Source of the DNA: a virus
Lineage: Duplodnaviria; Heunggongvirae; Uroviricota; Caudoviricetes
Virus record (IMG/VR): IMGVR_UViG_2740892210_000013
Strand: one strand, 5' to 3'
DNA length: 37,133 bases
Below, piece by piece: positions 1 to 37,133 of the stretch. Each line of letters begins with the position of its first letter. Positions within the stretch are counted from its first letter, which is position 1. The notes under the pieces were generated by a model. It saw only the letters and a list, made by a program, of their open reading frames with translations, made no database searches and was not told where the DNA came from. A program made the position numbers and the translations under genes.

Positions 1-1008
1 CTAATCGATGGACAGTTTATGGACACTTTCAGCCAGCGGATTAAAGTTGATCGCGTCCAGTAAAAAGTCCGGCGAAAAATGAGCGTACGTCATTGTTTGC
101 TGAATCGTTGCGTGCCCCAGGATTCGTTGCAACGTAACAATATTTCCGCCATTCATCATAAAGTGTGTGGCAAATGTATGACGCATGACATGCGTAGCCT
201 GCCCCTTCGGCAAATCCGGTTTCACCTCCTGAAGAATCTCCCGGAACTTCAGATAATCAACCTGATACAATAACCCCGTTCGACGGGTTTTAATCAGAGG
301 CACGACCGAATCCGCCACAGGAACCGAACGGGATTTTCCGTTTTTGGTGTTAAAGAACGTCACCCGGTTGCCAACGATATGCTCTCCACGTAGTTCCGAT
401 GCTTCACTCCATCGGGCACCAGTAGAAAGACACAGAATGGCAACACGACGCGCATCACCCTCCAGTCGCTCAAGAAGCCGTTCAATCTCATCATCAGAAA
501 GAAAGGCCATCTCTGTGTTCTGAACTTTCAGTTTTCGTATACCGCGTACAGGGTTCGCGTTGTGAAAGACCTCAGCTTCAATCAGCACCGTGAACATGGT
601 AGACAGTACGCATAAGTCACGATTAATACTGGACGGCATTAATCCGGCCTGTAATTTCTCTGACCGATATTCAAGCATAAATTTTCGCGTCATCTGACTG
701 GCGCGAGGATCTCCCATTTCACGAACAACCTTCCCTAGCCTAACCCTGTAGCTATCCCCGTAAGCCTGATTACGCCCATCAAGCATCCACCACGCATCAA
801 GCAGCTCTGATAATCGCCGCTGATCAGCTGGCTTAGCCTGCCATGGCTTGTCATGAAAGTTCTGTAACACATACTTCTCAAACTCCTGAGCCTTTGATTT
901 CAGGGCAAAGATTTTTCGAATCCGCTTTCCTTCCGCCCCCTGCGGTCTGACATCGACCTGATAACGTCCGTCTTTGAGTTGCTTAATCGACATGATTAGC
1001 CCCTCCAA
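1..1008 (-). CDS. int: P2-type tyrosine integrase (site-specific recombinase)
   Basis: 335-aa ORF; C-terminal catalytic region HVMRHTFATHF (H-x-x-R) and TMTYAHF (catalytic Tyr); sits next to the C repressor as in P2-like phages. Confidence 0.9.
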   Translation of the reverse strand: MEGLIMSIKQLKDGRYQVDVRPQGAEGKRIRKIFALKSKAQEFEKYVLQNFHDKPWQAKPADQRRLSELLDAWWMLDGRNQAYGDSYRVRLGKVVREMGDPRASQMTRKFMLEYRSEKLQAGLMPSSINRDLCVLSTMFTVLIEAEVFHNANPVRGIRKLKVQNTEMAFLSDDEIERLLERLEGDARRVAILCLSTGARWSEASELRGEHIVGNRVTFFNTKNGKSRSVPVADSVVPLIKTRRTGLLYQVDYLKFREILQEVKPDLPKGQATHVMRHTFATHFMMNGGNIVTLQRILGHATIQQTMTYAHFSPDFLLDAINFNPLAESVHKLSID

Positions 1009-1062
1009 CGGATAAATTAACTAAACACTCCTTGCGATATGTAATTCGCTCAATGTGTAGAG

Positions 1063-1404
1063 TCAGCCAACATTGCGGCCTGATCGGGGTGATTTTTGGG
1101 TAATACCGATTGAAACCTGATCGCCCTCCGACTGAATAGATCCATCAAGAGAGAGAGCCGGAGCAATCTGCCCGGCGACAGGTAGCGTCTTATCTTTTAT
1201 TAGCCACAGCATGTATTTTTCAAAGCGATCGACTTGCAGAACCGCCTCAACGATTTTTGCTCTAGCGTTCTTTTGCCCCGATTCGTAATTCCTTATGGTT
1301 GCCAAAGACAACCCAGTAATATCCGCAAACTGCTTTTGTGTTAACCCTTCCGCCTTACGTATCTGACGTAACTTTTTTGCGTAGTCTATTGACAAGATAA
1401 CCAT
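1063..1404 (-). CDS. C: P2 C-type immunity repressor (HTH); ORF extends to 1458 but start at 1404 (MVILSIDY...) has a GAGAGG RBS
   Basis: HTH region LTQKQFADITGLSLATIRNYESG and the GQIAPAL motif that I recall from P2 C; divergent from the early operon. Confidence 0.7.
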   Translation of the reverse strand: MVILSIDYAKKLRQIRKAEGLTQKQFADITGLSLATIRNYESGQKNARAKIVEAVLQVDRFEKYMLWLIKDKTLPVAGQIAPALSLDGSIQSEGDQVSIGITQKSPRSGRNVG

Positions 1405-1449
1405 TTGAGTATTAACCTCTCGCACAAAGATAACCTTTTGGTTATCTTT
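1389..1449 (+). promoter_or_regulatory. Early promoter/operator region: TTGACA (1389-1394), 15-bp spacer, TATTAA (1410-1415); perfect palindrome AAAGATAACC-TTTT-GGTTATCTTT (1426-1449) plus extra half-site AAGATAACC (1394-1402)
   Basis: Read directly in the sequence between C and the first rightward ORF; the repeated half-site suggests a repressor operator. Confidence 0.45.
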
Positions 1450-1508
1450 ACAAGCCAAAACAAACCATCACAAGGCGCGACAAGCGCACCAACGCAAGAG
1501 GATAACAA

Positions 1509-2030
1509 ATGCGGGACTTCATTGCCGATAAAGAGTTATCTGACCACCAACCACTTCAGGAAAGTGACGCACTCAGCGGATCCATTGATGCCGCCAACGA
1601 CGACGAGCACGAAGAAAACAAGAAAAAGCGTTCCTACAAAAAAGGAGCGACTTTGCGGCTGGATGGTCCGATCGCCGGGCTTTGCTCTCTGGAAAAAGGC
1701 GCGGCATATATTGGGCTAACAAAATCTGCACTGCGCGTAGCCATTCATCGCGGTCAAATGCCGGGACACAAGACGCGCACAAACCCGGAAGATGAAAACT
1801 CAGACGGAGTATGGTGGTTTAACGCCAAAGAGTGGGACAAGTTGGCTGATGAGCTACCAGAGCACGAGCCCCCAGAATGGCACAACTGGAAAAGTTACTG
1901 GACGTATGACCGCCAGAAAAGGAAGTTCTCTCCAGCTAATAAAGAAGACTGCCAGACCATTAACGGTAAGCGAGTTTATACAGGCAGAAGCTCAAAACTG
2001 GACCAACTCAGAAACAACAGAGGCAACTAA
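1509..2030 (+). CDS. First early-operon protein with HTH (Cox/Apl position); 173 aa, longer than P2 Cox, true start uncertain
   Basis: AAGAGG RBS 8 nt upstream of the ATG; HTH-like segment AAYIGLTKSALRVAIHRGQMP; occupies the cox slot after C. Confidence 0.5.
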   Translation: MRDFIADKELSDHQPLQESDALSGSIDAANDDEHEENKKKRSYKKGATLRLDGPIAGLCSLEKGAAYIGLTKSALRVAIHRGQMPGHKTRTNPEDENSDGVWWFNAKEWDKLADELPEHEPPEWHNWKSYWTYDRQKRKFSPANKEDCQTINGKRVYTGRSSKLDQLRNNRGN

Positions 2031-2034
2031 TCGT

Positions 2035-2457
2035 ATGAAAACAAACACGTCAGATTTCACAATAACTATTTCAAAAAATGACCAAGCATTAATTGATAAC
2101 CTGAAATACCTTGCGGAAAAACATAATAACGGACGAATTGCAATTAATTTACGACACATCACAGGAGTAACAATTGTAACCAGTTACTGGCATCTATATC
2201 TAATCGCTAAATCAGTACTTGAAAACAAAGATTCTGTTGTCAATGGAAGAGATATAGATACTCTTCCTGCACAAATCAAACCGATAGCCTATCAATTGCG
2301 TAATCGTTTTAAAAATGAAGGTGGGATTATATTTGACTTTCCCGCAGCTGTAGCCGTGAGCTTCTCTCGGGAGGATATACTTCACTCATTTCGTTTTGCT
2401 CTATCAGGTGACGAGACATTATGGCAGCTAGAAGATGCCGGGAGCAGCCCGGCATAA
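2035..2457 (+). CDS. Hypothetical protein (140 aa) in AT-rich segment
   Basis: Internal ATG of ORF 1792..2457 immediately after the stop of the preceding gene; local AT-richness; no recognisable motif. Confidence 0.4.
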   Translation: MKTNTSDFTITISKNDQALIDNLKYLAEKHNNGRIAINLRHITGVTIVTSYWHLYLIAKSVLENKDSVVNGRDIDTLPAQIKPIAYQLRNRFKNEGGIIFDFPAAVAVSFSREDILHSFRFALSGDETLWQLEDAGSSPA

Positions 2458-2463
2458 ATCAAA

Positions 2464-2655
2464 TTAAAAATCAACCAGTTGTGTGACAGGTGGGTATTTA
2501 CGCTGAATTTTGTCAGTTACTAACGCCAGTAATATATGAATCTCTGCGTTTAATGCGTCTTTATCACCCGTCGTTTTTACCCTGGGAGGGTTAATGTTAT
2601 CCAGAGCAGCACTAAGTTCACTCAACAAATTAACAACTTTTTTATCTTCTGACAT
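2464..2655 (-). CDS. Hypothetical small protein (63 aa), convergent with the 2035..2457 gene
   Basis: ORF with AAGAGG RBS on the minus strand upstream of the ATG at 2655; AT-rich. Confidence 0.4.
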   Translation of the reverse strand: MSEDKKVVNLLSELSAALDNINPPRVKTTGDKDALNAEIHILLALVTDKIQRKYPPVTQLVDF

Positions 2656-2792
2656 GAAAACCTCTTAACAATTTAATTAAACATAAGCCAGGACCTGAAC
2701 CGGCCAGTCCAAGTCCTAGACACACAAAAAAAATACCACAAATCAATACAAGGTGACACGAGTACACCTTACCGAAGGTACAGAGTTTTAAT

Positions 2793-3143
2793 ATGAAACT
2801 ACAGCGCAATTCTTCACAGCAGCGCTTCCGCAACGGTGCGGAACGCCATGCTAACCGTTTCGCTACCAGTGCATCACGTAGCAACTCTCGCTACAGCCTG
2901 AGCGAAACACACGCAACGCCGGATGGCTACCCAGTAAAACAAATTGGTGAACACACTTGGCTGATTGAAAAAGCAGGAATCGTGGTTCACAGATGCCAGC
3001 GCAACCCATTTACCGGAAACCGCATTTTTGCACTGAGCAACGGCGACAATCAGTTCGGGCAGGATTTCACATTGTACGAAGCACTTCGCACAGTTGATCG
3101 TCTGCTTCGCGGACAAAGTTTTATTAAACAGGCTGATTTATAA
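2793..3143 (+). CDS. Hypothetical early protein (116 aa)
   Basis: ORF in the early operon orientation; no recognisable motif. Confidence 0.45.
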   Translation: MKLQRNSSQQRFRNGAERHANRFATSASRSNSRYSLSETHATPDGYPVKQIGEHTWLIEKAGIVVHRCQRNPFTGNRIFALSNGDNQFGQDFTLYEALRTVDRLLRGQSFIKQADL

Positions 3144-3153
3144 CAGGTGCTTT

Positions 3154-3432
3154 ATGACCAAAGAGCATGCACAAGGTGTATTTATTCGTTTTATTGATTT
3201 TCGCGGTGAACTGTTATTACGCGCATCAGCTATTGATGGAGTCGTTCCATCCGAAAAAAATGCAGCTACTTACGTTTATCTGAACGGCACGCGCCTGACC
3301 GTAGAACTTCCGTACCAGACTGTACACGAAATCATTAGCGAAGCGGAAAAAGCACGTAAGACTAATGGCGATGAACCCTATATCGAAATTATTTGTATGG
3401 ATTCAGAAGCAGAAATTCAGAAAGCAGATTAA
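3154..3432 (+). CDS. Hypothetical early protein (92 aa)
   Basis: Internal ATG (MTKEH...) of ORF 3094..3432, tightly packed with neighbours. Confidence 0.4.
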   Translation: MTKEHAQGVFIRFIDFRGELLLRASAIDGVVPSEKNAATYVYLNGTRLTVELPYQTVHEIISEAEKARKTNGDEPYIEIICMDSEAEIQKAD

Positions 3433-3443
3433 AGGGCGTTGCG

Positions 3444-3686
3444 ATGGGCAAAGAATATAAAACTCTCATTAATAAAGCACTTGAGCGTTTTTATTTTCGC
3501 TTAAGTGCATCAGGCGCTCATGCTGAACGTGCAGCCCGTGACTCATTGACCAGGGCAATCCGGAGTCTGTATGACGTGGCTTTTTACGCTGATGATCTGG
3601 ATGCACTTAACGAACTTTCCGAGCTGATCTGTGCCGCAGAATGCGGGGAACATATTGAACCGTATAAGCTGGGGAATATTGCATGA
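3444..3686 (+). CDS. Hypothetical early protein (80 aa)
   Basis: Internal ATG (MGKEYK...) of ORF 3393..3686; start chosen to avoid overlap with the upstream gene. Confidence 0.4.
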   Translation: MGKEYKTLINKALERFYFRLSASGAHAERAARDSLTRAIRSLYDVAFYADDLDALNELSELICAAECGEHIEPYKLGNIA

Positions 3687-3796
3687 GTATATTTATCTCA
3701 TGGCTTGTTCTGATTATTTCGGTGGTCTGCGCCATTGGGATTATGCGAATTATTAATTCAGTGAAAAAGATCGAGCGTTTTTTCTCTGATGAATAA
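3683..3796 (+). CDS. Possible small hydrophobic membrane peptide (37 aa, MSIFISWLVLIISVVCAIGIMRIINSVKKIERFFSDE)
   Basis: ATG overlaps the upstream stop (ATGA); single predicted transmembrane helix; below the ORF-track length cutoff. Confidence 0.3.
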   Translation: MSIFISWLVLIISVVCAIGIMRIINSVKKIERFFSDE

Positions 3797-3888
3797 CGAT
3801 ACAAATAAAACATCAAATTAAATAAGAAAACGTGAAAACCATCCGTATTAACGGAGGTATTCGCACACGTAAATAATGGAGATATAAA

Positions 3889-4305
3889 ATGAACGCAAAA
3901 GAAGAAGGCATTATCAACACATTAAAAAAAATATCAGAAGCGGAAGATGAAATGGCTAAAGATGCCGTGAAGCGTAGCCAACATATGGCAGCACTTCACG
4001 CACTGACCATCGCAAAAATCACCGCTGACGCAGCCAAAATTATTGAGGAACAGGGCAAAGAAATCGACACTCTTAAAACACAGTCAACAGTTGCAGCCAT
4101 GAATCCGTCCAGCATTGGACGCCGCATTTACATTCTTGGTTCGGCAATAATGACGCAATACACCATTATTGCCGAACTGCACGGCAAATACCTGATAACG
4201 CCTTACCACACAAAGGAGTCAGAGCTTCTGACAAATCTCCGCCTGATAGAACGCTCTCAAGCTGTATTCATTGATGACGCGCAACGTGCCGTATTTAACG
4301 CATAG
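3889..4305 (+). CDS. Hypothetical early protein (138 aa)
   Basis: ORF preceded by a GGAG-type RBS (taaataatGGAGatataaaATG). Confidence 0.5.
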   Translation: MNAKEEGIINTLKKISEAEDEMAKDAVKRSQHMAALHALTIAKITADAAKIIEEQGKEIDTLKTQSTVAAMNPSSIGRRIYILGSAIMTQYTIIAELHGKYLITPYHTKESELLTNLRLIERSQAVFIDDAQRAVFNA

Positions 4306-4328
4306 GGTTACTGGACAAAGGGGGCGCA

Positions 4329-4532
4329 ATGGCAATTAAGCATTTTCCCGTCGTTCGCTTTACCTCCAGAGGGCGCGAATACGAGGTCGACGAACGCCTG
4401 ATTACCACTATCGACAAACATCGTTCGGAAAAGGATGCACACCACATCTACCTCACTGACGGCACTTACTTCTGCGCCACCAACGTGGCGCGGGTGAATC
4501 TTATCCGACAGGTACAGGAGCCACGCAGATGA
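4329..4532 (+). CDS. Hypothetical early protein (67 aa)
   Basis: ORF whose stop overlaps the next gene's start. Confidence 0.45.
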   Translation: MAIKHFPVVRFTSRGREYEVDERLITTIDKHRSEKDAHHIYLTDGTYFCATNVARVNLIRQVQEPRR

Positions 4533-4795
4533 CCATTCTGGACTACATCGCTACTCATCCGGGGTGTAGCGGCGGAGAGATCGCCGCAGCACTGAATACT
4601 CCAACCACAGCCATTAATGCTGAGTTACGCCAACTTTGGCGCGGCGGCTTAGTCATCAGAACAAACCGCAGCACAGGTGGTCGCGCTCGCAAAACTGGAG
4701 GCCAGGCTTCTTACCACGTAAACCCGATGCCGTTCGGGTGTAGCAATCCACTTACTCACATGTTTAACCAGCTACTGAAGGAAGCCAGAGCATGA
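4529..4795 (+). CDS. Hypothetical early protein (88 aa)
   Basis: ORF translationally coupled to both neighbours; no recognisable motif. Confidence 0.45.
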   Translation: MTILDYIATHPGCSGGEIAAALNTPTTAINAELRQLWRGGLVIRTNRSTGGRARKTGGQASYHVNPMPFGCSNPLTHMFNQLLKEARA

Positions 4796-5091
4796 GCACC
4801 ATCAACCACCAGAAGCTACGCGAACTGGCATTTGCCCTGCAACGAATGGCAACGCCTCAAAAATTACTGGCATTTCGCGCAATGCTCTCGCCGTCTGCTG
4901 TGCTGGCATTGCTGGATGAGCTGGAGCACGCCAGAACCACGGCTCCTGCCATTCGCCTGACGCTCCATCATGAAATCGCTGATTTCTGCGCGACATTGGA
5001 GGCGCCAGGCGAACCGGAAACGCCGGAAGCAATACAGCAAGAGCTGCTGCAACGCATTGACAAGGTTTTTGATTTTTTTCTGAACCAGTAA
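4792..5091 (+). CDS. Hypothetical early protein (99 aa)
   Basis: ORF overlapping the upstream stop codon. Confidence 0.45.
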   Translation: MSTINHQKLRELAFALQRMATPQKLLAFRAMLSPSAVLALLDELEHARTTAPAIRLTLHHEIADFCATLEAPGEPETPEAIQQELLQRIDKVFDFFLNQ

Positions 5092-5413
5092 GAAACCAGA
5101 GCATGCACACACAAAAAAACCGCTTGCCATGCCGCAATCGGTCAGGTTACATTTCCGCTGCACCTCATAAAACGGGTGCCGGGATTCTCAACCCGATACA
5201 GAGCAAAGCGCATAACCGCGCCAGCGGTTTTTTTGTGCGTACTGTATTGCCACGTCTTTTTCGCGTCAGAATTATGGCGGGGCGTACGGGGCCGACTTCG
5301 GTCGGGCCGGATTCTTTGCTCTCCGGTGTTGAGAACCCTGTACGTCTCGCCACCCCGAGATTCTCAACTCTGGATGGTGAGTTATTTCTATCACCGAGCA
5401 AAGAGGCCACACC

Positions 5414-5644
5414 ATGGCAAACCGCAAACAGCACCGCGCTATCGCGGAGCGTCGTCACATCCAGACTGAAATCAACCGCAGACTTTCCCGCGCATTCCGC
5501 GTCGCTAAAATCATGCACATCAATATGCTGCATGAGCGTAGCTGCGAACTTTCAAACCTCTACTCATCCGCTGTTTTCAGCTATCTGGCGGATGATCTGC
5601 GCGAGCTTCAACAGCTCATCCAGCAGCAAAACAAACTCCATTAA
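5414..5644 (+). CDS. Hypothetical early protein (76 aa)
   Basis: AAGAGG RBS 7 nt upstream of the ATG. Confidence 0.45.
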   Translation: MANRKQHRAIAERRHIQTEINRRLSRAFRVAKIMHINMLHERSCELSNLYSSAVFSYLADDLRELQQLIQQQNKLH

Positions 5645-5716
5645 TTCCTGTTCCGGGCCTTTCCTGCACCTTGCGGCGGGAGGCCTTCGCACATCTGTAA
5701 CAAGAGGATTGCCGCA

Positions 5717-6082
5717 ATGATTCTCGCCAACGACTTTCTTGAATACCTGCTCAACACAGAGCGTGATCTTGCCGCTCGCGTACGTGATCGTTATGACATG
5801 TATCTGAAATCCCTGCCTGTGCCGCAGCTCGCTGACGGAAAGATTGTTATTGATGGTCGCTACATGATTGACAGCCACGAGGGAAATTACAGGCTTTACC
5901 GCATTGAAGGTGGCACCCCGTCCGTTATTGGCATTTACCAGCGCCCATCCTCTGCAATCGTCGATGTGATTGCCGACAGCATCCGCATCACACATCGCCA
6001 TGCCGACACAGAAGACACCGTGCTGGAAATTCAGCGGCTGGCTGCCGTCTGCCGCGACACCCTGAATGGCATGACGAAGTAA
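5717..6082 (+). CDS. Hypothetical early protein (121 aa) immediately upstream of A
   Basis: ORF ending 6 nt before the A start codon. Confidence 0.45.
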   Translation: MILANDFLEYLLNTERDLAARVRDRYDMYLKSLPVPQLADGKIVIDGRYMIDSHEGNYRLYRIEGGTPSVIGIYQRPSSAIVDVIADSIRITHRHADTEDTVLEIQRLAAVCRDTLNGMTK

Positions 6083-6088
6083 ATCACT

Positions 6089-8911
6089 ATGACGGCAGAG
6101 TACATCAGGGACTGGCAACAACCGCGCCACGCAGTGGGACGTGAAGGAACGGGGATCCCCGTTCCTGAATCCGCGCTTTCCTCCTGGCTGGATGCCTACC
6201 GGGCAGAGAACGAGCGCCGCCAGGAAATGGCTGATGCGGCGTTCTCCGCCACGCCGCTGGGCAACCTGATTAATAAAAGCCTGGATGCACAGGAAAAACA
6301 GGACAAAACCATCACACTGGCAGGAGACGCCAGAAAACAGGTACGCGGTGCGGTGGATGAAGCCATGGCCTCGCTGCGCCTGCTGCCGTCCTATCTGCGC
6401 GATCCGCTTATTCGCCACCTCTCCTTCCTGCGCAAAAAACAGGAAGCCGATCGCCGGAAAGGCAAAAAGAGCTGGCAGGCTGAACGCTACGCGCGCGGAA
6501 CCCTGCGCAAAATATTCGAACGTCTGGACCGCACCGACCACCGCTGGCTGACACCGGGTTATCGCTCCCTTGCCGGACGCGAACGCCTGGATGATTTGCT
6601 TTACCTGCCGCAGCTCAACAAGCACCAGATACAGACGCTGGCCACCATGACGGCGGCGATGTTCAGCAGCACCTTCGAAAAACTCTGCGATGGCTTTGGC
6701 GCGACTGATGGCGAGCTGACCATGGATGTAACGCTGAAGGCGTATCAGATGCTGGCCCGCATGGCGTTACACCTGCACGCCATGCCTCCGCATTATGACG
6801 CACTGACAACAGACAAAGACCGGAGGAACGAACCGGACACGGAGCTGCTGCCGGGCGCAATCCTTCGCCTGACCTGTGCGGAATGGTGGAAACGCAAACT
6901 GTGGCTGTTACGTTGCGAGTGGCGGGAAGAACAACTCCGCGCCGCCTGTCTGGTTTCCAGAAAAACATCGCCCTATCTGAGCCAGGACGCGTTAAGCGAG
7001 TTTCGCGCACAGCGCGAGAAAACACGCGATTTCCTGAAAAGTTTCATGCTGGAAAACGAAGACGGGTTCACGATTGATCTCGAGACGGTGTATTACGCGG
7101 GAGTAAGTAACCCGGTTCACCGTAAGGCAGAAATGATGGCCACCATGAAGGGGCTGGAACTTCTGGCCGAAGCCCGTGGCGACAAAGCGGTGTTTCTGAC
7201 TGTCACCTGCCCGTCAAAATACCACGCCACAACAGAGAACGGTCATCCGAATCCCAAATGGAACGGGGCCACCATGCGCGACTCCAGCGATTACCTGGTT
7301 AACACGTTTTTTGCGGCGGTCCGCAAGAAACTGAACCGCGACGGCCTGCGCTGGTATGGCATCCGCACGGTGGAGCCTCACCATGACGGCACCGTGCACT
7401 GGCATATGATGGTCTTTGCTCATCCGGAAGAAATCGACACCATTGTGTCCCACACCCGCGATATTGCCATTCAGGAAGATCGTCACGAGCTGGGTGATGA
7501 TATTACCCCACGCTTTAAGGCGGAGTACGTCGACGGCTCAAAAGGCACACCGACCAGCTACATCGCCACCTACATCGGGAAAAACCTGGACAGCCGTGCC
7601 GTGGATGGCATCGACCCGAAAACGGGCAAGCCACGCGTTGACCACGAAACCGGAAAATCAATGGCCGAGAGCGTGGAACGCGCCATCGGCTGGGCGCGCC
7701 TTCACCGGGTCCGCCAGTTCCAGTTCTTTGGTATCCCCTCCCGTCAGGTGTGGCGTGAACTGCGCCGCCTTGCCAGCCAGATGGCTCGCAACCCGGAAGG
7801 ACCGCAACGGCTGAAGGATGACGCAATGGACGCGGTTCTTGCTGCCGCTGATGCCGGATGTTTTGCCACCTACATAGAGAAACAGGGCGGCGTACTTGTT
7901 CCACGCAAGGACTACCTGATTCGCACCGCCTACGACCTCGCCGATGAGCTGAACGATTACGGTGAACAGAGCGTACAGATTTACGGGATCTGGTCACCGC
8001 TCATCGGGGAGTCTTCCCGCGTATGCACGCATCCGGACAACTGGAAGCTGGTAAGACGCAAACCGGAAGCGGAAGACAGCGCCCGCGAAAATGGTTTTGA
8101 CCTTCAGGGCGGCCCTGCCGCACCTTGGACTCGTGGCAATAACTGTCCCCGTGTACAGGAAACGGACAACAACGGGACAGAACAGCCGGAAGAACGGCCA
8201 GCACCGTGGCCGCAGCTTCCTGACGGCGTTGACGTGAACGAATGGATGCGCTCACTGAAACGGCACGAACGCCGGGCGCTGATGCGTTCGCTGCGTGACA
8301 AACAGGCAAAAAACAGCAGTGATGAAATGCAGAGCTGGACACAGAGCCGCAAACAGCAGCGGCCTTTGCCTGATAACCACGAATTACTCGCTAAAGAATG
8401 GCGGGAATCTGCCGAATCTCTCGGCCTGCATATCGGTGAACAGCAGATGCAGCACCTGTTACGGGGCGGCAGCCTGTACGTTGACGGCAGCATCATTGCA
8501 CCGCAGGGATTTGAAATTGTACGCAAACCGGATACCCGCCCGGACAGCCGAATCACGCAGCTCTGGCAGCGCCTGAGCCGTAATCACGGCGTAAGCAGCA
8601 CGGAGATCCGCCATAACCCGGTCGCCAGCTATCTGGAACAGCTGGGGGCATCAGACCCCGAAGCCGCCGCACGTCTGGCATCCACACTTCAGCAGGACCA
8701 GAACACCATGAACCCCCCCGTTACCGTGCTTTCTGACATGCTGCGCGCCATCCGCGACGCAGAGCACGCACAGAGAATCAGTGAAACCACTGAACGTGCC
8801 CGCCGCAAAGCAGACCTGCTGCGGGGTGGCCTGACCAGTGGAAACAAAAAACAGACAGAAACGGGATTCACAAATCCCGTAAATGAGCAAAAAACGCGCC
8901 GCGATATATGA
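6089..8911 (+). CDS. A: P2 gpA-family replication initiation endonuclease (rolling-circle), 940 aa with a long C-terminal extension
   Basis: HWHMMVF (H-u-H-type) motif; large size and position after the early operon as in P2; longer than the P2 A size I recall. Confidence 0.8.
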   Translation: MTAEYIRDWQQPRHAVGREGTGIPVPESALSSWLDAYRAENERRQEMADAAFSATPLGNLINKSLDAQEKQDKTITLAGDARKQVRGAVDEAMASLRLLPSYLRDPLIRHLSFLRKKQEADRRKGKKSWQAERYARGTLRKIFERLDRTDHRWLTPGYRSLAGRERLDDLLYLPQLNKHQIQTLATMTAAMFSSTFEKLCDGFGATDGELTMDVTLKAYQMLARMALHLHAMPPHYDALTTDKDRRNEPDTELLPGAILRLTCAEWWKRKLWLLRCEWREEQLRAACLVSRKTSPYLSQDALSEFRAQREKTRDFLKSFMLENEDGFTIDLETVYYAGVSNPVHRKAEMMATMKGLELLAEARGDKAVFLTVTCPSKYHATTENGHPNPKWNGATMRDSSDYLVNTFFAAVRKKLNRDGLRWYGIRTVEPHHDGTVHWHMMVFAHPEEIDTIVSHTRDIAIQEDRHELGDDITPRFKAEYVDGSKGTPTSYIATYIGKNLDSRAVDGIDPKTGKPRVDHETGKSMAESVERAIGWARLHRVRQFQFFGIPSRQVWRELRRLASQMARNPEGPQRLKDDAMDAVLAAADAGCFATYIEKQGGVLVPRKDYLIRTAYDLADELNDYGEQSVQIYGIWSPLIGESSRVCTHPDNWKLVRRKPEAEDSARENGFDLQGGPAAPWTRGNNCPRVQETDNNGTEQPEERPAPWPQLPDGVDVNEWMRSLKRHERRALMRSLRDKQAKNSSDEMQSWTQSRKQQRPLPDNHELLAKEWRESAESLGLHIGEQQMQHLLRGGSLYVDGSIIAPQGFEIVRKPDTRPDSRITQLWQRLSRNHGVSSTEIRHNPVASYLEQLGASDPEAAARLASTLQQDQNTMNPPVTVLSDMLRAIRDAEHAQRISETTERARRKADLLRGGLTSGNKKQTETGFTNPVNEQKTRRDI

Positions 8912-8953
8912 AGCGCACACAAAACAGGCAAAAACGGGATTTCAGAATCCCGT
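8861..8953. repeat. Two 20-bp palindromes ACGGGATT-N4-AATCCCGT (8861-8880 and 8934-8953) within a ~35-bp direct repeat, spanning the A 3' end and the parM upstream region
   Basis: Read directly; candidate operator/centromere (parC-like) for the downstream parMR pair. Confidence 0.5.
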
Positions 8954-8987
8954 AAACGATTAATTAATCAACATAAGGAAAAGCGAC

Positions 8988-9947
8988 ATGAAAATTTGTA
9001 TCGACGACGGCTCCACCAACATCAAGCTGGCATGGACTGAGAATGGCGAACGCCGCAACGCCATCAGCCCGAACAGCTTCAAGTCGGAATGGTCTGCGCC
9101 GTTCGGTGGCATGCAGCCCGCGAACTACATGCTTGATGGCGTGCGCTATGGTTTTGATCCGGTCAGCGATCGCTTTGTCCAGACGACCGACACGCAATAC
9201 CAGTACAGCGATGTGAATGTAATCGCCATTCATCACGCGCTGGTCAAATCAGGCATCACGCCACAGGAGGTGGATGTGGTTGTCACCCTGCCACTGAGCG
9301 AGTATTTCGACACAAACGCACAGCCGGACATGGCCAACATCAACCGCAAAAAAGCGAACGTTATGCGCCCGGTGGAGTACCAGAACGGCGAAGCATTCAC
9401 TATCCGTAACGTGCGGGTTATGCCTGAATCCATTCCGGCTGGCTTTAAAGCACTGGCTGACATGAGTCCGTTTGAATCCCTGCTGATTGTGGATTTAGGC
9501 GGAACCACGCTGGATGTGGCAAAGGTTCAGGGGCAACTGGCAGGTATCAGCCAGGTGTTTTGCGATCCACACGTAGGCGTCTCCCTGATGGCCGGTGCCG
9601 TGCTGTCGGTGATGGCCGCTAACGGTATGCGTACCAGTCACCACATCGCCAATACCATTATCGAACATCGCCATGATGAAGCCTGGTTGCGCCAACACAT
9701 CCACAATGACGCGCATTACGCCAGCCTGATGGCGGTTATTCGTGAAAAGGAAGAAACACTGAAACAACGCGTGATCCGCGCGCTGGCGGGTTTTTCGGGT
9801 TACGGGCGGGTGATGGTTGTCGGTGGCGGGGCGGAGATTGTGGCACCCGCTATCCGCGAAGCCTGCGGAGTTAATGCGACTTTCATCGCGGACGGGGTGC
9901 CACAGTTTGCTCTGGTTAATGGGCTGTACGCAATGGACAAGGAGTAA
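8988..9947 (+). CDS. parM: ParM/StbA-like actin-type segregation ATPase
   Basis: N-terminus MKICIDDGSTNIKLAW, ISPNSFK and QYSDVNVIAIHHALVKSG closely match what I recall of plasmid R1 ParM; 319 aa. Confidence 0.8.
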   Translation: MKICIDDGSTNIKLAWTENGERRNAISPNSFKSEWSAPFGGMQPANYMLDGVRYGFDPVSDRFVQTTDTQYQYSDVNVIAIHHALVKSGITPQEVDVVVTLPLSEYFDTNAQPDMANINRKKANVMRPVEYQNGEAFTIRNVRVMPESIPAGFKALADMSPFESLLIVDLGGTTLDVAKVQGQLAGISQVFCDPHVGVSLMAGAVLSVMAANGMRTSHHIANTIIEHRHDEAWLRQHIHNDAHYASLMAVIREKEETLKQRVIRALAGFSGYGRVMVVGGGAEIVAPAIREACGVNATFIADGVPQFALVNGLYAMDKE

Positions 9948-9951
9948 ACCA

Positions 9952-10266
9952 ATGACGACACCAACCAGACGGATAAGTTTCTATCTGAAGCCAGTCGCCG
10001 TCAATAGTGAACGGGAGGCGTGTAATTACCTCGACAGCCTGCCAGCCTCTGAACGCAGCCGCGCGCAACGCGCGGCCTTTCTGGCCGGGCTGGCACTCAT
10101 AAAACGCGATCCTGCATTTGCCTATTGGTTGGCCGAATGGCCGGAAGAAGGAGCTGCGCCAGCCAAGAATAATATTCAGAGTAAATATGCCAGCACACCT
10201 GCCACCGGAAGCAATCACAGCACTAGCGAGATAAGAAAGAACATTCAGTCATTTTTCCCAGAGTGA
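9952..10266 (+). CDS. parR: ParR/StbB-like centromere-binding adaptor
   Basis: Internal ATG of ORF 9817..10266, 4 nt after the parM stop; RRISFYLKP... and DSLPASERSRAQRAAFLAGLALIKRDP resemble R1 ParR as I recall it. Confidence 0.6.
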   Translation: MTTPTRRISFYLKPVAVNSEREACNYLDSLPASERSRAQRAAFLAGLALIKRDPAFAYWLAEWPEEGAAPAKNNIQSKYASTPATGSNHSTSEIRKNIQSFFPE

Positions 10267-10285
10267 AAACAGGAGAGGAGCATCT

Positions 10286-10747
10286 ATGGCAACTATCCCC
10301 AAAAAATGGTTACAACGCAAAATTGCAGACCTTGAATCGTGTCGTGAAGACATCCCGTTTGGCCTTGATGAAAACGATCACAATATGTTAATCGCACTGA
10401 AAATCGCACTCACATCGCTGGAAGCAGAGGCAGTTATGTTCTGTATATCAGGACAAAATGTAGATTCAGAAGAACATGTATCAACCAGCAAAGCGGTTGT
10501 TGATGCCTGGGTTGAAGAATGGAATCAGGTTGACGGAAGTCCTGGCGAACCACTGTACAAAACTATGCCACTCTACTATCACGCTGCCTTGCCAGCGCCG
10601 GTAGTGCCGGAAGAAGCAACTCCGGAAAACGTAGAAATGCTCTCTGGCTATGTTTCCACATACAAATTAACCGATAGCGAGCGCGATATTGCTGCCGAAA
10701 TATGGAACGCCTGCCGCGCCGCTATGCTTCATGGGAAAGGAGAGTGA
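10286..10747 (+). CDS. Hypothetical, strongly acidic protein (153 aa)
   Basis: ORF with GGAG RBS; high Asp/Glu content; same operon as parMR. Confidence 0.5.
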   Translation: MATIPKKWLQRKIADLESCREDIPFGLDENDHNMLIALKIALTSLEAEAVMFCISGQNVDSEEHVSTSKAVVDAWVEEWNQVDGSPGEPLYKTMPLYYHAALPAPVVPEEATPENVEMLSGYVSTYKLTDSERDIAAEIWNACRAAMLHGKGE

Positions 10748-10748
10748 T

Positions 10749-11012
10749 ATGGCAACTTTAACAAAAAAAGAACGGGCATGGTTGAACGAATTACAGGACG
10801 TTCTTGATCGCTGCCCATCACCGAAAAAAATTGGTTTTTACACCATTGGCGATAAAAGCATTTACCTGTATGACCTGCGCCGCATGGATGAAATCATGGA
10901 GGCTCTTGATAATCGTTCGTCAATGGATTGGTGTGTTGCTGTCCATGATATGAATGCAGGGTTTGATGAAAAGATTTTGTTCCCCTCATCAGTTGAAAGC
11001 ACAGCAGGATAA
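10749..11012 (+). CDS. Hypothetical protein (87 aa)
   Basis: Internal ATG (MATLTKKERAW...) 1 nt after the upstream stop; followed by a terminator. Confidence 0.5.
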   Translation: MATLTKKERAWLNELQDVLDRCPSPKKIGFYTIGDKSIYLYDLRRMDEIMEALDNRSSMDWCVAVHDMNAGFDEKILFPSSVESTAG

Positions 11013-11046
11013 GGACCCAGCCAATATACACAACCTATAAAACACT

Positions 11047-11073
11047 AAAGCGCCTCAGGGGCGCTTTTTGTTT
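11047..11073 (+). terminator. Intrinsic terminator (AAAGCGCC-TCAGG-GGCGC + T-run) ending the parMR operon
   Basis: GC stem-loop followed by TTTTTGTTT, read directly. Confidence 0.6.
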
Positions 11074-11523
11074 GCACAAAAGTGCACAAATTTGCACAAT
11101 TTTTTTGAACGACTTTTTACCCTTCCGGCCCGCATGGCGGCTGGATCCGTCAAGGATCCGTGCGTGCACAAAAAAACGCGCTTTTTCTACGCGCAGGTGA
11201 CGGGGGAACAGCCCGCGTTTCAGGGGGTAAATAGCATTCCCTGAACGATGTCGCAGAGATACAACAGAATGGCTGTATTTCTCACGCTGAGCGTGAAAAA
11301 GACGTGAGGGCTTTTGATTTGATGGGGTGAAAGGTAAGGCCGTCAAAATCGCACTGAGACGGCGAGAACATGCAGTCAACGCGGTGGGATTGCGTAAGAG
11401 TCTGGCTGTCGATGATGGCAATAAGCAGGAAAGCGTCGTGAAATTATCTGATTGATACAGGAGCTGGAGAGTCGGGGCATAAATTTTTTATGCCCCGGCG
11501 AAGCAGCAGACAAGCGAAGCGCG

Positions 11524-12570
11524 TCAGGATGTGGGCTGGGTGTCCAGCAGTGCATAAGGGTTAAAGCGGATCACCTCTTCGCCAAGCCAGTCATTGATGT
11601 GCTTCATGGCCTCCATGACGGGCATCAGCTCGTTAATTGCGTAAACCCGCGCGGCCTTCTCCACATCACCAAACGCACTTTTTTCGCCCGGCATCGCCCC
11701 CATCAGTTGCGGCGGAACGCGGTGCGCAGCCAGCACATCATCACGGGATGCCGCCTTAACATTCATGAACTCATCCTTTGCGGTGATCTGCTGGAACGGC
11801 AAAATTTGCACCCCCTCTTTGCCCCCGTTGGGCGCATGGATGAGCACGTTTTTAAACGCACCACCACCACGCGCACCCTGTAGCGTTTCTTTCAGGGAGT
11901 CCATGCTTTCGCGGTTTACCTGCGCTGCACCGATGTAGATGATGCACCCGGCGTGGGATCCATTGTCGTAATACAGTTTTCTGAACATGTCCGCCGAATG
12001 AGACAGGCTGGCCGAGAGTAATGCGCCAAGATATTCCGGCATGCCGTAAATTTCCTGGTTAATGTCAGGATTCATCAGGTGGCACACTTTGCCAGGGCGA
12101 AACTGAAACGCGTCCTTGCCATCCTGCACATACCACCATGATTCAAGATCGCTTCCGCGTCGCATGTATTTCGCCAGGGCGTGCCGTAATTTAAGCGGTT
12201 CGCCGAGCATATTGCTTCGAAGCTCAAGGAATGCGTTACCGAACACAAACCAGTCCAGCGCCAGCGCCGAGAAATCCTGCCGGGAAAGCAGCGGGTGCGG
12301 AATATAGCAGCCGAGCAATACATTGCGCTTAAAGTAAAGCGCAGACTGATGCCAGGACGTTTGCCGGGCAGCTCTTGCCAGACCGTACCAGTCCACCGGG
12401 GTTTCGTACCACCGCCCGTTATCAGCACAGTACATATTGTCCAGCAGGTCATGCCCGGTCAGGCGATAAGGACCATCAAATGTGAATGCACTGAGCGATG
12501 ATTCTTTCCTGAGCGCATCAGCGAGATCAATGCGTGAACTCATGCGCACTTTTTTATTTTTTCTGCTCAT
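11524..12570 (-). CDS. Q: Portal (capsid) protein gpQ
   Basis: 348 aa, close to P2 Q size; located downstream of the large terminase on the same strand, overlapping its stop by 1 nt. Confidence 0.85.
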   Translation of the reverse strand: MSRKNKKVRMSSRIDLADALRKESSLSAFTFDGPYRLTGHDLLDNMYCADNGRWYETPVDWYGLARAARQTSWHQSALYFKRNVLLGCYIPHPLLSRQDFSALALDWFVFGNAFLELRSNMLGEPLKLRHALAKYMRRGSDLESWWYVQDGKDAFQFRPGKVCHLMNPDINQEIYGMPEYLGALLSASLSHSADMFRKLYYDNGSHAGCIIYIGAAQVNRESMDSLKETLQGARGGGAFKNVLIHAPNGGKEGVQILPFQQITAKDEFMNVKAASRDDVLAAHRVPPQLMGAMPGEKSAFGDVEKAARVYAINELMPVMEAMKHINDWLGEEVIRFNPYALLDTQPTS

Positions 12571-14321
12571 CAGAACTCCATAACCGTGAAACGCTCGTTT
12601 TCTCCTTCGCCGCCAATCGGTTCGTTAATGACAGCAAGCATGGTTGCCCACGCAAGGTCGCCGTGGCTGATCCCCCTCGCTCGGTCCGTTTCGTAAGTGA
12701 TAAAGCCGCCCGGTGTTTTCACCTTACGCACGGCGTTAAAGGCCGCGACCAGCTCGCGTTCGGCGCGATCGTATTCCCACCGCCCGGCACGCATTATTTG
12801 CAGCATTTTCAGTACCAGCGACCGTTTTGATGACAGCGTGAAGGTGTACGGAATAGCAGCAGGGAAAAACCGTTTCACTATCTGATAAACAGCCTCCCCG
12901 TTCCCGCCCGTCACATCAATGCCGATGTGTTCCACGTTGTAGCGATACGTGAACTCTTCAATGACTCTGGCCTGTTCTTCAAACTCCAGCCCCTGAACGC
13001 GTCGCGTCTCCACCGTTCGAAAACGGCCACCAGGAACAGCCGGAGGAACCACCACGGACACAGCGCCGCTGTCGCCGTTGCCACTGCTGCCGTTTGCGTC
13101 ATACCCAATCCATACTGGACGATTCCCCATCGGGCGGGGAGCAAAAGGTTTCCAGTCTTTCCAGTCGTCGTATCCGTCAACACCGCAGCCAATCAGGATA
13201 TTCAGGTTAAATGCCGATTCCCCTTCGCGGACAAACTCACACATATAGAGATTGAGGAACTCGTCTTCGGTGTTTTCATCACGAATTTCGTCGATATCGG
13301 TGTGTTTCCAGCCGTGATTGACCACATCTTCCAGCGTGACAATTTGCCGCCATGTCCGGTCAGGGCAGATAAGCCCGTTATGCAGCGTTTTCCAGTCCAC
13401 AGAAAAACGCTGGCGTTTATGCGAGGCCTTTTTCTCGTTCCAGCGGTCGCCGTTCCAGTAGGCGTATGCCTCGTGCGTTTCGGTGGATGGCGTGGAGAAG
13501 TAGGTGCGCCGCAATCCGCTGAGGGTTGCCATAGCGCCAGCCACCTTGCGCAGTTCAGCAAAGCGACTGACCCAGAAAAATTCATCAAAATAAAAATTGC
13601 CCGTATAGGACTGTGCCGACGCAGCAGAAGTGCCGAGAAAATGCAGCTCTGCGCCGTTGGAGAGGATGATTTTATCGCCCCCTTTCAGCTCCACATCAAC
13701 TTCAGCCGCGGCCTTCTGAATAATGCTTTTAAACTGGAACGCCTGACGACGCGACGCAGACAAAAAAATCTGGTTACGCTGGTAAGGTTGCGCCACATCG
13801 TCACGCAGCGCCATCAGCAGTGCTTCCTGTGCAAAATACCAGGTCGCCCCAATCTGTCGGGATTTCAGGATCATCCTGTTACGTATCCCGGCTTCCCTGC
13901 AAAGAGTCAGGGAGTCAAACCAGCCCCGCTGATGCCACTCCAGCCTGCTGATGATTTTTTCCCGCAGTGCAGCAATCTGTTCCGGCGTGAAATGATTTTT
14001 AAGTTTTTTCGCCCGGCCTTTCTTTCCTGTGGCCGTCGCATCTGGCTGGCCATCATGCAGTTTTTTAAGCTGCCGGGTCAGCAGGTCTATTTCCTTGAAG
14101 TCACCACCTGTTTTATTCTGTTTTTCAGTAAGCTGGATGAGGCGCGCATCGATGGACTGCGTGACACGCTGCACGGGTGGCGTTTCATCCCACTGGTCGC
14201 GTTTTTTCCACGCATAAATCGTGTTCGGGTTTATTCCCATCAGACGTGAGATTTCTGCGGGCGGATAACCCTGCCAGTAAAGTTGCCGCGCACGCTGGCG
14301 CACAAAAGCGTCCTGAATCAT
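12570..14321 (-). CDS. P: Terminase large (ATPase) subunit gpP
   Basis: 583 aa; P2 P-like N-terminus (MIQDAFVRQRARQLYWQGY...); divergent from the O-N-M-L operon as in P2. Confidence 0.9.
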   Translation of the reverse strand: MIQDAFVRQRARQLYWQGYPPAEISRLMGINPNTIYAWKKRDQWDETPPVQRVTQSIDARLIQLTEKQNKTGGDFKEIDLLTRQLKKLHDGQPDATATGKKGRAKKLKNHFTPEQIAALREKIISRLEWHQRGWFDSLTLCREAGIRNRMILKSRQIGATWYFAQEALLMALRDDVAQPYQRNQIFLSASRRQAFQFKSIIQKAAAEVDVELKGGDKIILSNGAELHFLGTSAASAQSYTGNFYFDEFFWVSRFAELRKVAGAMATLSGLRRTYFSTPSTETHEAYAYWNGDRWNEKKASHKRQRFSVDWKTLHNGLICPDRTWRQIVTLEDVVNHGWKHTDIDEIRDENTEDEFLNLYMCEFVREGESAFNLNILIGCGVDGYDDWKDWKPFAPRPMGNRPVWIGYDANGSSGNGDSGAVSVVVPPAVPGGRFRTVETRRVQGLEFEEQARVIEEFTYRYNVEHIGIDVTGGNGEAVYQIVKRFFPAAIPYTFTLSSKRSLVLKMLQIMRAGRWEYDRAERELVAAFNAVRKVKTPGGFITYETDRARGISHGDLAWATMLAVINEPIGGEGENERFTVMEF

Positions 14322-14475
14322 TGCTCCCCCTGAGTAATTACAGGAAGATTACCCGCGCGCGAAACCGTTCTCCTTAACCCCCTGTTCTGGCCGTTTTCTT
14401 ACAACAAAAGCCCTTTGTATCAGCCTGTTACGCTTTGCCATCATGACTGAAGAACCAGTCAGAGGGGCAAAAACT

Positions 14476-15312
14476 ATGGCTAATGAAAAAAAGACATCCC
14501 GCAAAAAGTTTCGCGTGGCTGTCTCCGGATCAACTGTTGATGGCCGCGAAATCAGTCCGGTGCATCTGCGTGAAGCCGCCGAGAACTTCAACCCGGATGT
14601 TTACGCCGCCCGCGTGAACGTTGAGCACTATCTCTCGCCATGCCCGTCAAGCGAATTTTCCGCAATGGGCGATGTCACCGCGCTGAGTACGGAAGACATT
14701 ACGGAAGGTCCGCTGGCCGGACGTACTGCGCTGTATGCAGAAATCGAACCGACCGAGCGCATGAAGCAGCTTGTCGCGGACGGCAAGAAAATCTATTCCA
14801 GTATCGAATTGCACCCGCAGTTCTCCGTTAACGGGCGCGCCTATCTGGTCGGGCTGGCGATGACCGACACCCCGGCAAGCCTGGGCACTGAACGCCTGAA
14901 ATTCACGGCACAGCAACGTCAGGCGGTGATGACGTTCAACAGTGTCCAGGGTGAAGCACCGCTTATCTCCGAAGCCATCGAGTCTGAAATCATCGAAATG
15001 GCAGAACAACGCCAGGAAGAAGGCACCCAGTGGTTTAACCGCGTAATGGGGATTATTGGCCGTGGCCGCAAAGCGGATGACGCCAGTTTCTCCCGTATTC
15101 AGGAAGCGGTGGAAGGCGTCGCAACGTCACAGGCCGACATTATCGACCGTTTTAATGCGCTGGAAACCCGCCATCAGCAGGACAGCCAGAAAATCACTTT
15201 ACTGACCACAGAGCTGACAGCACTGAAGGAAAAACTGCGCACGCAGGACGGCGATCCGCAGAACCGGTTCACCGCAACGGGCGCAGCCTCCGATCAACTG
15301 GCTGACTTCTGA
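14476..15312 (+). CDS. O: Capsid scaffolding protein gpO
   Basis: Start MANEKKTSRKKFRVAVSGSTVDGREI... with GAGGGG RBS; matches the P2 O N-terminal pattern; the ORF track begins 33 nt earlier. Confidence 0.85.
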   Translation: MANEKKTSRKKFRVAVSGSTVDGREISPVHLREAAENFNPDVYAARVNVEHYLSPCPSSEFSAMGDVTALSTEDITEGPLAGRTALYAEIEPTERMKQLVADGKKIYSSIELHPQFSVNGRAYLVGLAMTDTPASLGTERLKFTAQQRQAVMTFNSVQGEAPLISEAIESEIIEMAEQRQEEGTQWFNRVMGIIGRGRKADDASFSRIQEAVEGVATSQADIIDRFNALETRHQQDSQKITLLTTELTALKEKLRTQDGDPQNRFTATGAASDQLADF

Positions 15313-15335
15313 TAAGACAAAGGAGCAAATTTTTT

Positions 15336-16388
15336 ATGAATCTGGTGATGTCAGATATTACCCGCAACAAGCTGGGTTGCTATATGGCGCAGCAGGCGTC
15401 GCTTAACAATATCCCGGTTTCCGCACTGGTATCGCGATTTACCGTGGAACCCGCGGTGCAGCAACGTTTTGAAAACGCCTCAAAGGAAAGTACCGAATTT
15501 ACGAAAAGAATTAACGTGATCGGCGTGACCGACCAGAAAGGCGAAAAAATCCTCCCGGACACCACCGGGCCAATTGCGCGCACGAATAGCAGTTATGACG
15601 GCATCAAACGCCGTAACCCGAATAACGTGATCGATATGAAGTCTCGTCAGTACCAGTGCGAACAGGTGAACTACGATACCTTTATTTCGTACCCACAGCT
15701 TGATACCTGGGCGGCCCACAGCGATTTTCAGTCCCGTATCAGTACACAGATCGCCCGGCAGGTAGCGCTTGATCGCATCATGATTGGCTTTAACGGCACA
15801 TCCCACGCCTACGAGTCTGATTTTCACACCAACAAGCTGCTTCAGGACGTAAACGTGGGCTGGCTGGAGCACATCAGAACCGATGCCAGCGAGCGCGTAA
15901 TGAATGACGTGACGCTGACCTCCCGCAACATGGACAACACTGTGGCGCACGCGGGTAAGTATGCGAATGCCGATGCTCTGGTACAGGATGCGCGCTCATC
16001 CCTGCTGGATGAATGGCACAAGGAAGCTGACGACCTCGTGGTGATTATGGGGCGCAACCTGTTTAACTCGCTGCGTCTGCCCGTGCTGAACAGCATCAGC
16101 GGCCAGAATCCCAATGCGGAATTACTTGCCGGGCAGCTCATCCTGTCATCGCGCACCATTGGCGGGCTGGGCGTGTTCCTTGCGCCGTTCTTCCCGGATG
16201 CAACGATGCTTATCACCTCGTTCAACAACCTGTCGATTTACTGGCAGAAAGGTTCAATGCGTCGCCTGATGAAAGACGAGCCGGAATACAACCGCATCGC
16301 CACCTACCAGTCCATCAATGACGCTTATGTCGTTGAAGACTATGGCAAGTGCGCGATGATCACTGGCCTGAAGTTCGCCGACAGCTAA
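15336..16388 (+). CDS. N: Major capsid protein gpN
   Basis: 350 aa; follows the scaffold gene; P2 N-like size and order. Confidence 0.85.
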   Translation: MNLVMSDITRNKLGCYMAQQASLNNIPVSALVSRFTVEPAVQQRFENASKESTEFTKRINVIGVTDQKGEKILPDTTGPIARTNSSYDGIKRRNPNNVIDMKSRQYQCEQVNYDTFISYPQLDTWAAHSDFQSRISTQIARQVALDRIMIGFNGTSHAYESDFHTNKLLQDVNVGWLEHIRTDASERVMNDVTLTSRNMDNTVAHAGKYANADALVQDARSSLLDEWHKEADDLVVIMGRNLFNSLRLPVLNSISGQNPNAELLAGQLILSSRTIGGLGVFLAPFFPDATMLITSFNNLSIYWQKGSMRRLMKDEPEYNRIATYQSINDAYVVEDYGKCAMITGLKFADS

Positions 16389-16433
16389 TCAACTCACGGC
16401 GGGCATCATGCCCGCCTGTAACGGAGAGAAAAA

Positions 16434-17234
16434 ATGATTACTCCTGCACAACAACACTGGCAGAACGTGATGGCACAGCGCGCAGGCCGGGCGAATGAAG
16501 GTGTGGACCACGCCGCGCGTACCGCGCATGAAGAGGTGCTGTATCGTCTGCGTCTGGCACAGGCCAGGCTAAAGGGCGTACAGGCCAGAAGCGCGAAAGC
16601 CGCCATCAAAAAAGAGTTGTTGCCGGACTTTTCCGGCTGGATTGAGGGAACGCTGGAGACTGACGGCGGGCAACAGGACGAAGTAATTGCCACGCTGATG
16701 GTGTGGGCGATTGACTGCGGCGATCTTCCGCTGGCGCTGCGTATTGGTGCATATGTGGTCCGTCACAACCTCATCATGCCGGATAACTTTGGCCGTACTG
16801 CTGCCACGGTACTGACCGAAGAAATCTGCAACCCGGTACTGACGCAGGCCGGGACGGATGCCGACGCGGATTTATCCGCCTTTATCGAACCACTGGACAC
16901 ACTTTGGGAAATTGTCGCCAACCAGGACATGCCGGACGAAGTGCGCGCCAAATTATGCAAGGCGTGTGCCTTTGCCCGTCGTGGCCTGACCGATGCAGAC
17001 AACATGGCCTCATCACTGAAGCTGCTGCGCGAAGCGATGCACCTGAACCCGAACGCAGGTGTGAAACGCGAGATTGCAACCCTTTCCCGCGCCCTGAAAA
17101 AAGCCGATTCCGCAGCCGCACCAGAAGACGCCAGCGCACAGCAGACGCAGGACGAAAGCAGCAAAAGTAAAAAGACAACGCAGAAGCCTGCAACACGAAA
17201 AACCACCGCGACGCAGAAAGCAAAGCGCGGTTAA
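16434..17234 (+). CDS. M: Terminase small/endonuclease subunit gpM
   Basis: 266 aa, basic Lys/Thr-rich C-terminal tail; P2 M position. Confidence 0.8.
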   Translation: MITPAQQHWQNVMAQRAGRANEGVDHAARTAHEEVLYRLRLAQARLKGVQARSAKAAIKKELLPDFSGWIEGTLETDGGQQDEVIATLMVWAIDCGDLPLALRIGAYVVRHNLIMPDNFGRTAATVLTEEICNPVLTQAGTDADADLSAFIEPLDTLWEIVANQDMPDEVRAKLCKACAFARRGLTDADNMASSLKLLREAMHLNPNAGVKREIATLSRALKKADSAAAPEDASAQQTQDESSKSKKTTQKPATRKTTATQKAKRG

Positions 17235-17326
17235 CGACTGACCCCGTCAGCGGGCGGCGTGCGCGGTGTTCCGGTTTGACTCCGTGACCGTTTACACCGC
17301 GCACCCACCGCCCGATTTTTTCAGGA

Positions 17327-17830
17327 GTGAACCCCATGAGTATGGTTGCCAGAACTAACCCCGGCCCCGCAGAGGACGACATCACCGACACCGATGATGG
17401 CGATACCCGTATTTCAGCGGGTGCATTCTGGCCGGATATTGTGCTGCGCGAGCTGCGTCTGGCGGTACGACTGCCGGGCCGCGTGACCACCTCCCGCCTG
17501 CTGCATACCGCCACCGGGGCCATAGCACACGTTACCCGCGAGCTGGAAGCATGGCAGCAGGAACAACAGGCGGCTGGCTATCAGACGCTGGCCGATGTTC
17601 CGGCCCCTGTAATTAACGGAGAAAGCGTCAATCTCTGGCACTGGCGCAATGCTGTTTATACCGCCACACGCGCCCTGATTCTGGAGCGTTACCGCGATGC
17701 GGACACAACGGACAAGGGCGACCGCCGGGCGGACGCACTGGATATACAGACATCGGATTTGTGGCGCGATGTGAGCTGGGCCATCTCTGACATTCTGGGA
17801 CGACCGCGAATGTTTGCGGAGCTGTGCTGA
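17327..17830 (+). CDS. L: Head completion/stabilisation protein gpL
   Basis: 167 aa; P2 L size and position. Confidence 0.8.
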   Translation: MNPMSMVARTNPGPAEDDITDTDDGDTRISAGAFWPDIVLRELRLAVRLPGRVTTSRLLHTATGAIAHVTRELEAWQQEQQAAGYQTLADVPAPVINGESVNLWHWRNAVYTATRALILERYRDADTTDKGDRRADALDIQTSDLWRDVSWAISDILGRPRMFAELC

Positions 17831-18030
17831 TGAAAGTGAAGGCACTGGAAGGCGACACCGTGGATTCGCTCTGTTTCCGGTACTACGGCACGACACAGGG
17901 CGTCACCGAAAAGGTGCTGGATGCCAACCCCGGACTCTGTCAGCAGGTATTTCTGGACGCCGGGCAGGAAGTGGAGATGCCGGAGCCGGAGAAGAAGAAA
18001 CGAGAAATGATTCAGTTGTGGGGGGAGTAG
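17824..18030 (+). CDS. X: Tail protein X (LysM-like)
   Basis: 68 aa; MKVKALEGDTVDSLCFRYYG... is typical of P2 gpX. Confidence 0.8.
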   Translation: MLMKVKALEGDTVDSLCFRYYGTTQGVTEKVLDANPGLCQQVFLDAGQEVEMPEPEKKKREMIQLWGE

Positions 18031-18032
18031 CA

Positions 18033-18356
18033 GTGAGCACCATTCAAACAGGGATCACAGAGCAGGTTATTGCGTGGCTCTTTGACCACCTGCCAACGGT
18101 GTATGCAGTAGGCGCGGCGGTCAGCATTTCCGCGCTGATGAGTCTTTATGACGGACGAACACTGGTTCAGACCGTAACGGGATCGCTGGCGTGCGGCGTT
18201 CTTGCCATGGCCGTGGCCGGGTCGCTGCGCTTCTTCGGGATCCCTGAGGATGCAGTGACGTTTTTTGGTGCCTCAATCGGTTTTATGGGCGCAGAGAAAG
18301 CACGCGACAAGGTTATTGCAATATTTGATCGCAGGGTGAAGGAGAGGAACGAATGA
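18033..18356 (+). CDS. Y: Putative holin (GTG start)
   Basis: GTG at 18033 preceded by GGGGGGAG RBS; hydrophobic segments AVGAAVSISALM and LACGVLAMAVAGSL; first gene of the lysis cassette. Confidence 0.55.
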   Translation: MSTIQTGITEQVIAWLFDHLPTVYAVGAAVSISALMSLYDGRTLVQTVTGSLACGVLAMAVAGSLRFFGIPEDAVTFFGASIGFMGAEKARDKVIAIFDRRVKERNE

Positions 18357-18745
18357 GCAACACATTTAAATTCAGCAGCCGGAGCGAAAAGAATTTGCAG
18401 GGTGTAAATCCTGATCTGGTGAAAGTGACCCGACGGGCGCTGGAAATCTCGGAAGTGGATTTTGGTATCACCGAAGGATTGCGCAGTCGTTATCGTCAGA
18501 AGCAGCTCGTGACCACAGGCAAGAGCCAGACCATGAACAGTCGCCATCTCACAGGGCATGCCGTGGATGTTGTGGCTTATGTCGGCAACCAGGTGTCATG
18601 GGAATGGCCGCTGTACGAAAAAATCGCAGCAGCATTCAGACAGGCCAGCCAGGAACTGAATATTCCGGTGGAATGGGGCGGCGACTGGAAGACCCTGAAA
18701 GACGGACCGCATTTTCAGTTACCACACGGAGCCTATCCGGCATGA
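18353..18745 (+). CDS. Endolysin, peptidase M15-like (zinc L-Ala-D-Glu / D-Ala-D-Ala peptidase type), not a P2-type lysozyme
   Basis: Motifs SRHLTGHAVDV (S-x-H-x-x-G-x-A-x-D) and DGPHFQL consistent with M15 zinc ligands; 130 aa; ATGA overlap with the holin stop. Confidence 0.7.
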   Translation: MSNTFKFSSRSEKNLQGVNPDLVKVTRRALEISEVDFGITEGLRSRYRQKQLVTTGKSQTMNSRHLTGHAVDVVAYVGNQVSWEWPLYEKIAAAFRQASQELNIPVEWGGDWKTLKDGPHFQLPHGAYPA

Positions 18746-19137
18746 AGCTCTGGCCCACGCTTGGCGTCGCTTTCCTTCTGATTACATCCATGCGTCTGTC
18801 GTGGTCGCTGGGCCGGGAGAACGCCAGAAACGAAGCGCAGGCCAGCACCCTGAAAAGTACCGTCGACACACTGAATATCATCAGCGCCGGGGTACAGGAT
18901 ATGCAGCAGGTGCTGGCTCAGCTCCGCGCGGAAAATCAGCAACGCAATCAGGACGGAGAGGTAAGACGTGAACAGCTACGCAACGATATTGCAAAAGATG
19001 AATGCGCCCACGCTTTGCCTGACGCTCGTTTTACTGACAGGTTGCGCAGGCACGCAGAACGCGCCAGGGCCAGCGCCGTCAGTCCGGCTTATACCGCAGA
19101 CGCTGACCATGCCGGTAACGCCTCCCCCCTTCCCTGA
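18742..19137 (+). CDS. lysB: Rz-like inner-membrane spanin (LysB equivalent)
   Basis: Internal ATG (MKLWPTLGVAFLLITSMRL...) overlapping the endolysin stop; N-terminal transmembrane helix then coiled-coil-like region. Confidence 0.6.
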   Translation: MKLWPTLGVAFLLITSMRLSWSLGRENARNEAQASTLKSTVDTLNIISAGVQDMQQVLAQLRAENQQRNQDGEVRREQLRNDIAKDECAHALPDARFTDRLRRHAERARASAVSPAYTADADHAGNASPLP

Positions 19138-19279
19138 CCCACCCACATGGGGAAACCTCGGAATATGGGGCGACCGCCTTCTGGATGCACTGGAAACCTG
19201 TAACGCGGATAAACGGGCCATTGCTGAACTGGATAAGAGAATAGCCGAACTGACACACCAGACGGGAGTAACACAATGA
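18998..19279 (+). CDS. lysC: Rz1-like outer-membrane lipoprotein spanin (LysC equivalent), embedded in the +1 frame of lysB
   Basis: MNAPTLCLTLVLLTGC lipobox; Pro-rich; overlaps the lysB 3' end. Confidence 0.5.
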   Translation: MNAPTLCLTLVLLTGCAGTQNAPGPAPSVRLIPQTLTMPVTPPPFPDPPTWGNLGIWGDRLLDALETCNADKRAIAELDKRIAELTHQTGVTQ

Positions 19280-21153
19280 CCAGTAAGAACTTTGCACTGA
19301 TTACAGCCATGACACAGGCTGAACTGACTCAAAAGGTGAATGAACATCTTGCGAAAGGGTGGCATCTTCAGGGGGAGACGCGGGTTGCCTACGAACCCGG
19401 CACCCCGTGGTATCTAATGCAGGCAATGGTGGCCGATGGCACTACAGACATCTCACCTGATTCCCCCCAGCACGGCAGCGTGCCGGAGTGGTATTACGTG
19501 GTGGTACTTGCTGGTCAATCCAATGCCATGTCATATGGTGAGGGAATGCCGCTGCCGGATTCTTACGATGCGCCCCACCCACGCATTAAGCAACTGGCCC
19601 GTCGCAACACAGTGACTCCCGGTGGTAAAGCATGCGCATTTAACGACATCATTCCGGCAGACCACTGCCTGCATGATGTTCAGGATATGAGCGCACTGAA
19701 TCACCCGAATGCAGACCTGAGCAAAGGGCAGTATGGCTGTGTCGGACAGGGCTTGCATATTGCCAAACGCCTGTTGCCTTACATTCCACAGAATGCCGGG
19801 ATTTTACTGGTTCCATGCTGTCGTGGTGGTTCGGCATTCACCCAGGGCGCGGAGGGGACATTCAGCGAGTCCACAGGAGCCAGTCAGGATTCGGCTCGCT
19901 GGGGTGTGGGTAAACCTTTATATCAGGACCTGATTTTGCGCACGAAGGCCGCATTGCAGAAAAACCCAAAAAACATGCTGCTGGCCGTATGCTGGATGCA
20001 GGGCGAATTTGACATGAGCGCCGCTACGTACTCACAGCAACCTCCGCTGTTTACGGCCATGCTGAAACAGTTTCGTGCGGACATTACCGAGTTTAACACG
20101 CAGTGTCATGGAGGCAGAGCGGCAAGTGTGCCATGGATTTGTGGTGACACGACGTATTACTGGAAAAACACCTACGGCACGCAGTACGACACCATTTACG
20201 GGGCGTACAAAAACAGGGAGAGCGACAACGTTTTCTTTGTGCCGTTCCTGACCGATGGTAGTGGCAACAATACCTCCACCAACGCACCAACGGAAGATCC
20301 GGATGCTGCAAGTGAGGGATATTACGGTTCGGCATCCCGAACGAACAAAAACTGGGTATCATCAAATCGCCAGACGCATTTCAGCTCATGGGCGCGTCGT
20401 GGCATTATTCCCGATCGTATGGCAACCGCTATTCTGAACGTAGCCGGTCGCACCTTAGCCTTCATCAGTGGTAAGGCACCGGAAATCAAACCCTCGCCCG
20501 GCGGCGACACGCCATCGGGGCCGTCTGAAGATGCATCCGTACGCACAATCTCCCTGTTGCCGACAGCCGGAGATGCTGCTGCGCAGGGCTGGAGCATTAA
20601 GAATGGCGGAATTCAGTTGTCAGAGGGTGTATTTAAGATCACCAAGCAGAGCAATAAAACCTGGTCCCTGACGCGCCCGGTGGATGACGCAGTCTCCCTG
20701 CTGACACGGGGTGGCAGACTGAGCTGTAAGTTTCGACTGTCAGGCGCACTGACCAACAATCAGTTCGGTCTGGGAATTTATCTGTATACCGATGTAGCGT
20801 TACCTGACGTCGTGGCGATGACCGGGACTGGTAACCCGTTCCTGATGTCGTTCTTCACCCAGACCACAGACGGCAAACTGAATCTGATGCATCACAAGAA
20901 AGCAGGAAACACAAAGTTGGGCGAGTTCGGGAATTACAGTAACGACTGGCAGACGCTGGAGCTGGTGTTCACCGCCGGCAGTGCCACGGTTACTCCGAAA
21001 CTGAATGGAGTGGCTGGCCCGGCATTCCAGGTCATAAAAGACAGTCTGACACTGGGGCTGAATGCGCTGACGTTAACTGATATCACTAAAAATGCCGCGT
21101 ACGGCGTCGATATCGGCAGCCTGGTGCTGGAAATCAATAATCCCGCAGCATAA
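19276..21153 (+). CDS. NanS-p-like sialate O-acetylesterase (N-terminal DUF1737-like, SGNH/SASA esterase core, C-terminal beta-rich carbohydrate-binding-like domain)
   Basis: VVVLAGQSNAMSYGEG (GQSN motif of the SASA/SGNH esterase family); N-terminus resembles prophage NanS-p proteins; 625 aa; ATGA-coupled to lysC. Confidence 0.65.
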   Translation: MTSKNFALITAMTQAELTQKVNEHLAKGWHLQGETRVAYEPGTPWYLMQAMVADGTTDISPDSPQHGSVPEWYYVVVLAGQSNAMSYGEGMPLPDSYDAPHPRIKQLARRNTVTPGGKACAFNDIIPADHCLHDVQDMSALNHPNADLSKGQYGCVGQGLHIAKRLLPYIPQNAGILLVPCCRGGSAFTQGAEGTFSESTGASQDSARWGVGKPLYQDLILRTKAALQKNPKNMLLAVCWMQGEFDMSAATYSQQPPLFTAMLKQFRADITEFNTQCHGGRAASVPWICGDTTYYWKNTYGTQYDTIYGAYKNRESDNVFFVPFLTDGSGNNTSTNAPTEDPDAASEGYYGSASRTNKNWVSSNRQTHFSSWARRGIIPDRMATAILNVAGRTLAFISGKAPEIKPSPGGDTPSGPSEDASVRTISLLPTAGDAAAQGWSIKNGGIQLSEGVFKITKQSNKTWSLTRPVDDAVSLLTRGGRLSCKFRLSGALTNNQFGLGIYLYTDVALPDVVAMTGTGNPFLMSFFTQTTDGKLNLMHHKKAGNTKLGEFGNYSNDWQTLELVFTAGSATVTPKLNGVAGPAFQVIKDSLTLGLNALTLTDITKNAAYGVDIGSLVLEINNPAA

Positions 21154-21176
21154 GGAAGAGCAGGAGAGCAAAACAG

Positions 21177-21644
21177 ATGCTTAAGACAAACAGTCTGCGA
21201 GAGTCCATGCTTCATGGGTGTCGGTGGTGCCAGGCTAATCCCGAGAAATTCACCATTTTCGTGGAGAGCGGCAACATTGAAACGACCGGAGAAGCGCCCT
21301 CGTTTGTTTACCGCTATCAGATGGTGATGTTTGTCATGGATTACGCCGGAGAGCTGGACGACCTCACGCTGCCGCTGCTGGCGTGGTTATCCGAAAATCA
21401 GCCACAGTTGTTGCTCAATCCGGAGCGTAATCAGGACATCAAATTTTCTGCCGTTATCAATGACGATGACAGCGCCGATCTCCTGTTTACGCTCCCCCTG
21501 CGGGAACGCGTTCGCATCACGCGCAACAGTCAGGGCACACCGCAGGCAGAACACCTGCCGGAGCCAAAACCCCGTCTGCCTTCTTCCGAAGGCGACTGGT
21601 CGCATGTATTCCAGGATGTGACGTGGGGTGAAAGCGATGGATAA
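21177..21644 (+). CDS. R: Tail completion protein gpR
   Basis: 155 aa; MLKTNSLR... and AWLSENQP resemble P2 R. Confidence 0.75.
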   Translation: MLKTNSLRESMLHGCRWCQANPEKFTIFVESGNIETTGEAPSFVYRYQMVMFVMDYAGELDDLTLPLLAWLSENQPQLLLNPERNQDIKFSAVINDDDSADLLFTLPLRERVRITRNSQGTPQAEHLPEPKPRLPSSEGDWSHVFQDVTWGESDG

Positions 21645-22272
21645 GGCATTCACCCGCGTGGATGAAACCTTTGAGGCTATCCGCGACAGCCTGAATCAGC
21701 AGGCCATCAATAACATCGCCAGAAAGCTGGCACAGGATTTACGTCGCGCCCAGCAGGCACGTATCCGGTCACAAAAAGCGCCGGACGGGACCGAATGGAC
21801 ACCACGCAGACGCCGCGTAACCCGGATACAGGAGCGCATTCGCTTTATCTGGAATAACGAAGCACGCACGCTGAAAAACTGGCATCACGACACAGGGAAA
21901 TACGGGCGAACCATTACCGGGTGGGATGAGGATAAAAACAATATCCGCACGTTTTACCGGGATGACATCGACCGTTTTCTGGAAATACGCACCCGGCGCA
22001 TCAACCAGGACAGCACAAAGCGCGTCCCCATGTTCGTAAAACTGCGCACCGCCCGCTACCTGAAAGCCCGTGCAGATGCCTCCGGTGTGACGGTGGGTTA
22101 CAGCGGCGTGGCCGCACGTATTGCACGCGTTCATCAGTTCGGTGAGCGCGATCAGGTTGCGCCGGGCATTTTCACCGATTACCCGGTACGTGAGCTGTTG
22201 GGTATCAGCCAGGCAGATGAGCGCCTGATTTATAACACGGTGCTGGGCCGGATTGCGGAGGCTGTACGGTGA
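21628..22272 (+). CDS. S: Tail completion/virion morphogenesis protein gpS (longer than P2 S)
   Basis: APDGTEW motif region resembles P2 S; overlaps the R 3' end. Confidence 0.65.
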   Translation: MKAMDKAFTRVDETFEAIRDSLNQQAINNIARKLAQDLRRAQQARIRSQKAPDGTEWTPRRRRVTRIQERIRFIWNNEARTLKNWHHDTGKYGRTITGWDEDKNNIRTFYRDDIDRFLEIRTRRINQDSTKRVPMFVKLRTARYLKARADASGVTVGYSGVAARIARVHQFGERDQVAPGIFTDYPVRELLGISQADERLIYNTVLGRIAEAVR

Positions 22273-22850
22273 GCGCAGAACTCATGCGACTGCTGAGCAA
22301 CATCATCCGCACCGGGATCATCTCTGAAGTTGATGAGAAGTCCTGGCGCGTGCGCGTTCGCAGCGGCGAACTGGAAACAGGCTGGTTGCGCTGGAACACC
22401 ACGCGCGCGGGAGCCTTCAATGTGTGGCTGCCGCCATCACCAGGCGAACAGGTGGTAATTGCCTGCATTGGCGGCAACCCGGAAACCGCCATGATAATTG
22501 GCAGCCTGTGGAGTGATGCCAGTCCGGCCCCCGGCAAAAGCCTGAAAGAAATCGTGGTCAGCGCGCCGGATGGCGCGGTGTTCCGCTACGACGCAGACGC
22601 TGGCGCACTGAGCGCCAGCGGCATGAAAACAGCCACCCTGCAGGCATCCGTCAGCGTGACACTGGATACGCCCGTCGTGGAATGCACAAACCTTCTGAGA
22701 ACGGCGACGCTTGACGTCACAAAAGGGGGAAAGATGAGCGGCAATATCACGCACAGCGGCGGCAATTTCACCTCAAACGGCATTACCGTGCATACGCATA
22801 AGCACGGTGGCGTTAAAGGTGGCAGCGATTCGACAGGAGGCCCGCAGTGA
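22269..22850 (+). CDS. V: Baseplate spike protein gpV
   Basis: 193 aa; Gly-rich C-terminus (HTHKHGGVKGGSDSTGG) typical of gpV spikes. Confidence 0.85.
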   Translation: MSAELMRLLSNIIRTGIISEVDEKSWRVRVRSGELETGWLRWNTTRAGAFNVWLPPSPGEQVVIACIGGNPETAMIIGSLWSDASPAPGKSLKEIVVSAPDGAVFRYDADAGALSASGMKTATLQASVSVTLDTPVVECTNLLRTATLDVTKGGKMSGNITHSGGNFTSNGITVHTHKHGGVKGGSDSTGGPQ

Positions 22851-23197
22851 CAACCCGCTACACAGGAATGAACCCGGACGGGACGGGAAACCTGAACGAT
22901 ATGGAGCACCTGAAACAGTCAGTCAGGGACATCCTGATCACCCCGCTGGCAAGCCGGGTTATGCGACGGGAATATGGCAGCCTTGTGCCTGATTTGATTG
23001 ACGAACCCATGAATAACACCACGCGTCTGCAATGCATGAGTGCTGCCGTGATTGCGCTGACACGATGGGAACCCCGCATTGCCCTGGACGCCATCGACGT
23101 TGTCTGGAAGGCAGGAGGCCGCGCCGGGGTGACGCTGTCGGGCACTGTCATGCAGACCATGCAGAATGTTGAATTAACCATCACGCTAAGGGAGTAA
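22847..23197 (+). CDS. W: Baseplate wedge protein gpW (gp25-like)
   Basis: 116 aa; P2 W size and position. Confidence 0.8.
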   Translation: MTTRYTGMNPDGTGNLNDMEHLKQSVRDILITPLASRVMRREYGSLVPDLIDEPMNNTTRLQCMSAAVIALTRWEPRIALDAIDVVWKAGGRAGVTLSGTVMQTMQNVELTITLRE

Positions 23198-23200
23198 ATC

Positions 23201-24097
23201 ATGCCCGCCGTTGACCTTTCACAGTTACCGGACCCCGCCATCATCGCGGAGCCTGACTTTGAGGCAATTCTGGCTGACACAAAGGCCATGATAATTGCGG
23301 CTTATCCCGCCGAACAGCGTGAAGCCGTTTCCGCCGCGCTGGAGCTGGAATCGGAACCCCTTAACGTTATCGCTCAAACCATGTCTTTTCGTGAAATGCT
23401 GTTACGCCAGCGGGTTAACGAGGGGGCACGCGCCTGCATGTTAAGCCACAGCGCCGGGACAGACCTGGACAACCTCGCGGGCAATATGAACACAAAGCGC
23501 CTGGTTATCACTCCGGCAACGGATACCACCGACGCGGTGATGGAGAGCGACACCTCGCTGAGACTGCGGGCGCAGCGGGCGTATGACGGCCTGAGTGTTG
23601 CTGGCCCGTCAGGTGCATACGAGTATTTTGCACGCAGCGCCAACGGTCTGGTGCGTGATGCGCGGGCCATCAGCCCGTCTCCGGCCTGTGTGACGGTTTC
23701 CATTCTGTCCACTGAAGGCGACGGCACAGCAACGGAGGCGTTGCTTAATACCGTTCGCGCCGTTCTGAATGCAGAGGATACCCGCCCGGTGGCCGACCGC
23801 CTGACGGTACAGAGCGCCAGCATCGTGACATGGCGGCTGAATGCAAAACTGTACTTTTATCCCGGCCCGGAATCCGAACCTATTCTGGCCGCGGCGGAAT
23901 CGTCATTCAGGAAGTGGCTGGCTGAACAGGGGCTTATCGGTCAGGACGTGGCGTTGTCCGCCATTGCTGCCGCACTGCATGTGCACGGTGTGCAACGCGT
24001 GGAGATAACCGAACCCACACAGAATATGGCCATCAGCGACATACAGGCGGCGCGCTGTGAGTCATTCACCATCAGCGAAGGTGGGCGCAATGAGTAA
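23201..24097 (+). CDS. J: Baseplate protein gpJ
   Basis: 298 aa; P2 J size and position. Confidence 0.85.
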   Translation: MPAVDLSQLPDPAIIAEPDFEAILADTKAMIIAAYPAEQREAVSAALELESEPLNVIAQTMSFREMLLRQRVNEGARACMLSHSAGTDLDNLAGNMNTKRLVITPATDTTDAVMESDTSLRLRAQRAYDGLSVAGPSGAYEYFARSANGLVRDARAISPSPACVTVSILSTEGDGTATEALLNTVRAVLNAEDTRPVADRLTVQSASIVTWRLNAKLYFYPGPESEPILAAAESSFRKWLAEQGLIGQDVALSAIAAALHVHGVQRVEITEPTQNMAISDIQAARCESFTISEGGRNE

Positions 24098-24698
24098 TTC
24101 ACTGTTACCACCATCAGCCAGCAATTTCATGCGTTGTGCCGAAGCCGTCGGAACACGCATTACAGACATTCCGGTAGACCTCAACACGCTGTGGTCGCCG
24201 GACACCTGCCCGGTGCATCTGCTGCCTTATCTCGCCTGGGCGTTTTCCGTTGACCGCTGGGATCGCAACTGGCCGGAAGAGACAAAGCGACAGGTGATTC
24301 GTGATGCATGGCTGACACACCGACACAAAGGGACCATCAGCGCACTGCGAAGAGCCGTGGAGCCTCTCGGCTACCTGATTGAAGTAAAGGAGTGGTGGCA
24401 ACTCAACGAGGAGCCAGGAACATTTCGCATTGTTGTCGGAGTACTTGATCAGGGCATCACCGATGAAATGTATCAGGAACTTGAGCGCCTTATTGCGGAT
24501 GCAAAACCAGTAAGTCGCCATCTGACGGGGCTGGCGATCAGCCTGAGTGTGAACGGAAAGATTTTCGTTGGTACGGGATGCTATCACGGCGATGCCCTGA
24601 CGGTTTATCCCTACACCCCGGAGTCTATTATTGTCGAAGGGGATTATTTCCCTGCTCCGGCCATTCATTTAATTGATAATCTGAGAGTAAACGCATGA
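24090..24698 (+). CDS. I: Baseplate protein gpI
   Basis: Internal ATG (MSNSLLPP...) overlapping the J stop; size near P2 I. Confidence 0.75.
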
Positions 24699-26710
24699 CA
24701 GCGAAATACTACGCCATTCTGACTAATCAGGGCGCGGAACGACTGGCTAACGCGACGATGCTCGGCAGTAAGCTGAATTTGACGCAAATGGCCGTTGGTG
24801 ATGCAAATGGTGTGTTACCAACACCAAACCCTGCACAAACAAAACTGATTAACCAGAAACGCATTGCACCGCTGAATCTTCTGAATGTTGACCCTAACAA
24901 TCAGAGCCAGATTATTGCGGAGCAAATCATCCCTGAAGACGAGGGAGGATTCTGGATCCGTGAGATTGGTCTTTATGATGATAAAGGTGTACTCATTGCG
25001 GTGGCAAACTGCCCGGAAACGTACAAACCGCAGTTGCAGGAAGGCAGTGGACGCACCCAGACTATCCGCATGATTCTGGTTGTCACGAACACCAAAGCCA
25101 TCACGCTGAAAATCGACCCGTCTGTGGTTCTGGCAACCCGCAAATATGTGGATGATAAAATCTCAAAGCACGAGCAGTCACGACGTCACCCGGACGCCTC
25201 GCTGACCGCAAAAGGCTTTGTTCAACTCAGTAGCGCCACTAACAGCGATTCTGAAACGCTGGCTGCAACGCCGAAAGCGGTTAAGGCCGCGTATGACCTT
25301 GCTAACGCAAAATATACCGCTCAGGACGCCACGACGGCACGAAAAGGCATTGTCCAGCTCAGTAGCGCCACCAACAGCGATTCAGAAACGCTGGCGGCAA
25401 CACCAAAGGCGGTAAAGGCAGCCTATGACCTTGCTAACGGGAAATATACCGCACAGGACGCCACGACGGCACAAAAAGGAATTGTCCAGCTCAGTAGTGC
25501 AACCAACAGCACATCTGAAACGCTTGCTGCAACACCGAAAGCAGTGAAAGCAGCTAATGACAATGCGAATGGTCGGGTACCTTCTGCCCGTAAGGTGAAT
25601 GGTAAGGCGCTTTCGGCGGATATAACACTGACGCCGAAAGATATTGGTACGCTTAACTCAACAACAATGTCATTCAGCGGTGGTGCTGGTTGGTTCAAAT
25701 TAGCAACGGTAACCATGCCACAGGCGAGTTCTGTTGTTTCAATTACGTTGATTGGTGGCGCTGGATTTAACGTCGGTTCACCTCAACAGGCAGGTATATC
25801 TGAACTTGTTTTGCGTGCAGGTAATGGTAATCCGAAGGGGATTACTGGTGCTTTATGGCAGCGCACATCGACAGGGTTTACAAATTTTGCCTGGGTCAAT
25901 ACATCTGGTGATACTTACGATATTTACGTTGCAATCGGAAATTATGCGACTGGTGTAAATATTCAATGGGATTATACCAGTAATGCCAGCGTGACGATTC
26001 ATACGTCACCAGCATATTCTGCTAATAAGCCGGAAGGGTTAACGGACGGTACAGTTTATTCACTCTATACGCCATCAGAGCAGTTTTATCCGCCTGGCGC
26101 ACCAATCCCGTGGCCATCGGATACCGTTCCGTCTGGTTATGCCCTGATGCAGGGGCAGACTTTTGACAAATCTGCATACCCAAAACTTGCAGCGGCTTAT
26201 CCGTCAGGCGTGATCCCTGATATGCGTGGCTGGACGATTAAGGGCAAACCCGCCAGTGGCCGGGCCGTATTGTCTCAGGAACAGGACGGCATTAAATCGC
26301 ACACCCACAGCGCCAGCGCATCCAGTACGGATTTGGGTACGAAAACCACATCGTCGTTTGATTACGGGACGAAAACAACCTCACTATTTGACTATGGGAC
26401 CAAAACTACCAGTAACGACGGGAGTCACACGCATTCAATACCAACATCAGATGGTGCAAACCAGGGGGGGAAAATTCCACTGACATCTGGGCGTCTGGCA
26501 ACTCAATATACATCAGCAACAACAGGTTCCTCTGGCTCACATTCTCATACTGTAGGTATTGGTTCTCATCAGCACACTGTCGGTATTGGTGCACACACGC
26601 ACTCCGTTGCGATTGGCTCACATGGACACACCATCACCGTTAACGCTGCTGGTAACGCGGAAAACACCGTCAAAAACATCGCATTTAACTATATTGTGAG
26701 GCTTGCATAA
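24695..26710 (+). CDS. H: Tail fiber protein gpH with internal tandem repeats and His-rich C-terminal receptor-binding region
   Basis: N-terminal ~170 aa and the repeated [43 protein letters not shown] unit match P2 H as I recall it; C-terminal [33 protein letters not shown] repeats. Confidence 0.9.
25211..25570 (+). repeat. About 2.8 tandem copies of a 129-bp (43-aa) repeat inside H
   Basis: Amino-acid identical units with synonymous nucleotide differences, read directly. Confidence 0.8.
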
Positions 26711-27288
26711 TGGCATTCAGAATGAGTGAACAATCACGGACCATAAAAATTTATAATCTACTGACCGGAACCAATGAGTTTATTGGTGAAGGTGATGCAT
26801 ACATTCCACCTCATACAGGTCTGCCAGCAAACAGTACCGATATTGCCCCGCCAGATATTCCGGCTGGCTTCGTGGCCGTTTTCAACAGTGATGAGGCATC
26901 GTGGCATCTCGTTGAAGACCATCGGGGTAAAACGGTTTATGACGTGGCATCAGGGGACTCGTTATTTATTTCTGAACTCGGTCCATTACCGGAAAATGTT
27001 ACCTGGTTGTCGCCGTATGGAGAGTATCAGAAGTGGAACGGCACATCCTGGGGGAAAGATGCAGAAGCAGAAAAACTGTTTCGGATAAGGGAGGCGGAAG
27101 AAACAAAAAACAGCCTGATGCAGGTAGCCAGTGAGCATATTGCACCACTTCAGGATGCTATAGATTTAGATATTGCGACGGAGGAAGAGACATCGTTACT
27201 GGCTGCATGGAAGACATATCGAGTATTGTTGCATCGTGTTGATACAACAGTAGCAGCAGATATTGAGTGGCCAGTCGCCCCACAATAA
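26710..27288 (+). CDS. G: Tail fiber assembly chaperone gpG (Tfa)
   Basis: 192 aa directly after H with overlapping stop/start; Tfa-like size and position. Confidence 0.8.
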
Positions 27289-27297
27289 AAAGAAAAA

Positions 27298-27321
27298 GCC
27301 ATCGATAGAAATATCGATGGC
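27298..27321. terminator. Bidirectional stem-loop (GCCATCGATA-GAAA-TATCGATGGC) between G and the convergent acetyltransferase gene
   Basis: Perfect 10-bp inverted repeat followed by TTTATG; preceded by an A-run on the other strand. Confidence 0.55.
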
Positions 27322-27331
27322 TTTATGTACT

Positions 27332-27937
27332 CTATTTATACAATACAGCACCGCTCTTTTTAGTTATATATGTGCAGTTCGATGGTATATCTTTATTTAT
27401 AAAAGACATTGCACCTATTTTTACATTATCCCCAATTTTACGGGATAATCCAATGATGCAACAATTAGCTCCGATATCAACGTTGCTACCAATTTTTACT
27501 CTTGAACCAGGTATGTCACCATCTATCTGTCCAATGGTCGTATTCTGTCGTAACACCAGATTTTCACCAGCATCAACAGCAAAATGAACAACAATTCCAG
27601 CATGATGGGGAATTGTTAACCCTTTTCCAATATTTGCGCCCAATCCAATTTCGCAACCAAATTTGTTAATTATTTTACTGTTTAACTTCTTGGCTGCTTT
27701 CTTATGTAATTTATTACCATTAATATACATTTCGTTAGCCAACCGCCACCAGAAAAGGAAATTCCTGTTACGCTGCTTTTTCTCTCTTAAAAGCCTCCAG
27801 ATATCCATACGTTTCCGCCGAATTACTTCATGTTTCCAGAAGTTTTTTAAATTAGTAGAGTTCCCAAATAAAACAAAGTGAATTGCCATTAGGTAAGACA
27901 GCACGATAATCTCCTTAATTATTATTTCAGACCACAC
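27332..27937 (-). CDS. Hexapeptide-repeat (left-handed beta-helix) O-acetyltransferase, CysE/WcaB/NeuO-like; AT-rich cargo gene
   Basis: 201 aa; hexapeptide-like repeats GLGANIGKGLTIPHHAGIVV...IGSNVDIGANCCIIG...IGDNVKIGAMSFI; much lower GC than flanking phage genes. Confidence 0.7.
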   Translation of the reverse strand: MWSEIIIKEIIVLSYLMAIHFVLFGNSTNLKNFWKHEVIRRKRMDIWRLLREKKQRNRNFLFWWRLANEMYINGNKLHKKAAKKLNSKIINKFGCEIGLGANIGKGLTIPHHAGIVVHFAVDAGENLVLRQNTTIGQIDGDIPGSRVKIGSNVDIGANCCIIGLSRKIGDNVKIGAMSFINKDIPSNCTYITKKSGAVLYK

Positions 27938-27955
27938 ATGTTATAAGGTTAAGAG

Positions 27956-27984
27956 ATTATAAAATCCTGTTGTTTATTATTCAA
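27956..27984 (-). promoter_or_regulatory. Sigma70-like promoter for the acetyltransferase gene (TTGAAT, 17-bp spacer, TATAAT on the minus strand)
   Basis: Read directly; the -10 hexamer lies ~20 nt upstream of the ATG. Confidence 0.45.
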
Positions 27985-28060
27985 AAACAATTTTCTGAGA
28001 AGGACATACAACAGCAAGTCGCCAGTCACCTTCATCAGGAAATTGGCGACATACGTTAAA

Positions 28061-28555
28061 TCAGAGCAGCCCCTTAACTGAGCTGGCCGCGCTATTAAGG
28101 GATGATGTCACCTTATCTTTGAAGCCGGACAACATATCGCTGAACGATGAGGATTGCAGGCGCTCCCGCAAATCCTCATCACAGCGTTCAAGAGTCAGTG
28201 AAAATTCTATCTTTTTCGCCTTACCGTAGCGATCAAACTCGGAACGGGTCGTATTCGTTTCAGTCAGTACATACATGCCGTAAATCTGCCCGACACCATC
28301 AATCAGAGGCCAGGGCCGTCCTGTATATGCCTGCGTGGTCAGCAATGAAAGCGACACTTCGCCACCTGTAATTTCAGGATAAAGCACGCCGGAAAGCACA
28401 ATGCGATCATCACCTGCACCGATATACTGCCAGCTTGCTGAACGGTTAACGCGTTCATTTTTCACATGCCGCCAGCTTTTGTTTTGCTGTAACTGCTGAT
28501 GCGGCAATGTGCGCAGCTCAAAAACAAACATGCCGTAGATCATCATCATGACCAT
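28061..28555 (-). CDS. U: Tail protein gpU
   Basis: 164 aa; FVFELRTLP...YPEITGG...PWPLIDGVGQIYGMYV resembles P2 U. Confidence 0.8.
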   Translation of the reverse strand: MVMMMIYGMFVFELRTLPHQQLQQNKSWRHVKNERVNRSASWQYIGAGDDRIVLSGVLYPEITGGEVSLSLLTTQAYTGRPWPLIDGVGQIYGMYVLTETNTTRSEFDRYGKAKKIEFSLTLERCDEDLRERLQSSSFSDMLSGFKDKVTSSLNSAASSVKGLL

Positions 28556-28561
28556 GACTCC

Positions 28562-31402
28562 TCAATCTTTATCGTAAAAACTGCCACGCCCGGCACGGGC
28601 GCGCCGTTCCATCTCTGCCCTGACCATTTCACCGACCAGTTTCGCCAGTTCGCGGGGATTCTGCGTAACAACGTTATGCAGATGAACATGAATTTCACCG
28701 CAAAATCCGGAGACAGCAGGCTCCCGGTTACGGGAAGTTGCAGGAACTGATGCCACTGGCGATCGTATGGCCTCCGCCACCGGGCGGGAGCTGGCCGCAA
28801 CAACAGGGACCAGCGCCGGAGGCAGCGGAGCCGAGACCACGGGTGTGATATTAATTGCGGGGGGCTTACTGACCTGCGCAATCTTCTGCTCCTGCCACTC
28901 CCCACGAACAGCAAGTGCGCGGGGCAGGTTCTTAAAGACAATATCGCCGGGGCCAATGCGTTTTTTCGTCTCATCAACCAGCTTACCTGTGTTATCAGCA
29001 ATTTTGCTGAGTCTGCGTAGCGTCCCGGTATTGCTGTCTGTGAGCGGTTTGTTGTCTTTGGGTTTATCACCTCCGGTGCCATTGCCATTTTCCACAGGCT
29101 TCGGCGGATTGATTTTCGCCAGGTCCCCCTGAAGCAAGGCAACCTTGTCCTGAAGAATGGCCGCACGCTGTGCGTCTTCGATTTTCTTGCGCGCCCTTTC
29201 AGCTTCATCCGGAAGGACGCCAAGTTTTTCAAGTATCCACGCCAGCGTATCCAGTAGCATTTTTGCAGGTGTCAGAACAAGCTGTAACGCACCGCCAAGA
29301 ACGTTACCGAATATCTCGCCAGCACTGGTACATTTATCCAGCGTTTCCTTACTGGACTCCATCGGTGACAGCAGCGATTTAAACCAGTTAAACACCTGGC
29401 TGATCCCGCTTCCGATTGCGTCAAAAACAGGGCCAAACCGTTCAAAGGTTTCGCGCAACGGAGCCAGCCGTTCCATAATCCCACTGAACACCCCTGCATA
29501 AAACGCCTTGATGGGTTCCCAGTATTTCCAGATGAGAACCGCCGCAGCCACAAACGCAGCAGCAATCAATCCGACCGGACTGAACAGCGCCCCGATAGCG
29601 CCTCCCAGTAACGAAATGGAACCCGTCACCATTCCCCATAATGCAGGCAGAACCCTGACAACATTCAATGATCCGGTCAGGAGGGAAAAACCAAGACGCA
29701 GTTTTGCCAGTGGGCCAGCAAGCACACCAATAGCCAGCGACAACGAGCCTATGGTTGCAGTCATTGCCAGCAGAGCACCGCCTGCAACCAGTAGCTGGCG
29801 CGTCAGTGCCGGATGGGCCTGCGCCAGCGCCGTCACCTTCGATACCACCCGCGTGAGCCACTGCGTGACAGAACGCAGCGGACCGTCAATCAGATCTGCA
29901 ATGCGGATGCGCAACCCTTCCCATGCACTGCCGAGTGATTTCAGATCGCCGTCAAGGTTGTTGGCCATAACCTTTGCTGTGCGTTCAGCCTCACCGCGCG
30001 CGCCTTCAAGTTCTTTTCTCAGTTTGGGTAAGGAGCCGTCACCTGCCGCATCAACGAGGGCCATAAATGATGTGAAAGCCTCTTCTCCGGCAATGTCCTT
30101 AAAGAACGATACCCGGTCAACTTCCCCGTATTTGCGGGTGGCTTTATAAAGGTCAGCCAGCAGATCTTCCATCGGGCGCATTTTGCCGTTCGCGTCAGAG
30201 ACGGACACGCCCAGCTCTTTCAGCGCCTCTGCTGCTGCCTTTGGCGGTGATGCCAGACGAGCCAGGCTGGCACGCATTGCCGTCCCGGCATCACTCCCTC
30301 TGATACCCATATTCGCCAGCACGCCAGCCATCGCTGCGGCCTGCTCCAGCGATATTCCCAGCTTACCCGCCACCGGACCGGCATATTTCATGGTTTCGCC
30401 CAGTGCGCGAAGGTCAGTGTTGGTACGGGTAAACGCTGCAGTGAGTGTGTCACCGACCCGGTCCATCTGGTCAGCAGAAAGGCCGAACTGCGTCAGGATA
30501 TTTGAGCCAATATCCGCCGTCTCGCCGAGATCCATACCGCCAGCCGTTGCCATGCTCAACACGCCGGGAAGCGCAGCCTGAATGGCCTGCGGTGTGAAGC
30601 CAGCCATTGCAAGAAATGCCTGCCCACTGGCGGCATCGCCTGCGGTGAACTGCGTTTCAGAGCCAAGTTTTAACGCCTGCTCACGCAGCGCCTTAAACTG
30701 CGGGCTGTTCTGGTCGATTCGCGTCAGCGCCTGAACGCGGGACATCTCTTTCCCGAACCCGATTGCGGGCTGCAAAAAACGCCCGGCAGCATAGCCGCCC
30801 GCCGCTGCCGCACCAATTGCCAGTACACCACCTGTTTTCAGTTTTCCCGCTGTTTCCTGCGCACGCGAATACCGCTCACGCGCCCGCGTTACACGCGCAA
30901 GCGCCTGCCGTTCGCGTTCAAGCTGGTTGTTGTACTGTTCGGTGCGCCTGATGGCCTGTTGAATGGTGTTATCGCTGCCTGTCAGGGAAATGCCGTGGCG
31001 TTTCAGCTCTCCGCCAAGCTCCCGCATTTTCTGAATTTCCCGTGTGCGCGATTCATTCAGGCGTTCAAGCCGGGTGCTTAACTGCTGCATCAGCTTTTGT
31101 TGCTTTTCGCTGAGCACTGTACCCGTGCGTTGTAACTGATTAAGGGCGTTAAGCTGGCGTCGTGCTTTCACGATACCCGCATCCGCTTTACTGACAGCGT
31201 CGCGGGCGCGCTCAAATGAACGCGCCTGACGCTCGAGATTTTTGATCGCCCCCTGCGTTCGCTGGATGGAGTCACCAAACTGCCCCATCAGGCGGCGGGC
31301 GTTTTCGGCAGGCCGGGTCAGCCTGTCAACGGCGCTGAAAGCGACCCGGATATCAAGAGTCTTCATTGTCTGCATTCCCGCTGCGAAGTGCCGCCCGCTC
31401 AC
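28562..31402 (-). CDS. T: Tail tape measure protein gpT (start may be internal, e.g. MQTMKTLD...)
   Basis: 946 aa, Ala/Gly-rich with coiled-coil and transmembrane-like segments; between E/E' and U. Confidence 0.85.
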   Translation of the reverse strand: MSGRHFAAGMQTMKTLDIRVAFSAVDRLTRPAENARRLMGQFGDSIQRTQGAIKNLERQARSFERARDAVSKADAGIVKARRQLNALNQLQRTGTVLSEKQQKLMQQLSTRLERLNESRTREIQKMRELGGELKRHGISLTGSDNTIQQAIRRTEQYNNQLERERQALARVTRARERYSRAQETAGKLKTGGVLAIGAAAAGGYAAGRFLQPAIGFGKEMSRVQALTRIDQNSPQFKALREQALKLGSETQFTAGDAASGQAFLAMAGFTPQAIQAALPGVLSMATAGGMDLGETADIGSNILTQFGLSADQMDRVGDTLTAAFTRTNTDLRALGETMKYAGPVAGKLGISLEQAAAMAGVLANMGIRGSDAGTAMRASLARLASPPKAAAEALKELGVSVSDANGKMRPMEDLLADLYKATRKYGEVDRVSFFKDIAGEEAFTSFMALVDAAGDGSLPKLRKELEGARGEAERTAKVMANNLDGDLKSLGSAWEGLRIRIADLIDGPLRSVTQWLTRVVSKVTALAQAHPALTRQLLVAGGALLAMTATIGSLSLAIGVLAGPLAKLRLGFSLLTGSLNVVRVLPALWGMVTGSISLLGGAIGALFSPVGLIAAAFVAAAVLIWKYWEPIKAFYAGVFSGIMERLAPLRETFERFGPVFDAIGSGISQVFNWFKSLLSPMESSKETLDKCTSAGEIFGNVLGGALQLVLTPAKMLLDTLAWILEKLGVLPDEAERARKKIEDAQRAAILQDKVALLQGDLAKINPPKPVENGNGTGGDKPKDNKPLTDSNTGTLRRLSKIADNTGKLVDETKKRIGPGDIVFKNLPRALAVRGEWQEQKIAQVSKPPAINITPVVSAPLPPALVPVVAASSRPVAEAIRSPVASVPATSRNREPAVSGFCGEIHVHLHNVVTQNPRELAKLVGEMVRAEMERRARAGRGSFYDKD

Positions 31403-31882
31403 GCCAGCTAACCACTTCGCCGGGCGTCATCATGAAGATTTCGGCGGGCGACCAGTTAAAAATAACGGCAATATCTGCCACAAAGTCTTCTATATGCTCA
31501 AAGCACACAACCGTGATCAGGCTTCCGTCGCCTGTTCGTTCTTCCCGCCAGAGTCCGCACCGCTCAAAAAATTTACGGCAACCACACATAACTGAATAAA
31601 GTCACGGGATGCCATTTTTTTGATCGTCACTTCATCCAGTCGCGGTGATGTCACGCGTGACAGCAGCGTAAACATGGATTCCGCTTTCAGATTCAGCACA
31701 TCAGACAACGACAAATCTCGCAGAGATCCAGCCTGCTCAATAGCTCCGGTGATCTCCACATACGTGATTTTTTCGCCGCCTCGCTCAATTGGTTGGGTAA
31801 GTTTTACGCCACGCTCACTGGTTTCTTTCACAGTGTCAGCAACGACCGTGTTTTCGGTATCGATGTTTTTCGTCTCTTTCAT
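31353..31882 (-). CDS. gpE+E' fusion by programmed -1 frameshift at TTTTTTG (31565..31571, minus strand)
   Basis: Hand translation: E frame ...V N F L S...; the -1 frame after T_TTT_TTG continues FFERCGLWREER... to the stop at 31353, matching the 78-aa ORF. Confidence 0.6.
31517..31882 (-). CDS. E: Tail assembly chaperone gpE
   Basis: 121-aa ORF upstream of T, containing the TTTTTTG slippery site near its 3' end. Confidence 0.7.
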   Translation of the reverse strand: MKETKNIDTENTVVADTVKETSERGVKLTQPIERGGEKITYVEITGAIEQAGSLRDLSLSDVLNLKAESMFTLLSRVTSPRLDEVTIKKMASRDFIQLCVVAVNFLSGADSGGKNEQATEA

Positions 31883-31936
31883 CAGGAAACTCCTTTCAGT
31901 CAGAGGCGACGCACTGCGCCGCCTGCATATTACTTA

Positions 31937-32449
31937 TCAGCCAAGCCCAAGCGCGGAACGGATGCGATCGGGCACAATGTCTTTGCCGTCCTTCCGGTAA
32001 ATGAAATTCAGCAGGTCAATCTCCCACAACGGGCGATCGTTAACACTCAGCTTGTAGTAGGTGTTTTTAATGGCGTAAGTGTGTGATGTGGCTTCGCCCT
32101 GTTTGGCTTCCCCCATATCAATTTCCGTCACACGTCCGCGCATTTCGACTTCATACAGGTCGCTTTCTGCATCGGTGTAGTATTCACCCGCAAAACGCAG
32201 CAGCGTGCCGTCAATCGTGCCGCCATACTTCAGGAACAGCTCACGAACTGCGCCCCCCATGACAAAGCTCGCATCAAGCGCGGAGTCGTCCAGACCGAGA
32301 TCAATACTTACCGCCCCCATCATGCCACCACCACGATAGCTGTCGGTTTTGCGCGTCAGTTTAGGCAAGGTGACGGACGTCACCTTACCCACTTCGTTTT
32401 CACCATCCACAAACAGCGTAAAAAAGCGAAGATGTTTTGGTACAGCCAT
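31937..32449 (-). CDS. FII: Tail tube protein gpFII
   Basis: 170 aa; directly downstream of the sheath gene on the same strand. Confidence 0.85.
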   Translation of the reverse strand: MAVPKHLRFFTLFVDGENEVGKVTSVTLPKLTRKTDSYRGGGMMGAVSIDLGLDDSALDASFVMGGAVRELFLKYGGTIDGTLLRFAGEYYTDAESDLYEVEMRGRVTEIDMGEAKQGEATSHTYAIKNTYYKLSVNDRPLWEIDLLNFIYRKDGKDIVPDRIRSALGLG

Positions 32450-33633
32450 CAGGCACCTCCCAGCACCGCAAATGCGGGACCAAAGAATTCATCAGTAAAC
32501 GACTGGTAAAGCTCCATGTCTTCCAGCGGAGGAACGGGCGTATATTTGTAGCGAATACGCACACGCCCCTGACGTAAATCCGTGGTGCTGTTATCCACCA
32601 CGTCATACCAGCACGACGCCCCAATCAGTTTCCCGGCAGTAACCAGTGAATCCAGTTTTGCCCTGATGGCACTGATAACATCCTTCACGTTCGCAGGCGT
32701 CAGTGGACTGTCGATGGTTTCAAACTGCGCTTCCGCAATTGAATCAGCCAGCACCTGTGCGGTTCGGGTATACACCTCAAAGATGTAGGCGTTCGTTTCC
32801 GGTGTGCGGTTGCCCCAGAAGCGGAACCCGTTGCGACGAATAATGGTCGTGATTTCTTTGTTGTTGAGGCTGTTGGCATCACTGTCTTCGGCCTGCAACG
32901 ACCAGAACACATGCCTGGACATCCCCAGCACATTTTTAACCGGAACGTTGGACAGCGATTTGTGCCAGCCCTGCTCATGGTCAATGTACGCACGAAGGCC
33001 GCACGCATAGGCAGGCGCGGGGAACGTTTCGTTTTTGCCACTTTTCGGGTTGTAGGCGATGAAGTCCGGCCATAAGAGCATCACCTCACGTTCGTTGAAT
33101 TTCTGGCGGTAGGTAATCGCCTCAGCCATCGTGTTACAGCCGTGACATGAGGCATACACAAACGCGCGCAGTTTACCCGCAATCACGCACAGGGATTTTG
33201 TTACCGCCTCCGTGTCCAGCTCCGGCGCGGCCAGAATACGCGGACGGTATCCGATGCTTTCATCCTGCTCTGCAACAAGCAGCGCATACATCCCCGTATA
33301 GCTGCCGTCAGATTCAGAACCACCGATAACCAGTTGATCCTGCGTTTTTCCGTCTTCTTCTTTGTGTTCAGCCACGCGAACGACGATCACCTTTGTGCTC
33401 ACCTGGTCTGCGATGGCCTTAAGCGCACGATAAAGCGTCCCCGTTGTCCCGCATTTTCCCAGCACGTCATTGACGCGGGTCAGCAGTGTGGGCTTGTTCA
33501 GCGGGAACAGCTTCGCGTCCGCATCATCCGCCGTTGCCACGATACCGATAACGCTGGAATCAACATCGTTAATCGCTGTTACCAGGTCGGTATTTTCCGT
33601 AACACGGGCACCATGAAAACGAGTTTCACTCAT
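32449..33633 (-). CDS. FI: Contractile tail sheath protein gpFI
   Basis: 394 aa; FPLNKP, GWHKSLSNV, RRNGFRFWGNRT, YTRTAQVLADS and YTPVPPLE match the P2 FI pattern I recall. Confidence 0.9.
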   Translation of the reverse strand: MSETRFHGARVTENTDLVTAINDVDSSVIGIVATADDADAKLFPLNKPTLLTRVNDVLGKCGTTGTLYRALKAIADQVSTKVIVVRVAEHKEEDGKTQDQLVIGGSESDGSYTGMYALLVAEQDESIGYRPRILAAPELDTEAVTKSLCVIAGKLRAFVYASCHGCNTMAEAITYRQKFNEREVMLLWPDFIAYNPKSGKNETFPAPAYACGLRAYIDHEQGWHKSLSNVPVKNVLGMSRHVFWSLQAEDSDANSLNNKEITTIIRRNGFRFWGNRTPETNAYIFEVYTRTAQVLADSIAEAQFETIDSPLTPANVKDVISAIRAKLDSLVTAGKLIGASCWYDVVDNSTTDLRQGRVRIRYKYTPVPPLEDMELYQSFTDEFFGPAFAVLGGA

Positions 33634-33790
33634 AGCTTCAGCCCCTTGTATCCGTTAAATGATTCGGCAACAATCATCACCCACCACGCGCGTAATCTCA
33701 CCCCTGCGCCGTTCTCCCGCCACGGCGACAACAAAAAGCAGTAACCCCCTCCGCACGCACATGCGACCATGCCGCACAGGGAGGGAGCAG

Positions 33791-34900
33791 ATGACCGACA
33801 CCACCATGCAATTGCTCAGTCAGGGCACAGACCCCGTAAAAATGCCGGATTTTGATATTCTCGCGGAGGGTAAAACGCTGTCAGGCGTGGCAGAGCGCCT
33901 GATGAGCCTGTCACTGACCGACAACCGGGGATTTGAGGCGGACCAGCTCACCATCACGCTGGATGATGCGGATGGTCAGTTGCAGCTACCGCCACGGGGC
34001 GCGCGCCTGACGGTTCTCATTGGCTGGAAGGGAGAACCGCTGACAGAAAAAGGCACTTACATTGTTGATGAAATCGCTCACGAAGGACCGCCGGACAGGC
34101 TGACTGTTTCAGCCAGAAGCGCAGATTTTCGGGATGAATTTAACGTTAAACATGAGGTGTCCTGGCATGATGTGACCGTTGAGCGTGTGGTATCCGCCAT
34201 CGCTCATCGGTATGGTCTGAAACCGCAAATCAGCGAAATGCTGATGGATATCGAAATCGACCACGCCGACCAGACCGAAGAAAGCGACATGTCCTTCCTT
34301 ACGCGCATGGCGGAAATGCTGGGCGCAATCACCACGGTAAAAAGCGGCAATCTGTTATTCATCATGCCAGGTGGTGGCGTGAACGCACAGGGCCAGCCGT
34401 TGCCCTCGTTCGCCATTACACGCAGCAGCGGCGATCGCCATCAGTTCCGCATTGCTGACCGCGAGGCGTATACGGGGGTACGCGCCTACTGGCTTGATCT
34501 TAATTACGGGAAAAAGAAAAAAGTCAGCGTGAAACGCCGTAAACCGCCAAAACCCAAAAAGGAGAAAAGCAGCAGCCGTGAAGGTGATTATATGGAAGGC
34601 GCGGAAGGCAATGTGTTTGTGTTACGCAAGACTTATCAGAACGAGCAGGCAGCAAGACGCGCAGCGGCGGCAAAGTGGCAGCAACTACAACGCGGAGCCG
34701 CATCATTCTCCATCACGCTGGCGCGTGGACGTGCAGAACTCTACCCCGAAATGCATGGCACGGTAACAGGATTTAAAAGCGAGATTGATAATCAGGACTG
34801 GATTATTGCAAAAGCCGAGCACACCATTGATAACAGCGGCTTTACCACGCAGCTTGAGCTTGAGGCAAAAATCCCGGAATGGATAGCGGAAACAGAGTGA
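33791..34900 (+). CDS. D: Tail protein gpD
   Basis: Start MTDTTMQLLS... with GGGAGG RBS; the ORF track starts 132 nt earlier; size and position before ogr fit P2 D. Confidence 0.8.
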   Translation: MTDTTMQLLSQGTDPVKMPDFDILAEGKTLSGVAERLMSLSLTDNRGFEADQLTITLDDADGQLQLPPRGARLTVLIGWKGEPLTEKGTYIVDEIAHEGPPDRLTVSARSADFRDEFNVKHEVSWHDVTVERVVSAIAHRYGLKPQISEMLMDIEIDHADQTEESDMSFLTRMAEMLGAITTVKSGNLLFIMPGGGVNAQGQPLPSFAITRSSGDRHQFRIADREAYTGVRAYWLDLNYGKKKKVSVKRRKPPKPKKEKSSSREGDYMEGAEGNVFVLRKTYQNEQAARRAAAAKWQQLQRGAASFSITLARGRAELYPEMHGTVTGFKSEIDNQDWIIAKAEHTIDNSGFTTQLELEAKIPEWIAETE

Positions 34901-34942
34901 GCAACTTAGAATAGCGACAGCACCACGTTAAGGGAGGTCGCT

Positions 34943-35203
34943 ATGTTCCGTTGTCCGCTTTGTGGCGCATCTGCCCGTATCCGCACCAGTCGTCCGGAAA
35001 ATGATTCAAACACCGTGCGGCAAAAGTATTACCAGTGTAACAACCTGGAATGCGGCGTATGCTTCTCAACACTGGAAGCTTTCCATAAATTCACATCGAA
35101 ACACGCCTCCGGCGTTCACTCATCAGAAGGTATCCCGTGGCATGAGCTGCCAGCTTCACACAGGGGAAACAATCAGATGAGTTTGCCTTTACCTCAGAAT
35201 TAA
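34943..35203 (+). CDS. ogr: Ogr/Delta-family zinc-finger late transcription activator
   Basis: MFRCPLCGASARIRTSR...YYQCNNLECGVCFSTLEAF with four Cys, resembling P2 Ogr (MFHCPLC...). Confidence 0.8.
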   Translation: MFRCPLCGASARIRTSRPENDSNTVRQKYYQCNNLECGVCFSTLEAFHKFTSKHASGVHSSEGIPWHELPASHRGNNQMSLPLPQN

Positions 35204-35291
35204 CAGGCAGAATTGCCGGAGTAACAAAAAAGCGATAGATTACGCGCGGGTGCCTTTCGGCTGATGGTCGGAGGGAATACCCGAAGGCCAG

Positions 35292-35477
35292 ATGTGGAAA
35301 GGCCCCGAGTCAACTTTAACGTTAACCCGAGGCCCTAACCATCTACCCTCAGCAAGTGATAGGTTAGCGCCTCCCCGAAAAAGGAGCAAGCGCTATGTCG
35401 CAAAAATCGCTTACGGCCATCACATTCTGCGTGACGGCAATCCTCATCATCTGGATGCTGCACGGTTCGCTGTGTGA
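35292..35477 (+). CDS. Possible mok-like overlapping reading frame of the hok locus
   Basis: 61-aa ORF overlapping the hok start in another frame, as in hok/mok/sok loci. Confidence 0.3.
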   Translation: MWKGPESTLTLTRGPNHLPSASDRLAPPRKRSKRYVAKIAYGHHILRDGNPHHLDAARFAV

Positions 35478-35535
35478 AATACGGATGAGTTTCTGGGGAG
35501 CGGAGTTTGCGGCGTTCTTACAGTGTAAGCAGTAA
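35395..35535 (+). CDS. Hok/Gef-family type I toxin (46 aa)
   Basis: MSQKSLTAITFCVTAILIIWMLHGSLCEIRMSFWGAEFAAFLQCKQ: N-terminal transmembrane helix plus the SLCEIR...E.AAF signature; AAGGAG RBS. Confidence 0.6.
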   Translation: MSQKSLTAITFCVTAILIIWMLHGSLCEIRMSFWGAEFAAFLQCKQ

Positions 35536-35629
35536 GGAAACCGCGACGGGGAAGGCAACTTCCCCGTCAATCGGTTGCCAGGGTAAAGGTCGAAAAGGCA
35601 CCCTATTTCCAGTTGACGTGAACAACAAG

Positions 35630-35661
35630 CCCGCAGCGTAAAAACTGCGGGTTTTCTTTTT
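35630..35661 (+). terminator. Intrinsic terminator at the hok mRNA 3' end (CCCGCAG-loop-CTGCGGG + T-run)
   Basis: Read directly. Confidence 0.55.
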
Positions 35662-35694
35662 GGTTCCCTCACTCATGAGGACACCAAAAAACAA

Positions 35695-35724
35695 AGCCCA
35701 CAGCATAGAAGCTGTGGGCTTTTT
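35695..35724. terminator. Bidirectional stem-loop (AGCCCACAGC-ATAGAA-GCTGTGGGCT) flanked by A/T runs
   Basis: Perfect 10-bp inverted repeat with T-runs on both strands. Confidence 0.55.
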
Positions 35725-35796
35725 GCATTCAAAGATGGACGTTATATGGACACTTAAAAATAAAATCCATTTATTTTCAAATGATTAAACCTCTAC

Positions 35797-35820
35797 TTAA
35801 AGCGCCCGCAGGCGCTTTTT
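35797..35820. terminator. Stem-loop (AAAGCGCC-CGCA-GGCGCTTTTT) just downstream of serS
   Basis: Read directly; lies ~20 nt beyond the serS stop. Confidence 0.45.
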
Positions 35821-35840
35821 AGATTCAGAAAAATTGGGTA

Positions 35841-37133
<1,293 letters not shown>

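Follow-up and report, generated by a model that had tools for sequence, protein, structure and literature searches.

The hok/sok (parB) module of plasmids R1 and R100 is the described system against which the locus analysed here can most closely be compared. Its elements are arranged in the order tac, ucb, antisense target hairpin, GAGG, dcb, hok Shine–Dalgarno sequence (SD), hok, fbi (fold-back inhibition element) and terminator, and the promoter of the antisense RNA Sok lies in the opposite orientation between the target and the hok start. The toxin has 52 residues and ends in ...MAYESGK. In R1, translational coupling through the mok reading frame is essential for hok. The tac element at the mRNA 5′ end has alternative partners, and the folding switch that they form is summarised in PMC9841398.

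Related loci are found on phages and on the chromosome. A type I module of the hok/sok kind is likewise carried by the Stx2 prophage Sp5. This module, hokW-sokW, is the only hok of a prophage whose role has been put to the test, and it makes phage release after induction faster and greater (Takada et al. 2021, PMC8621323). The Stx phages 933W (L0129 region) and Sp5 (VT2-Sakai) carry, in addition, an unnamed hok gene for a 46-residue peptide downstream of lom. E. coli K-12 has hokA–hokE, which belong to the same family as the peptide studied here, but none of these lies at serS. The diversity of Hok peptides has been cataloged in a preprint from which Mok and Sok were deliberately left out (bioRxiv 10.1101/2025.08.07.668861).

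We analysed a stretch of 37,133 nucleotides of viral DNA, referred to here as the window, in which a hok/mok-like locus had been predicted between ogr and serS. Both neighbours were found where the original prediction had put them. The features of the locus are collected in Table 1. They follow the same order as in R1/R100, the putative sok promoter again lies in antisense orientation between the target and the hok start, and the alternative partners of tac are the same as there. We conclude that this is very probably a type I toxin–antitoxin module of the hok/sok kind, with an R1-type RNA switch and a Sok-like antisense RNA, lying as accessory cargo in the interval from ogr to attR.

Table 1. 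Features of the hok locus and its surroundings, in window coordinates
Feature	Coordinates	Strand	Remarks
ogr/Delta-like late-gene activator of the P2-like prophage	34943..35203	+	Pfam Ogr_Delta, 52.4 bits; PGAP (identical genome)
Putative hok promoter	35213..35241	+	Read by hand; -10 box conserved
-35 box TTGCCG of putative hok promoter	35213..35218	+	17-nt spacer to -10
-10 box TAGATT of putative hok promoter	35236..35241	+	Start near G35248
Predicted full-length hok mRNA, ~415 nt	35248..35662	+	From RF01794 start, terminator and fold
tac element, mRNA 5′ end	35248..35262	+	Three alternative partners: local metastable hairpin, fbi and ucb
61-codon ORF in mok frame, ATG start	35292..35477	+	Probably fortuitous
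Putative Sok-like antisense RNA, ~60 nt	35292..35353, ends approximate	-	5′ single-stranded tail, 16-bp hairpin (35300..35337), UUUCC tail
ucb-like box GAAAGGCCCC	35297..35306	+	Partner of GAGGCC in the closed form and of tac in the truncated form
GAGG aligned to the R1 mok Shine–Dalgarno	35329..35332	+	Invariant; followed by no conserved start codon
Putative sok promoter	35361..35389	-	Aligns with the R1/R100 sok promoter region
-10 box TAACCT of putative sok promoter	35366..35361	-	Conserved hexamer
-35 box TTGCTC of putative sok promoter	35389..35384	-	17-nt spacer to -10
Hairpin sequestering the hok ribosome-binding site	35369..35387	+	Anti-SD GCCUCC (dcb-like, 35369..35374) with hok SD AAGGAG (35382..35387)
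hok toxin gene	35395..35535	+	46 aa, MSQKSLTAITFCVTAILIIWMLHGSLCEIRMSFWGAEFAAFLQCKQ; HOK_GEF, PHROG 251, PGAP
fbi (fold-back inhibition) element	35588..35603	+	Pairs with the mRNA 5′ end
Intrinsic terminator of hok mRNA	35627..35654	+	10-bp stem with 6 G-C pairs, then TCTTTTTGGT
attR core AAAGCGCCCGCAGGCGCTTT, the serS terminator hairpin and prophage right end	35799..35818	.	Empty-site comparison and attL copy
serS	35841..37133	-	Right-hand neighbour

We used profile searches and alignment to assess the 46-residue peptide, for which an exact sequence and a Hok/Gef-like character had been proposed. The ORF is present and its translation agrees with that sequence residue for residue. It scores 29.9 bits against the Pfam family PF01848 HOK_GEF over residues 7–44, the gathering score being 22, and matches PHROG 251 with E = 1e-22. 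In an alignment with R100 Hok, 39% of residues are identical over the 31-residue SLCEIR...AAF core. As the mark of the Hok/Gef family we took a score above the gathering score together with a SLCE-x-R ... E-x-AA core after an N-terminal hydrophobic helix; the peptide shows this combination in its Pfam score, in its core alignment to R100 Hok and in its PHROG match, and its ORF is a predicted toxin gene of that family. The best NCBIfam profile is HokA (NF007290), at 34 bits, far from the equivalog cutoff of 89 bits for that model. The peptide differs from that of R1/R100 in ending in ...FLQCKQ.

The gene is intact, widespread and already known. PGAP annotates the peptide in an identical genome as WP_000078916.1, a 'Hok/Gef family protein', and at least 1000 public contigs carry it under the same name. 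The preprint catalog holds the exact peptide as 72_1621, cloned on plasmid LRP137, in a high-abundance cluster (60% cluster no. 72; bioRxiv 10.1101/2025.08.07.668861). In that work 42 of 45 tested Hok homologues were toxic, in an assay based on over-expression from a fixed ribosome-binding site, and 72_1621 is not among the three named as non-toxic. In all 21 homologous loci that we compared, from Escherichia, Salmonella, Citrobacter and Klebsiella, the hok ORF stays at 46–47 codons, and the dN/dS of the window hok against 18 homologues is 0–0.54, with dS up to 1.75.

We next consider where the locus lies. The window is a P2-like prophage, with an integrase at its left end, gpD and the Ogr/Delta gene in 33659..35203 and serS at its right, and the hok module begins directly past the ogr stop codon. 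The segment had been predicted to be either phage cargo or part of the attR junction, and comparison with an unoccupied serS region distinguishes these. Identity between the window and the empty serS–dmsA site of a laboratory strain (L001) begins only at 35799, which places attR at 35799..35818. The 20-bp att core is duplicated at attL, beside the integrase and dmsA, in NZ_CP059332.1, a genome 100% identical to the window over 35200..35840. Because the match to the empty site starts at 35799 and the core recurs at attL, the hok locus can be assigned to the prophage as cargo and to neither the chromosome nor the att junction itself; the module ends 137 bp inside the prophage. Genomes that lack the prophage have no such segment at serS, and the empty serS region is without a hok locus, in keeping with the earlier statement that no hok gene is known beside serS in E. 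coli K-12.

The prophage is P88-like (Xuanwuvirus, P2-family) and is integrated in the serS terminator. At least 80% of the region 35200..35840, and with it the same hok–serS junction, is present in 293 of 5426 complete E. coli genomes, and nearly all of the remaining genomes match just the 42 bp adjoining serS. The ogr–hok order recurs in P88, Chuche, P88_4B11 and Citrobacter phage Shae_phiSM (Xuanwuvirus or Peduoviridae), the records of P88 and Shae_phiSM having no ogr CDS annotated at that position, as well as in P2-like prophages of Salmonella and in prophages that occupy other attachment sites in E. coli. The slot beside ogr holds other accessory cargo in relatives, including HicAB, Com with a methyltransferase, and TagO. 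A scan of genome contigs with an alignment as query gave only 7 loci. Three of these seven are on contigs labelled Planococcaceae, Vagococcus and Xanthomonas, which look like enterobacterial contamination.

The unnamed hok locus of the Stx phages belongs to the same clade as that of the window. The two share ~83% nucleotide identity over a stretch that begins at the -10 box and stops at fbi, exactly 35227..35603, and the 46-residue Stx-phage peptide is ~72–74% identical to that of the window. It is cataloged as 72_1589, in the same 60% cluster 72 as 72_1621 (bioRxiv 10.1101/2025.08.07.668861). The Stx-phage locus differs in its setting, which is a lambdoid phage (Sepvirinae) with other neighbours, in its stronger sok -35 box, TTGACT, and in its 3′ end after fbi. 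Judged from the extent of the shared stretch, the whole hok module has been transferred in one piece between P2-like and lambdoid phages.

Because 'MokW-like' labels are attached to this clade, we also considered whether the window locus is hokW-sokW itself. However, the primers used to study hokW define a different peptide, of 51 residues (MKQQKAM...DYESEK) and HokD type, and map at ~57.8 kb in VT2-Sakai (AP000363.1; primers from PMC8621323), whereas the window-type 46-residue hok lies at ~44.5 kb. Both Sp5 and 933W thus have two hok loci, and the published experiment concerns the other one. The PHROG label 'MokW-like host killing' on the window clade derives from the hokW-sokW naming.

The original prediction held that elements at the two ends of the mRNA pair over a long range, as in hok mRNAs. 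The pairing is present in the minimum free energy (MFE) fold and is conserved in the 21 loci, although the elements themselves need small corrections: the 5′ element GGGTGCCTTTCGG occupies 35248..35260, one base to the left of where it had been put, and 35590..35603 reads TCGAAAAGGCACCC and not CCGAAAAGGCACCC, the first base having been misread. The two elements are exactly complementary over 10 bp (GGGTGCCTTT with AAAGGCACCC). This 10-mer is found at just these two sites in the 37-kb window, where chance would give 0.10 matches; 2 matches were never reached in shuffles. The MFE fold of the 411 nt from 35248 to 35658 joins tac to fbi through 15 pairs with one bulged A, and has z = -6.4 relative to shuffles. 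The helix differs in its letters from that of R1/R100, with GGGUGCC/GGCACCC in the window and GGCGCUU/AAGCGCC in the plasmids.

We extended the analysis to covariation in an alignment of the 21 distinct homologous loci, from which a consensus structure was derived. Standard pairs fill 98.2% of the cells of its 76 predicted pairs, compared with 37–42% after a shift of the 3′ partners by 1–3 columns, and the covariation score is 0.203 compared with 0.03–0.05 in the shifted controls; these values apply to a structure taken from the same alignment that is being scored, and the changes mostly split the E. coli clade from the Salmonella clade and so represent few independent events. In the tac–fbi helix, 7 pairs are invariant and 4 are compensatory, the two partners having both changed in 9–12 sequences. 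Ten pairs make up the tac–ucb helix, which is paired in 97.1% of cells, and two of its pairs are compensatory in 7 loci. Positions 10–11 of tac covary with both fbi and ucb. The helix that sequesters the hok SD (helix 7) is also conserved across the aligned loci, and altogether three RNA helices are preserved by compensatory changes. Read from the aligned sequences, the coupled covariation of tac with fbi and with ucb is what characterises the hok folding switch. At least one relative, the Salmonella locus L019, has lost the tac end.

The predicted folds change with the length of the transcript in the manner of such a switch. In the nascent 173-nt fold, tac pairs with 35270..35282 in a metastable hairpin. 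In the full-length fold, tac pairs with fbi, GAGG with ucb, and CUCC (35371..35374) with GGAG of the hok SD (35383..35386). When fbi is removed by truncation of the 3′ end, the MFE structure pairs tac with ucb, and GAGG captures CCUC (35370..35373) from the hok SD. However, the predicted accessibility of the SD did not increase after truncation, its unpaired probability being 0.24–0.26 in the truncated and 0.34 in the full-length RNA. The activation step, in which truncation exposes the SD, is for this reason unproven in the folding model.

On the opposite strand, the segment that aligns with the antisense target has the features of a Sok-like RNA, which we infer to be encoded at ~35353..35292 (-). 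Over 72 nt of this strand, the fold has z = -5.9. Its hairpin has an energy of -26.8 kcal/mol, compared with -12.2 kcal/mol for the plus-strand counterpart, a difference of ~14 kcal/mol that arises because three positions that form G·U pairs on the minus strand become C·A mismatches in the plus-strand sequence. The minus-strand hairpin is the more stable by 5–15 kcal/mol in 21 of 21 loci. That the asymmetry is common to all of them argues for the minus-strand transcript as the selected structure. The tail predicted at the 3′ end, UUUCC, is a poor U-run. The putative sok promoter has hexamers that align with those of R1/R100, TTGCGC and TATCCT (read by hand on L025), and the -10 box is TAACCT or TATCCT in all loci aligned.

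We then assessed the ends of the hok mRNA. The Rfam model RF01794, which represents the hok leader in the hok sense, covers 35248..35408 (+) of the window over its full length, with model position 1 at 35248. The score of 42.8 bits (E = 4.5e-8) is significant, though it does not reach the gathering threshold of 59 bits; for comparison, the scores are 88.9 bits for the control R100 (same strand), 44.8 for a Salmonella relative and 35.6 for the 46-residue locus of Sp5. At the other end, the mRNA had been predicted to stop at a terminator, and a terminator-like hairpin followed by TCTTTTT is indeed detected 23 nt past fbi. In the Salmonella homologues, compensatory changes in the terminator stem (GCCCACGG...CCGTGGGC) are visible by eye. 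Other Rfam matches in 35600..35800, to a miRNA, a Thr leader and the like, fall far below their gathering scores and sit on terminator hairpins, and were discarded.

The promoters were placed less directly. A scan of 35100..35860 for the sigma-70 consensus listed no site, both putative promoters falling below its threshold, and their assignment is for this reason hand-read and rests on homology with R1. The putative hok promoter agrees with the consensus at 8 of 12 positions. In the homologues its -10 box, at a constant distance, reads TAGATT, TAGAAT or TAAATT.

A mok-like frame overlapping hok had also been predicted. Such a frame exists in the window as the 61-codon ORF, which is offset from the hok frame just as R1 mok is and begins 37 nt upstream of GAGG, but it is not conserved in the sister loci. 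In Chuche, P88, P88_4B11, the Stx phages and most loci from Salmonella, stops close the mok frame or a usable start is missing; in a minority of relatives it is open, with varying starts and varying ORF ends. We searched all frames with ATG, GTG and TTG as starts, and in a first pass also with CTG and ATN, in 9 and then in 21 homologues, and found no conserved mok; nor does any start codon conserved among the 21 homologues follow the invariant GAGG. Applied to R100, the identical ORF scan recovers the mok of 70 codons that has been published there, located after GAGG. An upstream ORF from the AUG or GUG at 35292/35294 is seen in the E. coli clade with varying frame and stop, and is absent from Salmonella. 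Thus, the 61-codon ORF is probably fortuitous, and the clade of 46-residue Hok peptides appears to lack a canonical mok.

Together, these features suggest a mechanism for a hok/sok-type module in the prophage. A stable hok mRNA of ~415 nt, running from 35248 to ~35662, would be locked by tac–fbi pairing, with the hok SD and AUG buried. Slow trimming of the 3′ end would remove fbi, upon which tac would bind ucb and free GAGGCC; this would then capture the hok anti-SD and expose the antisense target. As long as the short, unstable Sok-like RNA is made from the opposite strand, it would pair with the leader and prevent Hok synthesis, presumably through cleavage of the duplex. Should loss or induction of the prophage bring sok transcription to a stop, the 46-residue Hok would be made, insert into the inner membrane and kill or permeabilise the cell.

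How the Sok-like RNA would block hok is a separate matter. Because no mok is conserved here and coupling through mok is essential in R1, this step cannot be copied from the plasmid system. One tentative reading, which we hold as a serious possibility but not as the expected outcome, is that the 46-residue Hok clade (cluster 72) is a mok-less variant of hok/sok. GAGG would then be kept purely as an RNA element, held by ucb in the closed mRNA; 3′ trimming would free it to capture the hok anti-SD, and hok would be translated from its own AAGGAG. Rather than block a leader peptide, the Sok-like RNA would sequester GAGGCC and bring about cleavage of the duplex.

The hok/sok-type module could serve the prophage in several ways, and among these we would rank prophage addiction highest, then help with lysis on induction, and last the exclusion of other phages. 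A role in the lytic cycle would use the same architecture: induction would remove the Sok-like RNA, and Hok would damage the membrane early, speeding or increasing phage release. P2-type phages are generally not SOS-inducible, which counts against such a role here. The module does adjoin the late-gene activator ogr, and its clade is also present, downstream of lom, in the Stx phages 933W and Sp5. In the hokW-sokW system of Sp5, sokW RNA vanishes after mitomycin C, the appearance of HokW is RecA-dependent, and deletion of the module halves phage release (Takada et al. 2021, PMC8621323). However, because hokW is a different locus, with another peptide and another position in Sp5, this result is not directly transferable, and we regard a lytic role for the window module as rather unlikely.

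A role in abortive infection or exclusion seems to us unlikely. A superinfecting lytic phage would shut off host transcription, the Sok-like RNA would be depleted, and Hok would kill the cell before the invader finishes. Hok genes are enriched ~four-fold in prophages, as such a role might lead one to expect, but show no enrichment near defence systems (bioRxiv 10.1101/2025.08.07.668861). The accessory cargo found in the ogr-adjacent slot of relatives fits a role of this kind, and in earlier work, as cited in PMC8621323, R1 hok/sok lowers the plating efficiency and plaque size of T4; as described there, however, a high-copy plasmid was used and the effect was modest.

That the locus is an inactive relic, like the IS-disrupted hok loci of E. 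coli K-12, and conserved merely through the youth of the prophage, is very improbable: its clade has no recognisable mok, both promoters are weak relative to the consensus and at least one relative has lost the tac end, but the intact hok ORF across four genera with dN/dS below 1, the compensatory changes in three helices, the absence of 72_1621 from the non-toxic homologues and the transfer of the module as a unit all speak against it.

For annotators, the preferred reading of a hok/sok-type module means that the P88-like prophage at serS carries an intact killer module, and that this module may help to maintain the prophage or influence lysis or superinfection. Phage pipelines label it 'MokW-like', which is misleading, as the characterised hokW is a different gene. 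The modestly new point is that in an abundant Hok cluster the R1-type RNA switch, and with it the full hok/sok RNA architecture, is conserved and covaries, yet the mok ORF is apparently absent. Cluster 72 offers a convenient natural test of hok translation control without mok, and if the mok-less reading is true, the textbook need for mok would not be universal in the Hok family.

Within the final third of the hok reading frame, the stretch encoding GAEFAAF shows no variation, synonymous sites included. This stretch pairs with the hok start region, forming a 13-pair helix that is conserved in the 21-locus alignment. Here RNA structure constrains the coding sequence.

Coordinates of the hok-associated and right-end features
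Feature	Sequence	Position	Remarks
Shared P2-like/lambdoid stretch	window	35227..35603	hok -10 box to fbi
Helix, hok start region	window	35397..35411	
Helix, partner segment	window	35499..35513	
Second hairpin	window	35693..35722	12-bp, G+C-rich
att core	window	35799..35818	AAAGCGCCCGCAGGCGCTTT, 20 bp
Published hokW	AP000363.1	~57.8 kb	51 aa
Unnamed hok (L008)	AP000363.1	~44.5 kb	46 aa; downstream of lom
Tandem hok loci	L023	1501..2131	Salmonella contig
Tandem hok loci	L024	1501..2135	Salmonella contig

On two Salmonella contigs, 46-aa hok loci are duplicated in tandem, about 490 bp apart, with a separate tac (the mRNA 5' end) and fbi (its 3' partner) in each copy. Another Salmonella homologue (L019), located where a lambdoid prophage ends beside fieF/pfkA, has lost the tac 5' end to diverged sequence, but its fbi and hok ORF are retained; this copy may be decaying or re-wired. 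Enterobacterial hok sequences of 72–98% identity were also found on contigs labelled Planococcaceae MAG, Vagococcus sp. and Xanthomonas pisi (L011, L012 and L015), which probably represent assembly contamination.

The integration target of the prophage is the serS transcription terminator. The att core is the terminator hairpin itself, which at attR is restored by the phage copy of the core. Between attR and the hok terminator, the phage arm contains a second hairpin, and the A-runs and T-runs on either side of it make it terminator-like on both strands. Because similarity ends at ~35672..35680 in relatives integrated at other sites, this hairpin stretch belongs with the integration module.

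The region separating hok from the att/int end is a hotspot for cargo genes (loci L003, L007, L009 and L022). Com and a DNA methyltransferase occupy it in Chuche and in E. coli MFDS1022581; in Shae_phiSM the occupant is TagO, and in a Salmonella prophage it is HicAB.

The Stx phages Sp5/VT2-Sakai and 933W each carry two different hok loci, the published hokW and the unnamed 46-aa hok downstream of lom. We know of no study of the latter in its native context. The stretch common to P2-like and lambdoid (Stx) phages has the hok -10 box and fbi as its exact limits. This suggests that the hok module is transferred as a single unit, defined by its RNA.
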